The notes beneath the pieces were generated by a model. That model ran no database searches, was not told the DNA's origin, and worked only from the letters and a program-made list of their open reading frames with translations. Shown piece by piece: positions 1 through 64,000 of a stretch of 64,000 nt of DNA (position 1 is the stretch's first letter; each line of letters starts with the position of its first letter). Position numbers and translations under genes: made by a program. The stretch covers positions 21,338 through 85,337 of the forward strand of contig CAWDEW010000010.1 in assembly GCA_963801445.1 (NCBI GenBank), read 5' to 3'. The DNA comes from an uncultured Chloroflexia bacterium (GTDB taxonomy: Bacteria; Chloroflexota; Limnocylindria; Limnocylindrales; CSP1-4).

Positions 1-14
1 TGGCCCCGATCCTG

Positions 15-806
15 GTGGGAGCGTGGCTGGGCATGAAGGGACGGTGGTCGCTCGCGGGCGCGGTCACGGGAATCGGCCTCCTGATGAAGCTCACCGCGCT
101 GTACGGCCTGCTCGCCCTGCTCGTCCTCCAGGCAGTCCGCGTCGCGCTCCGATGGCGGTCCAGCCGGCGCATCGGCCGCGCCGAGATCCTGCCCACGGTC
201 GCGCTCCTCGGCTGGTTCGCCGTCGTCGGGGTCGGCGGGCTGGGGCTGCTGGACGCCCGGTTCTCGAGCTACACGTCGCCGATCGACCATCTTCGCCACA
301 TGGTCGAGTACGGGGCGTCCCTGACGAAGGCGCCGAACGCCCCGACCGGCGGCGGCGGTGCGATCGACAGCAAGCCCTGGGAGTGGGTCGTCAACGACGG
401 CCAGATCAACTACTTCCGGACCGTCGTGAACGTGAAGACCGGCGACACGATCGTGAGCTCCCGGCCAACCGTCGACTTCCGGGGTGCCGTGAACCCGATG
501 CTGGCCGGGGGCCTCGTCGTGGTCGCGCTGACCGTGGCGGCCTGGCTGGCCATCCGCAGGCGCAGCCAGCTCGCGCTCTGGGCGATCGTCTGGGCCGGAG
601 CGAACTGGCTGCCCTACGTGGCGCTCGCGATCCTCACGAACAGGATCCAGTACTTCTACTACTACCTGCCGGTCATCCCGGCGCTCGCGGTGGCGATGGC
701 GCTGCTCCTCCGCCGCTCCCGGCTTCCCGGCTTCGTCACGTGGGCCTATCTCGGGGCTCTCGTCGTCGGCTTCCTGGCCTACTTCCCGTTCCGCGAGCTC
801 CCCTGA
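15..806 (+). CDS. C-terminal part of a polytopic GT-C glycosyltransferase (dolichyl-phosphate-mannose protein mannosyltransferase, PMT/GT39-like); 5' end outside window
   Basis: Multiple TM helices; S-x-PWEW loop and 'QYFYYYLPVIP' resemble the C-terminal signature of bacterial PMT-like proteins (family knowledge). Confidence 0.65.
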   Translation: MGAWLGMKGRWSLAGAVTGIGLLMKLTALYGLLALLVLQAVRVALRWRSSRRIGRAEILPTVALLGWFAVVGVGGLGLLDARFSSYTSPIDHLRHMVEYGASLTKAPNAPTGGGGAIDSKPWEWVVNDGQINYFRTVVNVKTGDTIVSSRPTVDFRGAVNPMLAGGLVVVALTVAAWLAIRRRSQLALWAIVWAGANWLPYVALAILTNRIQYFYYYLPVIPALAVAMALLLRRSRLPGFVTWAYLGALVVGFLAYFPFRELP

Positions 807-1008
807 GCGGTCGGGCTGGGGCTCGTCGCCGACGGCAGGTCTGACCGCCGGAACCCACGCCTGCAGGCTGCCGGTCCCCGGGCCATGCTGCCCCGAATCG
901 GCGCGCCGCCCCGTCCTGCTGCGCCCGGCCGGTGGGCGGACACAGAAAGGCCACCGGGACCGCGCGGTCCCGGTGGCCCCTGGTTGCCTCGGGGGCAGCG
1001 ATCAGTCC

Positions 1009-2274
1009 CTAGCGGCGGCGGCTCCGCGCGGTCACGCTGGGGGTGAGAAGCAGGATGGCGGCGAGAAGGCCTGCGAGCAGGACCAGGGCGAACCGCCAGC
1101 TGTTCGAGGTCTGGCCGACCGGCTCGGAGCCGAGCGTGCTCGTGGGCGGCGGGGTGATCCGGGGCTTGCCCGTGGCGCCCTCGACGGTCTGCGAGTGCGT
1201 CGTGGTCGTCGTGGTGGACGGGTCCGTGGTCGTGGTGGACGTGTCCGCCGTCTTGGTGGACGTGTCCGCGGTGGTCGTCGTGGTATCAGCGGTCGTCGTG
1301 GTCGTGTCCGCTGTGGTCGTCGTGGTATCTGCGGTCGTGGTCGTCGTGTCCGCGGTCGTCGTGGTCGTGTCCGCCGTCGTCGTGGTCGTATCGGCGGTGG
1401 TGGTCGAGGAGGTCGTGCAGTTCTCGTCGTGGTTCTGGGCCGAGATGCTGCCGCTCTCGGACCCGCTCGAGCACCCTTCGGTGCTGGTCGAGGAGCTTTC
1501 CTCGGTGCTGGTCGAGGAGGTCGTGCAGTTCTCGTCGTGGTTCTGGGCCGAGATGCTGCCGCTCTCGGACCCGCTCGAGCACCCCTCGGTGCTGGTCGAG
1601 GAGGTCGTGCAGTTCTCGTCGTGGTTCTGGGCCGAGATGCTGCCGCTCTCGGACCCGCTCGAGCACCCCTCGGTGCTGGTCGAGGAGGTCGTGCAGTTCT
1701 CGTCGTGGTTCTGGGCCGAGATGCTGCCGCTCTCGGACCCGCTCGAGCACCCCTCGGTGCTGGTCGAGGAGGTCGTGCAGTTCTCGTCGTGGTTCTGGGC
1801 CGAGATGCTGCCGCTCTCGGACCCGCTCGAGCACCCCTCGGTGCTGGTCGAGGAGGTCGTGCAGTTCGACTCGTTGTTGTGCAGGGCGGAGACGTGTCCG
1901 CTCTCGGACCCGCTCGAGCACCCCTCGGTGCTGGTCGAGGAGGTCGTGCAGTTCGACTCGTTGTTGTGCAGGGCGGAGGCGTGTCCGCTCTCGGACCCGC
2001 TCGAGCACCCCTCGGTGCTGGTCGAGGAGGTCGTGCAGTTCGACTCGTTGTTGTGCAGGGCGGAGGCGTGTCCGCTCTCGGACCCGCTCGAGCACCCCTC
2101 GGTGCTGGTCGAGGAGGAGCCCGCCGATGAAGTGGCCGTGACCACGTGGTCGGGCGCCGGCTTGGTCGCGAGGGCGGTACCCACGCCCGGGCCCGCGAGG
2201 GCGAGGGCGGTCAGCCCCGCCACGGCGAGCCAGCCGACCCGCCGAAACACCTGTGACTTGGGTGTCGTGGACAT
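1009..2274 (-). CDS. Secreted/surface-anchored Ser/Thr/Cys tandem-repeat protein (about 421 aa) with C-terminal PPPTST-TM-basic tail
   Basis: ATG at 2274 (MSTTPKSQVFRRVGWLAVAGLTALALAGPGVGTALA = signal peptide), repeat body, then ITPPPTSTL...WRFALVLLAGLLAAILLL...RSRRR-stop. Confidence 0.85.
   Translation of the reverse strand: MSTTPKSQVFRRVGWLAVAGLTALALAGPGVGTALATKPAPDHVVTATSSAGSSSTSTEGCSSGSESGHASALHNNESNCTTSSTSTEGCSSGSESGHASALHNNESNCTTSSTSTEGCSSGSESGHVSALHNNESNCTTSSTSTEGCSSGSESGSISAQNHDENCTTSSTSTEGCSSGSESGSISAQNHDENCTTSSTSTEGCSSGSESGSISAQNHDENCTTSSTSTEGCSSGSESGSISAQNHDENCTTSSTSTEESSSTSTEGCSSGSESGSISAQNHDENCTTSSTTTADTTTTTADTTTTTADTTTTTADTTTTTADTTTTTADTTTTTADTSTKTADTSTTTTDPSTTTTTTHSQTVEGATGKPRITPPPTSTLGSEPVGQTSNSWRFALVLLAGLLAAILLLTPSVTARSRRR
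1240..1401 (-). repeat. Degenerate 21-bp repeat encoding (TTTTADT)n Thr-rich stalk
   Basis: About 8 copies in the translation; DNA copies differ at synonymous positions. Confidence 0.9.
1402..2116 (-). repeat. Intragenic tandem array: 5 x 84-bp units (one with a 24-bp insertion) and 3 x 87-bp units
   Basis: Unit starts (gcagttc) at 1417, 1525, 1609, 1693, 1777, 1861, 1948, 2035; encode TTSSTSTEGCSSGSESGSISAQNHDENC and TTSSTSTEGCSSGSESGH(A/V)SALHNNESNC. Confidence 0.97.
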
Positions 2275-2683
2275 CTCGATACGTACCCCCCGGAAGATCT
2301 GGCGGTGGAGAGGCCGCCTGGATGACTCCGCGCCGTCCGAACCGGTGGCGATAAGCGCCAGACCTTCACGCGTTCGGTCAACGAGGCCGTATCGTCCGCG
2401 ATCGGGACAGTACTCGTCCAGTACCTTTCTCTGGCAGAACCCATCCAGACCACACAATTCCGACCTCCTGGCTCGGGAATTGGTGCGCCGAGGCAACAGG
2501 AGGTCCTCCCCGACCCTGGTACTCCCGGGTCGGCGGCCCCGGGACCCTCGGCGCGAGCGGGTCGTGGGAGTTCGGTCGGCTACCATGGTCGCCGGGCGAC
2601 GGGGCCGGCGCGCGAACGGAGACGACGCGCTTCCTCCTGCCGGTCGTCCAGCGCTGCGCCCGTCCGCTTGCACCGGAGGTTCC

Positions 2684-4405
2684 GTGTCCGCCCCGTCCGC
2701 GCCAGATCCAGCCGGGCTCCTCGCCCCGCTCCGCGGCAGCGTCCGCCGCGCCCTCGAGGCCGCCTGGGAGCGCGCGATCGTCGCGGGCGCGCTGCCGCCG
2801 CTCGGCACGGCCGACCGGCCCGCGGTGGAGATCGAACGGCCCGCCAACCCCGAGCACGGCGACCTCGCCTCGAACCTGGCGATGAAGCTGGCCCGGCCCT
2901 GCCGGATGGCACCCCTGAAGGTCGCCGAGGCCCTCGCGGCCGAGCTGGCGGCCGACGTCGGCCGCCCCGGGGGCCCGGTCGGCGCGGTCAGCGTCGCGGC
3001 TCCCGGCTTCCTCAATCTCCGCGTCGCGGATGGGGCGCTCGAGGACCTCGTCGCCGGGATCGTGGCGGATCCCGCCGCCTGGGGCCGGGTCCGCGCGACG
3101 ACCCCTCGCCGCGTGAACGTGGAGTTCGTCTCCGCGAACCCGACCGGGCCGCTCCACATCGGGAACGCCCGCGGAGCGTTCGTCGGCGACCTCCTGTGCC
3201 GCGTCCTCGAGGCGGCCGGCCACCATGTCACGCGCGAGTACTACTTCAACGACTTCGGAGCCCAGGTCCGGAACCTCGGGGCGTCGGTGGTCGCGATCCA
3301 CCGCGGCGAGCCGCTTCCCGAGGAGGCCTACCGGGGCGCGTACGTCCACGACCTGGCCCGGGAGGTCCCGGCCGACGTCTGGAGCGCGGGCGAGGCGGCC
3401 GACGCGGCGGGAGCCGCTCACGATGCCGCCTGGGTCGTGGGCGAGTGGGCCTCGGAGCGCGTGCGGGCCGGCATCGAGGCCTCCCTGGCCCACCTCGGCG
3501 TCCGCTTCGACGTCTGGAAGTCCGAGAGCTCCCTGTACTCCGAGGGATGGGTCGCGCGGGCGGTGGAGCGGCTCCGTGCCGGCGGCCACCTGTACGAGCA
3601 GGACGGGGCGCTCTGGTTCCGCTCCACGGACTTCGGTGACGACAAGGACCGGGTCGTCCGCAAGTCGAGCGGCGATTTCACGTACTTCGGATCCGACGTC
3701 GGCTACGTCGTCGAGAAGTTCAGCCGACGGTACGACCGCCTGGTCTACATCTGGGGCGCCGACCACCACGGCACCGTGGCCCGGCTCCGGAATGCGGCCG
3801 GCGCCATGGGCTTCGAGCGCGACGCAGTGGAGGTCCTCCTGATCGCCTGGGTTCGCTTCGTCCGCGACGGCATGGAAGTCTCGATGTCCAAGCGGGCCGG
3901 CGAGTTCATCACCCTCGACGAGCTGCTGGCCGAGATCGGCGTGGACGCGGCCCGCTGGTTCTTCGCCGCCCGGGGGCACACGTCCGGGATCGACTTCGAC
4001 ATCGAGCTGGCCAAGAAGCAGTCTGCCGAGAATCCCGTCTATTACGTGCAGTACGCCCACGCCCGGATCGCCTCGATCCTCCGGAAGGCCGCCGAGGCCG
4101 GGCTCCAGCCCGCGACGTCGCTGGAGGGGTGGCTGGCCGGCGGTCCCGAGGCGGCGCTCGCGCGCGCCCTGGCCAGGTTCCCGGAGGTCGTGGAGGACGC
4201 GGCCGCGGCCGAAGAGGCGCAGGGCGTGACCGCGTTCGCGACGGACCTGGCGACGCAGTTCCATGCCTTCTACCGCGACGCCCGGGTCGTGGACCCGGCT
4301 GAGCCCGAACGGTCGCGGGCCCGGCTGGCCCTCGTGCTGGCGGCGCAGCAGACGCTGGCCAACGCCCTCGCGCTCCTGGGGATCGCGGCACCCGAGGCGA
4401 TGTAG
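2684..4405 (+). CDS. argS: Arginine--tRNA ligase
   Basis: VEFVSANPTGPLHIGN (HIGH motif), MSKRAGEF, YVQYAHARIASI; GTG 2684 preceded by GGAGG. Confidence 0.97.
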   Translation: MSAPSAPDPAGLLAPLRGSVRRALEAAWERAIVAGALPPLGTADRPAVEIERPANPEHGDLASNLAMKLARPCRMAPLKVAEALAAELAADVGRPGGPVGAVSVAAPGFLNLRVADGALEDLVAGIVADPAAWGRVRATTPRRVNVEFVSANPTGPLHIGNARGAFVGDLLCRVLEAAGHHVTREYYFNDFGAQVRNLGASVVAIHRGEPLPEEAYRGAYVHDLAREVPADVWSAGEAADAAGAAHDAAWVVGEWASERVRAGIEASLAHLGVRFDVWKSESSLYSEGWVARAVERLRAGGHLYEQDGALWFRSTDFGDDKDRVVRKSSGDFTYFGSDVGYVVEKFSRRYDRLVYIWGADHHGTVARLRNAAGAMGFERDAVEVLLIAWVRFVRDGMEVSMSKRAGEFITLDELLAEIGVDAARWFFAARGHTSGIDFDIELAKKQSAENPVYYVQYAHARIASILRKAAEAGLQPATSLEGWLAGGPEAALARALARFPEVVEDAAAAEEAQGVTAFATDLATQFHAFYRDARVVDPAEPERSRARLALVLAAQQTLANALALLGIAAPEAM

Positions 4406-4430
4406 CCGCCGGGGGCGCGGGATCGGGCGG

Positions 4431-5756
4431 TCAGCCCCGGAGCGCCGCCTGGAGCGCGTCGAGGAGCGAGGCGTTCGAGACGACCAGGACCGTGACGCCG
4501 GCGTGCCCGGACACGGTGGCCGGGCTGACGACGCGCGCGGCCCCGGGCAGCCCCTGCACCGCGAACCCGGCCGCGGCCGCGAACTCGTCGGCGTCCTTCT
4601 GGGTGTCCCAGGCGGTCACGATGGCCAGGGCATAGGCGCCGTTCGGGCCTCGGAGCAGGACGATCCGGTCCCCTCCCCAGCCGGCCGCGGCGGCGCTGCC
4701 GTCGGGGTGACCGCCGACCCCGTCGGCGCCCCGCGCCTGGAGCCAGGCCCGGATCTGGAACTCGCCGAGCGTGTCCTCGGGCGTCGCCTTCCAGCCGGCG
4801 CCCAGCCGGGCGGCCAGGGCCGCGCCTTCGAGCGGCACGGCGACGGGCTCCTCGCCGGCGGTCCACTTCTGCGGGTGGAGGACCTGCTCCGTCGAATCCG
4901 GCAGTCGCCCGAATGCGGCGTCGACGGCCGGCCATCCGCCCGACGAGTGCAGCCCGTTCACGAACGCGAAGCCGGCCGTATAGGGGAACGTGAGCGATTC
5001 GCGCAGGATCGCCGGGACCTTGTCCAGGGCGGCCTGGGCAGCCGGGTCGCCGGCGAGGATCTGGCCCAGCTCGGCCGGCGAGAGGTAGCCGACCATCCAC
5101 TGGCCCAGCACGAACGTGGCGTCACCCTCGACGAAGGCGCGGCGAGCGAGCATGAGGTCCCCCCGCCCGACCGGGGCGTCGAGGATCTTCTCGAGGTCGA
5201 AGCTCTGGTCCTGGAGGGCATGGTCGAACTCGTGGGCGAACGTGGCCTTCTCCGTCGGGCCGACGGTGCCGGTCCGGGCGACGACGTAGATCTGCTTCGC
5301 GGCCGGGTCGTAGAAGCCGGCGACCTGGGCGCCCATCAGGTCCAGGTAGAGCGTCTCGAGCGAGGCGTCCTGGGGCAGGAGGCCGAGGGCCTTGAGCTGC
5401 AGCTCCGACGTCGCGACCTGGTCGGGCGTGTTCTCCTGGGCGAACTGGGCGGTGAACTTCGCGCGCAGCTCCGCCTCGGAGAGGATCGTCGGGTCCAGGC
5501 GCTGCTTGAGGGGCAGGCCCCGGAGCGCGATGACCTGGTCCTCGATCTGGCGGTAGAGGGCGGTCAGCGTCGCGGCGTCGGAAGGACCGGGGGTCCGCCC
5601 TGCGGTCGGCGAAGGGCTCGCGGTCGGAAGCGCGGACGGAGCACCGGATGGCGCTGCCGTCGGTGTCGCGGACTGCGCCTGGCCGGTCGGCCCGGGCCCG
5701 CCGCAGGCGGCAAGGACCAGCGCGACGGCGAGCGCGAGCACGGACCGGCGGGCCAT
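4431..5756 (-). CDS. Lipoprotein with HExxH putative metallopeptidase motif (Hvo_1808/DUF6782-like)
   Basis: Lipobox LAAC, Ser/Pro/Thr linker, AHEFDHALQDQ and downstream EGDA. Confidence 0.7.
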   Translation of the reverse strand: MARRSVLALAVALVLAACGGPGPTGQAQSATPTAAPSGAPSALPTASPSPTAGRTPGPSDAATLTALYRQIEDQVIALRGLPLKQRLDPTILSEAELRAKFTAQFAQENTPDQVATSELQLKALGLLPQDASLETLYLDLMGAQVAGFYDPAAKQIYVVARTGTVGPTEKATFAHEFDHALQDQSFDLEKILDAPVGRGDLMLARRAFVEGDATFVLGQWMVGYLSPAELGQILAGDPAAQAALDKVPAILRESLTFPYTAGFAFVNGLHSSGGWPAVDAAFGRLPDSTEQVLHPQKWTAGEEPVAVPLEGAALAARLGAGWKATPEDTLGEFQIRAWLQARGADGVGGHPDGSAAAAGWGGDRIVLLRGPNGAYALAIVTAWDTQKDADEFAAAAGFAVQGLPGAARVVSPATVSGHAGVTVLVVSNASLLDALQAALRG

Positions 5757-6037
5757 GGCGGGATTGTGGCATGGTCCACCGAGGTAGCGGTTTCTTTACC
5801 GCGCAGCCCCTTTGGGATTCACCCGGCGCTCGTACTGTTCCGCAAGGACCTGCGGGACGATACCCTCCGACCACAGATCCATCCTCCCTCCCTCCGACCG
5901 GGGGCGCCGATTGGGCAGGCGCCCCCGGTTCCCTTTTCCGGGGTTGGCAGGGAGCCGCGCCGCTGGTCCGCAGGTCGTTGGACCACCCCCGCCACGGTTG
6001 AGCCGCGATCGAGCTGCGCGTGGCAGAATCGACGCAT

Positions 6038-6712
6038 ATGGAACTGACCTGGTATGGGCGCACCTGCGTCCGCCTCAAGGGCCGCGACGCGGTCGTGGTG
6101 AACGATCCCTACCAGTCCGTCGTCGGCCCGACCGGGCGTGGCATCACGGGCGACATCGTCACGTACAGCCACCCCGACGACGCTCCCCTCCCGAGAGCGA
6201 AGGGTCCCCAGACGCGGGACGGCCGGATCTACCTGCCGGCCAGCCTGGAGAGCGCCTTCATCCTGGAGGGTCCCGGCGAGTACGAGGTCAAGCACGTCCT
6301 GGTCAACGGAGTCCGGACGTTCCGCGACGATCGGCGGGGGGCAGACCGCGGTCGCAACGTCTGCTTCGTGGTGGAGCTCGACGGCGTCCACGTCGTGCAT
6401 CTCGGTGACGTCGCCCATGTGCTCACCGAGGAGAAGCTCGGCGAGATCGGGCCGGTGGACGTCGCCTGCGTCCCGATCGGCGGTCCGCTCGGCCCGACGA
6501 AGGCGGCGGAGCTGGTGTCCCAGCTGGACCCCAAGATCGTGGTGCCCATGGCCGTGTGCGAGGAGGAGGCGGACTGCGCGGAGGCGATGGCCCGGTTCCT
6601 CCACGAGATGGGCGCCATCGACCTGGCGCCCCAGGCCAAGCTCACGCTCACGCCCAGCGGCCTGCCCGAGGAGACGACGACCGTCCTGCTGGAGTCGCGC
6701 GGGAAGGTCTGA
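6038..6712 (+). CDS. MBL-fold metallo-hydrolase
   Basis: ITWYG-like start, DIVTYSHPDD, VHLGDVAH, IVVPM motifs. Confidence 0.85.
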   Translation: MELTWYGRTCVRLKGRDAVVVNDPYQSVVGPTGRGITGDIVTYSHPDDAPLPRAKGPQTRDGRIYLPASLESAFILEGPGEYEVKHVLVNGVRTFRDDRRGADRGRNVCFVVELDGVHVVHLGDVAHVLTEEKLGEIGPVDVACVPIGGPLGPTKAAELVSQLDPKIVVPMAVCEEEADCAEAMARFLHEMGAIDLAPQAKLTLTPSGLPEETTTVLLESRGKV

Positions 6713-6813
6713 CGGCGTCCCGGTTCCGTGCGTGTCGACGAGCGGTGCGCAGGGCGGAACGGAAGAGACGTCGGCCGGCCCGAGGAAGGCGCGGCCACGG
6801 GCGGCCGGGCACC

Positions 6814-8184
6814 TCAGCCGGGGCGAGCCTCCCTGCCGTGGACGACGCGCCCGCGGACCACGACCGAGCGCGCCAGCGCCGCGCCCGCCCAGTACGGGAT
6901 CTGGGCGTGGGTCGCCACGTTCCAGATCACCAGGTCCGCCCGGCGGCCGGCCTCCAGCACGCCGCGATCGGCAAGGTGGAGCGAGGCGGCGGCATTGACG
7001 GTCGTCGCGACGAGCGCCTCCGACGGCGAGATGCGCAGGGCGAGAGCCGCCACGGTCATCACGAGCGGAAGGCCGGCCACCGGGGAGGTGCCGGGGTTGA
7101 AGTCGGTCCCGAGCGCGACGGGCACGCCGGCATCCACCAGCTCGCGGGCGGGCTCCGTCGCGCCCAGGCCCAGGAACCATGGGACCGTCGGGAGGAGCGT
7201 CGCGACCACCGGCGAAGGACCGGCCGCGGCGCGGACCAGGGCGGCCAGTCCGTCGGTCGACGGGGCCCCGAGATGGTCAGCCGAGCAGGCACCCACCTCG
7301 ACCGCCAGCTCGGCCCCGCCCGACGCGGCGATCTCGTCCGCGTGGAGGCGCAACGCCAGGCCCGCGGCCCGCGCGGCGAGCAGGACCCGCCGGGCCTGGT
7401 CCGTCGTGAAGACGCCCCGCTCGCAGAAGACGTCCGCGAAGCGGGCGATCCCCTGGGCGGCGACCGCCGGCAGCTGCTCCTCGATCACGGACCGGACGTA
7501 GGCTTCGGTCGCGGCCTCCGGATCGCCTGGGTGGGCCGCCCGGACCTCCGCGGGCACCGCGTGGGCACCCAGGAAGGTCGGGATGACATCCACCGGCCCT
7601 TCGGCGGCAAGTCGCCCGGCGAGGGCCAGGAGGCGCAGCTCGGTCGCCACGTCCAGCCCGTAGCCGGACTTCGCCTCGACCGTCGTGCTGCCCTGGCGAA
7701 GCATCTCGCCCAGCCAGCGCCGCCCGTGGGCCAGGAGATCGGCCTCGCTCGCCGCCCGGGTCGCCGCCACCGTGGAGAGGATGCCCCCGCCCGCGGCGAG
7801 GATCTCGAGGTAGCTCGCTCCGCGCTGGCGGAGCCGGATCTCCGCCTCCCGGGACCCTGCGAAGAGGAGGTGCGTGTGCGGGTCGATGAGGCCCGGCGTG
7901 ACCGTGCCGCCGGACGCGTCGAGCTCCGCGATCACCGGAGCCGGATCCGGCGGCCCTTCGGCCGAGGCGGGCGAGGAGGCGTTCCGGAGCGCCTCCACGA
8001 GCATCTCGCGGGCGTCCGCCTCGTCGGCGACGGCCACGATCCGGCCGTCCAGGAGCGCGATCGCGCTGCCCGGCGGGGCGATCGCCGGATCGTCCTGCCC
8101 CGGACCACGTCGAAGCCCGCCGGCCAGCGTGGCCACCTCCGAAGCGCCCGTCACGAGGAGCGCGCGGGGAGCGGTCGGGGACAT
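6814..8184 (-). CDS. hutI: Imidazolonepropionase
   Basis: PGLIDPHTH, EAKSGYGL, FLGAHA, DVFCE, HADE, LGTDFNPG. Confidence 0.95.
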   Translation of the reverse strand: MSPTAPRALLVTGASEVATLAGGLRRGPGQDDPAIAPPGSAIALLDGRIVAVADEADAREMLVEALRNASSPASAEGPPDPAPVIAELDASGGTVTPGLIDPHTHLLFAGSREAEIRLRQRGASYLEILAAGGGILSTVAATRAASEADLLAHGRRWLGEMLRQGSTTVEAKSGYGLDVATELRLLALAGRLAAEGPVDVIPTFLGAHAVPAEVRAAHPGDPEAATEAYVRSVIEEQLPAVAAQGIARFADVFCERGVFTTDQARRVLLAARAAGLALRLHADEIAASGGAELAVEVGACSADHLGAPSTDGLAALVRAAAGPSPVVATLLPTVPWFLGLGATEPARELVDAGVPVALGTDFNPGTSPVAGLPLVMTVAALALRISPSEALVATTVNAAASLHLADRGVLEAGRRADLVIWNVATHAQIPYWAGAALARSVVVRGRVVHGREARPG

Positions 8185-8187
8185 CTC

Positions 8188-9150
8188 TCAGCCCCCGGCG
8201 AGGGAGCCGAGGCGCAGCTCCAGGGCCATGTCGGGCGACGCGCCGCGGAGGCGCAGGAAGCGACCGGCGGCCAGGACGCGCTCGCCCTCCGGGAGGTCGG
8301 GCCGGACTCCCGCCCTGTTCCCGACGTCGAGGAAGGCCGCCAGGGGCGCGAGGCCGATGAGCTCGGATTCGAGGATCTCGACCCCGTCCGCCGCCGCCTC
8401 CTCCGCGACCAGCTCCCAGACTCGCCAGATCGGCGTCCGGGCGAAGTCCAGCAGGTTCATCGAGACCTGGGCGCAGTCGGGCTCGTCGATCCGGAAGCCC
8501 TTCGCCTGGACCGCCGGCAGCCCGCCCGACGACTCGCGGACGCGATGCGCGATCCGCTTGGCGAGGTCGAGGTCGGTCGAGGCGAGGTTGATGTTCCAGG
8601 CGATCAGGAATGGGCGGGCCCCGACCGCGGTCGCGCCGCCCCGGGGGTGCATCCGGGCCGGCCCGAAGTCCGGCTCGCGGTCGGCCGTCGCGATCTCCGC
8701 CTTCAGGCCCTCGTACTGCCCGCGCCGGACGTCGGCCAGCCTGACCCGGTCCGGGCGGGTCGCGGCGGCGGCGTAGAGGTAGACGGGCAGGTCGAAGCGG
8801 TCGGCGATCCGGCGCCCGAACGCGCGGGCCAGGGCCACGCAGTCGTCGAGCGTGGTGGCGCCGAGCGGCACGAACGGCACCACGTCCACCGCGCCGATCC
8901 TCGGATGCTCCCCCTCCTGGGTCTCCATGTCGATCTCGGCCAGGGAGGCCGCCACCAGCCGTTCCAGCGCGTCGCCGACCGCGGCGGACTCCCCGGCGAG
9001 CGTGAAGACGCTGCGGTTGTGGCTCGCGTCGCTGGTCCGGTCCAGGAGGTGGGCACCCGGCACCGAGGACAGCGCCTCGGCCAGCCGGTCGACGACCTCG
9101 GGACGACGGCCCTCGGAGACGTTGGGGACGGATTCGACGAGCATGGCCAT
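8188..9150 (-). CDS. ftcD: Glutamate formimidoyltransferase
   Basis: VESVPNVSEGR, DASHNRSV, HPRIGAVDVVPFVP, RRGQYEGL, VSMNL. Confidence 0.93.
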   Translation of the reverse strand: MAMLVESVPNVSEGRRPEVVDRLAEALSSVPGAHLLDRTSDASHNRSVFTLAGESAAVGDALERLVAASLAEIDMETQEGEHPRIGAVDVVPFVPLGATTLDDCVALARAFGRRIADRFDLPVYLYAAAATRPDRVRLADVRRGQYEGLKAEIATADREPDFGPARMHPRGGATAVGARPFLIAWNINLASTDLDLAKRIAHRVRESSGGLPAVQAKGFRIDEPDCAQVSMNLLDFARTPIWRVWELVAEEAAADGVEILESELIGLAPLAAFLDVGNRAGVRPDLPEGERVLAAGRFLRLRGASPDMALELRLGSLAGG

Positions 9151-9247
9151 GGCTCAATCGTGCCACGGACGGCGACCGTGGCGCGGCCCGCCGGCGGCAG
9201 GCGGACGGCCGCGATCTGCCCCGCCCCGGTCGCGTATCGTGAGGATC

Positions 9248-10543
9248 GTGTCCGAGCCGATCGCCGCGCCCGTCCCCCTGACCCGCCACCCCGACTTCCT
9301 CAAGCTCTGGTCCGCCGACACGATCAGCCAGCTGGGGAGCCAGGTCAGCCAGCTCGCGATCCCGTTCGTCGCCCTGGACATCCTCAAGGCCACGACGTTC
9401 GAGATCGCGCTCCTGAACGTCGTGGAGATGCTCCCCTTCCTGCTCGTCGGCCTGGCGGCCGGCGTCTGGGTGGACCGGCTGCGGCGCCGCCCGATCCTCG
9501 TCGCCGCCGATCTCGGCCGCGCCGTGCTCCTGGCCACGATCCCGCTCGCCTTCCTGCTGAACGTCCTGACCATCGTCCAGCTCTACCTGGTGGGCGCGGC
9601 GGTCGGCGTCCTGACCGTCTTCTTCGACATCGCCTACCAGAGCTACCTGCCCTCGCTGGTCGACCATGAACAGATCCAGGAGGGCAACGCGAAGCTGGAG
9701 ATCAGCCGGTCCGGCGCCCAGGCCGTTGGCCCCGCCCTGGCCGGCATCCTGATCGGGCTGATCCGGGCGCCGTTCGCCGTGGCCCTCGATGCCCTGTCCT
9801 TCCTGGGCTCCGGAGTCTTCATCTGGTGGATCCGCCGCCCCGAGCCGCCGCCCGGGCGCCCCGTCACGGACGGCTCGCCGCGGCCCGGGTTCCGGGCCGA
9901 GATGGCCGAGGGGCTGCACTGGGTGCTCGGGAACCCGTACCTGCGCCGGATCGCGGCGTGCACCGGGAGCGGGAACCTCTTCAACTCGATCGCCTTCGCG
10001 GTCATCCTCGTGTTCGCGGTGCGCACGCTGGGCATGACCGCCGCCGGCATCGGCATCGGCTTCTCGATCGGCTCGCTCGGTGCGCTCCTCGGCGCCCTGA
10101 CCGCCAACCGGATCTCGATGCGCCTGGGCGTCGGCCGGACGATCGTCGCGTTCGCGGCCATCGGCGGGCCCCCGGTCGTCCTGTTCGGGCTGGCCCCCGA
10201 GGGCACGCCACAGCCCGTCCTGGTCGGCCTCGTCGCGCTGGTCGGGTTCGTCGGCGGGGTGAGCAACGTCGTCTACAACGTCGCCCAGGTCAGCTTCCGC
10301 CAGGCGATCACGCCGACCCGGCTCCAGGGCCGGATGAACGCGACGATGCGCTGGATCGTCTGGGGGACCATGCCCATCGGGGGCATCCTGGGCGGTCTCC
10401 TGGGGACCTTCATCGGCGTGCGCGAGACGATCCTCATCGGCGGGATCGGCGCGTCGCTGGCCTTCCTGCCGGTTCTCCTCGGGCCGGTACGCACCATCCG
10501 CGAGATGCCGAAGGCGGTCGAGGAGCCGGCCGAGCCGGCCTGA
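9248..10543 (+). CDS. MFS transporter (MFS_3/macrolide-efflux-like)
   Basis: DFLKLWSADTISQLG, GVWVDRLRRR, LQGRMNA; about 12 TM. Confidence 0.9.
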   Translation: MSEPIAAPVPLTRHPDFLKLWSADTISQLGSQVSQLAIPFVALDILKATTFEIALLNVVEMLPFLLVGLAAGVWVDRLRRRPILVAADLGRAVLLATIPLAFLLNVLTIVQLYLVGAAVGVLTVFFDIAYQSYLPSLVDHEQIQEGNAKLEISRSGAQAVGPALAGILIGLIRAPFAVALDALSFLGSGVFIWWIRRPEPPPGRPVTDGSPRPGFRAEMAEGLHWVLGNPYLRRIAACTGSGNLFNSIAFAVILVFAVRTLGMTAAGIGIGFSIGSLGALLGALTANRISMRLGVGRTIVAFAAIGGPPVVLFGLAPEGTPQPVLVGLVALVGFVGGVSNVVYNVAQVSFRQAITPTRLQGRMNATMRWIVWGTMPIGGILGGLLGTFIGVRETILIGGIGASLAFLPVLLGPVRTIREMPKAVEEPAEPA

Positions 10544-10623
10544 CCGGCGCCGCGCCCGACCGGCGCGCCCGGGTCCGCGGCCCCGCCCGGGGGCATCGGG
10601 CCCGGGGCCCCGGATGTGAGGCC

Positions 10624-12291
10624 CTACGCGTCCTCGAGCATCGGGATGTGGACGCCTCGCTCGCGCGCGACCTCGATCGCCCGTTCGTAGCCGGCGTCGA
10701 CGTGCCGGACGACGCCCATGCCCGGATCCGTCGTCAGGACCCGCTCCAGCTTGCGGGCGGCCAGGTCGGTCCCGTCGGCGACCACCACCATGCCCGCGTG
10801 CTGGCTGTACCCGATGCCGACGCCCCCGCCATGGTGGATCGAGACCCAGGTCGCCCCGGCCGCGGTGTTGACCAGCGCGTTGAGGAGCGGCCAGTCGGCC
10901 ACGGCGTCGGTCCCGTCGCGCATCGCCTCCGTCTCGCGGTTCGGCGAGGCGACGGAGCCGGAGTCGAGATGGTCCCTGCCGATCACGATCGGCGCGCTCA
11001 CGACCCCCGTCCGAACGAGCTCGTTGAAGGCGAGCCCCGCCTTCGCCCGCTCGCCGTAGCCCAGCCAGCAGATCCGGGCCGGCAGGCCCTGGAAGGGCAC
11101 CTTCGCCTCGGCCATCGCCAGCCAGCGGCGCAGCCCGGCGTCCTCCGGGAACAGGCGCAGGATCTCCCGGTCGGTCCGCCGGATGTCCTCCGGATCGCCG
11201 GATAGCGCGACCCACCGGAAGGGCCCCTTGCCCTCGCAGAAGAGCGGCCGGATGAACGCGGGCACGAATCCCGGGTAGTCGAACGCGTTCGCGACGCCGG
11301 CCTCCTGGGCCTGGGCCCGCAGGTTGTTGCCGTAATCGAAGACCACCGCGCCGGCCGCGCGCATGGCCAGCATCGCCCGGACGTGGGCCGCCATCCCCGC
11401 CTTCGAGCGCCGCTCGTAGACGTCGGGCTGCGTTCCCCGGAGCGTGATCGCGTCCTGGAGGGTCATCTCCGGGGGCACGTAGCCGCCCAGCGCATCGTGG
11501 GCCGAGGTCTGGTCCGTGACCACGTCGAAGCGCTCGCCGCGCCGGACCAGCTCCGGGTGCGTCTCGGCGGCGTTGCCGACGAGGGCGATGCTCAGCGCCT
11601 CGCCGGCGGACGCGGCGGCGCGGGCCAGCGCGAGGGCCTCGTCGAGGTCGTGGGTGAGGCGGTCCACGTAGCCGATCTCGTGGCGGCGCCGGGCCCGGGC
11701 CTCGTCCACCTCCACGCAGATCGCCACGCCCTCGTTCATCGTGACGGACAGGGGCTGGGCGCCACCCATCCCGCCGAGGCCCGCCGTGAGGGTCACGGTC
11801 CCCCGGAGGGTCCCTCCGAAGTGCTGGCGGGCGAGCTCCGCGAACGTCTCGTAGGTGCCCTGCAGGATCCCCTGGGTCCCGATGTAGATCCAGGAGCCGG
11901 CGGTCATCTGCCCGTACATCATCAGGCCGGCCCGCTCCAGCGCCCGGAAGTGCTCCCAGGTCGCCCACTTCCCGACCAGGTTCGAGTTGGCGATCAGGAC
12001 GCGGGGCGCCCACTCGTTCGTCCGGAAGACGGCGACCGGCTTGCCCGACTGGACGAGGAGCGTCTCGTCGTCCGCGAGCGTGCGCAGCTCGCGGACGATC
12101 GCATCGAACGCGTCCCAGCTGCGCGCCGCCCGGCCCGTGCCGCCGTACACGACGAGCGCGTCCGGATTCTCCGCGACCTCGGGGTCCAGGTTGTTCATGA
12201 GCATGCGCAGCACGGCTTCCTGCTGCCACCCGCGACAGGACAGCTCGGGGCCACGCGGCGCGCGCACCGGCCGGGGTCCGGCTCCGGTCAT
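10624..12291 (-). CDS. hutU: Urocanate hydratase
   Basis: [45 protein letters not shown]. Confidence 0.97.
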
Positions 12292-12643
12292 CCTCGTCCT
12301 CCTGCGGTCTTCGTCGTCGGGACGCGCGGCGGGCCCGGCGACCGGCCGGATCAGTCGGCGGACGCGAATCCCCTGCCGAGCCCCGGTTGGCCGCGGCCCT
12401 ACGGTAGCGCCGGGCCTGCCCAGGGGCAATCCGCGGGTCGGCACAATGGCGGCTCGCGGGTCGCGACACGGCTGGGGGCGCCGTCGCGGTACCCTGTCCG
12501 CTCGTATCCCCGAGCACGCCCGCTGCGCGGCCAGCGGGACCGGTTGCCGATCCGGCGGAGATCGCCGCGCTGGTCGCCATCCTGTCTCCGGTGAATCGTC
12601 ACCCTGCCGGATCGGCCATCGTCGCGGATGGCGGGAGGAATGC

Positions 12644-13967
12644 ATGAACGTGCTCACCCTGCGTCGCTGGGCGGAGGTCGAGGAGGGCGAGCGGGCCCGG
12701 ATCATGGGTCGCGCGACCAGCCAGATCCTCGATCCGGCGCTCCTCGCCTCGATCGGCCAGATCTACGCGGATGTCGCCGCCCGGGGCGACGAGGCCGTCG
12801 CGGACGCGACCCTCCGGTTCGACAAGGTCGCGATCTCGCCCGACGCGCTGTTCATCTCCCAGGCGGCCATCGACGCGGCCCACGACACCCTGGATCCGGA
12901 CCTGCTCGACGCGATCCGGGTGGCGATCGCCTCGGTCCGGGCGTTCAACGAGGCGCAGCTGGCGGCCAGCCCGGACTGGCGGCGCGAGATCCGGCCCGGC
13001 GTTGTCGTCGGCGAGCGGTCGCGGGCGATCCCGAGCGCAGGCCTCTTCGTCCCGTGCGGCAAGGGCTCGTTTCCCTCCGTCCTCGTGATGATCGGGGTGC
13101 CCGCGCTGGTAGCGGGCGTCCCCGAGATCACGGTCGTGGTCCCGCCTCTCCCCGGCACGGACCGGGTGGACCCGGGCGTGCTGGCAACCGCCCGGGAGCT
13201 GGGGATCACCCGGGTCCTGCGCGCGAACGGGCCGGCCGGCGTCGCGGCGGTCGTGCTGGGCACGAAGTCGGTGCCCCGGGTGGCCAAGATCGTCGGTCCC
13301 GGCGGCCCGGCCGTGACGGCCGCCCAGGTCCTGGCCCAGGTCCACGGCGTCGCCACGAACATGCTGTGCGGGCCGTCGGAGTCGCTGATCATCGCCGACG
13401 ACTCCAGTCGACCCGGTCCGCCTCGCGGCCGACCTGCTGAACGAGGCGGAGCACGGGCCCGACTCGGCGGCCCTGCTCGTCACGGACTCGCTGGAGACGG
13501 CCGAGCGGATCGACGCGGAGGTCGCCCGCCAGATCGCCGGGCTTCCCGAGCCGCGGGCCTCCTACGCGCGCTCGGCGCTCACCGACCTCGGCGGCGCGTT
13601 CCTGTTCGCCACGATGGACGAGGCGGTCGACTTCGCGGGCGCCTACGCCCCGGAGCACCTCCAGGTCGCCACCCGGGACGTCGAGGCCACGTTCGCCCGG
13701 CTGACCTACGCCGGGGAGGCGCTCCTCGGGCAGGACTCGCCGGTCAGCGCCGCGAACTTCACGATCGGCGTCCCGGCGACCCTCCCGACGGGCGGCTTCG
13801 CGCGGATCAACGGCGGGGTCACCGCCCGCACGTTCATGACCGTGACGTCGGTCGCGAAGCTCAGCGCCGCGGGGCTGGCCTCGCTGGCCCACGCGACGGT
13901 CACCCTGGCGGACCACGAGGGCTTCCCGGCCCACGGCGCCGCGATCCGGATCCGGGGCCTGGCATGA
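12644..13967 (+). CDS. Histidinol dehydrogenase-family protein (divergent HisD paralogue); +1 frameshift near 13406
   Basis: [16 protein letters not shown], then in the next frame [28 protein letters not shown]; removing one base at about 13406 joins both halves. Confidence 0.85.
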
Positions 13968-15112
13968 CCAGCGAGACGCCGGGAGGCAGCCCCGAGGCGG
14001 GCCTGTCCCCGACCCCGGGCGACCTGGGCATCGGCAGCGGGGCGCCCACGACACGCCCGCTCAACCTCCACGACTTCGAGCGTCTCGCGCTCGAGCGGCT
14101 GGACCCGGGCGTGGCCGGGTACTACGGGGGAGCCGCGGCGGACGAGGTGTCCCTCCGCGAGAGCGAGACCGCTTTCCTGCGCTGGCGCTTCGTGCCCCGG
14201 ATGGGCGCGGAGATCGCGGTGCGCGATGCATCCGTGGAGCTGCTCGGCCGGCGCTGGCCCTTGCCCGTCATGACGGCCCCGATGGCGCTGATGCGGATGG
14301 CCGACCCGGAGGGCGAGGTCGCGCTCGCCCGGGCCTGCGCGACACGCGGCCTGACGATGAGCCTGTCCACCGTCGCGAGCTCGACGATCGAGGACGTGGC
14401 CGCGACGGGAGCACCGCTCTGGTTCCAGCTCTACCTGCTGAGCGAGCCGGCCCGCAACCAGGAGCTCCTGGACCGGGCCGCGGCAGCCGGGTGCGAGGCG
14501 ATCATCCTGACCATGGATGCGCCCATCCTGGGGCGCCGCGAGCGCGACCTGCGGACTGGCTTCCGGCTCCCCGACGGCGTCGGGTACGCCAACATCAGGC
14601 GCTCCGGCGCCAGGCGCGGGGACACCTACGGCGACGACTCGTTCAAGGCCTCCAACACGTGGGCCGATCTCGCCTGGACCGTCGGCCATACCCGCCTTCC
14701 GGTGATCGTCAAGGGGATCCTGCACCCGGACGACGCGCGCCGGGCCCTGGCGGAGGGGGCCGCCGCGATCGACGTCTCGAACCACGGGGGCCGCCAGCTC
14801 GACCTGTCGATCGCGGCGCTCGACGCGCTGCCGGCCGTCGCCGAGGCCGTCGACGGGCGTGTCCCGATCCTCCTCGACGGGGGCATCCGGCGCGGCACCG
14901 ACGTGCTGGCCGCGCTGGCCCTCGGGGCGCGGGCCGTGATGCTCGGCCGGCCGCTCCTCTGGGCGCTCGCCTGGGGCGGCCAGGCCGGCGCCGGCCTGGC
15001 CCTGGACCTGCTCACCGCGGAGTACGACCTGGCCCTCGCGCTCTCCGGGGCGGTCCGCTCGTCCGACGTGCGCCACGACCTGCTGGTGCCGGCACCGGCG
15101 GCCCGGGGCTGA
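13964..15112 (+). CDS. FMN-dependent alpha-hydroxy acid oxidase
   Basis: WFQLY, VSNHGGRQLD, DGGIRRGTDVL; ATGA overlap with upstream stop. Confidence 0.92.
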   Translation: MTSETPGGSPEAGLSPTPGDLGIGSGAPTTRPLNLHDFERLALERLDPGVAGYYGGAAADEVSLRESETAFLRWRFVPRMGAEIAVRDASVELLGRRWPLPVMTAPMALMRMADPEGEVALARACATRGLTMSLSTVASSTIEDVAATGAPLWFQLYLLSEPARNQELLDRAAAAGCEAIILTMDAPILGRRERDLRTGFRLPDGVGYANIRRSGARRGDTYGDDSFKASNTWADLAWTVGHTRLPVIVKGILHPDDARRALAEGAAAIDVSNHGGRQLDLSIAALDALPAVAEAVDGRVPILLDGGIRRGTDVLAALALGARAVMLGRPLLWALAWGGQAGAGLALDLLTAEYDLALALSGAVRSSDVRHDLLVPAPAARG

Positions 15113-15176
15113 CGGCCGGACTCGGGCGGACCGGCGACTCGCCGCCCGGCCTGACGGCCTGCCGGCCGCCGAGCGG

Positions 15177-15863
15177 TCAGCCGCCGGGCAGGTTCGCCAG
15201 CATCTGGCGGCCCAGCATCTTCGGGCCGACCTCGAGGATCGACAGGATCGTCCGCCCGTCCGACCCGACGAGCGCGTGGTAGATCGTCGCCCCGCCGGCA
15301 CAGGCGGTGATCTCCACGTGGCGCCCGGCGATGACCTCGGTCCGGTTCGCGAGCGCACCCCCGGCCGGCTCGCAGCCCGACTTGTCGTAGTCGATCCGCC
15401 ACCGCGCGAAGTAGGCGACGACGTCGACCGCCGGCTTCGGGATGGCCAGGACGAAGGCCGCGATGTTCGCCCCGTTGTCCCCCACGACGCCCGTCTCGTA
15501 CGCGCTGAGGACCGCCGCCAGCTGGGGGTCGGTGGCCGCCTGCGCGGCGGCAGCCGCATCCTCGTGGACCGGCAGCCCGGCGACCTCGGCGGGAACGAGG
15601 GCGAGGAGCGCCGGGTCGATGATCCCGCTCCGGGTCGCCAGCGGCCCCGGCGCCGACGAGACGCCCGGGGCAGTCGATTCCCCGGCAGACGTCGCGGCCG
15701 CCGGACCCGAGGCCGACGCGCCGGGGAGCGCGCCCGTCGCAGGCCCGCTCGGGGCGGCAGGGCCGCATGCGCCCAGGAGCAGGAGCGCTCCGACCGCGAG
15801 CGCGCCGGCCCTCGCGGAGCCTCCGATCCGGCTGGGCCTGGTGGCCGGTCCGGGATCGGTCAA
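15177..15863 (-). CDS. Hypothetical lipoprotein
   Basis: TTG start overlapping upstream stop (TTGA); LLLLGAC lipobox, Ala/Ser/Pro linker, Cys pair in C-terminal domain. Confidence 0.6.
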   Translation of the reverse strand: MTDPGPATRPSRIGGSARAGALAVGALLLLGACGPAAPSGPATGALPGASASGPAAATSAGESTAPGVSSAPGPLATRSGIIDPALLALVPAEVAGLPVHEDAAAAAQAATDPQLAAVLSAYETGVVGDNGANIAAFVLAIPKPAVDVVAYFARWRIDYDKSGCEPAGGALANRTEVIAGRHVEITACAGGATIYHALVGSDGRTILSILEVGPKMLGRQMLANLPGG

Positions 15864-16636
15864 AGCTCGCGCCGCACGACCGGGAAGCGCTCGTCGTCGA
15901 CGACGACCCGGAACCCGGCCCGCGCCCAGAAGCGCGGCGTGGCGGCGCTGGTGGCGTCGGGCCGCGTCCGCGCCTCCGGGTACGCCTCCACGGCAGCGAA
16001 CCCGCGCCCCGCAAGGTCGTCGCACACCGCGTCGACGAGGCGCAGCGCGTGGCCGAGACCGCGAGCTTCGGCGGTCGTCGCCACGCAGGTGATCACCGCC
16101 GGCAGCGGGGCCCTGGGCAGCTGCGCGTAGAGCTCGCGAAGGCGCAACGCGCGCGGGTAGGCCGACAGGGGGCCGAACTGCGCATAGGCGACCGCGCGCT
16201 CGCCCGCCTCGTCTTCGACGAGCAGGACCCTGGCGTAGCTCCCGAAGACGGCGAGGCCGCGGCCCAGCAGCTCGAGCTTGCGCGGGCCGCCGGCGGTCGC
16301 GGACGGCGCTGCCGGCCGGCGCGGCGCGAACGGGTTGGCGGCCATCGGGTCAGCGGCCGGATCGGCGGCGAACGGGTTGGCGGTCGCGGACCGCGGCGGA
16401 GGCGCGAACGGGTTCGACGCGCTCCGCGACGGCGCGAACGGATTGTCCGATGCGCGCTCGGGCCCGGTCCTGGCGGGCTGTCCCGCGGCCAGCCAGCCGG
16501 CGCGATGAGCCTTCGAGCCCCGGTCCGCGTCCTCCCAGTAGTCGCACGTCCGGTGGTCGAAGGAGGGGTCCGCGCACGGTGGCAGCAGGCCGAAGGATGC
16601 TGCGTCGGTGACGTCGACGATCCGGAAGCGCGACAT
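15860..16636 (-). CDS. GNAT-family acetyltransferase with internal NPFA repeats
   Basis: ITCV...ARGLGHALRLVDAVCDDL...VEAYP, F.RAGF; related to DUF5624-like CxYW GNATs (family knowledge, tentative). Confidence 0.75.
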   Translation of the reverse strand: MSRFRIVDVTDAASFGLLPPCADPSFDHRTCDYWEDADRGSKAHRAGWLAAGQPARTGPERASDNPFAPSRSASNPFAPPPRSATANPFAADPAADPMAANPFAPRRPAAPSATAGGPRKLELLGRGLAVFGSYARVLLVEDEAGERAVAYAQFGPLSAYPRALRLRELYAQLPRAPLPAVITCVATTAEARGLGHALRLVDAVCDDLAGRGFAAVEAYPEARTRPDATSAATPRFWARAGFRVVVDDERFPVVRREL

Positions 16637-16807
16637 GGCGAGAGGGTAGCGCGGCGAGCGGCCGGGCGGGCGGTGCGCGGCCGGGCGGGCGGGGCGCGGC
16701 CGGCCGGCGCGGGTCCGGCCTCACGCAGCGCCCCCGGGCCGCCCGGCCGGTCGGAATCGGGCGACGCGGCACTCGCGGTCGCCCGGCCGGCGCGCAACCG
16801 TTCCGCC

Positions 16808-17549
16808 ATGTCGAACGTTGCCGCAGCCGATCCCATCCTGCCCGGCGCCGCGGGCCGCGCGCTGGACGTCGATCCGAACGACGACGGTGCGCCCGGCCGG
16901 ATGCCCGGGCCCGGGCTTCCGCCACCCCCCACGTTGAGCCCCGCGATGGCCCGCGCCTCGGAAGCCAGTCGGACGGCATTCCGGTGGGGCAACCGGTCGC
17001 TCATGGTCCCGCTTCACCGGGCGGGCCTCGCGGCGTGGCTGGGCAATCCACTGACCGGCTGGCAGCTGCTCCTCACGACGACCGGTCGCAAGAGCGGCCT
17101 GCCACGCCCGACGCCGCTCGGCTACCTCGTCGCAGAGGGAGCAGCCTGGGTCCTCGCCGGGTACGGCCCCGCGACGCTCTGGTATCGCAACCTGCTCGCG
17201 GAGCCGCGCGTGGAGGTGCTCCTTCCGGCGCGCCCGTTCGTTCGCGGCCCGCGCGGAGGAGGTCCTGGACCCGGAGGTCCGGGCGCGGATCATCCCGGCC
17301 CTGTGCCGATCCATGGCCCTGCCGGGCGCCCTGATCGGGGCCATGCCCGCGAACGCAAGCGACGAGAAGATCATGGAGCTGACCGCATGGGTCCCCCTGA
17401 TCGCCCTCCGGCCCGAGGTCGGACGCCTCGTCGCGGGTCCCGACGACCCAGGCGGCCTGGGCTGGATCCCGCGCCAGGTGGTGGCGACCGTGGCGGGCGC
17501 CTGGCTTCTTCGCCTCGTCGGCCGACTCGCGCGGCACCTCGCGGGCTGA
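16808..17549 (+). CDS. Deazaflavin (F420)-dependent nitroreductase-family oxidoreductase; frameshift near 17240
   Basis: LLLTTTGRKSGLPRPTPL, WYRNLLAEPRV; downstream half continues in another frame (AEEVLDPEVR...). Confidence 0.8.
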
Positions 17550-17650
17550 TTGCGCGCGAGCAGCGGGCCGGCTACGAACCCGGCGCCAGCGCCGAGCCCG
17601 GCGCCGTGGACGAGGCGCTCCCCTGGAGCGCCCCGTCGGGGCCGCGAGAC

Positions 17651-19320
17651 CTAGCTGACGTCCGGTTCGGCGAGCGCTCCGAGCGCGCCGTCCTGCACGA
17701 TCCGGAGCGCGGCCGCCAGGTCCGGGCCGGGCTCGCGGTCGACGCGGAGCCGGGGAATGGCCGACCGGATCCTCGCGTGGGCGGCGCGACGCCGGCGCCG
17801 GGCGCCGCGCCCGGCACGAGCTCGAGGCGCAGGTCAAGCGCCTGGGCTCCTGCCAGGAGCTCGATCGAGAGGATCCTCTCGACGTTGGCCAGGACGTCCC
17901 GGGCGTGCCGGGCGGCCGTCGCGCCCATCGAGACGTGGTCCTCCTGGTTCGCGCTGGTCGGGATCGAGTCCGCCGACGCGGGATGGACCAGGACCTTGTT
18001 CTCCGAGGCGAGGGCCGCGGCAGTGTACTGGTAGATCATCATCCCCGAGTTCAGGCCGCTCGCCTCGGCCAGGAACGGCGGGAGCCCGCCGCTCAGCCGA
18101 TGGTCGACGAGCAGCGCGATCCGGCGCTCCGAGATCGCGCCGAGCTCGGCGAGGGCGAGCTTCGCGAAGTCGAGCGCGAGGGCGATCGGCTCGCCGTGGA
18201 AGTTCCCGCCGGAGATCACGAGGCCGCCCCCGGTCGCGGCCACGTCGACGGCCGCAACCCCACCGCCCGGGAAGACCAGCGGGTTGTCCGTGGCGGCGTT
18301 CATCTCCACGTCCAGGACGCGGCGCAGGTAGTCGAGGGCGTCCCGGACGGCCCCATGGACCTGGGGCACGCAACGCAGCGAGTAGGGGTCCTGGACCTTG
18401 TGCATCGACCCGTGGTGGGAAGCCATCAACCCCGAATCGCGCAGGAGATGGCGCAGCTCGGCCGCGACGGCGACCTGGCCGGGATGGGGCCGGGCCAGCT
18501 GGTAGGCCGCCGCGAAGGCCACGTCGGTCCCGAGCAACGCTTCCACCGACAGCGCCGCCGCGACCGAGGCGGTCCGGGTCAGGCGGTCGGCATCCGCGAG
18601 CAGGAGGGCCCCGATCGCGCTCATCAGCTGGGTGCCGTTGAGAAGCGCCAGGCCTTCCTTCGCCTCCAGGACGAGGGGCTCCAGCCCGGCCTCGCGAAGC
18701 GCCACGAGCGCGGGGATCACCTGGCCGCCCATCTCCACCTCGCCGCGTCCGATGAGCGGGAGCGCGAGGTGCGCGAGCGGGGCGAGGTCGCCGGACGCGC
18801 CGACGCTGCCCTGGGCGGGCACGACGGGGTGGACGCCGGCTTCGAGGAACGCCAGGAGCCGGTCGACGATGAGCGGGCGACAGCCGGAGTGACCCAGCGC
18901 CAGCGTGTTCGCGCGGAGGAGGAGCATCGCCCGCACGACGTCGCGGGGCAGCGCCGGCCCCACGCCGACCGCGTGGCTGATGAGCAGGTTCTCCTGGAGC
19001 CGGCGCGTGTCCGCCGGCGGGATGTAGGTCGTGGCGAGGTCGCCGAACCCGGTCGTGATCCCGTAGACGACTGCCCCGGACGCGACGAGCCGCTCGACGA
19101 CTGCCCGCGCCTCGTCCATCCGGGCCCGGGCGTGGACATCCAGCCGGGCGAGGGCGCCGTGGCGGGCCACCGCCTCGAGCTCGACGATCGAGAGGTCGGC
19201 CCCGGTCAGGACCACGTCCGTCACGGGTTCGGGCAGGGCGACCCGCGGCGTGGCCGTCGCGGGCAGGTCCGCGGGGCGGTGATGCGGGCCGGACGGGTGG
19301 GAGGGCGGCTGGTCAGTCAT
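17651..19320 (-). CDS. hutH: Histidine ammonia-lyase; frameshift near 17785 (true stop probably TAG 17651)
   Basis: YGITTGFG, MIO motif GASGDLAPLAH, QDPYSLRCVPQVHG, GGNFHGEP, QEDHVSMG. Confidence 0.95.
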
Positions 19321-19430
19321 CGCCGCCGAGCATAGCCGGGGCGGTGGTCGGACGCGACCCGGAGCCCGGACGTGCTCGCCGCGAGCCGCCCCTTCCGCCC
19401 GACTCCGCGTCCCTCGCGTATCCTGCGCCC

Positions 19431-20109
19431 GTGCTTGCCTTCATCGACCAGATCGTCATCCCGTTCCTGAACAGCCTGTACGGGGCGGTCGGCTACCTCG
19501 GCGTCCTGATCGCGATGGCGATCGAGTCGGCGATGGTGCCCCTGCCCTTCCGAGCTGATCCTGCCCTACGCCGGCTTCCTGGTCTCCGACGCCTCCAAGC
19601 TCGAGCCGCTCACCAACGGGCCGTGGGGCTTCTGGATCGTGGTGGTCGTGGCCACGCTCGGGAACACGATCGGATCGCTGGTCGCGTACGCGATCGGCGC
19701 TTACGGCGGGCGCCCGTTCCTGGAGCGCTACGGGAAGTACCTGCTGATCCGTCCCCACGAGATCGAGATCGCGGATCGCTTCTTCCGGCGCTGGGGACCC
19801 CAGACGGCGTTCTTCAGCCGGCTCCTGCCGATCGTCCGGACGTTCATCAGCTTCCCGGCCGGCGTGGCGCGCATGCCCCTGGTCCCGTTCGTCGCCTACT
19901 CGACGGCCGGGGCGTTCCTGTGGTCGACCGTCCTGGTCTGGGCGGGCGTGCAGCTCGGGGCGAACTGGGTCCAGATCCGGCACGCGCTCCAGCCGTTCGA
20001 CCTCCTGATCGCAGCCCTGGTGGTCGTGGGCATCGCGGCCTTCATCTGGCTCCGCCTGGGCCGTCCGCTGCCGGGCCGGAAGCGCGGGCCCGACGTCGAC
20101 GCGGACTGA
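19431..20109 (+). CDS. dedA: DedA family protein; frameshift near 19550
   Basis: IESAMVPLP / SELILPYAG split across frames; FFSRLLPIVRTFISFPAG. Confidence 0.9.
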
Positions 20110-20208
20110 ACCTCCCCGGCGAAGGCAGCCCGGGCGACGCTCCGGGCGCCCCTCGCCGCTCCGTGCGCGGTCGACCGCGAAACTCCCAAGTCAACCCACC
20201 AATCGGCT

Positions 20209-20285
20209 GGCATGTGACGACATATGCCTTACGCATAGCGGGTACTACGGACCTATTGGCGCGTTTTGTAAGGATGGAGCATAAT
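20209..20285 (+). promoter_or_regulatory. Palindrome GGCATGTG-N4-CATATGCC plus candidate TTGGCG-18-CATAAT promoter
   Basis: Palindrome 20209-20228 (1 mismatch); -35 at 20256-20261, -10 at 20280-20285. Confidence 0.4.
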
Positions 20286-20353
20286 CACAGCGAACGGGCC
20301 GCTGGCCAGCGGCGGTCGGCCCCGCTCCCGTCATCGCGCGCAGGTACCCGCCC

Positions 20354-20470
20354 ATGTTCGAGATTGCCGCCCTGATCCTGCTCTTCATCGTCCTTGCCCT
20401 GCTGGCTCCGCGGACGATCAACACGTTCGATCGGATCGACCCCCGCCTCTACCCCTACATCCACCACTGA
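20354..20470 (+). CDS. Unannotated 38-aa small membrane protein MFEIAALILLFIVLALLAPRTINTFDRIDPRLYPYIHH
   Basis: Below ORF-track cutoff; host-like C/G-ending codons, one TM helix, promoter-like AT-rich region upstream. Confidence 0.55.
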   Translation: MFEIAALILLFIVLALLAPRTINTFDRIDPRLYPYIHH

Positions 20471-20611
20471 GGTCCCGCCCGGCGCGGCCGGGCAGTCAAC
20501 CTGCTCCTCGCTCCTGGACAAGGGCGCCGGCAACGGCGCCCTTGTCGATTCCGGGGTGCGGATCCGGGCCACCGCGCGGGCCAGCGCCGTCCGCGCCCAG
20601 GCGTGCCGGCT

Positions 20612-21283
20612 TCAGGCGCCGGGCGCGAGCTCCCACGGCGACTGGCCGGGCGCGGCAAGGTGCGACGTGTCGTTCGCGACGAGGAGCCGCCCGTCCTCGA
20701 CCGCGGTCGCCGTCGGCCAGCGGATCACCGTGAGGTTGGCCTGGCCCTGGGCGAAGCGGCGCCGGTAGTCGGCCACGTCCACGCCCATCGCAACGCACAG
20801 GAGCACCCGGTTGAACGTGCTGTGGGCGACGGCCAGCACGACCAGCTCCTCGGCGCCCGCCGGGGCCGCCCACTCGATCAGGTCGGACAGGAAGCCGCCG
20901 GCCCGGGTCGCGACGTCGTCGCCGGACTCGCCCCCGGGGCAGGCGTTCGTGGCCGGGTCCGCGACCCAGCGGGCGCGGCGGGCCGCGTCGCTTGCCTCGA
21001 TCTCCTCGTAGGTGCGACCCTCCCAGCGGCCGTAGTCCATCTCCACCAGGCGGGGGTCCAGCTCGACTCGCCGGCCACCGGCCACCGCGGCCGCCGTCTG
21101 GCGCGCGCGGAGGAGCGGGCTGGCGATGATCCGGTCGAATCGCTCGGCGCCGATCCGGCCGCCAAGCGCGGCGGCCTGTGCGACACCGGCGGCCGACAGG
21201 CCGATGTCGATGCCCTGGCCGAGGTGCTGCTCGGGATTCGAGCGGTCCGTGAGGCCGTGCCTGGTGAGGACGAGGGTCAGCAT
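20612..21283 (-). CDS. Histidine phosphatase (phosphoglycerate mutase-like) family protein
   Basis: LTRHG, SPLLRARQTA, EMDYGRWEG, LAVAH. Confidence 0.9.
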   Translation of the reverse strand: MLTLVLTRHGLTDRSNPEQHLGQGIDIGLSAAGVAQAAALGGRIGAERFDRIIASPLLRARQTAAAVAGGRRVELDPRLVEMDYGRWEGRTYEEIEASDAARRARWVADPATNACPGGESGDDVATRAGGFLSDLIEWAAPAGAEELVVLAVAHSTFNRVLLCVAMGVDVADYRRRFAQGQANLTVIRWPTATAVEDGRLLVANDTSHLAAPGQSPWELAPGA

Positions 21284-21377
21284 CGAGTGGACCATACTCC
21301 CCGGTGATGGGACAATCCATGCGACCGGGAAGCGCGGCCCGGGCCGCCACCGGGCGCGCATCCGCGACGAGGATTCG

Positions 21378-21617
21378 ATGAGCGAGACGACCCACGGGAC
21401 CGCGGCCAGCGGGCCACACGCGGAGGACCATGACGGCGGCGTGCGGCACGCGGCGGGCCCCGCTGACGCGCATGCGGACGCGGGCGACGTCCACGGCGCC
21501 CATGGCCCGGCGGAGGCCCTCGGGCCGATCGACTGGCGCGCCTGGGGCGCCGGCATCCTCGGGATCGCGGCCGGGCTGGCGGTGGCCGGAGCGCTGTTCC
21601 TGTCGACGCGGACCTAG
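21378..21617 (+). CDS. Small membrane protein with His/Asp-rich N-terminus
   Basis: 79 aa; polar His-rich arm then IDWRAWG plus one TM helix. Confidence 0.6.
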   Translation: MSETTHGTAASGPHAEDHDGGVRHAAGPADAHADAGDVHGAHGPAEALGPIDWRAWGAGILGIAAGLAVAGALFLSTRT

Positions 21618-21622
21618 ACCGC

Positions 21623-22160
21623 ATGCCGCGGACGCGCTTCGGCCCGAACAACACGGCGGCCAGCGCGTTCCTCGAGGCGCTCGAGCGCGTCAACACGCCC
21701 GAGCTGGTCTCGCTGGCCGCCGCCGGCGGGGGCAGCGTGGGCACGGCCCCCGACGATCCGTTCGTGACGCAGCGGGCAGAGCTGCGGGACAACCTGCGCG
21801 AGATCGCGGTTGCCGCGGGACGGCTGGATGCGATCCGCGAGATGGGCGACGAGGTCCAGCTGTGGGCCGGCAGCGCCCATCACTGGTTCCCGGCCGGGAT
21901 CGCCGGGAGCCAGGACCTGGCCGAGGGGCTGGGCCCGCGGATGGCCGCCCTGCAGATCGTCCTGGACGCCGCCTACGCGGTGGTCCTGGCCGACCAGCTC
22001 CACGACGACGAGATGGACCTGCTCCTGGGGCCGTGGCGCGAGGTCGTCGGAGACCCATTCACGACATCGACGGCGCGGGACCGCGAACAGGAGCACGAAG
22101 GCGAAACCGATCAGGATCGCGCCGCGGACGACGACCGCCGCCCCGACGAGATCCGACTAG
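21623..22160 (+). CDS. Hypothetical protein; own stop codon not found in frame (3' end uncertain)
   Basis: Coding-like codon usage to about 22055, then the frame runs antisense into fhs; an indel near 22060 is suspected. Confidence 0.5.
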
Positions 22161-23863
22161 AAGAGCCCGACGACGTTCCCGTTCGCGTCGAGATCGATGT
22201 TCTCGCCGCCGGGACGCGAGGGCAGGCCCGGCATCGTCCGCATCTCGCCGCACAGCGGGGTGAGGAACCCGGCCCCGGCCCGGAGCTGGACGTCCCGGAT
22301 CGGCAGCCGGAACCCGCGCGGCCGGCCCTTGAGCGCCGGGTCGTGGCTGAGGCTGTACTGGGTCTTGGCCATGCAGACCGGCAGGTTCCCGAAGCCGAGG
22401 TCCGTGTAGAGGGCGAGCGCCTTGGTGGCCGCCGGCAGCTCGTCCACCCCGGTCGCGCCGTAGATGCGCACGGCGATCGCCTCGATCTTGTCGCGCAGGG
22501 GCAGGTCGTCCGGGTAGAGCAGCTCGAAGCGGGCCTCCCCGCTGGTCGCAGCGTCCCAGACGGCGCGGGCGAGGGACTCGGCGCCCCGGCCGCCCTCCGC
22601 GAAATGGGTGGCCACGACGGCATCGCGGGCGCCGGCCTCGAGGGACACCTGGCGGACCGCCTCGACCTCGGCGTCCGTGTCGGTCGGGAAGCTGTTGATG
22701 CAGACGACGACCGGGACGCCGTAGGTGCGCACGATCTCGATGTGCGCGGCGAGGTTCGCGGCGCCACGCCGGACCGCCTCGACGTTCTCGGTCAGCAGCC
22801 CCGGGTCGAGCGGCTTGCCGGCCACGATCCTGCCGACCCCGCCGTGCATCTTGAGGGCCCGGATGGTGGCCACCACGACGGCCGCATCGGGCGCCAGGCC
22901 CGACGCCCGGCACTTGATGTCGAAGAACTTCTCGGCGCCCATGTCGGCCCCGAAGCCGGCTTCGGTGCACACGATGTCGTGGGTCGCGAGGGCGAGCCGG
23001 TCGGCCAGGATCGAGCTGTTGCCGTGGGCGATGTTGGCGAACGGACCGCAGTGGACGAAGGCCGCGCCGCCCTCGAGGGTCTGGAGCAGGTTCGGCTTGA
23101 GGGCGTCGCGCAGGAGGACGGCCATGGAGCCCGCGACGCGCAGGTCCTCGGTGGTCACCGGCTTGCCATCGCGGGTCGTGGCCAGGACGGCGCGCCCCAG
23201 GCGGGCCCGGAGGTCCGGCAGGCTCGAGGCGAGGGCGAGGATCGCCATCACCTCGGAGGCGACCGTGATCTGCCACTCGGTCTCGCGGGGAAGGCCGTTC
23301 TCGCGGCCGCCGAGGCCCACGATCGCGCGCCGGAGGGCCCGGTCGCTGATGTCGACGACCCGCGGCCAGAGCACGCCCAGGGGATCGATCCCCAGCGGGT
23401 TCCGGTGGTGGAGGCTGTTGTCGAGGAAGGCCGCGGCGAGGTTGTGGGCGGCCCCGATCGCGTGGACGTCGCCGGTCAGGTGGAGGTTGAAGTCCTCCAT
23501 CGGGATGACCTGGGAGTAGCCGCCGCCCGCGGCGCCGCCCTTGATCCCGAAGACCGGGCCGAGGGATGGCTGGCGGATCGTGGCCGCGGCCCGATGCCCG
23601 ATCCGGTTGAGGCCCTGGGTCAGGCCGATCGTGGTGGTCGTCTTGCCCTCGCCGAGGGGCGTGGGCGTGATGGCGGTGACCAGGACGTACTTGCCGACGG
23701 GCCGTGCCGCGCCGAGGCGTTCGATGGCGGCGAGGGTGACCTTGGCCTTGGTCGGTCCGTAGAGCTCCAGCTCCTCGGGCCCGATCCCGATCTCCGACGC
23801 CACCTCCCCGATGGGCCGGGGAGTGACGGAGCGGGCGATCTCGAGGTCGGAGGGGAAGCTCAT
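22157..23863 (-). CDS. fhs: Formate--tetrahydrofolate ligase
   Basis: TPLGEGKTTT, IKGGAAGGG, GPFANIAHGN, TEAGFGADMGAEKF, MAKTQYS. Confidence 0.98.
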   Translation of the reverse strand: MSFPSDLEIARSVTPRPIGEVASEIGIGPEELELYGPTKAKVTLAAIERLGAARPVGKYVLVTAITPTPLGEGKTTTTIGLTQGLNRIGHRAAATIRQPSLGPVFGIKGGAAGGGYSQVIPMEDFNLHLTGDVHAIGAAHNLAAAFLDNSLHHRNPLGIDPLGVLWPRVVDISDRALRRAIVGLGGRENGLPRETEWQITVASEVMAILALASSLPDLRARLGRAVLATTRDGKPVTTEDLRVAGSMAVLLRDALKPNLLQTLEGGAAFVHCGPFANIAHGNSSILADRLALATHDIVCTEAGFGADMGAEKFFDIKCRASGLAPDAAVVVATIRALKMHGGVGRIVAGKPLDPGLLTENVEAVRRGAANLAAHIEIVRTYGVPVVVCINSFPTDTDAEVEAVRQVSLEAGARDAVVATHFAEGGRGAESLARAVWDAATSGEARFELLYPDDLPLRDKIEAIAVRIYGATGVDELPAATKALALYTDLGFGNLPVCMAKTQYSLSHDPALKGRPRGFRLPIRDVQLRAGAGFLTPLCGEMRTMPGLPSRPGGENIDLDANGNVVGLF

Positions 23864-24789
23864 CGGGATGCCTCCACGCCGCGCGGGGCGGCGAGCGAGC
23901 GGGTGCCGAGGGCGAGGGTGCCCGCGGCCTGGTTGCGGGCAGCCCGCACGAGATGGGTGAGCAGGATCGCGTTGGTCAGCGGCCCCACGCCGCCCGGCAC
24001 CGGCGTGATCGCCGACGCCACGCGGGCGGCAGACTCGAAGTCGACGTCGCCGACGAGGCGACCATCGCGCACGTTGATCCCGACGTCGACCACGATGGCA
24101 CCCGGGGCGAGCATCTCGCCCGTGATCAATCCGGGGTGGCCGGCGGCGACAACCACGATCTCCGCTTCGCGCACCTGGCGGGCAAGGTCCACCGTGCGGG
24201 AATGGCAGATCGTGACGGTCGCGTGCTCCCGCAGCAGGAGGAGCGCAGCCGGCTTGCCCACCACGTTGCTGCGCCCCACGACGACGGCACGCTTGCCCGC
24301 CAGCGTGATCCCGGAGCGCAGCAGGATCTCGACCGCGGCGTGGGCGGTGGCCGGGAGGAACCCTTCGTAGCCGAGGGCCAGGAGCCCCGCGTTGAGCGGG
24401 TGGATCCCATCCACGTCCTTGGCGGGATCGAGCACGTCGATGACGGCCCGGAGCGGGATCCCGGCCGGGAGGGGCATCTGGACGATGATCCCGGCAACCT
24501 CCGGGTCCGCGTTCAGGGCGGCGACGGCGGCGGAGACATCGTCCGCCCGCGCCTGTTCGGGCATCTCCACCAGGCGATCGGTGATCCCGACCGTGCGGCA
24601 GCCGTCGAGGATCTTGTGCAGGTAGACCGTTGACGGCGCGTCGCGCCCCACGATCACGACGGCCAGGGCGGGGGCCCGACCATGCTCGGCCCGGAACGCG
24701 GCCACGTCCTGCGCGACCGAGGCGCGGACCTCGGTCGCGATCGGGCCGCCGCGCAGCAGGCGCGGCCCGTCGTCGGTGAGGAGCGTCAC
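23860..24789 (-). CDS. folD: Bifunctional methylene-THF dehydrogenase/methenyl-THF cyclohydrolase
   Basis: KDVDG, VGRSNVVGKP, DVGIN, PVPGGVGPLT; GTGA overlap. Confidence 0.95.
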   Translation of the reverse strand: MTLLTDDGPRLLRGGPIATEVRASVAQDVAAFRAEHGRAPALAVVIVGRDAPSTVYLHKILDGCRTVGITDRLVEMPEQARADDVSAAVAALNADPEVAGIIVQMPLPAGIPLRAVIDVLDPAKDVDGIHPLNAGLLALGYEGFLPATAHAAVEILLRSGITLAGKRAVVVGRSNVVGKPAALLLLREHATVTICHSRTVDLARQVREAEIVVVAAGHPGLITGEMLAPGAIVVDVGINVRDGRLVGDVDFESAARVASAITPVPGGVGPLTNAILLTHLVRAARNQAAGTLALGTRSLAAPRGVEASR

Positions 24790-25493
24790 GACGCCGCGCC
24801 GCCCGAACCGCCGCCGGACCGGGGCGCCGGGGGGACCTCCGGCTCGCGCGGCTCGCCCGCCTCGACGTAGGCGCGGCACGATTCCGCGAGCGCCTCGACC
24901 TCGGCGAGCAGGTCGCCGACCCGCCCCGTCATCGTCTCCGCGAGCGCGGGATCCCCGAGCGAAGGCAGGTTGACCAGGACGTTCTCGGCTGCGCCGTGCG
25001 CCGCAGCCTCGACGAGCCGGGAGGCGACGGCGAGGTCGCTCGCGGCGTTCCGGTTGCTGCGTCCGGCCAGTGCCTCCGCCGCCGCGACCACGTCCCGGCA
25101 TGCCTCGAGCGTGGCCAGGGGGACCTCGGCCGCGATCCGCGCGGCGGCCCGGATGGCGGCCGCTCGGGCGACCTTCTCGTCGTCGGTCGTCCGAGGCAGC
25201 TTCATCGCCGCGGCGAACGTCCCGTAGGCGGCCGAATCCTCGTCGGCGAGGGCGAGGAGAGCGGCCGCGAGCGCCCGTCCCTCTGCTCCGTGCCGGAGGT
25301 GGCTCTCGGCATGGAGCGCGTAGGCGGGGCGATCGGCGGAGAGTGCTGCGACCATCGCCACCAGGCCGGCGCCGAGCGCGGCAGCCACAGCAGACGCGCT
25401 CCCCCCGCCGGGGACCGGTTCGGCGGAGGCCAGGCGATCGACGAACGCGTCGAGCGTGAGCGACCCGAAGCGGGTCGATTCGAGATCAGGCAT
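24786..25493 (-). CDS. Formiminotetrahydrofolate cyclodeaminase/cyclohydrolase family protein
   Basis: LASAEPVPGGGSASA, DEDSAAY, NAASD, NVLVNL. Confidence 0.9.
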   Translation of the reverse strand: MPDLESTRFGSLTLDAFVDRLASAEPVPGGGSASAVAAALGAGLVAMVAALSADRPAYALHAESHLRHGAEGRALAAALLALADEDSAAYGTFAAAMKLPRTTDDEKVARAAAIRAAARIAAEVPLATLEACRDVVAAAEALAGRSNRNAASDLAVASRLVEAAAHGAAENVLVNLPSLGDPALAETMTGRVGDLLAEVEALAESCRAYVEAGEPREPEVPPAPRSGGGSGGAAS

Positions 25494-25790
25494 GGACCGA
25501 TTGTAGGAGGCGCGCGGCGCCCGGACAGCACCTCGGCGCCGCGCGGCCGCCGATCGAAGAGGTGGCCGGGCCCGGGACGGATGCAGTACCGGTGCGGCCG
25601 TCCCGGGCCCGAGGGGCGCCCGCCGGGGAGGAACGACGGGCGCGGGAACGTTGGCTGTTCGAGAGGACCGGCACCGCACCGTCCGCCTGCGCCCCCGCGC
25701 GCATCCGGGCCACGCGACCGTCCGACGTCCGGGCGGCAGGTCGACGCCGGGCGCGCCCGTCATCGGGCGCGACGCCGGGCGATCGCGACC

Positions 25791-26060
25791 TCAGGCGGCC
25801 CGCGCCACCTCGTCGCGCCCGATGACGATCCAGCGACGGCTGCGATGCCGGAACGTGAGGGCCAGGCGGACGTCGGCCGTGTCGACCTCGAACGTCGTGC
25901 GAGGTCCGGTCTCGACCGGATAGGCGGCTGTCTCCCGGCGGACGGCCGCGATCTTCGTGACGTGGAGGACCTGCTCGCCCCAGAGGATCTCCCGGGGACG
26001 TCCCGTGAGCCAGTTGGTCCGAACGCGGACCTCGACCGGCTCGAGGCGGGTCATTGCCAT
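25791..26060 (-). CDS. Small (about 88 aa) beta-rich protein, DUF6504-like, under a LexA-boxed promoter
   Basis: GRPREILWGEQVLHV...RWIV pattern; directly downstream of dinB; two SOS boxes upstream. Confidence 0.65.
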   Translation of the reverse strand: MAMTRLEPVEVRVRTNWLTGRPREILWGEQVLHVTKIAAVRRETAAYPVETGPRTTFEVDTADVRLALTFRHRSRRWIVIGRDEVARAA

Positions 26061-26113
26061 GATCGACGGCTCCTTTCGGTGGCTTCGCCGTCTCCCGGGG
26101 CACCACGGAGACA

Positions 26114-26166
26114 GAACGCGTGTTCGATTGGTTCGGATCGTAGATCGAACGCCTGTTCTGTGTCAA
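26114..26166 (-). promoter_or_regulatory. Sigma70-type promoter TTGACA-18-TACGAT with two LexA boxes
   Basis: GAAC-GCGT-GTTC at 26114-26125, GAAC-GCCT-GTTC at 26147-26158, -35 (tgtcaa on +) at 26161-26166. Confidence 0.85.
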
Positions 26167-26223
26167 CCCCACCCCCGGCGCTCGATGCGTGCACGATCGA
26201 GCCGCCCAGTGACAGCTACCCTG

Positions 26224-27525
26224 TCACGCCTCGTCGGGGTCGCGAGAGCCGGCATCCCCATCGTCGATCCCGTCGCGCTCCCCGGGCCGATCCGGGCTCG
26301 CCCCGGGCCTGGCCCGCCCCACGCGCCGGCCCTCGAGCGGCTGCATGGGGTCGCGCCCGGCCGCCCGGAGCGGGAGGTCCAGGAGTCGCGCGCGGGTCAC
26401 GGCCCGCTCCCCGAAGCGGCGGCGGAGCACGTCGGTCGCCTCTGTCGCCCGACGCAGCCGGTCGTCGTCCGGGGCGAACAGCCCGAGCTGGCCCGGCTCA
26501 CCCAGGCCGTGCACGCCGACGCCGACGAGGCGGATCCGCTTGCCGCGGACCTCCGGGCGGACCAGGTCGAGCGCCGTCCGCCAGATCGGGTCGGCGAGAT
26601 CCGTCGGCTCGCGGAGGGTCCGCTGGCGGGTCACCGTCCGGAAGGTGGAGTCGCGCACCTTGACCTGGACGGTGGAGCCGCGGACGCCGCCGGCCCGCAG
26701 GCGCGAGGCCACGCCTTCGGCGAGGGCGAGGAGCGTCCGCTCGATCACCTCCGGATCGCTGGTGTCCACGTCGAACGTGTGCTCATGGCTGACCGACTTG
26801 GCGGCCGCGTCGATGCCGACCGGCGTCGGGTCGATCCCGCGCGCCCGATCGACGAGCGTCCCCCCGTGCTGGCCGAGGCGGCGCACGAGGAGGGCCGGGT
26901 CGAGCCGGGCGAGGTCGCCGATCGTCGCGACCCCGTACTCCGCGAGCACCGCCCTGGTCTGGCCCCCGACGCCCCACAGCCGGGAGATCGGCAGCGGGGC
27001 CAGGAACGCCTCCTCGGTGCCGGGCGGGACGACGACGAGGCCATCCGGCTTGCGCAGGTCCGAGGCGATCTTCGCGACGAGCCTGGTGGTCGCGACGCCG
27101 ACGGACGCCGTCAGGCCGACGCTGTCGCGGACCTCGCGCCTGATCCGCCGGGCGATCTCCTCCGGGGACCCGAAGAGCGCCTCGGATCCGGCGACGTCGA
27201 GGAACGCCTCGTCGATCGAGACCTGCTCCACGAGCGGGGTGAAGCGGCGCAGGACGTCCATCACGCGCCGGCTGTCGCGCCGGTACTTCGCCCCGTCGAC
27301 GGGCAGGAAGACGCCAGCCGGGCAGAGGGCCGCAGCGGTCCGGAGCGGCATCGCGGAATGGACGCCGAAGCGGCGAGCTTCGTAGCTGGCCGCGCTCACC
27401 ACGCCCCGCGCGCCGGGGTCGCCGCCCACGATCACGGGACGCCCGCGGAGCTCCGGCCGGTCGCGCTGCTCCACGCTCGCGAAGAACGCGTCGAGATCGA
27501 CATGGAGGATGGTGGCGCCGTGCAC
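26224..27525 (-). CDS. dinB: DNA polymerase IV (Y family)
   Basis: ILHVDLDAFFASVEQ, SAASYEAR, SIDEAFLD, SDLRKPDG. Confidence 0.96.
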   Translation of the reverse strand: MHGATILHVDLDAFFASVEQRDRPELRGRPVIVGGDPGARGVVSAASYEARRFGVHSAMPLRTAAALCPAGVFLPVDGAKYRRDSRRVMDVLRRFTPLVEQVSIDEAFLDVAGSEALFGSPEEIARRIRREVRDSVGLTASVGVATTRLVAKIASDLRKPDGLVVVPPGTEEAFLAPLPISRLWGVGGQTRAVLAEYGVATIGDLARLDPALLVRRLGQHGGTLVDRARGIDPTPVGIDAAAKSVSHEHTFDVDTSDPEVIERTLLALAEGVASRLRAGGVRGSTVQVKVRDSTFRTVTRQRTLREPTDLADPIWRTALDLVRPEVRGKRIRLVGVGVHGLGEPGQLGLFAPDDDRLRRATEATDVLRRRFGERAVTRARLLDLPLRAAGRDPMQPLEGRRVGRARPGASPDRPGERDGIDDGDAGSRDPDEA

Positions 27526-27643
27526 GACGCCATCATCGCCCGCCGGGCACGCCCGCAGCGATCGGTTCGGTCGCGGGAGCCACGTCCCGCAGGGGCCTGC
27601 CCGACCAGGCCGGCAGGCCCGCCGGGCAACGGCGTTGAGTCGA

Positions 27644-28090
27644 TCAGCCCTTCGGCTCGACGATCACGGTGACCTCCGGCGTCATGCCCGAGTACACCTT
27701 CACCGCGACCTTGTACGTGCCCAGGGCCTTGAGCGGCTGATCCAGGTCGATCTTGTGCTTGTCGACCGTGATGCCGCGGCGGCCGAGCGCGTCGGCGATG
27801 TCCTGGGTCGTGATCGAGCCGTAGAGCTTGCCGCCGTCGCCCACCTTGACACCCATCGTGAGGGTCGTGGACGCGACGCGATTCGCCGCGATCTCGGCTT
27901 CACCGCGCTCGCGCTTGCGCTTCTCCTCGCGGTTCGCGATGTCGTGCTGCCAGGCGCGATAGGCGCCCCCGGACGCGGGCACGGCGAGACTCTGGGCGAT
28001 CAGGTAGTTGCGGGCGAAGCCGTCGGCGACATCCTTGAGCTCACCGCTCTTGCCGACCTTCGGAACGTCGCTCGTCAGAATGACCTTCAC
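27644..28090 (-). CDS. rplI: 50S ribosomal protein L9
   Basis: MKVIL..DV..VGK.G....VADGFARNYL, KLYGSIT. Confidence 0.97.
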   Translation of the reverse strand: MKVILTSDVPKVGKSGELKDVADGFARNYLIAQSLAVPASGGAYRAWQHDIANREEKRKRERGEAEIAANRVASTTLTMGVKVGDGGKLYGSITTQDIADALGRRGITVDKHKIDLDQPLKALGTYKVAVKVYSGMTPEVTVIVEPKG

Positions 28091-28629
28091 GCGGGGGAAC
28101 CCTCCTTGGTGATCCAGGCCCGCAGCCGGTGTCCCAGGGCCAGCTCGCGCGTCACGCGGCCGGCGGCATCCACCGTGGCGGGGAGTCGTTTGATGATCCG
28201 GCGGACCGGGCGGGGCACGGAGCGCCGTACGCGGACGCGATCCTCGTCGAACGCGGCGCGGGGGATGCCGATGGCCTCGAGCTTCTCGTCCAGCAGCGCC
28301 TCGGGCACGCCGGCGAGGAACAGCTCGAGCCCGATCACGGCGACGACGACGTCGTCCAGGACTCCCAGCAGCGGGATCCGATCCGGGATCAGGTCCAGTG
28401 GCGAGAGCGCATATCCGACGACGCCTGCGAGGAGCGCCTTTCGAGCGGCCGGGACGCGGGCGTCAGCCAGCAGCTCGACCGCCAGCCGGGCGTACGCAGG
28501 CAGTCGGCCGGCGATCGGCAGGAGGGCGAGCGCGGTGAGCGAGCGTCCGACGAGCACGGCCCGGCTGCTCCGCCGACCCTTCCTCACCGTCCGCTCCGTT
28601 CCGGCGTGCCGCCGGTCCTGAAGTCCCAT
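28087..28629 (-). CDS. YkvA/DUF1232 family membrane protein
   Basis: YALSPLDLIPDRIPLLGVLDD. Confidence 0.85.
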   Translation of the reverse strand: MGLQDRRHAGTERTVRKGRRSSRAVLVGRSLTALALLPIAGRLPAYARLAVELLADARVPAARKALLAGVVGYALSPLDLIPDRIPLLGVLDDVVVAVIGLELFLAGVPEALLDEKLEAIGIPRAAFDEDRVRVRRSVPRPVRRIIKRLPATVDAAGRVTRELALGHRLRAWITKEGSPA

Positions 28630-28846
28630 CCGCCGCGTGGATCCTCGCTGGGTCCGGTCCGCCGGACGCGTGCGCACGCGAGGGGAACCAGAACGCCGAG
28701 TGTACCAGCCCGGCGCCCGGCGCCGACATCGCCTCGCCGGGCGCGCGCCGACCGGCCAGGACGGCCACGGCGGCGGAGCGGACCCGCGTGGCGGTACGAG
28801 GACGCGCGCAGGCGCGGACAATCGCCGGAGCGCACGCGACGGCAGG

Positions 28847-29269
28847 TCAGGCCGTCGCGCCGGAGGCGATCGCCCCGTGCGCCGGGCTGTCGCGGAGCGC
28901 CTGCTCGATCGCGTCCGCGAGACGGGCCCCGGTCGGCCGTCCAACCAGCGGCGTGACCCCATGGCACCCGGCCGTCTCGATCCAGGACGGCTCCATGCCG
29001 CTCGCCACGAGCACGATCGGGACATCCGGGTGCATCTCGCGCATCCCCTCGACGAGCGCCCGGGCGCCGTCGGGCTCGCCGGTCATGAACGCGTCGTAGA
29101 CGAGGACGTCCGCCTGCTCCGCGAGCTCGCAGGGGAGGCCCGAGAGGATCGGGCAGCGGGCGCCGATCGGGCCGAGGCACTGGCGCGCGTCGTACCCCCT
29201 CCGCCGCAAGCTGTCGACTTCCTGGTCACAGAGGTCGATGTCGTGGTGGACGACAAGGACGCGGGTCAA
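28847..29269 (-). CDS. Atypical stand-alone receiver-like domain with Cys insert
   Basis: RVLVVHHD, DVLVYD, PDVPIVLV pattern; TTG start with GGAGG; divergent from lexA. Confidence 0.6.
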   Translation of the reverse strand: MTRVLVVHHDIDLCDQEVDSLRRRGYDARQCLGPIGARCPILSGLPCELAEQADVLVYDAFMTGEPDGARALVEGMREMHPDVPIVLVASGMEPSWIETAGCHGVTPLVGRPTGARLADAIEQALRDSPAHGAIASGATA

Positions 29270-29362
29270 CGCTGCACCTCCTGGGCTGGAGTGGTCTGCG
29301 GATCGTCACCCCGTCCGGCCCGCCGCGACAGTGCCGAAGGGCACGACGGCTCCCGCTTCGTC

Positions 29363-29391
29363 TTGACAATCGAACACCCGTTCTGTACAGT
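29363..29391 (+). promoter_or_regulatory. lexA promoter TTGACA-17-TACAGT with LexA box in the spacer
   Basis: TTGACA 29363-29368, GAAC-ACCC-GTTC 29372-29383, TACAGT 29386-29391. Confidence 0.9.
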
Positions 29392-29420
29392 CCCGGCAAC
29401 GGCCCGGAAAGGAGCGTCAC

Positions 29421-30071
29421 GTGACCAGGCACGACGCGGAGCGCAAGCGCAGGATCCTCGACTACATCGCGGCCATGATCCGGGCGACCGGCGTGCCGCC
29501 GTCTGTCCGGGAGATCGCACGCGCCGTCGGCCTCGCCTCCACGTCGGCGGTCCATCACCACCTCCGGGCTCTCGAGGAGGACGGCTACCTGGAACGGGGC
29601 GCGGCCCAGTCGCGCATGATCCGCCTCACTCCCAAGTCCGCGCTGTTGATGGGCCTCTCGTCGGAGCTGACGCCCCAGGGGATGGCATCCGAGGCGCACA
29701 TGCTCCCGGTGATCGGCGAGATCGCCGCAGGCGGGCCAATCGAGGCCTACCAGAACCCCGAGGAATACCAGGCGATCCCGGACCTGCTGGCTCCTTCGGG
29801 CGACGCCTACCTCCTCCGCGTCCGCGGCGACTCCATGATCGAGGCCCACATCGCCGACGGTGACTACGTCGTCATCCGCCCGCAGCAGACCGCCCGGAAC
29901 GGGGACATCGTGGTCGCCCAGGTCGAGGAGAACGCGGTCACGCTGAAGCGGTTCTTCCGGGAGGAAGGGAAGGTTCGCCTGCAACCCGCGAACCCCGCCT
30001 ACCCGCCCCAGTTCTACGACGACGTGCGCGTCCAGGGCAAGCTGATCGGGGTCATCCGCCGGCTCGACTGA
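29421..30071 (+). CDS. lexA: SOS repressor LexA
   Basis: PPSVREIA wHTH, IAAG cleavage site, GDSM (Ser), TLKRF (Lys). Confidence 0.97.
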   Translation: MTRHDAERKRRILDYIAAMIRATGVPPSVREIARAVGLASTSAVHHHLRALEEDGYLERGAAQSRMIRLTPKSALLMGLSSELTPQGMASEAHMLPVIGEIAAGGPIEAYQNPEEYQAIPDLLAPSGDAYLLRVRGDSMIEAHIADGDYVVIRPQQTARNGDIVVAQVEENAVTLKRFFREEGKVRLQPANPAYPPQFYDDVRVQGKLIGVIRRLD

Positions 30072-30072
30072 G

Positions 30073-30147
30073 CCGTCCACAGTCAATCCACGGCGCGGGT
30101 CGATTGCCCGGGGCTGCCGGTGGACAACTCGCGGAGTTCGTGGACAT
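30073..30147. promoter_or_regulatory. Four degenerate DnaA-box-like 9-mers upstream of dnaB
   Basis: ccgtccaca 30073, caatccacg 30084, and inverted ttgtccacc 30119-30127, atgtccacg 30139-30147. Confidence 0.45.
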
Positions 30148-30215
30148 CCCGCTTCCCTGGCCCGCTCCGGTCGGCGACCATGACAGGAGCCCTCGCCCCC
30201 GAATCCGGAGTTCGC

Positions 30216-31577
30216 GTGTCCCTCGATCGCCTGCCGCCCCAGAACATCGAGGCGGAGCAGTCCGTCCTCGGCGCCCTCCTGATCGACCGCGACGCGATCA
30301 TCGAGGTCGCTGACGTCCTGAAGTCGGACGACTTCTACCGCCAGGCGCATGGCCGGATCTACGCCGCCATGATCGACCTCTGGGAGCGGCGCGAGCCGAT
30401 CGACATCGTGACGGTGTCGGAGGTCCTCGAGCGCAACGGCGATCTCGAGCAGGTCGGCGGCAGGGCCTACCTGTCGTCGCTCTCGGAGCAGACGCCGACT
30501 GCCGTCTTCGCCTCGCAGTACGCCCGGATCGTCGAGCGCAAGTCCGTCCTCCGGAACCTCATCGCTGCCGCCGGCCGGATCGCGGGGATCGGGTACGAGG
30601 ATGGTCCCGAGGTCCAGGAGGCGATCGACCGCGCGGAGTCGGAGCTGTTCGCCGTCTCGGAGCGGCGCCTGTCGGCCGGCTTCTCGCCGCTCAAGGCGCT
30701 GCTCCACGAGGCATTCGACAGGCTCGACTACCTGCACACGCATCGCGGAGAGATCAGCGGGATCCGGACCGGGTTCCCCGACCTCGACACGCTGACCGCC
30801 GGGCTCCAGCCGTCGGACCTGGTCGTCCTGGCTGCCCGCCCGTCGGTGGGCAAGACGAGCCTTGCCCTGAACATCGCCGAGTTCGCCGCCATCCGCAACA
30901 CGCCGCGCAAGGCGGTCGGGATCTTCAGCCTCGAGATGAGCAAGGAACAGCTCGTCCTTCGCCTGCTCAGCTCCGTCGGCAACATCGACAGCCAGCGCCT
31001 GCGCTCCGGCTTCCTCGACGAGATGGACTTCGTCGGCGTCAGCCGGGCGATGACCGGCCTCTCGGAGGCCCCGATCTACATCGACGACACGCCGAACATC
31101 AGCACGATGGAGCTCCGCACGAAGGCCCGCCGGCTGCAGGCGGAGGTCGGCCTGGACCTCGTCATCGTCGACTACCTCCAGCTGATGCAGGCGTCCTCGA
31201 CCAGCCGCGACGCCAACCGGGTCCAGGAGGTGAGCGAGATCAGCCGCGGCCTCAAGGCCCTTGCGCGCGAGCTGAAGGTGCCCGTGCTGGCGCTCTCGCA
31301 GCTGTCGCGCCAGCCCGAGATGCGCGAGTCGAAGGAGCCCCGCCTCTCGGACCTGCGCGAGTCCGGCGCCATCGAGCAGGACGCGGACCTGGTGCTGTTC
31401 CTGTGGCGAGAGAAGGAACGGGCGGGCGAAGAGGTCGACGCCGACGGCGAGGTCGTGAAGCTCCGCCTGGCCAAGCACCGCAACGGCCCGACCGGCGAGG
31501 TCGACCTCTGGTTCAAGAAGTCGCAGACGCGCTTCGTCAGCTATGCCGGGGAACGGTTCGCGGGCGCAGCACCGTAG
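30216..31577 (+). CDS. dnaB: Replicative DNA helicase
   Basis: LPPQNIEAEQSVLG, ARPSVGKT, VDYLQLM, SDLRESGAIEQDAD. Confidence 0.98.
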   Translation: MSLDRLPPQNIEAEQSVLGALLIDRDAIIEVADVLKSDDFYRQAHGRIYAAMIDLWERREPIDIVTVSEVLERNGDLEQVGGRAYLSSLSEQTPTAVFASQYARIVERKSVLRNLIAAAGRIAGIGYEDGPEVQEAIDRAESELFAVSERRLSAGFSPLKALLHEAFDRLDYLHTHRGEISGIRTGFPDLDTLTAGLQPSDLVVLAARPSVGKTSLALNIAEFAAIRNTPRKAVGIFSLEMSKEQLVLRLLSSVGNIDSQRLRSGFLDEMDFVGVSRAMTGLSEAPIYIDDTPNISTMELRTKARRLQAEVGLDLVIVDYLQLMQASSTSRDANRVQEVSEISRGLKALARELKVPVLALSQLSRQPEMRESKEPRLSDLRESGAIEQDADLVLFLWREKERAGEEVDADGEVVKLRLAKHRNGPTGEVDLWFKKSQTRFVSYAGERFAGAAP

Positions 31578-31749
31578 CCGGCGCTCGCCGTCGCCGCCCG
31601 GGCGCGCCCTGGCTGCCCGAGCTCGGTCTCGGCGCGTCTCGTCGGGCAGGACCGGCCGGTTCCGGCGCCGCTCCGTGGTCTGAGCTGAGTCCGGACCAGT
31701 CTCGGCAGGCGAATCTGCGCATGCTCTGCGCGCCGTCCGCGTCGGCCCA

Positions 31750-31778
31750 TTGCCAGCCCGCGGGGCCGTCCCTATAGT
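31750..31778 (+). promoter_or_regulatory. Sigma70-type promoter TTGCCA-17-TATAGT
   Basis: -35 at 31750-31755, -10 at 31773-31778; followed by an about 110-nt hairpin-rich leader. Confidence 0.6.
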
Positions 31779-31893
31779 GCCGCGAACGGTTGCGAATTGG
31801 TGACATGACCGGCAGCCGGGCCCGGATCGCCGGGCACCAGCCGGCCCCGGGAGTCGCACCCGGATCCACCGAGGGAGAGGGTTGGCACCAGCC

Positions 31894-32190
31894 GTGTACG
31901 AAGACCGGACCCTGCAGTGTCGCGACTGCGCGGAGAGCTTCATCTTCTCGACCGGGGAGCAGGCGTTCTTCGCCAGCAAGGGGCTCCAGAACGTGCCCCA
32001 GCGCTGCCCGACCTGTCGAGCGGCTGCGCGGCGCGCTCGCACGACCGGCGGACCCCGCGAGTTCCACGCCGCGGTATGTGCCTCGTGCAGCGGCCAGGCC
32101 GTCGTCCCCTTCGCCCCACGATCGGACAAGCCGGTCTACTGCAGCGCCTGCTTCGAGAAGATGCGACCGGCACCCTCGGCGCTCGCCTAG
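31894..32190 (+). CDS. Zinc-ribbon / CxxC-x17-CxxC domain protein
   Basis: EDRTLQCRDC..FIFSTGEQAFF..KG...P.RCPTC and VCASC...VPF.P...KPVYCSACF. Confidence 0.9.
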   Translation: MYEDRTLQCRDCAESFIFSTGEQAFFASKGLQNVPQRCPTCRAAARRARTTGGPREFHAAVCASCSGQAVVPFAPRSDKPVYCSACFEKMRPAPSALA

Positions 32191-32239
32191 ACTCCGTCAA
32201 CCGGCAGACGGACTCGGCCGGTTGGCACGGAGGAAACGA

Positions 32240-32446
32240 ATGGGCGTGATCATCATCCGCGAGATGGTCGGGACCAGCCCGGCTTCGTGGAGCGACGCGG
32301 CGCGCCAGGCCGTCGCCACCGCTTCACGGACGGTCCGCAACATCCGGACCGTGGAGGTCGTGAAGTCCACGGCGATCGTCGAGAACGGGGAGATCGTCGA
32401 ATACCGCGTCGATCTGAAGATCGGCTTCGAGTACGAGGGGGCCTGA
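32240..32446 (+). CDS. Dodecin-family protein
   Basis: EMVGTSPASWSDA..QAV..AS.TVRNI...EYRV.LKIGF; GGAGG RBS. Confidence 0.85.
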   Translation: MGVIIIREMVGTSPASWSDAARQAVATASRTVRNIRTVEVVKSTAIVENGEIVEYRVDLKIGFEYEGA

Positions 32447-32542
32447 GACAGAGGCGACGCCCAGCCGGCGCCGGGTCGCGACTGCGCCGCGCGAGGGTCG
32501 AAGATAAGCCCGTGGTGAGCGTGGTCCGGCAGGATCGCGGCC

Positions 32543-35500
32543 ATGGCTCACGCGGGCTCCGACCTCACCCTCCGCACCGGTCGCACCGCCGCCGTTCCCG
32601 ACGGCTCGCGATCGCTCGCGCCCTCGCAGCGCGAGCCCCGCCTCGTGGCCGTCGGGCCGGGCCCAGCGATCCCGGACCAGTCGCCCGTGTTCGGCTCGAC
32701 GATGCAGGTGCACGAGTACCCCGTCCAGGACGGCAAGATCCAGCCACCGCTCCTCCCCGAGGAGACGCTCCAGCGCGACCGCCTGCTCGACTGGCTGCAC
32801 GCAAAGGTCCGCGGGCGGCTCGTGCTGATCCTCGCGGACGCCGGCTACGGCAAGACGACGCTGCTGGCCGACTGGACGCGTCGGACGAGGGTGCGAGCGC
32901 TCTGGTATCGCCTGGACGAGCACGACCGGGATTGGCCGGTGTTCATCCGCCACATCGTCGCGGCCGGGCGCGAGATCGACCCGGGCTTCGCACCCCAGAC
33001 GGAGGCGCTCCTGCGCGAGCTGGGCACCCCGCTCACGGATCGCCCGACCGTCGTTCGGACCCTCCAGGGAGAGCTGCAGGCGTGGGCGACCACCGGAACC
33101 GCGCTCGTCCTGGATGATTGGCACGCCGTCGACGACGTGCCCGAGATCCGCGACATCGTCCGGGAGCTGATCCTCCGCGGCCCGGATCGGCTGACCGTCG
33201 TCATCGCCTCCCGGCGACGCCCCACGCTCCCGGTCGCTCGCCTGCGCGCGATCGGCGAGGCCGCGGAGATCAGCACCGACGATCTCCGATTCGACCGCGA
33301 CGAAACCGAGCGTCTCTTCCGCGACAGCTACAAGCACCCGCTCGAGCGAGACCTGCTCGACGATCTGGCGCGCACGACCGACGGCTGGGCCGCGACGCTG
33401 CGCCTCGTCGAGTCGGCCGTTCGCGGCCGACCGCGCGAGGAGGTGCGCGCGGTGATCCGCAGCCTGTCCGGACGCCACGGCGACCTGCACGACTACCTGG
33501 CCGAGGAGGTCGTGGGGCGCATGTCCCTGGAGCAGCAGTCGTTCGTCGAACGGTGCTCGATCCTCGGGGTCGCGACCGCCGAGCTCGCCGCCGTCGCCGC
33601 CCAGGTCTCGGGCGATGAGGCGCGGTCCCACCTCGACGCCGCCGAGTCCTACGGCCTGCTCGCGCGCCGCGGTCGGACCGGTCAGGCCGGCCGACTCTTC
33701 CACCCGCTGGTCCGCACGTTCCTGGAGGGAAGGCTGCAGGACGCCGTCGGCGACGCGGAGGTCCGGGCCACCCACGCGCGGGTCGCCCGCGCTGCCGAGG
33801 CAGTCTCGTGGGCCGTCTCCGGTCACCATTACGCCGCGGCCGGCCTCAACACCGACGTCGCGCGCGTCCTCGCCGCCGCCGTCCCGACCATCCTCGGATC
33901 GGGCGCTCACGAGGAGGCCCGGCATCTTGAAGAGTACCTAGGCGGATCCCACCCAGGCGCGTGGTCCTACGTTCTGGAGGCGCACCGGAAGCTCCGGCTC
34001 GGCGATGTCGCCGGGGCGATCAACGCGGCTAACGCCATTGCACCTCTCCTAGAGTCCGGCGACATGTCCGTTAGCCGTCCCGTCGCGGCGACAGCTCGGA
34101 TGAATGCCTACTACGGCGCCGGCGAGTTCGAGATGGCATACCTCGAGGCCAAGTCAATCGAGTCGGATGGCAGCGAAGAGATCCCCGCGGAGCTTGCCCA
34201 GTCTGTCGTACTTCTGACCGAGTCGATGGTCGATGGTGATTTGAACGTGACTCTCCGGACGTGTCGCGAATTGGCGCGACGGATGTCGCTGCGGGGGCTC
34301 CACCACTACGAGGGGATCTCGTGGGTTAACGCGGGCTGGATCTGCCGAGTCCTGTTCGACTCCGCTGGAGCGAGAGAAGCCGGGCTCAGGGCCGTCGAAT
34401 GTCTGAGCTTCCACATCGTCCGGCCCTGAGATCAGTACCGCGCTCGCGGTCGCGGCGTGGGCCATGGCCCACTCGGGAGATACCAGCGGCGCAGGAGCCA
34501 CTCTGGCGAGAAGTCTGGAAGGTCAGTTCTGGAGCGCTCGGTTCGAGAGCCTTGTCGAGGCCGCCGACGTCCACAGTCCATATGGAGACGCGACCGAGGC
34601 GCGGCGGTTGCTCGACGACGCGGCCCGGGTTCAGGCGCCGAACCCGCGGCAGCGGCTGTTCCACGACTTGGTCAATGGCGAACACCTTGTTCGGGAGGGC
34701 GACCCGAAGGCGGCGCTTTCGATGCTCGACACCATCGCACATGGCACGCCAACCGGTTACCCGGGCTTCTACGTTCGCCTAGAGCTCGCGAGAGTCCACG
34801 CCCGCGTCCGTCTTGGCTGCCTCTCACGCGAGGACGCCGAGAAGGCAGAGCGGCGAGCCCGGCAGCAAGGGGCGGAGGCGGTGTTACCGCTCCTGCACGG
34901 CTTGATTGCCGTCGCCTGGGACAAGGCAGCACATCTTGACTCGCGAATTATGAGACTCGCTGAGACAGAGCCGGCGCTCGTGACCACGTTTGCCGAGGCA
35001 ATCCTGGACCGCAGCGACAGCTTGTCGGAATCCACTATGTCTGAGCTCGCGCGTGTCGCCCAAGTATTCCCCGAGCGATGGCGGCATGCGGCGAGATGCT
35101 CGATCGCAGATCCCGCGCCGAGCGTCCAGGCCAAGGCCGGATTGCTCCTCGAGGCAGTCGGGGATCGATCGGATGTGGCCAGGCTTCGGGAGCTCAGCCG
35201 ACAGCTTAGGGCGCCCTTTGCGAACCCGGACCTTGGGCGCAAGCTCGCGAGGCGCGTGGCCGACCGCGTAGTGGTTGAGGACCTCGGGCGAGTGTCGGTC
35301 CACGTTGGATCCCGAACCATCTCTGGCAGTTCCATTCGCCGAAAGGCTCTGGCACTCCTCTGCTTTCTCGTCTCTCAAAGAGGCTTTGCTGCCTCAAGAG
35401 ATCAGGTCCTGGAGGCAATGTGGCCCGAGTTTGAGCCCGATCAGGCCCTCAATTCCCTACACCAGACGGCGTACTTCCTCCGCCGCGTATTCGAGCAGCC

Positions 35501-35976
35501 ATTCAGTGAGGACACATCGCCCGGGTATTTGCGCACCTGACGGTGAACTCATCTGGCTCGACAGCGAATTGGTGCAGTCACAGAGCAGAACCTTCCGGGA
35601 TCTGATCACAAGCCAGGGTGGAGAAGACGATCCGATCCTCGTGGACAAGATCACGCTGCTCTATGGTGGCCGCTTCGCTCTCGACTTCCTCTATGACGAG
35701 TGGGCGCGGCCTGCGAGAGAGTCGATGCACACCCGCTACGTGGAGGTGGTAGAGCGGTCAGTCACGTCCGATATGAGGTCCGGCCACTTCGGGAGGGCCA
35801 TCACGATCGCAGGACGGGCTCTGGAAGTGGACCCGAGCTTGGACGAGATGGAGAAGAACCTGGTCAAGCTCTACCAGCTGTCCGGCGCACATCGTGCCGC
35901 GGCTGAGCAGTACGCGCATTACGCAGAGACCATGCGCGAGTTGGGCCTCGAGGTCCCGCCGCTGGATCTTCTTTGA
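32543..35976 (+). CDS. Large MalT-like STAND transcriptional regulator: NTPase, helical/TPR-like sensor, C-terminal wHTH plus BTAD; frameshifts near 34410 and 35537
   Basis: KIQPP..LQRDRLL, ADAGYGKTT, LVLDDWH, GWAATLRL, DYLAEEV; C-terminal LGRVSV..RKALALLCFL..SRDQVLEAMWP and LY.G.F..D..YDEW..AR; single-base removals join three ORF-track pieces (about 1140 aa). Confidence 0.85.
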
Positions 35977-36026
35977 GGGGATCGGTAATCTACGAGCGGT
36001 CCAGTGTGCCTAGGTAGGGTTCCGTA

Positions 36027-36056
36027 TTGACCGAGTAGGAGAACAGTACCTACTGT
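36027..36056 (+). promoter_or_regulatory. Promoter TTGACC-18-TACTGT with inverted repeat AGTAGG-N9-CCTACT
   Basis: TTGACC 36027-36032, AGTAGG 36034-36039, CCTACT 36049-36054, TACTGT 36051-36056; UUCG hairpin CTAGTAC-TTCG-GTACTAG at 36068-36085. Confidence 0.6.
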
Positions 36057-36099
36057 CGCGATGACCACTAGTACTTCGGTACTAGGAGGCCGTGATAGG

Positions 36100-36179
36100 T
36101 TCTTCGGGCGCGATGATGCCCGTCCCTGAACTGGGCACTTAGGGGACGGACGGAGCGGCTAGTGCAACCGACCGGCGAA
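36100..36179 (+). ncRNA. Cyclic di-GMP-II riboswitch aptamer
   Basis: P1 TTCTTCGG/CCGGCGAA; ATGATG kink-turn strand; stem CCGTCCCT/AGGGGACGG; loop GGGCACTT pseudoknotting with AGTGC; GAG; TAGTGCAACCGACC; CGC/GCG pairing where the C. acetobutylicum aptamer has AAC/GUU (recalled consensus). Confidence 0.88.
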
Positions 36180-36200
36180 TAAGCAGGTCGGTTTTCGTGT
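36166..36200 (+). terminator. Intrinsic terminator overlapping the riboswitch 3' end
   Basis: AACCGACC (36166-36173) / GGTCGGTT (36186-36193) stem followed by TTCGTGTT. Confidence 0.7.
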
Positions 36201-36292
36201 TGGGGGGTCACGGAAACCCATTGGAGGGCACACGATGGGTCCCGAGTTCAGCGTCAAGCCCTGGTAGCACGGCAAGCAGCGAGTCTTATCGA

Positions 36293-36385
36293 ATGATGAA
36301 GACGCGATTGCTACAGGTCCTCGCGACCATGGCAACCCTCGCCGCCGCCGTGTTGGCTGGTGGCGCGTCGCTGAGGGGTTTCTAG
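36293..36385 (+). CDS. 30-aa putative signalling peptide precursor MMKTRLLQVLATMATLAAAVLAGGASLRGF
   Basis: Basic N-terminus, hydrophobic core, AGGA, short polar tail; sole ORF between riboswitch and HD-GYP gene. Confidence 0.75.
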   Translation: MMKTRLLQVLATMATLAAAVLAGGASLRGF

Positions 36386-36459
36386 GTACCGAAGTCCCAT
36401 TCCGGCCCGGTACGCTCCCGGCTAGCATCATGACGGGTAGCCGCTGACGCCGAGGACGG

Positions 36460-37840
36460 ATGTCTAGATCCCTCAAGCTATACCTCACGGCGCTCGTGAC
36501 CATAGGCGGTCTTGTGATCGTGGTCACGAGCGTTGTGATTCAGCCCGACCAGCGAATCGCGATCGACCTTTCCGGCTCGAGCGCGGTCAATGTTGCGCTC
36601 GGGCTCGGCTTTTGGACCGTCGTGACTCTCGCCGCCTCGGCGTTCCCTGTCACAATGCCCCGCGGCTCCGTCGTGAGTACGTCGATCGCGCCGATGGTGG
36701 CGGTCATGTACCTCGGAGGTCCAGCGGCTGCTGCGATCGTGGCGACCCTTGGGACGACCGAATTGCGAGAGCTGCGAGGTCGCGTCCCCTGGTATGGAAC
36801 GCTGGCAAACCATATCGGGGTCGCTGTTCCGGCAATAGCCGGTGCCGCGGTGATTCGTTGGATTGGCGGGCCGGGTGCGCCCGGGTTGCACGATTTCGCG
36901 GCGACCCTGTTGGGCGGGCTGGTGTTCCATTCGATGAACATCACGCTCTGCCGCCATCAGTGTTGCTCTGCGCCGCGATGAAGGCGTGGCTGGAGTCGTT
37001 CTCGCCGACCTTCGACTCTACTTCCTGTCGGGACTCGCGATTGTCCCTCTGGCTTGGTTGATGGCCCAGCTCTACAACATCGCCGGCGTCGGCTGGTGGG
37101 CGGTACTGCTCGTTGTTCTTCCTGTCTACGTGATGCGGCTAGCCTTGCGACAAGTCGTCGAGATGCGGGAGATGTTCACCCAGACCATTGGGGCGCTCGC
37201 CGGGGCGGTGGATGCGCGGGATGTCTACACGTCGAACCACAGCCATCGGGTCCAGACGATCGCGGTGGACATCGGGCGCGTGATGAAGCTTCCGGAGCAC
37301 GAGATCGAGGCCCTGGAGTGGGGCGGCCTGCTCCATGACATCGGGAAGATCGGGGTGCCGGACAGCGTCCTGCTCAACCCGGGGAAGCTCACCAAGGAAG
37401 AGCGGGCCTCGATGAACGCGCATCCCGTGAAGGGAGCCAAGATCGTCGCGAAGGTCGAGAAGCTGGCGCCGGAGCTGCCGATCATTCGCCACCACCACGA
37501 GTGGTACAACGGGTCCGGGTACCCGGACCGGTTGATGGGCGACGAGATCCCCAAGCTCGCCCGGGTCCTGCACGTCGCCGATGCTTTCGAGGCGATGATC
37601 GCCCAGAGACCCTACCGGATGAGCCCGTTGACGCATGAGCAGGCGATCGCTGAGCTGCGCAAGTTCTCGGGGATCCAGTTCGACCCGGTCGTCGTCGACG
37701 CCTTCGTCAAGACGAAGTGGGCCGACGGGTTCGGGGATTTCAACCGCTCGCACCCGATGCGAACCGTGCCCTACCTCGCCCAGGCCGCGAGCCGGATGGC
37801 GCCGCCGCCCGGGGACGCGGCTCCAGCCGACGCCTCCTGA
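36460..37840 (+). CDS. Membrane-anchored HD-GYP c-di-GMP phosphodiesterase; +1 frameshift near 36950
   Basis: About 6-7 N-terminal TM helices; HSHRV, LHDIGKIG, HHHEWYNGSGYP, ARVLHVADAFEAM; GAGGA RBS; dropping one T in ctc-t-gcc gives ITLAAISVALRRDEGVAGVVLAD. Confidence 0.92.
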
Positions 37841-37852
37841 GCTCGACCGCGA

Positions 37853-39880
37853 GTGCTGTTCGCGGCTCTGATCGTCGGGTTCCTGGCCGGGATCGCGGCC
37901 GGCGGCAAGGTCGACAACCTTCTCGCGGTCCGCCTGCGCTGGGCGCTGGTGATCTTCGGCGCGGTCGCGCTCCGCCTCGGCACCGAGGCCGCGCTCTCTC
38001 GAGGCATCGCCGTCGCCGACCAGCTGCGGGTGCCGCTGCTGGGTGCCGCGTACCTCGTGCTGGCCGTCGGCCTCTGGGTGAACCGATCGCGCCCGGGGAT
38101 GACCCTGGCCCTCGTCGGGATCGGTGCCAACGCGTTCGCGATCCTGGTGAACGGCGGCTACATGCCGGTCTGGAGCGCCAGCCTCATCGCGGCGGGCTTC
38201 CCGGCCGACGAGCCGCTCTCGGCGATCCACAAGGTCCTCTCGGCGGCCGACGTGAGCTTCCTGACGTCGGCGGGGCCACTGGGCGACATCATCCCGATCG
38301 GCCTGGCGCCCCTCCGGAACGTCCTCTCGATCGGCGATGTGCTGCTGGCCGCGGGCCTGGCCTTCTTCCTGTTCGCGAGCCTGGTCCGCCGCCCGGGCGA
38401 GCTGGAGACGCTCGCCGAGCGCGTCCGCACGGGGCCGCTCCCGGCCCGCCCCGTCGCCCTCGGCGGAGTGGTCGCAGACGAGGCGTCACGCACGGTACGG
38501 CCCGGGACCGGGCTGGCCGGCGGGGTGCTGGACGCGGCGTCGGCCATGGACCGCCCGATGATGCTCGGCGGCTCGGGGGCCGGGATCGCCGTGCCGTCGC
38601 CGACCCGGGCCGTGGTGCTCCGCCGGCCGGTCGGGATCCGGGAGCGGGCGCTGCGCCACCCGTACGTGCGGCTGGCGTTGAACGGACCCTTCACCGCGCT
38701 CTGGACGGGCCAGGTCGTCAGCCTGTTCGGGGATCGGGTACACCAGATCGCCCTGGCCGCGCTGGTGCTCGGGACGACCGGGTCGGCGCTGGCGGCGGGC
38801 CTCGTGTTCGCGGCTGCCGCCCTCCCGAACCTCCTGTTCGGTCCGTTCGCCGGCGTGCTCGTGGACCGCTGGAACCAGAAGCACGTGATGATCGCCAGCG
38901 ACCTCATCCGGGCCGCGATCGTGCTGTCCATCCCGGCCAGCACGGCAATGAACGTCACCCTGGTCTATCCGCTGGTCTTCGTGCTCACGACCGTCTCGAT
39001 CTTCTTCCGCCCCGCGCGGACCGCCGTGATCCCGCGCCTCGTGCGGGAGGACGAGCTGACCGCCGCGAACTCCGCGACGTGGATCGGCGAGACCCTCGCC
39101 GATGTCGCGGGCTACCCGATCGCCGGGCTGTTCGTGGGGGTCCTCGGCGGTGCGGTGGCGGTGGCCTTCTGGGTCGACTCGGCGACCTACGTCGCGTCGG
39201 CCGCGCTGATCGCGGTGACGGCCATCCCGCCCGTGGTGCGGACGCTGGCTGATGCCGGCAAGGGCATCGCGGGCTTCCGCCGTGACCTGGTCGCCGGCTG
39301 GACCTTCCTCCGTCACGAACCCGTCCTGCTCGCGAACACGCTCCAGGCGATCGTCGGGCAGGCGACGATCGGCGTCGCGATCACGCTCGTGCCCGTCTTC
39401 GCCCGGGACGTCCTGAGGGATTCCTCGCTCCCGTGGGAGACCACCTACGCCTACATGGAGGCGGTCCTCGGGATGGGCAACCTGATCGGCGGCTTCTTCA
39501 TCGGCCTGCTGGGCGCCCGGCTCGCGAAGGGGCGGATGGTGATCGTCGGCTACGTCGCCTACGGCCTGCTCGTCGCCGGCTTCGCATTCGCCGGCAACGT
39601 GGCCATCGCGATCGGGCTCTCGTTCGGGATGGGGATCGCGAACATGGTGTTCGTCATCCCGACCCAGACGCTCTTCCAGGAGCGAACCCCGAACGAGCTC
39701 CTGGGGCGAGTCGTGAGCTTCCGCTTCTCGGCGGTCTTCGGCGCGATGACGCTCGCGATGGCGGTCGGGGGGATCCTCGGCGAGGCGTTCGGTGCGCCGC
39801 TCGTCCTCGGGGCGTTCGGCCTCCTGACCGCGTTCGCCGGGCTGGCCGGCACGGCAAGTCGCCCACTGCGCGACGCGTAG
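37853..39880 (+). CDS. DUF5317 domain fused to an MFS transporter
   Basis: N-terminal GIGAN..ILVNGGYMPV and LGDIIP...VLSIGDVLL (DUF5317 hallmarks); C-terminal FTALWTGQVVSLFGD, GVLVDRWN, LLGRVVS (12-TM MFS). Confidence 0.85.
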   Translation: MLFAALIVGFLAGIAAGGKVDNLLAVRLRWALVIFGAVALRLGTEAALSRGIAVADQLRVPLLGAAYLVLAVGLWVNRSRPGMTLALVGIGANAFAILVNGGYMPVWSASLIAAGFPADEPLSAIHKVLSAADVSFLTSAGPLGDIIPIGLAPLRNVLSIGDVLLAAGLAFFLFASLVRRPGELETLAERVRTGPLPARPVALGGVVADEASRTVRPGTGLAGGVLDAASAMDRPMMLGGSGAGIAVPSPTRAVVLRRPVGIRERALRHPYVRLALNGPFTALWTGQVVSLFGDRVHQIALAALVLGTTGSALAAGLVFAAAALPNLLFGPFAGVLVDRWNQKHVMIASDLIRAAIVLSIPASTAMNVTLVYPLVFVLTTVSIFFRPARTAVIPRLVREDELTAANSATWIGETLADVAGYPIAGLFVGVLGGAVAVAFWVDSATYVASAALIAVTAIPPVVRTLADAGKGIAGFRRDLVAGWTFLRHEPVLLANTLQAIVGQATIGVAITLVPVFARDVLRDSSLPWETTYAYMEAVLGMGNLIGGFFIGLLGARLAKGRMVIVGYVAYGLLVAGFAFAGNVAIAIGLSFGMGIANMVFVIPTQTLFQERTPNELLGRVVSFRFSAVFGAMTLAMAVGGILGEAFGAPLVLGAFGLLTAFAGLAGTASRPLRDA

Positions 39881-39982
39881 GGGCGGCCCTCCGCTACACT
39901 CAGCGGCCGGAGCGCACCTCGCCTCGCGAGAGCAGCGCGCACGTCGCTGGACGGCGACGACCACGGAGGAGTGACGCACGCG

Positions 39983-40567
39983 ATGACCGAGCGGGACGAC
40001 CGCGCGCCGGGCGACGAGCCCGAGGAGGCGCAGGACGGCGAGGCGCTCGAGGCCGGGGCCGAAGGCGAAGGTGAAGGCGAAGGCGACGAGGGCATCGACG
40101 AGACGGCCCCCGTCGATGAGACGGGCTGGGAGGCGGAGGACGCCGCCGTCGAGCAGGCGAGCGCCGGCGAGCGCCCCCGGCCGACCGGCCGCTCGCGGCG
40201 TGGCATGCCGGTCGTCGCGCCCGCACCCACCGCCTCCGACGTCGCGGTCCACATCGACGACCGGGTCTCCAAGGGGTTCGTGATCGCGGTCGCGGCGCTG
40301 TTCGTGCTGGCCTTCCTGTACCCGCTGTTCCTGGGCCACGGCGGCCTCTTCACGCCGATCGTCACGCCTGCTCCGACGGCCGTGCCCGCGATAGAAACGC
40401 CACCCCCGACCGCATCGCCTGCGCCCTCGGCAACGGCCTCCGCGTCGCCCGCCGTCTCGGGTTCGCCTGCAGCGTCGGCGGCGGCGTCCACGTCGCCGGC
40501 TCCATCTGCCTCGGCGACCGCCTCCAGGTCGCCGGCGCCGTCCCCGTCGGGTTCCAAGGCTCCCTAA
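39983..40567 (+). CDS. Bitopic membrane protein: acidic N-terminus, one TM, Ser/Ala/Pro/Thr-rich C-terminus
   Basis: Translation; GGAGGA upstream. Confidence 0.65.
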   Translation: MTERDDRAPGDEPEEAQDGEALEAGAEGEGEGEGDEGIDETAPVDETGWEAEDAAVEQASAGERPRPTGRSRRGMPVVAPAPTASDVAVHIDDRVSKGFVIAVAALFVLAFLYPLFLGHGGLFTPIVTPAPTAVPAIETPPPTASPAPSATASASPAVSGSPAASAAASTSPAPSASATASRSPAPSPSGSKAP

Positions 40568-40667
40568 GCGCCGACGCAGGGGGCGGGCGCCGCAGGGGGC
40601 GCGGACCCGGGGTGGGCGCCGACCCAGGGGCAGGGGCGCCGGCGCGCCCGGGGTCTATGCTCGCGGC

Positions 40668-41321
40668 GTGAGCGCCACGCGCGATCCATACGCGGCCGAG
40701 CGCGCCGCGATGCTCGCCCAGCTCCGCGCCCGCGGCCTGACCGACCGTCGGGTGCTGGACGCCATGGACAGCGTGCCCCGCGAGGAGTTCGTCGAGCCGG
40801 GAGACCGGCCGCGGGCGTATGCGGACGCGGCAATCCCCATCGCCGCGGGGCAGGCGATCAGCCAGCCCCTGATGGTCGCGATCATGACCGAGCTGCTGCG
40901 GGTCGAGCCGGGCATGCGAGTCCTGGAGATCGGCACCGGGTCGGGGTACCAGGCCGCCATCCTCGCGGTCATGGGCTGCCAGGTCACCGGGATCGAGCGC
41001 CTGTCCGGGCTGGCGACGACCGCCCGGGCCCGAATCGCCGCGCTGGGCCTGGGCGAGCGGGTGGATGTCCGGGTGGGCGACGGCACCCTCGGCGCCCCCG
41101 ACGGCGCCCCCTGGCCGAGGATCCTGGTCACGGCGGCCGCGCAGCGGATCCCCCAGGCGCTGGCCGGCCAGCTGGCCGAGGGCGGCCGAATCGTGATCCC
41201 GGTCGGCACGCGCTGGGAGCAGGACCTGCTCGTCGGCGAGCGCCGCGGCACGGATCTCGAGATCAGCAGCCACGGCGGGTGCGTGTTCGTCCCGCTCGTC
41301 GGCGAGGGCGGCTGGCGCTGA
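40668..41321 (+). CDS. pcm: Protein-L-isoaspartate O-methyltransferase
   Basis: VPREEF, QAISQP, VLEIGTGSGYQAA, ILVTAAA, FVPLVG. Confidence 0.95.
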   Translation: MSATRDPYAAERAAMLAQLRARGLTDRRVLDAMDSVPREEFVEPGDRPRAYADAAIPIAAGQAISQPLMVAIMTELLRVEPGMRVLEIGTGSGYQAAILAVMGCQVTGIERLSGLATTARARIAALGLGERVDVRVGDGTLGAPDGAPWPRILVTAAAQRIPQALAGQLAEGGRIVIPVGTRWEQDLLVGERRGTDLEISSHGGCVFVPLVGEGGWR

Positions 41322-41367
41322 GCGGCCGCGCCTTCGGCCCAGGCCTCGACGGTATACTCGCCGCGCC

Positions 41368-42444
41368 ATGACCCACGTCTTCGTCGCCCCCCACCCCGAC
41401 GACGTCGCCCTCTCGTGCGGCGGGCTGGTCGCCAGCCTGCGCGAGATCGGCCAGAACGTCACGATCATCACGGTCTTCTCCGGGAACGGCGCGTCGAGCG
41501 CGCTCAGCCCGTACCAGCGCGAGGCGCTCGGCTTCGGGAGCAAGGCGATCTGGCCGACCACGGAGGCCTTCAATCGGGCCAACATCGCGGCGGACGAGCC
41601 GCTGGACCCGGGGGCGACCGCGCCGTACTTCGCCCAGAAGGATCGGCTCGACGCGACGCAGGCCGAGGCGGACGCGGCGGCGAAGCGCTTCTGGCAGCGC
41701 TCCTCGTGGTACCGGCGGGCCGACATCCACAGCCGCTCGCTCGCCGGCCAGGCGCTGATGGACGACGTGCCCCAGGCCGGCGCACTCCTGACCGACGCGC
41801 TGGTCGAGGCAAGGGCAGCCGGGGACCTGATGGCCGCCCGACGGCTCGAGGACGAGGCGTACGCCTACTTCGCCGAGGCGTCGATCGTCTTCCTGGACCA
41901 GCCGGATGCGGTCTTCCGCGGCTACGAAGGAGATGAGCAGCTCCTGGCCAGGCCGCGCGACGACGATCGCGCGCCCCTCGACCTCCTCGTCAGGGAGATC
42001 GCCCGGCTCGAACCCCAGAAGGTCTACCTCCCGCTGGGCATCGGTGACCACGTGGATCACCAGCTCATGCGCGAGGTGGGCGTGGCGCTCCTGGAGCTCG
42101 GTCGGCGCTGGGTGATGCCCGGGCCGGAGTACGCCGGGATCGTCACGTACTACGAGGACTTCCCGTACGCGTGGTGGAACGGGTTCGACCGGCTGGGGGA
42201 CCTGCCGGCCGGCGCGTTCGCGGGGCTCCCGCCCGACATCGGGATCACGCCCGAGTACGCGGACATCGGCGACATGCTCGACCGCAAGATCACCGGCATC
42301 GCGCTCTACGAGAGCCAGCTTGACCGGCTGTTCGGCGGCCGCGATGCGATGGCGGATGCCGTCCGCGGGTACGGCGCGAAGGTCGCGGGGCTCGCCGGTC
42401 GTGGCGGTGCCGCGGAGCGCTACTGGGCGAGCTCGAGGATCTGA
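41368..42444 (+). CDS. PIG-L/LmbE family deacetylase
   Basis: APHPDDVALSCGG, RRLED, HVDHQL, YYEDFPY. Confidence 0.85.
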   Translation: MTHVFVAPHPDDVALSCGGLVASLREIGQNVTIITVFSGNGASSALSPYQREALGFGSKAIWPTTEAFNRANIAADEPLDPGATAPYFAQKDRLDATQAEADAAAKRFWQRSSWYRRADIHSRSLAGQALMDDVPQAGALLTDALVEARAAGDLMAARRLEDEAYAYFAEASIVFLDQPDAVFRGYEGDEQLLARPRDDDRAPLDLLVREIARLEPQKVYLPLGIGDHVDHQLMREVGVALLELGRRWVMPGPEYAGIVTYYEDFPYAWWNGFDRLGDLPAGAFAGLPPDIGITPEYADIGDMLDRKITGIALYESQLDRLFGGRDAMADAVRGYGAKVAGLAGRGGAAERYWASSRI

Positions 42445-42512
42445 CGACGGCGCGGGCGGCAGCGCGTGAGGGCGGCCGATCGCCAGGGCAATACGGCGCC
42501 CTCGTCGCTGCG

Positions 42513-43742
42513 GTGCTCGCGCTCGCCCTGAGCGTCCTCCGGAGGCCGGAGACCGTTCTCCGCCCCCAGTTCTTCAACGAGGATGGCCAGGTCTTCTACA
42601 TCGCGACGTACTTCGACAACGTGTGGAATGTCGTGATGCGCCCCTACGCGGGGTACCTCCACCTGGCCCCGCGCGTCGGGGCCTACGTTGCCCGGGCCGT
42701 TCCGGTCGCGGACGCCCCGCTCGTGGCGAATGCCTTCGCGCTGCTCATCACGGTTGCCGTCGCCTCGTATGCCGGCAGTGCCCGGATGTCCCGACTCGTC
42801 GGCGACTGGCGCCTCCGGGTGGTCCTGGGAGCATCAGTCGCGCTCGTCCCCGCGAGCGTGGAGACGCTGGGGTCACTGACCTATGTCCAGTGGTACCTCG
42901 CGATCTGGCTCGTGCTGTTCGCATGCTCGACGCCCGCCCCGGACCGGCGTTGGGCGGCACTCGACGTCCTCCTCGTGGCGACGGCGTGCTTCAGTGGCCC
43001 ATTCGCCGTGCTCTTCGCGCCGCTCATCGTCGTTCGCCTCGTCGGCTCGCGGGGCATTGGACGGCTGGCACCGGCGATCGGGCTGGTAGGGAGTGGCGTC
43101 CAGGCGCTCCTGTTCGTGGGTGCCCAGCGACTCTCGGCCGCGCACGGCATCGACGGTCCGGGGGCGCTCCTCGTGGTGCTCTACCGGGGGATCGTCGGCT
43201 CGGTGCTCGGTCCGACGATCTCCACCCTTGCCCTTCCGCAACCTGCCTGGACCCTGCCTGTCGTCGCAGCGGCCATCGGGCTGGCTGGTCTCGTCGCGAT
43301 CTCGATGTGGGCCATTCCGTTCGAGTCGCGCTGGAGACTGCTGTGGGCAGCCGGAGCGGTCGTGGCGGGTGGCATCCTCGCCCAGACATCGGGCACCCAG
43401 GCACTGCTCGCAGATTCGTTCGCCGGTTCGCGCTACTTCCTCGTGCCCGGGTTCGTGGCGATGGCGGTGGCTGTCGGTGCGCTCGGTCGCGCGGGGCCGC
43501 GCGTGCGCGCCAGCACGCTCGTCCTGGCGGCGCTGCTCACCATCGGCACCGTCTTCGACTTTCGCCTGGCGCCCCAGCCGGACCTGCACTGGCCCACGGC
43601 CAGCGCGTGCATCGGGGGCGCTGATCCATGCTCAGTTCCCGTCCACTACGTCGAGGCCTGGACGATCAGGTGGCCCGGTGCCGGCGCGCCGTATTCCCAG
43701 CCGTCAACGAATGGGACTGGCCAGGGAACCTCGAGCCCGTGA
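42513..43742 (+). CDS. Polytopic membrane protein, probable GT-C glycosyltransferase
   Basis: RRP....PQFFNEDG..F, PYAGYLHLAPR, RYF; about 11 TM; start uncertain. Confidence 0.55.
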   Translation: MLALALSVLRRPETVLRPQFFNEDGQVFYIATYFDNVWNVVMRPYAGYLHLAPRVGAYVARAVPVADAPLVANAFALLITVAVASYAGSARMSRLVGDWRLRVVLGASVALVPASVETLGSLTYVQWYLAIWLVLFACSTPAPDRRWAALDVLLVATACFSGPFAVLFAPLIVVRLVGSRGIGRLAPAIGLVGSGVQALLFVGAQRLSAAHGIDGPGALLVVLYRGIVGSVLGPTISTLALPQPAWTLPVVAAAIGLAGLVAISMWAIPFESRWRLLWAAGAVVAGGILAQTSGTQALLADSFAGSRYFLVPGFVAMAVAVGALGRAGPRVRASTLVLAALLTIGTVFDFRLAPQPDLHWPTASACIGGADPCSVPVHYVEAWTIRWPGAGAPYSQPSTNGTGQGTSSP

Positions 43743-43829
43743 CACCCGACCGCAATCGGTCGGCACATCGCGGGTCGGCACATCGCGGGTCGGGCACGCC
43801 GCGAGGCTCGCGGAGCGTCGACGGCGCAC

Positions 43830-44655
43830 TCACGCCGGTGCGCTGGGCCGCCGGAGGAGGCGCCGCAGCCGCCCGACGAACGCCGCGCGGTACCAGCGCA
43901 GGTAGTGGGGCAGCCACTTGCGCAGCCGGAAGCGGCTCTCCCCGCCGGTCCGGTCACGCCAGGTCGTGGGTATCTCGGCCAGTCGCCGACCCTGGAGGGT
44001 GGCCTTGACCGTCAGCTCGAGGCCCAGCTCGAAGCCGGCCTCGCTCTCGATGGTGGTGGCATCCAGGAAGCGCCGGCTGTAGAGCTTGAAGTTGTTCGTG
44101 GCGTCGTGGACGGGCACGCCGGCAAGCCAGTGGAGCGAGAGCCCGGCGAGCCGTGACAGGGTCCGCTTGAGGAGCGGGCCCCCGACCTGGTGACCGCCGC
44201 GGACGTACCGGCTGGCAGCCACGACGTCGGCGCCGGCCCGCGCGAGCTCCAGCATCCGGTCCACGTGCCCGTACTCGTCGGAGCCGTCGGCCATCGTGAC
44301 CAGGACGTAGGGAGCCCGGGCGGCGGCGATCCCGGAGCGCATCGCGTTGAGGACGCCCTTGCCGAGGTCGTTGCGGTGCGCCCGGAGCCCGGGGATCTCG
44401 TCCGCGAGGCGGGCCACCACGGGAACCGTCGTGTCCTCGGGCATGTCGTACACGACCAGCAGCTCGCAGGGCGCCCGGACCGCCGCCGCGAACGCGCGCA
44501 ACGTCGGCACCACCCGCTCGCCCTCGTTCCAGACGGGCATCACCACGGTCAGCGCGGGCGCCAGCGGAACCGCGCGCCGCCGGCGCCACGGAACCGCCGG
44601 GCGCCACGGAGCCGCCCGGCGCGGCCGGAGTGGTCGACCCGAGCTCAGCGCCCAC
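43830..44655 (-). CDS. Glycosyltransferase family 2; probable frameshift near 44570
   Basis: VVMPVWNEG, VYD..ED.T, MADGSD, ASRYVRGG, DATNNFKLY. Confidence 0.85.
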
Positions 44656-44658
44656 GGA

Positions 44659-45681
44659 TCAGATCCGGCCCGCCAATTCCTCGGCCCGGATCCAGGGGAT
44701 CACCTCGTCCAGCATCTCGGAGAGGCTCGTGGAGGCGGCGAAGCCGAGGACCGCGGTCGCCTTGCGCACGTCCGGCACGCGGTGCTGCACGTCGTGCTCG
44801 AAGGGCGGGTCGGACACCGTGCGGAAGGGGCGGTCCGGGCCGTTGACCTTGCGCCAGATCAGCTCGGCCAGCTCCAGGACCGTCGTGCTCGTCGGGGTGG
44901 ACAGGTTGAAGTCCTGGTTGACCGCGGCCGGCGACTCCATGGCCACGCGGATCCCGTGGGCCAGGTCGCCGCCGTACGTGTAGCAGCGCACCTGCGAGCC
45001 GTCCCCCAGGATGTGCAGCGGATCCTGGCCCCGGAGCACCTTGAGGACCAGGTCGGGAACGACGTGGCTGAGGGCCAGCTTCACGTTCCCGCTCATGACG
45101 TCCGTGTCGCGGACGGCCCGGCGCTCGCCGATCCCGACGCAGTTGAACGGCCGCAGGATCGTCCAGGGGAGCTGGTACTGCTCCCAGGCGCCCTTGGCGA
45201 AGTACTCCGAGGCGAGCTTCTGGAAGCCGTACGTCGAGAGCGGCGGGGGCGAGGTCCGCTCCGCGCCCTCGGGGGTCGGGAACACCGAGGCGGACTCGTA
45301 GACCATCGAGGACGAGAGGACCACGATCCGCTGGAGACGACCGGAACGATGCGCCTCGATCGCGGCGTCGAAGGTGGAGGCCAGGATCCGCTCGTTCTCC
45401 GCCAGCAGGTCATAGGCGAACTCGTGGAAGTAGCTGATCCCGCCGATCATCGCGGCCGCCGCAACGACCTGGTCGCAGCCGGCGATGAGCTCGCCCAGGA
45501 GGGACCCGTCCTTCGCATCGCCCTCGACGAGACGGTAGCGCGGGTGGTCGTCGTAGCTCCGGCGCGCCGGACCGTACTTGGAGAAGTTGTCGAGGCCCAC
45601 CACCTCGTGGCCGGCCTCCAGGAGCTCCGGGACGAGGTATCCACAGATGAACCCCGCGGCGCCCGTGACGAGGACGCGCAT
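44659..45681 (-). CDS. NAD-dependent epimerase/dehydratase
   Basis: VTGAAGFIC, SSSMVYE, YGFQK, RPFNCVG. Confidence 0.92.
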   Translation of the reverse strand: MRVLVTGAAGFICGYLVPELLEAGHEVVGLDNFSKYGPARRSYDDHPRYRLVEGDAKDGSLLGELIAGCDQVVAAAAMIGGISYFHEFAYDLLAENERILASTFDAAIEAHRSGRLQRIVVLSSSMVYESASVFPTPEGAERTSPPPLSTYGFQKLASEYFAKGAWEQYQLPWTILRPFNCVGIGERRAVRDTDVMSGNVKLALSHVVPDLVLKVLRGQDPLHILGDGSQVRCYTYGGDLAHGIRVAMESPAAVNQDFNLSTPTSTTVLELAELIWRKVNGPDRPFRTVSDPPFEHDVQHRVPDVRKATAVLGFAASTSLSEMLDEVIPWIRAEELAGRI

Positions 45682-46880
45682 CAGAGCACGATCCCGGCGC
45701 CGAGCGCGCCCCAGACGTCCACGACCTCGCGACCGCCCAGGTCGAGCTTCCGGTAGGCCCGGTGGGGCACGCCGAGGACCAGGATCTCGGCCTCGTCAAG
45801 CACGACCTCGAGCGGAACCAGCCGCCGGTCCTCCACGTACGGGTCCGTGCACAGCACGCGGGCTCCCGCCCAGGCCAGCAGCTTGCGGAGCTTGTAGCTG
45901 AGCGACGCCCGGTTGTCGTCGGATTCCGCCTTGAAGGCCATCCCCAGGATCCCGACCGACCGGCCGCGCAGCGATCCGTAGCGGCGCTCCATGGCGCCGA
46001 CCATGTAGGCCGGCATCCCCTCGTTGACCTGCATGGCCGACTGGCCCATCGGGAAATGGTCGCTCGTGAAGGCGGCCAGCTGCATCGCGTCCTTGAAGAG
46101 GCAGGGACCCGCGGCGAAGCCGGGGCCGGGCAGGTCCGCGGCACGCGGGTAGTCGCGCCGGATCGCGTCGAGGACGTTCGCGTAGTCGACGCCGGCCTGG
46201 TGGGCGACCATGAAGAACTGGTTGGCGATGGCGAACTTCATGTAGCGCCACGTGTTCGTGAACAGCTTCGCCAGCTCGGCCTCCTTGGTGGAGGTCCGGA
46301 TGATCAGGCTGGTGAGGCGCCGGAAGAGCGCCTCGGCGCGATCCCCGACGGCCGGGTCGTCCGCGCCCACCACCTGGGGCAGGGTGCGGAACTCCTCCAG
46401 GGCGTGGCCCTCCGCGATCCGCTCCGGGCAGAACGCCACGTCGGCGCGGCGACCGCGGGCCGCCAGCGCCTGCGCGACATAGGCGGTCGTGCCCGGGTAG
46501 ACGGTGCTCCGGAGCACGAGCAGCGCGCCGTCCCGGAGGTGGGGCGCGATCTGGTCCACGGCGCTCTCGAAGATCGTCATCGACGGGCCCAGGAACTCGT
46601 CCACCGGCGTCCCGATGACGATGATCACCGTGTCAGCCCGGCCGATCATCGCGCCGTCGGCGGAGAGCTCCAGGCGGCCGGTCGGAAGCACCGCCGCCAG
46701 CAGCTCGTCCGCGCCACTCTCGCGGAAGGGCATCTGCCCGGCCGCGATCCGGGCCAGCGTCGCCTCGTTCGTGTCGAAGATGCCCACCCGGAGGCCGGCC
46801 GCGGCGAAGGCGAGGCTCAGCGGGAGGCCGACGTGGCCTCCGCCGCCCAGAACGACAAGGTCCAGCGGTGTCTCGGTCAT
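45681..46880 (-). CDS. Nucleotide-sugar dehydrogenase (UDP-GlcNAc/ManNAc dehydrogenase family)
   Basis: GGGGHVGLP, LRSTVYPGTT, CPERI, AELAKL, GPCLFKD. Confidence 0.92.
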   Translation of the reverse strand: MTETPLDLVVLGGGGHVGLPLSLAFAAAGLRVGIFDTNEATLARIAAGQMPFRESGADELLAAVLPTGRLELSADGAMIGRADTVIIVIGTPVDEFLGPSMTIFESAVDQIAPHLRDGALLVLRSTVYPGTTAYVAQALAARGRRADVAFCPERIAEGHALEEFRTLPQVVGADDPAVGDRAEALFRRLTSLIIRTSTKEAELAKLFTNTWRYMKFAIANQFFMVAHQAGVDYANVLDAIRRDYPRAADLPGPGFAAGPCLFKDAMQLAAFTSDHFPMGQSAMQVNEGMPAYMVGAMERRYGSLRGRSVGILGMAFKAESDDNRASLSYKLRKLLAWAGARVLCTDPYVEDRRLVPLEVVLDEAEILVLGVPHRAYRKLDLGGREVVDVWGALGAGIVL

Positions 46881-46892
46881 GGGTCGACTCTA

Positions 46893-48342
46893 TCAGCCAC
46901 CAGGCACGGCGACGACGCCGACGTCGTCCGCATACTCGATCACCCAACCGGACCCGGACGCGCTCACCGTGGCGACGAGGGCCGCCTGGCGTGCCCGGTC
47001 GGCGACGATGACTGTCGCCCCCACCGCGCGGAGCCTCGCCAGGGCCTCGCTCCCGCCCGCGGCGATCGCGACGTAGTCGTCCCAGGTCGCCGCCGGGATC
47101 AGCTCGAACCGGCTGTCGACCATGACCGGGATCCCGGGCGCGGCCCACTCGAACCACGAGGCCCAGCGCTGCGCCACGACCACGCGATCCGCAGCGGACG
47201 CACGCCTCGAGACCGCCGCGGCAAGCCCGACCGGCGCATCCGTCAGCAATCCCTCGGGACCCGCGATGGTCCGCGACGGCTGCCAGGTCGGCTGCAGCAG
47301 CGCGACGAGGGCGCCGAGGGCGAGCGCGATCCCCACGTTGAGCCTTCGAAGGCCCATCGGCTCCGCGCGAACCTCGCGGGGGCCCGTGGTCGCCGACGCG
47401 GGCAGCAGGCGGGCCAAGCGCGGGCGCGACCACGGCCGGGGCGCCGAACGCCCACCACACCACGCCGCGCTCTGCCCACGCGCCCACCACCAAGAGGCCG
47501 GCCAGCCAGAGCAGGCCGGCCAGGGGTGGCCGGCCTGCGGCGCGGCGATGTCCGGCGACCACGCCCGCGGCGACCAGGCCCGCGGTCGCGTAGAACAGGC
47601 CGCCCTCGAACGTGAGGGGGTTCGTGCGCTGCCACTCCGACACCAGGAGGGCCACGTCGCCGTTCGTCGAGAGCCCGACGGCATAGGCCCAGACAGCCGG
47701 GCCGAATGGCGTCGCGATGCTGGCGGCGACGCTCAGGGCCAGGATGGCGGCGCTCCGCCTGGCGCTGCGGTCCGGAGGTCGAAGGTCCGCGAGCAGCGCG
47801 AGAGCCGCCGCGCCGACCCCCAGGAAGAAGCTTCCGTGCAGGTTGGCCCAGGCCAGGATGACCAGCGGCACGAGGAGCGCGAGCCGTGGATGGCGCCGCC
47901 GCTCCACGAGCAGCGCGATGACGACGACGAAGCAGACGATCCCGAACAGCTGCGCCCGGAGCGCCAGGGAACCGATCCCGACGAAGAACGCCCCGAGCGC
48001 GAGCATCGCCGCGGGCCGCACCGGCAGCCATCGTCGCGCCGTCCAGAAGACGACGGCGACGATCACGCCGACCAGCACCGAGCGCAGGAGGGCGAGCCCC
48101 GCCCACCCGCCGACGGAGTAGCCCAGCGAGAGGAGCACGCCGGCCAGCCACTGCTGGTTGAGCCACGGCTGGCCCGCCGCCGTGAACGTCAGCGAGTCCA
48201 CGCGCAGGACGGTGCCCGACGCGCGCATCAGGTCCCCGACGTGCACCTGGTAGGCAAGGTCCACGGTGGAGATCGGGGCGATGGTGGCGCCCAGGACCGG
48301 GAGCAGGACGGCCAGCACCATCCAGAGGCGTTCGCGGCTCAT
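46893..48342 (-). CDS. Polytopic membrane protein, probable GT-C glycosyltransferase; frameshift near 47420
   Basis: DLAY.V..G.......D.LTFT..GQPWLNQQWL, WANLHGSF, S.WQ..P. Confidence 0.65.
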
Positions 48343-48467
48343 GGACGGGCCGGCCCGATCGTGGACTGGCACAGCGGCGCGCTCATGAGCACGGACTGTA
48401 TCAGCGCAGGGGCGCCACCCGACCGCGCTCGGGGGGCGCGTCGCCGGTCGCGCCGCGCGGCCAGGAC

Positions 48468-49709
48468 CTATCCCCGCGCGGCGAGTCCGCCGCCGGAGCC
48501 GATCGCCGTCGCCACCTGTCGCGCCGTGCCCCGCACCGCCACCGCCCCCTCGTCGTAGAGGGTCTCGATCGCGCGGACCATCAGCTCCAGGCAGAAGCGC
48601 TCGTGGACCAGGTCGTGGCCGGCCCGGGCCAGCATGTCGGCCAGCGGGTGATCCACGAGGAGCCGGGTGATCGCCGCGGCGAGCGCGTCCGGGTCGTGGG
48701 GCGGGACCAGCAGCCCGGTCCGCCCGTCCTCGACCATCTCGGGGATGCCGCCCACGTTGGAGGCCACGACCGGCCGCGAGAGCGCCATCGCCTCGAGGAT
48801 CGTGAGGCCCTGCGCCTCGCGGTAGGAAGGCAGGACCGCCACGTCGAGGGCGGCCGTGACGCTCGGGACGTCGTCGCGCCGGCCCGTGAAGATGACCCGG
48901 CCGGTGATCCCGAGGTCGCGGGCCTGCTCCTCGAGCGCCTCGCGCCGGCTGCCCTCGCCGACGACCAGCAGGTAGGCGTTGGGCACCGCACGCAGGACCG
49001 CCGGCCAGGCGTCCAGCAGCGTCGGGTGGCCCTTCTCGTGCTCGAGGCGACCCACGGCGCCCACGATCTGGGAGCCCTCCTCCAGGCCGTATTCCTCGGG
49101 CAGCGTGCAGCACGCCTCGGTCCGGTCGTAGCGGTTCAGGTCCACCCCGTTGTAGATGAGCGAGACGGGCGTCGCGCTGGGGCGCTCCTCGGCGATCTTG
49201 TGGACGATCGCCCGGCTCACCGCGACGAGGTGGTTCATCCGGGTCGTGAGGTGGCGGAGCACCTCGCGATCGTCGACCGACCGGATCCGGCTCGAGTGGA
49301 CGGTCCCGATGACCCATGGCCGGGGGTGGCCGGCCTCGCCGAGGGCGATCGCGGCCCGCGTCCCCACCAGCTCCGCCCGGTACATGTGGTTGTGGACGAC
49401 CTCGGCGCCCACGTCGGCGAGGTGGGCGGCCAGGGCGCCGACGGCGATCGCATCGTCGGGCTCGTCGAAGACGGTGACCGGGATCCCCAGCCGCCGGATC
49501 GCCCGCTCGGCGCTGCCCGGGGAGAGCGACACGACGCTCGGCTCGTACCGGCTGCGGTCCATGCGCGAGAGCAGGGAGAAGACGTGCTCCTGGGCGCCCC
49601 CGTTCGTGCCCGTGGCCATGACCTCCACCACGCGCAGCGGACGGCCGCCCGGGACCGGCGGTCGGTCGGGCAGGGAGGAACAGGGGTCGCCGGGGAGCGG
49701 GGCGCTCAT
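48468..49709 (-). CDS. Glycosyltransferase family 4
   Basis: GGAQEH, VGRLEHEKG, LPSYREAQGLTILEAM, GGIPE. Confidence 0.92.
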   Translation of the reverse strand: MSAPLPGDPCSSLPDRPPVPGGRPLRVVEVMATGTNGGAQEHVFSLLSRMDRSRYEPSVVSLSPGSAERAIRRLGIPVTVFDEPDDAIAVGALAAHLADVGAEVVHNHMYRAELVGTRAAIALGEAGHPRPWVIGTVHSSRIRSVDDREVLRHLTTRMNHLVAVSRAIVHKIAEERPSATPVSLIYNGVDLNRYDRTEACCTLPEEYGLEEGSQIVGAVGRLEHEKGHPTLLDAWPAVLRAVPNAYLLVVGEGSRREALEEQARDLGITGRVIFTGRRDDVPSVTAALDVAVLPSYREAQGLTILEAMALSRPVVASNVGGIPEMVEDGRTGLLVPPHDPDALAAAITRLLVDHPLADMLARAGHDLVHERFCLELMVRAIETLYDEGAVAVRGTARQVATAIGSGGGLAARG

Positions 49710-49710
49710 C

Positions 49711-50928
49711 TCAGCCGATGGTTCGCACGACGAGCAGGCGCTGGATGGGCTCATCGGCCGCGCCCCACTCGTACTTGTAGGGCTCGTCGCCGCGGAGGTA
49801 GTCGAAGCGCCGGCAGCCGTCGGCGATGGCGGCCTCGATCGCCTTGGCCGAGAGCAGGACCCCGGGCGACAGCTCGCGCGCGTCGGAGTCCACGCCGGCG
49901 TTGAAGAAGTAGACGGCGTTCGCATCCTCGAACCAGACGCCGGCCGCGATCCGGCGACCGGCGACCGTGAGGAAGCGCATCTGGATCGTCCCGTCGGGCC
50001 CGGCCAGCTCGAACAGGCGGCGGAAGAAGAGGCGGCTCTGCGCGCCGCCCGGCGTCGCGGGGAAGAGCCCGTCCGCCCCCCAGCGCTTCTGGTGGAGATC
50101 CACGAACGCGTCCAGGTCGGCGACCGGGTCGGGCGACCGGAGCAGCTCCACGGCGCCGGCGGCCTCGGCGCGGCGCAGCTTCCGGCGCACCTCGTGGCGC
50201 TCCTTCTTGCCCAGGGAGCCCAGGTACCCCTCGAAGTCCGCGTCCCGGTCGATCGTGACGACCGGGCAGACGTCCTCGCGCTCGCGCGTGGTGGTCCAGC
50301 CGTGGCCGGCGCGCGCCCCGAAGGCAGCGGCCAGGGCATCGGCGGCCGGATCGCCACAGCGGAAGCGGCGGAGGTCGATGACGTCCCAGGGCGTCGGATC
50401 GGCGTCGCCGTGCGCGGCCGGGTCGGCCAGGGCCGCGGCCAGGGCCTCGGCGGCCGCGCCGAGGTCAGCGGGGGCGGCGAGGAGCGTCGCATAGTCCGCG
50501 TGGTAGGTCGCGCCCATGAAGACGGCCTTCGCGCTCGCGGCCACGGCCGTCGGGTGGGCCTCGGGATCGGCGCGGAGGCGCGTGTGCAGGATCGCGTCGT
50601 CCGGCTCCACCTCGTGGCGGTGCATGAGGGGCAGGATCGCGACCGGCTCGGCCTCATCCGGGCCGGCGGCGGGGACCACCACGAACGTCTGCTCGTGGGC
50701 GTTGGCGCCGTAGGCGTCCCACCAGGCCCGCTGGAAGGCCCAGCCGGAGAACGGCGTGGCCCACGGGTTGGCCGCCGCGAGGCGGTCCCAGGTGGCGCGG
50801 TCGATGGCGTCGAACGGGCGACGGACGGCGCGCAGGCGCCCGGCGCCGGGACCGGGTGCGGCGCCCGGCTGTTCGCCGGACGCGGGCGGACAGGGCGGGT
50901 CGAGGTCCGGGGATGTGGCGACGGTCAC
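49711..50928 (-). CDS. GNAT-family protein (CelD/BcsL, FemAB-like)
   Basis: PF..W.FQ.AWW, DY..LL, SPGVLL..K.IE.A...G..RFDYLRGDEPYKYEWG. Confidence 0.85.
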   Translation of the reverse strand: MTVATSPDLDPPCPPASGEQPGAAPGPGAGRLRAVRRPFDAIDRATWDRLAAANPWATPFSGWAFQRAWWDAYGANAHEQTFVVVPAAGPDEAEPVAILPLMHRHEVEPDDAILHTRLRADPEAHPTAVAASAKAVFMGATYHADYATLLAAPADLGAAAEALAAALADPAAHGDADPTPWDVIDLRRFRCGDPAADALAAAFGARAGHGWTTTREREDVCPVVTIDRDADFEGYLGSLGKKERHEVRRKLRRAEAAGAVELLRSPDPVADLDAFVDLHQKRWGADGLFPATPGGAQSRLFFRRLFELAGPDGTIQMRFLTVAGRRIAAGVWFEDANAVYFFNAGVDSDARELSPGVLLSAKAIEAAIADGCRRFDYLRGDEPYKYEWGAADEPIQRLLVVRTIG

Positions 50929-50959
50929 GCCGGCGAGAATAGCACCGGTGGTTGCGGAG

Positions 50960-51980
50960 TCACGGAATGGCCGGCCGCCCCTTCGAGTCGACCATGCCGT
51001 CGGACGAGCGATCTGGCGCCAGGAGCACGAGGACGAGCGCGAGCGCGCCCGCGACATAGAGCGACCAGAGGGCCACGATCCCCAGCGCGGCGACGATGAG
51101 CGCGCGTCGCGGCTCGCGCCGGGCAAACGCAGGCAGAAGGGCGAGTGGCAGGATCGTCGAGTAGAGGCCCACGTAGGTTCCGGCGAACGTCCCGGCGATC
51201 GCAGCGGCCAGCTGACCCGAACGACGACGAACCACCACGACCGCGAGGAGCGCGGTCGCCGCCCAGGCGATTGCCCCGCCAAGCGGCCAGAGGTAGGAGA
51301 GTCCGGAGTTGCCGACGAAGCGTCGGTGAGACACCCGCGACGACCACCTGCGCGAACCGTTCGTACGTCGCGGGCCCCGTCGCCACGATCCCGACGATGG
51401 TCACGATGGTCAGGCCGAGGAAGACGCCGGCGAAGGAGCGGGGTCGGTTGACCAGGATCCAGACGAGCAGGAGAAGGAACATCGGCTTGGGCACCGCACC
51501 AAGCGCGAGGCCGAACGGGACACCCAGGGCAACTCGGTCCGCCCTCATTGCCAGGACCGCCAGGCCGACAAGCGCGACTGTCACGTTCCCGAGGGTCACG
51601 TCGCTCAAGACGCCGGGCCACGTGACGGCGACCAGGAGGGCAAGGGGCAACCGCGGGGCCAGCAGCGCGGCAACGGCCAGCTCGACGGCTGCCCACACGA
51701 TCCAGGCGTCGCGTGAGAGCAGGGATCCGAGGAGAACCATCGGCGGCGCATACAGGAACCCGCCGACCGCGTAGGGGTCCGTTCCGGCTCGCCACGCTGC
51801 GCCCGCATCGACGACGCGCCCGAAGTCCAGGCCGACCCACTCCCACGGCCGCCACGTCGCGAACAGGGCGAGGCCTCCGACGATCGAGATCACCGCCAGG
51901 ACTCGCCAGGGCAGGTCCAGGGCGCCGCGCGCGCGGGGTCCCGTCGACGGCTGCGGCAGCTCGGCCGGGTCAAGGCTCAT
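50960..51980 (-). CDS. GT87/DUF2029-like membrane glycosyltransferase; frameshift near 51330
   Basis: DF.....A..AWRAG.DPY....FLYAPP, LGNVT, KP. Confidence 0.7.
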
Positions 51981-52126
51981 GCTGTCGTCCAGCCAGGCGT
52001 GGAGGCCCCGTCGCCGGGCCACGGGCCGACGGCCACGTCCAGGCATGCGTTCGACCACACAGGGGATCCGCTTCTCGAGCTCGGGTGTCACCGGACGGCG
52101 ACAGTGCTGGAGCGTAGCATTGGCCG

Positions 52127-52622
52127 ATGCGGCCAAGTGCGTCCGGGACACCCAGCAGCGAGGGGCAGCTCGAGGGGCCGCAGGATCATCTCGCGTCGGG
52201 ATGGCCCGTCAGGCTCTACGTCCGCCACCGGGAGCAGGTGCTCTACCTCGTGGTCGGTGGCTGGAACACGGTCTTCGGGTACGGTGCCTGGGCGCTCATG
52301 CAGTTCGTCCTCGGCGACCACCTTCACTACCTCGCCATCGTGGTCCTGTCCTGGCCGATCGCCGTGCTGAACGCCTACCTTGGCTATCGCTACATCGTGT
52401 TCCGGAGCCGGGGTTCGGTGCTCAGGGAGCTTCCCCGCTTCTCGCTCGTCTACCTCGCGACGCCTCGTGGCGAACCTCGCGCTGCTGCCGGTCGCCCTGC
52501 GGCGTGCTGCCGTTCAACATCTACGTCGTCCAGGCGCTCTTCACCGGCGTCGTGGTCGTCTGCAGCTACCTGGGCCACAAGTACTTCAGCTTCGGCGGCG
52601 GGCACCGCGGCGACTCCGCTGA
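52127..52622 (+). CDS. GtrA family lipid-linked sugar translocase; frameshifted near 52470-52500, end uncertain
   Basis: YLVVGGWNTVFGY, NAYLGYRYIVFRS, RFSLVY, SYLGHKYFSF. Confidence 0.75.
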
Positions 52623-52694
52623 CCCGCCCTTCCACGATCCCAGCTGCCGTATCGAGAGGATTGACCGGTGCCCCGACCGGCGAAGGGAACCGCA

Positions 52695-53637
52695 ATGCCC
52701 CTGCTGACCGTCCTGACGCCGTGCTTCAACGAAGAAGGGCAACGTCCGCGAGGTCTACGAGCAGGTCAAGGCGGCGATGCAGACCCTGCCGGGCTACGAC
52801 TACGAGCACCTGTTCATCGACAACGCCTCGACGGACCGGACGGTCGACGATCCTGCGCGAGCTCGCGGCCGCGGACAAGCGCGTCAAGGTCATCGTGAAC
52901 ACGCGCAACTTCGGCCACGATCCGCTCTCCGTACCACGCGTTCCTGCAGGCGCGCGGGGATGCGGTCATGAGCTGTGTCGCCGACCTGCAGGACCCCCCG
53001 GAGCTGATCCCCCAGTTCGTCAGGAAGTGGGAGGAGGGCTACAAGGTCGTCATCGGCGTGAAGGCGGGCAGCCAGAGACTCCTGGCTCATGTCGCGCACG
53101 CGGAAGTTCTACTACTGGCTCGTCGCGAAGCTCTCGTCGGACGTGGAGCTCGTCCACAACTTCACGGGGTTCGGCCTCTACGACCGCGAGGTCGTCGAGC
53201 AGTTCCGCAGCACGGACGAGCAGTACCCGTACTTCCGGGGTCTCGTCAGCGACTTCGGCTATGAGCGCGGCCGAGATCGCACTACGTGCAGCCCGCCCGA
53301 ACGCGCGGCAAGACCAAGAACAACTTCTTCAGCCTCTACGACATGGCGATGCTGGGCATCACGAACCACTCCAAGGTGCCCCTGCGCATCGCCGACGATG
53401 GCTGGCTTCGCCATCTCCATTCTCAGCCTGCTGGTGGCTCTCGGGTACCTGGTCGCCAAGCTCATGTTCTGGAATGAGCTGCAGCTCGGCACCGCGCCGC
53501 TCCTGATCGGCATCTACTTCTTCGGCGCCGTGCAGCTCTTCTTCATCGGGGTGCTCGGCGAGTACATCGGCTCGATCCACACCCAGGTCCACAAGCGACC
53601 GCTGGTGGTCGAGAAGGAGCGGATCAACTTCGACTGA
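52695..53637 (+). CDS. GtrB-like polyprenyl-phosphate glycosyltransferase (GT2); multiple frameshifts
   Basis: [51 protein letters not shown] pieces in different frames. Confidence 0.85.
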
Positions 53638-53677
53638 CCGCGGACCTCGGCGACGGCGGAGCATGGGCCGTGACCGC

Positions 53678-54887
53678 CTATGCGCTCGCGCGCCTCTCGG
53701 GCGGCATCGCGTAGAGCACGGTGTCGAAACCCTCGCCCGCATGTGGGCGCAGGAACAGGCGGTAGTCCGCCACCATGTCGTGAACGAGGCGCGGCAACTC
53801 CCAGAGATCCGCCTGCTTGTGGTACGCGGCCACGGCAAGCAGGGGTCGCCCTTCGCGGATCACTCTCCTCGATCCCGCCAGCGCGGCCGAATTCGGCGCC
53901 TTCGATGTCCATCTTCACGAAGGTCGGGGTGAACCTCGGCCAGCACGTCGTCGATCGCGACGCAGCTGACCTCGTACGCTCCCGGCGACGGAAAGCTTGG
54001 CCGACCCGCAGGCCCGTGGCGTTGAACCGCGCGGTGCCGCGGCGATCCGAAGTGGCAGCCCGATGGAGATGGACCCGTTCGCCGAGTGGCGCCGGGAGGG
54101 ACGCCACGGCAGCCTGCAGTGCCTCGTACGACGCCGGGTCCGGCTCGAAGGCGTGGTAGGCCCGCCACGAGGCGACCCGCCTGGCCACGTCGAGCAACGT
54201 GTCGCCGGTGAAGGCGCCGCAGTCGACGAAGACCTCATCCGGCCCGACCCGCACCAGGCCGTCCGCGAAGTACTGGTTCGGCTCTGCCGGCGACAACGCC
54301 GCAAAGTCGCCGGACAGGCGCCAGCGGACCTGGCCCACGTACTCGCGGAGCGAGCGCTCGTCCGACCACAGCTCCGTCGCGGCCAGCACGTCGTCCCTCG
54401 CGTCGAGCACCCTCGTCGGCAGGTCGATCGTGATGTAGGGCAGGGCATCGGTGCCATAGCCCCAGAACAGCGGGATGAAGGATTCGACGCGCCGCCAGCC
54501 GCGCGTCCTCAGGTCGTCGCGCGTGACCAGGAAGTCATGTCCGCCTTCGGCCCGCCAGATCGTGACGACGGCCAGCCCGTCGACCGCGAATCGGGCGGAT
54601 GCGTCCGCCGGCGAGAGCACTTCTGCGCCATCGACCGTGCTGCCCCAGAGGTTGCGGTCGTTGTCGATGAACGCGGCAGCGTCCCGCCCGTGAGCGCGCA
54701 GAAGGGCGAGCGTGCGGCGACCGAGATTCCCCGCGCCGAAGAGGACGATCGGCATGTCCGGGTGCGCAGCCAGCTCGGCGAGCAGCCGTCCCTCGCGCTC
54801 CCGCGCGTTCGAAGGCGCCTCGTCCAGCATCGCGCGGAGCTCCTCGACGAGCGCCTCCCGCCCGGCTCCCTGCCCGGCGGCCGTCAA
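53678..54887 (-). CDS. FkbM family methyltransferase; frameshifts near 53990 and 53870
   Basis: FVDCGAFTGDT, FEPDP, FVKMDIEGAE, VAAYHKQADLWELP. Confidence 0.85.
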
Positions 54888-55970
54888 AGCCCGCGCTCCA
54901 GGATCACGCGCTTCAGGTCGTCATTGTTGGCGTACGGGCTGTCGATGTCGTCGATGCGGATGGGCTGGTGCGCCGGCACGTCGCGCATGACGCACCTCGC
55001 CGCGCATCAGCTCGCGGCAGGAGATCTGGCCCTTCTGCAGCGGGATGGCCAGGTAGACGTCGTCGTCCCGCAGCGCGTGGCCGGCGGGAAGGTCGCGCGC
55101 CGCGTAGACGCCCCGCACGAGGGCGTCCAGGTACTCGATCTCGCCGGCGGGAGCGCACCTTCCATGCCTCGCCTGGCGCCCCGCACATCTCCTTGGCCTG
55201 TCTTCCACGCCTTGAACCAGGTGTCCACCTGCTCCGGCAGCGAGCAGTAGGGCGACACCGCGATGCCGCCGTCCTCGATGTCGACGTGGCGCTCGAACGT
55301 CCGGGCGCCCTTGGCGTAGGCGATCGTGATCGAGGAGGTCCAGTCCTGGTACTCGTGGGTCGAGAAGCCGATGGTGTGGTTCGGGTAGCGGCGCGATCAG
55401 GAAGTCGATCTGGTTGAGCTGCAGGTCGCTCGTTCTCGCTGGGATAGAGCGAGACGCAGTGATTGATGGCCAGCGGGATGTTGCGGTTCTCGAAGAAGGT
55501 GACGAGGTCGTCGATGTCCTTGAGCGAGCTGCCCCCGGTGGAGACGATGACCGGCTTGCGGGTCGTCGCGATCTTCTCGATCAGCATCCAGTCGTTCAGG
55601 TCGGAGCTCGCGATCTTGATGATCTGGACGCCCAGCTCCTGGCACAGGTCGACCGAGGCCTCGTCGAACGGCGTCGCCATCGTCATGCAGCCGGCCTTGC
55701 GGATGGCCTCGACCAGGGTCGCCGTAGTCCTCGGCGCTCATCTGCGTGTCCAGGGTCTTCTTGATGTAGCGGATGTCCGTCCGGCTCCCGGAAGTCCCGG
55801 TGGATGAACCGGTCCACGTCCCGGAACTGGAGCTTCATCGCCGCGCGGACGTTGTTGAAACGCACGATGCGCGAGTACGTGGTGATGATCTTGAGGCCGC
55901 GCTCGACGCTGCCCCAGTGGTTGTTGGCAACCTCGAGGACGAAGAGGTCTTCGAAGATGTCACGGTTCAC
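54884..55970 (-). CDS. N-acetylneuraminate synthase (NeuB/SpsE) family protein with SAF domain; multiple frameshifts
   Basis: EVANNHWG, KLQFRD, TPFDEAS, IKIASSD, HCVSLYP, GFSTHE, FERH, RGVYAARDL; GGAGG RBS. Confidence 0.88.
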
Positions 55971-56656
55971 GAATTCCTCCCGGGGCCGTCGCCAGATACG
56001 AACGCAGACACGTCCGCCAGGCAGTCGGCCTCCTCGCATCTCTCGTCGAGAGGCGCACGGGTCAGGGGACCGGCGCCAGATGTCACTGCGATGAACGCCA
56101 TGTTCCACGATGCCGCCATGGCTGCATCGTGGTTCGAGTCCCCGACGACCACCGTCCGGTTCGGGTCCAGACCGGCGCGCTCGAGGCAGCGCCCCGCCAG
56201 CACCGCCTTGAGGAGCGGCTCTCCTGCGTCCGGCTGCCCCACGATCGCCTCGAAATACCGGGCGAGCTGGAGATGCTCGAGAAGCCGGCTCGCCGCGCCG
56301 GTCCGCTTGTTGGTGACCACGAAGAGCCGCACCCCAGCGGCGAGCAGGTCACGCAGGCACTCCTCCGCTCCCGGGTACACGTCGGCCATCTCCCAGCTGG
56401 CGGAATCGTAGTGTCTTCGGAAGGCAGCGGACAACTGCCGTCGAAGGGCCGGCGGAGCCGCCGGGTCCACGCTGCCGATCATCTCCTCGAGCGGCAAGCT
56501 GAGATCGGCCCGCTCCGTCCCGGAGTCGCTCCCGGTCACTTCCGCGAAGGCCGCCGCAACGGCTGCCCGCATGCCCGGCCGCGTGTCGACAAGCGTTCCG
56601 TCGAGGTCGAAGAGCGCCGCCCTCCAGCGCCGCGGCTCATACCGCTCCCGTTTCAC
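55967..56656 (-). CDS. HAD-superfamily hydrolase (phosphatase)
   Basis: FDLDGTLVDT, VTNK, VGDSNHD; GTGA overlap. Confidence 0.9.
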   Translation of the reverse strand: MKRERYEPRRWRAALFDLDGTLVDTRPGMRAAVAAAFAEVTGSDSGTERADLSLPLEEMIGSVDPAAPPALRRQLSAAFRRHYDSASWEMADVYPGAEECLRDLLAAGVRLFVVTNKRTGAASRLLEHLQLARYFEAIVGQPDAGEPLLKAVLAGRCLERAGLDPNRTVVVGDSNHDAAMAASWNMAFIAVTSGAGPLTRAPLDERCEEADCLADVSAFVSGDGPGRNS

Positions 56657-58489
56657 GTGGCCCTCGCCCACTCCACCGGTCCACCCTCTCGGGAGGGCAT
56701 GTTGCGAGCGAGCTCGTCACGATCGAGGAACGGATACATGTCTTCCAGGGCGGGAGAGACGATCGTTCCGTCGGGCATCGCGCGCGACCTGACACGCGGC
56801 TCGAAGCCCTGATCCGGATCGAGGATGACCTGGCACAGGACCGGACCGTCGGCCTCCAGCACGTCGACGATGGTCTGGTCAAGAAGCTCCGGCTCGATGA
56901 GGCGCATCGCAGGGATGCCATAGCCGGCCGCAACTGCGGAATAGTCAGGGAACGACACACCGTCGGCAGGTCCCGACCCGATCGTCGCGCCGAAGAAGTT
57001 CTGCTGCGTGCTGCGGATGGAGAGGTACCCCTGGTTGTCCATGACGAACAGCTTCACGGGGAGCTGGTGATGGCGGACGGTCTGCAACTCCTGGATGTTC
57101 AGCTGCAGGCTGCCGTCGCCCGCCAGGCAGACGACGCGGCCGCCCCGCCGAGCCACGGCGGCGCCCACGGCCGCCGGCAGATCGTAGCCCATGCTTGCTG
57201 AGCCAGAGTTCGAGAACATCCGCTGGCCGCGCTGCAGGCGCGCCGCCTGGAACGGCACGATGGTGGCCGACGCGTTGCCGCAGGCCACCACGTCGTCCGC
57301 GGCCAGGTGCTCAAAGAGCCTCTCGACGAAGTGGTACGGATTGATCGGCGCTCGGCTCGAGCGCTGCTCGGGACGGACTGGAGGGTAGAGCCCGACCAGC
57401 CCTCGACACCAGGCGAGCCAATCGGCGTGCTGCTCGCGCCGGTAGCCGGTGCTCTGCAACGCTTCGGCGAGCTCGGTCAGGAAGCGGCCGGCATCGGCCT
57501 TGATCGGCATGTCGATGCGCACGAAGGGCCGCTTGAACTCTGCCTCGTCGACGTCGACCACGATCTTGTGGGCCCCCGGAGCGAACGCCTGCCAGTTGTA
57601 GCCGACCTGCCGGACGGTGAGCCTCGCGCCGACCACGACCAGCAGGTCGGCGTTCTGAACCGTCAGGTTTCCGGCTCGGGTGCCGATCGTCCCCTGGCGG
57701 CCGCAGAAGTGCGGATCGTCAGTGGCGATGAGATCGTGCGTCCAGGCTGTGGTCACCGGGATGCCGAGTCGCTCCACGACGGCCTCGAACGCGTCGAGGG
57801 CGCCGGCCAGCCGCACGCCCGTGCCGGCCAGGAGCACGGGCCGGCTGGCCCCGGCCAGCCGATCGACGACCTCGCGCACGCCCCGCTCCAGCGTGTCGCC
57901 CGCGGCCGCGATCGTGGAGACCGGCGGGGTGAATCCGGAAAGCCGCTCCGGGTCGATCGAGGCCGACTGCACGTCGATCGGCACGTCGAGCCACACGGGT
58001 CCGGGACTGCCGTTTCGCGCCTCGTACCAGGCGCGCTCCAGGCAGTACCGGGCCTTCCCGGGTTCGTCGATGGTGGCGGCGTACTTGGTAATGCCCGCGA
58101 ACGAGGCTGATGATGTCGGCTTCCTGGTCGCCGAGCTGTCGCATGCCCAGATCCGGGTATGAGGGGGCGCACATCTCGCGCTTGACCTGGCCAGAAACGA
58201 CGACCATCGGGATCGAGTCGGTCCAGGCGCCGAAGACGCCGTTCAGGGCGTTGATGCCACCCGGGCCGGTGGTGACGCACACCACGCCGGGCAGGCCGGA
58301 CACACGTGCATGTGCCTCGGCGGCCATGGCCGCGGCCTGCTCGTGATGGCAGCACAGGGGCCGCATGCGGTCCTGCCTGCGGAGCGCGTCGTCGAGGAAC
58401 ATCGCGCCGCCCCCGGTCACGAGGAAGACGTCCTCGATGCCGTGATCGGCCAGGAACCTGAAGACGTAGTCGGCTACCGTCGTGGCCAT
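56653..58489 (-). CDS. Thiamine pyrophosphate-dependent enzyme (AHAS/YerE-like); frameshifted near 58040-58090
   Basis: HHEQAAAMAAE, TTGPGG.NA, SGQVKR, SMGYDLPAA.G, GDGSLQLNIQEL, DNQGYLSI. Confidence 0.9.
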
Positions 58490-58516
58490 CGCCACCCTCC
58501 TCGCACCGTCAGGATC

Positions 58517-59410
58517 CTACTTGTCGACGAGCAGCGCGGAGCGGTCGACAACCGAGATGTTGGCCGCGTACCAGTCGTAGAGAGCATCGATCGCGGCGTC
58601 CACGGGCGTGAAGCGCACATCGGGGAGCTCGCGCCGGAGCCGTTGGTTGCTGGCGGAGTAGGCCAGGCCGCTTCCGGGTGCATCGACGACGATCGGCAGG
58701 TCCTTCCCCGAGCGACGCCGCACTCGCTCGGCCAGCTCGTACAGGTCGTCCGTCCAGTCGGGGACGACGTTGTAGGCCGCCTCGGCATGGAACCCGGTGA
58801 GGAACCGCTCGACGATCGGCCCCAGATCGCTCACGTAGAGGTAGCTGAAGGTCCGGTCCTGGCGAAGCGTGATCGGAAGGTCGTAGAGGGTCTTGCAGAT
58901 CGCGTTGGACACGAAGCGGATGGCGTAGTCCTCGTACTTGCCGAACACGCCGAACAGGCGGAGCTCGACCACGTCGGCTGCGCCGCCGCGGTGGGCCCGG
59001 TCCAGGTATTGGGCGATGGCGTACTTTGACAGGCCGTGTTCGTCCGCCGGCAGCGACTCGCCCAGCTGCTCCTCGGCGACGCGATGGAGCGGGCGTGCGA
59101 TGTCGTACACGGCACCCGAGCTCAGGAAGACCAGCCTGCCGAAGCGATGCGAATTGCGCATCAGCCCGAAGAACATCCGCAGGTTGGACCAGAGCTGGCG
59201 TGACGGATCGGGTGCGTTCCGGTGCCCCGGCCGAACGGCTCCGTGGACGACTGCGTCGACCTCGTGGCCGGCGAACCACCGATCCAGGGCGTCCGGGTCG
59301 GCCAGGTCGAGCTCGGCGCGCGACGGCGCGAGCACGTCGTGGGAGAGCGACAGGTGCTCGGCGAGGTTGCGGCCGATGAAGCCGCTGCCGCCGGTCAGCA
59401 GGATCCTCAT
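58517..59410 (-). CDS. NAD-dependent epimerase/dehydratase (extended SDR)
   Basis: TGGSGFIG, SSGAVY, (Y>H)GLSK, RLFGVFG. Confidence 0.88.
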   Translation of the reverse strand: MRILLTGGSGFIGRNLAEHLSLSHDVLAPSRAELDLADPDALDRWFAGHEVDAVVHGAVRPGHRNAPDPSRQLWSNLRMFFGLMRNSHRFGRLVFLSSGAVYDIARPLHRVAEEQLGESLPADEHGLSKYAIAQYLDRAHRGGAADVVELRLFGVFGKYEDYAIRFVSNAICKTLYDLPITLRQDRTFSYLYVSDLGPIVERFLTGFHAEAAYNVVPDWTDDLYELAERVRRRSGKDLPIVVDAPGSGLAYSASNQRLRRELPDVRFTPVDAAIDALYDWYAANISVVDRSALLVDK

Positions 59411-59416
59411 CGCGAC

Positions 59417-60111
59417 CTACTCCCAGGCATCGGTGCGAATGCTGTCAGGGGATGCACCGTGCCCGCGCAGCTGCGCCGTGAGCGCGCCGAGCATCGCCGG
59501 GGGGCCGCTCAGGTAGAAGACGGGGCTGTGCAGCTCCGTGATGGCCGGCCAGGCCGCGTCTACCGCAAGGCGGCCGTCGGTCGCCTCGCAGACCAGGCGG
59601 CAGGTCAGGGAGGGAACCTCGCGCGCGCGGGCCTCCGCGAGAGGACCGTAGACGAAGAGGTTCGGCGTGCGGGCGCCGTAGAAGAGCAGGACGCGGGGCG
59701 CCCGGCCGGCCTCCAGCGACCGCGAGGAATGCCGTGAACGCCGTGATGCCGGTGCCGCCTGCGAAGAGCACCGCGTCCCGTGTTGGATCGACGATGAATT
59801 CGCCGTACGGCAGCTTGACCCAGACATCGAGCCCCGCAGCCAGCTCGCGCTCCATGCGCGTCGTGAAGGCGCCCTTGACCGCGTAGGTGATCGCGAGCCG
59901 GTCCCGTTCCGCGGGTGAGCTGGCGATCGAGAACACGCGCGAGTCCGGCCAGAAGCCGCCGGGCAGGTAGGGGTCGAGGGCGAGGTGCAGGAACTGTCCG
60001 GGCGTGAAGCGCGGCACCGGCTGCGGACGGGGCGAGCTCCACCGTGTAGACGTGCTCGCCGTGATCGGTCACGGCGCGGACCGCGCAGGGGATCCTGCGA
60101 ACGACGGCCAC
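59417..60111 (-). CDS. FAD/NAD-binding ferredoxin-reductase-type oxidoreductase (E3/AscD-like, no Fe-S domain); frameshifts near 60020 and 59720
   Basis: FTPGQFLHL, RVFSIASSP, LFAGGTGITAF, FYLSGPP, IRTDAWE. Confidence 0.8.
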
Positions 60112-60118
60112 GCGCGCC

Positions 60119-61495
60119 TCAACGCTCCGCGGACAGCGGCGCGCCGCCGGCCGCGGCGTCGGACGGCGTTCGCTCGCCGGCCATGAAGCGCCCGAACGCC
60201 GCGACCATGTAGTCCAGGCGGGCGTCGTCGATGCCGGGGTAGACACCGACGAAGAACGTGCGCTCCATGACGGCGTCCGTGGTCGCCAGGTCGCCGACGA
60301 CCCGCCGCTCGATGCCCTCGAAGGCTGGGTGCCGCAGCAGGTTGCCGCTGAAGAGGGCGCGCGTCTCGATCCGGCTGGCCTCGAGGAAGGCCGTCAGCTC
60401 CTGGCGCGAGAAGCCGGCGCCTTCGCGCACGGTGATCACGAAGCTGAACCACGACGGATCGGTGTTCGGCGGCGCAACCGGCAGGATGAGTCGGTCCTCG
60501 AACGGCCTCAGCGCCTCGAGCAGGCGCGCGTGGTTGCGCTTGCGAGCCGCGATGAACCCGTCGAGGCGCGCCAGCTGGGCGCAGCCGACGGCGGCCTGCA
60601 TGTCGGTCGCCTTCAGGTTGTAGCCGAGATGGCTGTAGACGTACTTGTGGTCGTAGCCGTGCGGCAGGCTTCCGAACTGCTGGCCGAAGCGCTTGCCGCA
60701 GGTGTTGTTCTCGCCGCCCGCGCAGTAGCAGTCGCGGCCCCAGTCGCGCACGGAGCGGGCGATCCGGGCCAGCTCGTCGTCGTCGGTCACCACCATGCCG
60801 CCCTCGCCGGTCGTGATGTGGTGGGCCGGGTAGAACGACGACGTCGCCAGGTGGCCGAACGTCCCGGTCAGGCGGTCGCGGTAACGCGCGCCCAGGGCGT
60901 CGCAGTTGTCCTCGACGAGCCACAGGTCGTGCTTCTCGACCAGCTCCATGACCGTGTCGAGGTCGAAGGGCACGCCCAGCGTGTGGGCCAGCATGATCGC
61001 GCGCGTGCGGCCCGAGACTGCTGCGCGCAGCTGGTCCGGATCTGCGTTGTAGTCGCCCAGGCGGACGTCGACGAAGACCGGCACCAGGCGGTTCTGGATG
61101 ATCGGGGCCACGGTGCTGGGAAAGCCCGCCGCCACCGTGATCACCTCGTCGCCGGGCTGGAGGCGGCGCTCGCCGAGCCTGGGCGAGGTGAGCGTGGTGA
61201 GGGCCACGAGGTTCGCGGATGAGCCGGAGTTGACGAACAGGGCGTCGGAGAGCCCGAGGTAGTCGGCGACGCCCGCCTCGAACTCCTCGGTGAAGCGGCT
61301 TGCGGTGAGATAGAAGTCGAGGCTCGAATCGACGAGGGAGCGCAGCTCCTCTTCCCCGAAGACGCGGCCCGCGTAGCGCACCGGGTCGCGGTCCGGGTCG
61401 AACGGCGGCGGCGCATGGCGCTCGCGGTAGTACCTGCTCACGAGCTCGAGGATCTCGCGACGGGTGTCCGCGGCGTCGTGGCGCGTGCCTGTCAC
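60119..61495 (-). CDS. rfbH: CDP-4-keto-6-deoxyglucose 3-dehydratase (E1, RfbH/DdhC)
   Basis: SFYPAHHITTGEGG (His in place of Lys), WGRDCYC...NTC, YDHKY, GYNLKATDMQAA. Confidence 0.95.
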   Translation of the reverse strand: MTGTRHDAADTRREILELVSRYYRERHAPPPFDPDRDPVRYAGRVFGEEELRSLVDSSLDFYLTASRFTEEFEAGVADYLGLSDALFVNSGSSANLVALTTLTSPRLGERRLQPGDEVITVAAGFPSTVAPIIQNRLVPVFVDVRLGDYNADPDQLRAAVSGRTRAIMLAHTLGVPFDLDTVMELVEKHDLWLVEDNCDALGARYRDRLTGTFGHLATSSFYPAHHITTGEGGMVVTDDDELARIARSVRDWGRDCYCAGGENNTCGKRFGQQFGSLPHGYDHKYVYSHLGYNLKATDMQAAVGCAQLARLDGFIAARKRNHARLLEALRPFEDRLILPVAPPNTDPSWFSFVITVREGAGFSRQELTAFLEASRIETRALFSGNLLRHPAFEGIERRVVGDLATTDAVMERTFFVGVYPGIDDARLDYMVAAFGRFMAGERTPSDAAAGGAPLSAER

Positions 61496-62610
61496 CTGGT
61501 CGACCTGCCCTCGTCCGCAGCGGCCCATGGAAGCCCCGCCGAGCGGGCATCGTCCTGGTAGGCCTGCAGCTGGTGCTCCACCAGCTCGCGGCCCCTGGCC
61601 GCTGCCCGGTGGTACTCGCGGTACCAGGAGGCCGTCTGGCGGACCGCCGTCCGGGCATCCCAGACCGGCGCCCACCCGAGCTGCTCCCGCGCCTTGGCGC
61701 TGTCGAGGCTGAGGTGGTGGGCTTCGTGCGGCTGGCGCCCGGCGTCGGCCGGCGTGGTCCAGGAGCCCGAGCCCCACTCCTCCACGAAGCGCTCGACCAG
61801 CCAGCGCACCGGCTTGTCGCCGCCCTGGTCCGGGGGGCCGAAGTTCCAGGCACCTTCGTACCGGCCACGATCGCGCAGCATGCAGGCCGCCAGCCAGAGA
61901 TAGCCCGAGAGCGGCTCGAGAACGTGCTGCCAGGGTCGAACGGCGTCGGGGTTGCGGACGACGATGGGCTCGCTCGCGACCAGGGCCCGCACGCAGTCCG
62001 GCACGATCCGGTCGGCGGCCCAGTCACCCGCGCCGATGACGTTGCCTGCGCGAGCCGAGGCTACCGCCGCTCCGTCGGCGAAGAAGCTCTCGCGGTAGGC
62101 CGCCGTGACCAGCTCGGCGCAGCCCTTGCTGGCGCTGTACGGGTCGCGGCCGCCCATGGCGTCCGTCTCGCGGAAGGGCCGGCCGGTCTCGAGGTTCTGG
62201 TAGCACTTGTCGCTGGTGACGACGACGACGGCGCGCACCGAAGGGCAGGCGCGGGCGGCCTCCAGCACGTTGACGGTCCCCATGACGTTGGTCTCGAACG
62301 TCTCGCGCGGCTCGGCGTACGCCCGTCGGACGAGCGCCTGGGCGGCGAGATGGAAGATCACGGAGGGCTGCGAGGCCCGCACCTCGGCCACGAGGCGATC
62401 ACGATCCCGGACGTCGGCGACGACGTGGCGCAGGCGGGCGCCCAGGTCGATCGCCGAGAAGAGGTTGGGCGTGGTGGGCGGCTCGAGGGCGTAGCCGGTG
62501 ACCTCGGCGCCCAGCGTCGTCAACCACTCGGCGAGCCACGCCCCCTTGAACCCGGTGTGGCCGGTGACGAAGACCCGTCGCGCGCGGTAGGTGTCGGCGA
62601 AGGCGGGCAT
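61492..62610 (-). CDS. rfbG: CDP-glucose 4,6-dehydratase
   Basis: TGHTGFKG.WL, HLAAQALV, TSDKCY, DPYSASK, RPWQHVLEPL. Confidence 0.96.
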   Translation of the reverse strand: MPAFADTYRARRVFVTGHTGFKGAWLAEWLTTLGAEVTGYALEPPTTPNLFSAIDLGARLRHVVADVRDRDRLVAEVRASQPSVIFHLAAQALVRRAYAEPRETFETNVMGTVNVLEAARACPSVRAVVVVTSDKCYQNLETGRPFRETDAMGGRDPYSASKGCAELVTAAYRESFFADGAAVASARAGNVIGAGDWAADRIVPDCVRALVASEPIVVRNPDAVRPWQHVLEPLSGYLWLAACMLRDRGRYEGAWNFGPPDQGGDKPVRWLVERFVEEWGSGSWTTPADAGRQPHEAHHLSLDSAKAREQLGWAPVWDARTAVRQTASWYREYHRAAARGRELVEHQLQAYQDDARSAGLPWAAADEGRSTR

Positions 62611-63828
62611 TCAGTACATCAGGATGAGGGGCGTGTCCGGTCCGAACAGGCCCCGGGCCGAGTTCGCGATGGCCGTCTGGCTGACCGCCGAGGCGACCAG
62701 GATCGGCACGTCCAGCCGCTCGACCGCCGCCGGCTCGACCACCGTCCTGCCAGCCAGGAGTCTCCCAGCGTAGTGGGGGTTCGAGTCGATGAAGCCGACG
62801 ATGTTGCAGTCTGCCAGCCGGGACGTTGCCAGCAGGTGCAACGCGTGGGTGCCGGTGCCCCAGACGTAGATGGGGCTCTGCCCTTCCGCGAGCTCGGCGA
62901 TCCTCGCCAGGACTGCTCTCTCCTTCTCGGCGCTGCGCGCGATGTATGCGCTCAGGGCGTCGGCCCCCTCCAGGTCGCGATCCACGGCCAGGCGTCGATC
63001 ACTTCGGCGGCACAGCACCTCGACGCCCGACAGCTCAGCGTCATCGCTCTGCTTCACGACGACCGTTCGCTCGACCACCACCTCCAGGCTCACGGACGCG
63101 AGCAGGTTCCTGAGCGAGGCGGGCGTGAAGTAGTTGATGTGCTCCACGCTGAACTGCTGGTACGGCGCGTCCACGTGATCCGGGAACCGGGCGGCGTCGG
63201 GCACGTGCAGGTAGAGCACGCCATCCGGGCTGAGCAGCTCGGCGATCTCGCGCGTCGCGGCGCCGGGGTTGACCAGGTGCTCGAGAACGGCGACCAGGCT
63301 CACGACCGAGAACCCGACGCCCCACGACCTGGCGGTTCGTGCGTCACCGGCGATGACATCGAGACCGTGGGTCTCCCTCGCCACCCGTGCGGCGTCGGGC
63401 GACGGTTCGACACCATGGACGCTGCTGAACCCGAGATCCCGCAGTGCCACAAGGAGCGCGCCGGTCGCCGTCCCGATGTCCAGGACCGGCGCGGCGCGGT
63501 CGAGAACGTTGGCGGCGATGAACCGCGCCTCGTCCGAGAACCGCTCGGCATCGAATGAGGACAGCTCGGCGCCTGCCGCGCTCAGGTCGTACTTGGACGA
63601 CTGATCGTAGTACTCGGAGAACCGCCCCTGGCCGGGCAGGCCCGAGGCGAAGCACATCCCGCACTCGCGACAGGCAACGACATCGTAGCCGTCGGTGATG
63701 CTGCCGGCCGCGAAATGCTCGAAGCGCTGTCGATACAGGACCTCGTGTCGCAGGGAGCCGCAGACGGGACACGGCCGCACCGCTGGCCCGCCGCGCGCCG
63801 GACCTGCCTGGGACGCCGCGGCGGTCAT
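62611..63828 (-). CDS. Class I SAM-dependent methyltransferase with N-terminal CxxC/CxxC Zn motif (sugar C/O-methyltransferase-like)
   Basis: [41 protein letters not shown]. Confidence 0.8.
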
Positions 63829-64000
63829 GTCCTCGTCCATACGGCCCACGGTGCTTCGCCCGAAGCCCACAGAGCCTCGAGCGTGCGCAGGTCGCGCAGG
63901 GCGTCCATGGGCTGCCAGAAGCCGCGATGGCGGAAGGCCCGCAGCTCGCCGTCGGCGGCGAGGCTCTCGAGCGGGGCGCGCTCGAAGGGCATGTCGTCGC
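63825..64000 (-). CDS. rfbF: Glucose-1-phosphate cytidylyltransferase, C-terminal fragment
   Basis: Translation [57 protein letters not shown]-stop. Confidence 0.9.

Follow-up and report, generated by a model that had tools for sequence, protein, structure and literature searches.

DUF5317, a membrane domain with a near-invariant aspartate pair, is encoded together with an MFS transporter, a signal-peptide-like small ORF and c-di-GMP signalling genes in a Chloroflexia bacterium

The lipoprotein signal peptidase LspA (MEROPS family A8, Pfam PF01252; structures 5DIR, 6RYO and 9EMZ) folds into four transmembrane (TM) helices, complemented in the periplasm by a helix and by a beta-cradle that follows TM1, and carries its catalytic aspartate dyad in a V-x-D-F motif at the end of TM3 and an F-N-x-A-D motif at the start of TM4. 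Substrates of the A8 family are defined by a lipobox ending in a diacylglyceryl-Cys at position +1. AgrB, another membrane endopeptidase, is a Cys/His enzyme. A sequence-only reading of the 64,000-nucleotide stretch of Chloroflexia DNA studied here (the window) had proposed that a DUF5317 domain fused to an MFS exporter is a distant relative of LspA that processes a neighbouring peptide. Like LspA, DUF5317 is a small polytopic membrane protein. The two also have in common a pair of conserved aspartates, separated by about 17-19 residues and close to the outer leaflet, of which the second opens the last TM helix within an [F]-[NS]-x-[AG]-D-x5-G context, as well as the conserved G-x3-N of the preceding helix and a likely substrate that is built like a signal peptide, L-A-G occupying positions -3 to -1. 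DUF5317 departs from LspA in having five TM helices instead of four, in lacking a beta-cradle behind the first of them, in the 60-residue outer loop that parts the last two and in a first aspartate that does not end a TM helix, and it yields neither a Foldseek match nor a supra-threshold sequence match to LspA. The partner peptides also differ from LspA lipoproteins, with Gly, Ala or Pro in place of the diacylglyceryl-Cys and a 'mature' part of only 4-7 residues.

The fusion protein is encoded on the forward strand by a single open frame of 675 aa (37853..39880), whose GTG start lies 12 nt past the stop codon of the upstream HD-GYP ORF; the in-frame fusion first read from the letters is thus confirmed, with both domains recognised by Pfam. 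DUF5317 (PF17248) matched residues 26-173 (E 2.7e-23; 83.1 bits against a gathering score of 25) over 149 of the 151 profile positions, which places the protein in that family. The domain, residues 1-185 (37853..38407, +; AlphaFold2 pLDDT 94.2, pTM 0.87), is separated by a low-complexity, Arg/Ala/Gly/Pro-rich cytoplasmic linker without Pfam match (residues 186-278; 38408..38686, +) from a 12-TM MFS transporter domain (38687..39880, +), in which MFS_1 (PF07690) and MFS_3 (PF05977) both matched residues 279-665 above their cut-offs (E 1e-31 and 4e-26; 110 and 92 bits). The transporter is DHA3-like, a relative of Mef, Tap and EntS, although this subfamily assignment is approximate because TIGR00900 scored 219.8 bits (E 6.7e-65), under its subfamily cut-off of 319.6; a sequence search for solved structures of the MFS domain returned none. 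The fusion is not an assembly artefact, since more than 400 clusters at 90% identity carry DUF5317 with MFS_3, in proteins of 660-740 aa. Moreover, the two domains occur as adjacent genes, overlapping or abutting, in distant lineages (L003-L006, L087 and L095), so that the Rosetta-stone link suggested earlier between DUF5317 and the MFS holds.

DUF5317 is a large family of 7383 clusters at 50% identity, mostly from Chloroflexota-type metagenomic lineages, and conservation was counted in 143 representatives of such clusters. The four motifs noted earlier were found where they had been placed, GIGAN starting at residue 89 (nt 38117), ILVNGG at 97, LGDII at 143 and LSIGDVLL at 158, as were the codons of Asp145 (38285..38287, +) and Asp162 (38336-38338), 17 residues apart. 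Both aspartates, which lie on the predicted extracytoplasmic side, proved to be conserved across the family: D145, in an L-G-D-[VI] context, was present in all 143 representatives and D162 in 142, the remaining one having a gap. The latter belongs to a block at the start of TM5, N156-V-x-S159-x-G161-D162-x5-G168 (38318..38356, +), in which S159 and G161 were likewise kept in 142/143, G168 in 136/143 and N156 in 119/143. A polar stripe runs along TM4, G89-x3-N93-x3-I97-x2-N100-G-G-Y-M-P105 (38117..38167, +), with G89, N93, G102 and M104, as well as N77, conserved in every representative, and N100 and P105 in all but one. Eleven polar or small residues are therefore invariant or absent from just one of the 143 representatives and, judged from this alignment, the pattern is enzyme-like and far above chance.

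Two DUF5317 models obtained with AlphaFold were of high confidence (pLDDT 94 and 91) and showed five TM helices, the 60-residue outer loop separating the last two. From the positive-inside rule, and from the MFS being fused at the C-terminal end, we infer that the N-terminus lies outside and the C-terminus inside. The view that both aspartates sit at TM boundaries stood for D162, which opens the last helix (160-178), but not for D145, which follows a short 10-residue helix (134-143) within the extracytoplasmic loop. As the pair flanks a predicted beta-hairpin (147-149 and 156-158) just ahead of the last TM helix, D145 and D162 are probably adjacent in the modelled fold. An LspA-like fold was not borne out: besides the helix count, a Foldseek search of the PDB with the two confident models listed no match with a TM-score above 0.35 and, at E<=10, no chain of LspA, a search of BFVD with one model gave no significant match, and none of these searches returned a peptidase fold of any kind. 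Carbamate kinase, hit when PDB sequences were searched with the DUF5317 profile (hmmsearch, E 0.35), was discarded as a chance match through 'NGG'.

Upstream of the fusion gene, a c-di-GMP-II riboswitch aptamer (RF01786) was detected at 36097..36182 (+; 61.8 bits against a gathering score of 53.5, E 2.6e-12). Its 3' side is overlapped by a terminator-like hairpin at 36166..36197 (+), with an 8-bp stem AACCGACC/GGUCGGUU followed by UUUU and a folding energy of -18.6 kcal/mol (z -2.1), which a simple terminator scan missed because its loop exceeds 8 nt; the arrangement is probably that of an ON-switch expression platform. The riboswitch is followed by a 30-aa signal-peptide-like ORF, MMKTRLLQVLATMATLAAAVLAGGASLRGF*, read from the sequence at 36293..36385 (+), and by a gene for a membrane (MASE9-like) HD-GYP phosphodiesterase at 36460..37840 (+; HD_5 E 2.2e-38), assigned by NCBIfam to the c-di-GMP phosphodiesterase NosR family (E 9e-43). 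This gene is split by a frameshift near 36945-36985 into two ORFs (36460-36981 and 36986-37840); its relatives consist of one intact ORF of about 475 aa, with MASE9 and HD_5 in locus L003. When reads that could check the frameshift were looked for, no public sequencing run contained more than 7% of the words.

The neighbouring peptide invoked by the sequence-only reading is conserved and signal-peptide-like in body. A c-di-GMP-II element precedes the peptide ORF in 23 relatives as well (L002 and 22 metagenomic fused-type loci) and a variant of the class I c-di-GMP riboswitch does so in three others, and all 24 of the riboswitch-bearing fused-type loci contain an ORF of 29-32 aa with the consensus MKxRhhRh(13)[LIMVF]AGGA[SG][LFIV]x[GP][FW]*. 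In these 24 loci, the [LIMVF]-A-G-G-A motif and the short tail are kept and the hydrophobic core is variable. Across the family, the small ORF recurring with DUF5317 is 29-35 aa long, with a basic n-region, a hydrophobic core of 13-18 residues, a small-residue c-region and about 5 further residues; the L-A-G-G motif is lipobox-like, and the peptides, with [LIMVF]-A-G-G-A or L-[GAS]-A-[GP], have no Cys at the lipobox +1 position. The tail carries a basic residue and a Trp in most lineages, and related peptides ending in A-x-x-[RK]-W adjoin distant standalone DUF5317 genes. DUF5317 and the peptide occur together even in lineages that share no more than about 30-35% identity, with several gene orders and both strands represented. 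Some peptide variants have a Pro directly after the conserved Ala, a residue that blocks signal peptidase I at that bond.

The remaining neighbours of DUF5317 were mostly signalling genes. A c-di-GMP enzyme or a kinase was near it in nearly all loci: HD-GYP proteins in nearly all of the fused type, GGDEF-EAL proteins in L087, L090, L093, L165, L169 and L171, and kinases in L091, L092 and L161-L163. The MFS was missing from many loci. In one protein (P0382), DUF5317 lies N-terminal to GAF-GGDEF, and a DUF5317-TPR fusion also occurs. Two further apparent fusions, HD_5 with DUF5317 and HD_5 with DUF5317 and MFS (P0106 and P0120), were rejected as probable read-through or gene-calling artefacts, because the topology of an N-out DUF5317 does not fit with a fused HD domain in the cytoplasm. 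With these data, the functional link between DUF5317, the MFS, the peptide and c-di-GMP is much better supported than it was at the outset.

Set against other known systems, the locus resembles the PCAT transporters, with which it had been compared before, in that an N-terminal putative processing domain precedes a transporter in one polypeptide and a small peptide with Gly-Gly is co-encoded. It differs from them in that the transporter is an MFS and not an ABC protein and has no C39 domain (Pfam finds neither), the putative DUF5317 active site faces outwards and that of PCAT the cytoplasm, nearly all of the peptide is hydrophobic 'leader', and many DUF5317 loci have no transporter. The order of domains thus agrees with the analogy, but the analogy is imperfect, because the 'cargo' would be only 5-7 residues long, the MFS is often absent, a c-di-GMP enzyme or kinase is nearly constant and a GAF-GGDEF fusion exists. 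As in AgrB-AgrD-AgrC, a membrane protein of about 180-190 aa is encoded beside a propeptide of 30-45 aa and a signalling protein bound to the membrane, with an Agr-like order (DUF5317, unknown gene, peptide, histidine kinase) in L091, L092 and L162. DUF5317 has, however, no sequence or Pfam relation to AgrB, and the system departs from Agr in its peptide, which has the build of an N-terminal signal peptide and would leave a tiny C-terminal product, in its outputs, mostly c-di-GMP enzymes, and in the control of expression by a riboswitch. Finally, DUF5317 is like the MASE domains, such as MASE9, in being a polytopic module found N-terminal to GAF-GGDEF and near HD-GYP or GGDEF-EAL proteins; it is unlike them in occurring mostly as a standalone protein of 180 aa and in its far stronger residue invariance.

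Since the two outer-face aspartates are kept, and the peptide gene and c-di-GMP parts adjoin, DUF5317 probably cuts or senses the product of the tiny signal-peptide-like gene. Our best reading, to which we give a probability of roughly one in three (0.35), is that DUF5317 is a dedicated Asp-dyad membrane peptidase for the co-encoded peptide. As a compact five-helix domain with Asp145, Asp162 and an Asn/Ser cluster at the outer-leaflet side, it would act on the peptide of about 30 aa encoded at the head of the operon, in the manner of signal peptidase II but as no demonstrable member of that family. Cleavage at the lipobox-like, Cys-free site would free a C-terminal 5-7-mer, for instance (G)ASLRGF, and in this lineage the fused DHA3-type MFS might handle either the product or the leftover hydrophobic peptide. 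The c-di-GMP-II riboswitch would switch an operon that also encodes a membrane HD-GYP phosphodiesterase, and peptide production would thereby be coupled to the c-di-GMP level. More tentatively, DUF5317 could represent an unrecognised family of outer-face Asp-dyad peptidases that mature Cys-less 'lipobox' peptides of about 30 aa into signals of 5-7 residues and form, with two classes of c-di-GMP riboswitch and HD-GYP, GGDEF-EAL or kinase partners, a new circuit wired into c-di-GMP turnover. Should the Asp pair prove catalytic, DUF5317 would add a new kind to the membrane aspartyl peptidases, and for the first time a system that matures a peptide signal would be placed directly under a c-di-GMP riboswitch. 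In any case, a large family without assigned function now has a concrete partner, a mini-ORF mostly missed by annotation pipelines, and a context of c-di-GMP riboswitches and c-di-GMP enzymes. Literature searches on DUF5317, on c-di-GMP-II riboswitches in Chloroflexi and on c-di-GMP-I-GGC found nothing about such a system, nor any publication naming DUF5317.

The main rival, possible though still doubtful, is that DUF5317 works without catalysis, as a membrane receptor or input domain that binds the co-encoded peptide through an outer Asp/Asn pocket, the ligand being either the membrane-inserted peptide or its secreted C-terminal tail, and the output a fused or neighbouring GAF-GGDEF, GGDEF-EAL, MASE9-HD-GYP or histidine kinase protein or, in this case, the MFS. 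The GAF-GGDEF fusion speaks for sensing no less than for processing and, with the regular pairing with c-di-GMP enzymes or kinases, forms the pattern of a sensory input domain; the most constant neighbour is a signalling enzyme, the GAF-GGDEF fusion protein has a peptide ORF as its sole neighbour, and the TPR fusion and the lack of a detected peptidase fold fit the same role. The two invariant aspartates could bind the basic residue and Trp of the peptide tail, but the basic residue is not conserved in the fused type, where its place is taken by R, K, N, Q or T, and hydrophobic cores of 13-14 residues are not long enough to keep a ligand stably in the membrane. The invariance of three to four Asn, two Asp, a Ser and a Met-Pro among the 143 representatives also exceeds what membrane sensor domains usually show, few of their residues being conserved (MASE9 description, Galperin & Chou preprint, 10.1101/2021.11.05.467447). 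If DUF5317 is a receptor, it would be a new and very widespread c-di-GMP signalling input domain with a genetically encoded ligand. Either outcome, peptidase or receptor, would explain the target of the conserved c-di-GMP-II and c-di-GMP-I-GGC riboswitches in Chloroflexota-like bacteria.

It is rather unlikely that the role of DUF5317 is unrelated to the peptide, for example that it conducts ions or protons, or handles lipids, as an accessory to the MFS and signalling proteins. The TM4 Asn stripe (N77 inside, N93 in the middle, N100 outside) would then form, with the Asp pair, a polar path across the membrane, and the invariant polar residues do span its full thickness on one face of TM4; Asn77, on the cytoplasmic side, is not obviously needed by an outer-face peptidase. 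In at least one locus (L088) the peptide, the MFS and c-di-GMP genes are all absent, the MFS half has weak similarity to LplT-type lipid transporters, and 16 of 58 DUF5317 members gave weak matches to the NCBIfam model of the Na+/H+ antiporter subunit MrpE, but all of these were sub-threshold. The co-occurrence with the peptide over such divergent lineages is hard to square with chance or mere co-regulation.

Kinship between DUF5317 and lipoprotein signal peptidase could not be established. The query itself gave no match to Pfam Peptidase_A8 at E<=10, and 8 of the 58 members matched it without reaching the cut-off of 25 bits (the best at 19.1 bits, E 0.0016), no other Pfam family being matched by more than three of them. 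NCBIfam LspA models matched about 4/58 members (E 0.044-2.9), no more commonly than MrpE. With our own LspA HMM, scores above 2 bits were obtained for 22/88 real, 1/88 reversed and 16/440 shuffled sequences. In profile-profile comparisons with LspA, one profile scored above the reversed controls, and a sub-profile of the most LspA-like members scored no better than them. The case built on weak matches is tempered by this failure and by the equally numerous MrpE matches. In hhalign, F-S-I-G-D162..G168 was paired with F-N-x-A-D141..G147 of LspA, the sole block that aligned reproducibly, with D162 on the second catalytic Asp every time, and L-G-D145 was paired with V-V-D123 in permissive mode only. 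A co-linear alignment put the first catalytic Asp of LspA on P105, with D145 40 residues further on, past the short non-TM helix. From the LspA motif G-A-x-G-N-x-x-D-R only G89-x3-N93 has a counterpart, A96/I97 standing in place of D-R, and the DUF5317 alignments contained no equivalent of the conserved TM1 Asp/Lys or cradle Asn/Gly of LspA. What marks A8 members, namely a match at the curated threshold, a four-TM fold, the other conserved residues and a Cys-lipobox substrate, was missing here. True but highly divergent A8 membership by common ancestry, with the outer domain relocated out of the first periplasmic loop into the last and one more helix at the N-terminus, is very unlikely: the co-linear motifs (G-A-x-x-N in TM4 for G-A-x-G-N in LspA TM3, [LT]-x-D-[IV] for V-x-D-F, F-S-x-G-D..G for F-N-x-A-D..G, and an R-W that begins the first aligned helix), the Peptidase_A8 matches and three members labelled 'lipoprotein signal peptidase' by the JGI pipeline speak for it, but nothing exceeded any curated cut-off, significance was not robust to controls, and fold, residues and a lipidated Cys are lacking.

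The S-I-G-D sequence had also brought to mind the GxGD proteases (prepilin peptidase A24; presenilin/SPP A22), which were dropped because none of the 58 members matched their Pfam models at E<=10; the motif is S-x-G-D rather than GxGD, and the FlaK and PSH structures were absent from the Foldseek results. A PilZ-like c-di-GMP-binding motif (N-x-x-S-x-G) was rejected for its wrong spacing and outer-face location. The protein studied here has G150 and A152, at positions where 141 of 143 relatives have P150 and most fused relatives P152.

The 675-codon ORF at 37853..39880 (+) is a single unbroken frame, opening with a GTG start codon 12 nt past the stop of the upstream HD-GYP ORF, and Pfam recognizes in it a DUF5317 domain (PF17248, residues 26-173, E 2.7e-23) followed by an MFS_1/MFS_3 transporter (residues 279-665, E 1e-31 and 4e-26). 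In NCBIfam, the transporter half was nearest to the DHA3 group (TIGR00900, Mef, Tap, EntS), below the subfamily cut-off. The same architecture, in proteins of 660-740 aa, was found in >400 clusters at 90% identity (where named, Chloroflexota or Candidatus Limnocylindria), and therefore the in-frame fusion to an MFS pointed out by the sequence-only reading is borne out and is not an assembly accident. Its motif positions were also exact (GIGAN from residue 89, ILVNGG from 97, and the codons of D145 and D162 at nt 38285 and 38336, respectively). A profile search over 1.84 billion representatives (E<=1e-3) recovered 7383 DUF5317 clusters, and residue conservation was counted in 143 diverse representatives. 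Both aspartates, proposed as an LspA-like catalytic pair, are kept across the family: D145, together with N77, G89, N93, G102 and M104, was present in 143/143 sequences each, D162, N100, P105, S159 and G161 in 142/143 each, and P150 in 141/143.

DUF5317 was modelled with AlphaFold2 on a 58-sequence alignment. The model was confident (pLDDT 94.2, pTM 0.87), and a second one, of the distant family member P0071, was concordant with it (pLDDT 91). Helices span residues 2-15, 31-49, 59-76, 83-99 and 160-178, the last two being joined by a 60-residue loop that contains short strands and helices. The N-terminus of MFS transporters is cytoplasmic; the C-terminal fusion to the MFS, the Arg-rich linker and the basic loops (K19/R27/R29, N77-R-S-R and R179-R180) indicate that the DUF5317 N-terminus is out, its C-terminus in and loop 100-159 outside. 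The two aspartates had been placed at transmembrane boundaries, which holds for D162, the first residue of the last helix, but not for D145, which comes after a 10-residue helix inside the loop, two residues ahead of strand 147-149. As this strand probably pairs with strand 156-158 in the model, D145 and D162 would probably lie close together. That this very compact membrane protein carries an invariant Asp/Asn site on its outer face is a robust finding.

The neighbouring peptide that the earlier reading had only guessed at took the form of an unannotated 30-aa ORF, MMKTRLLQVLATMATLAAAVLAGGASLRGF*, at 36293-36385 (+). All 24 riboswitch-bearing loci with a fused DUF5317-MFS gene (24/24) encode such a signal-peptide-like mini-ORF, of 29-32 aa and consensus MKxRhhRh(13)[LIMVF]AGGA[SG][LFIV]x[GP][FW]*, in which A-G-G-A and the tail are kept and the hydrophobic core is variable. 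Relatives at distant DUF5317 loci terminate in L-[GAS]-A-[GP]-x-[RK]-W-x(0-3), and one of these mini-ORFs, MATAKSFLLRVCVLASFVLVLAAPFRWNS, lies directly ahead of a DUF5317-GAF-GGDEF gene. No Pfam or NCBIfam family matched the peptides. They are built as signal peptides with a nearly nil mature part (a 5-residue tail in the window family), in which a core of 13-18 residues follows a basic n-region and precedes a c-region of small residues; there, [LIMV]-A-G at -3 to -1 mimics a lipobox but Gly, Ala or Pro replaces Cys. Co-inheritance of this mini-protein with DUF5317, its conserved part being the putative cleavage region, is a robust conclusion. The operon is headed by a c-di-GMP-II riboswitch aptamer (RF01786, 36097-36182 (+), 61.8 bits, E 2.6e-12), also found in 23 related loci (L002 and 22 metagenomic loci), and the class I GGC variant (RF03167) precedes a similar mini-ORF in the distant DUF5317 loci L087, L090 and L174. 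The mini-ORF is thus predicted to be under c-di-GMP riboswitch control. An 8-bp hairpin followed by UUUU (36166-36193 (+)) overlaps the 3' strand of the aptamer, which suggests an ON switch. Two tandem mini-ORFs stand behind a single c-di-GMP-I-GGC riboswitch in L087 (3140-3361 (-), 3247-3333 (-)) and likewise in L174 (3708-3951 (+)).

In distant homologues, the partners of the window fusion recur as separate genes. Loci L003-L006, carrying P0045 (34% identical), have the order MASE9-HD-GYP, DUF5317, MFS_3, with overlapping HD-GYP and DUF5317 genes and MFS_3 beginning at the last base of DUF5317; L095 has a DUF5317-MFS_3 pair, preceded by a gene without Pfam matches on record. P0071 lies between MFS_3 and GAF-GGDEF-EAL genes, P0062 and P0087 adjoin GGDEF-EAL genes, P0061 and P0051 are near histidine kinases, and P0382 and P0415 are single DUF5317-GAF-GGDEF and DUF5317-TPR proteins, respectively. 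Among 80 metagenomic loci, nearly every fused-type locus with upstream DNA had an intact MASE9-like HD-GYP ORF of ~475 aa immediately upstream. It is a robust result that c-di-GMP enzymes or kinases are the regular company of DUF5317, and equally that a DHA3-type MFS is frequently, not universally, adjacent or fused to it. A conserved ~216-aa protein without Pfam match (L091 2342-3001, L092 981-1631, L162 3586-4260) is placed, in one lineage, between a standalone DUF5317 and a peptide ORF plus histidine kinase, and may be a further component of this module variant. A literature search returned no paper mentioning DUF5317, and MASE9 has been described solely as a putative intramembrane sensor of HD-GYP proteins (10.1101/2021.11.05.467447); neither the family nor its mini-ORF partner nor the riboswitch link appears to have been described so far.

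Three features (invariance of an enzyme-like kind, a partner resembling a substrate, and gene sets reminiscent of agr at some DUF5317 loci) lead us to favour tentatively, with a probability of about 0.35, that DUF5317 is a dedicated Asp-dyad peptidase for the mini-ORF peptide, LspA-like in action and not provably A8. Ranked a close second, and likewise less probable than not, is a receptor or input domain that binds the peptide without catalysis, as would suit the fusions to GAF-GGDEF and TPR and the constancy of the signalling partners; the two roles are compatible with each other. A function unconnected to the peptide (for instance a polar path, or the handling of ions or lipids), for which the extension of the Asn stripe to the cytoplasmic side could speak, is improbable. 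As to the peptidase, the PCAT-like process-and-export picture is weakened because the putative active site is on the outer side, no more than 5-7 residues would be released as product and many loci are without a transporter.

True A8 ancestry is a separate question. Foldseek comparison of both confident models with 350,542 PDB chains, LspA entries 5DIR, 6RYO and 9EMZ among them, gave nothing under E = 2 and no LspA chain, and BFVD gave no significant match. An hmmsearch of PDB sequences with the family profile returned only a chance carbamate kinase match. The window domain had no Peptidase_A8 match in Pfam; 8/58 relatives had weak ones (best E 0.0016, 19 bits vs a cut-off of 25), other families being matched by at most 3 of the 58. 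In NCBIfam, weak matches were no rarer with MrpE, an antiporter subunit (16 members), than with LspA models (about 4). On the supporting side, 83 sequences (the E. coli protein, those of 80 gammaproteobacterial loci and the chains of P. aeruginosa and S. aureus) were combined into an LspA HMM, which scored >2 bits in 22/88 real DUF5317 sequences, 1/88 reversed and 16/440 shuffled ones. With hhalign, the full DUF5317 profile scored 22.8 against LspA (reversed controls, 15.0 and 15.5), whereas a sub-profile restricted to the 14 members most similar to LspA did no better than its controls (18.3 vs 18.1 and 17.1). F-S-I-G-D162-x5-G168 was consistently aligned with LspA F-N-x-A-D141-x5-G147, and G89-x3-N93 with G-A-x-G-N; L-G-D145 was aligned with V-V-D123 in permissive mode. 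DUF5317 has no counterpart of three LspA features: Asp/Lys in TM1, Asn/Gly in the cradle, and Arg in G-N-x-x-D-R. Of the proposed distant A8 kinship, what stands is a resemblance of motifs in the catalytic blocks, whose significance is uncertain, and not a fold match or A8 membership above cut-off; we rank common ancestry last, as very doubtful.

Two representatives lack P150, and the window copy is one of them; it reads P-I-G-L-A-P vs P-V-P-L-P in relatives. Pro152, present in most fused relatives, is also missing (residues 150-153, 38300-38311), a rare change within the hairpin between the two invariant aspartates. The HD-GYP gene (36460-37840 (+)), a single ORF of ~475 aa in relatives, is frameshifted near 36945-36985 into two frames of 173 aa and 284 aa; HD-GYP breaks also occur in L002 and L124. 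The upstream regulator (34464-35976 (+)) has its wHTH (Trans_reg_C) and BTAD parts in overlapping frames (34464-35540, 35275-35976) that form one ORF in L002, likely a second frameshift, and this break falls in a lower-GC stretch (34-38 kb, 63-65% vs about 72-75%). No public sequencing run searched contains the window sequence; the broken frames may reflect sequencing/assembly error or real decay. Downstream of the fusion, 39971-42444 (+) encodes a protein of 198 aa rich in Ala, Pro and Ser, then a PCMT methyltransferase and a PIG-L deacetylase. For the latter two, L002 has genes with matching Pfam assignments in identical order, so that the neighbourhood is conserved past the operon limits.
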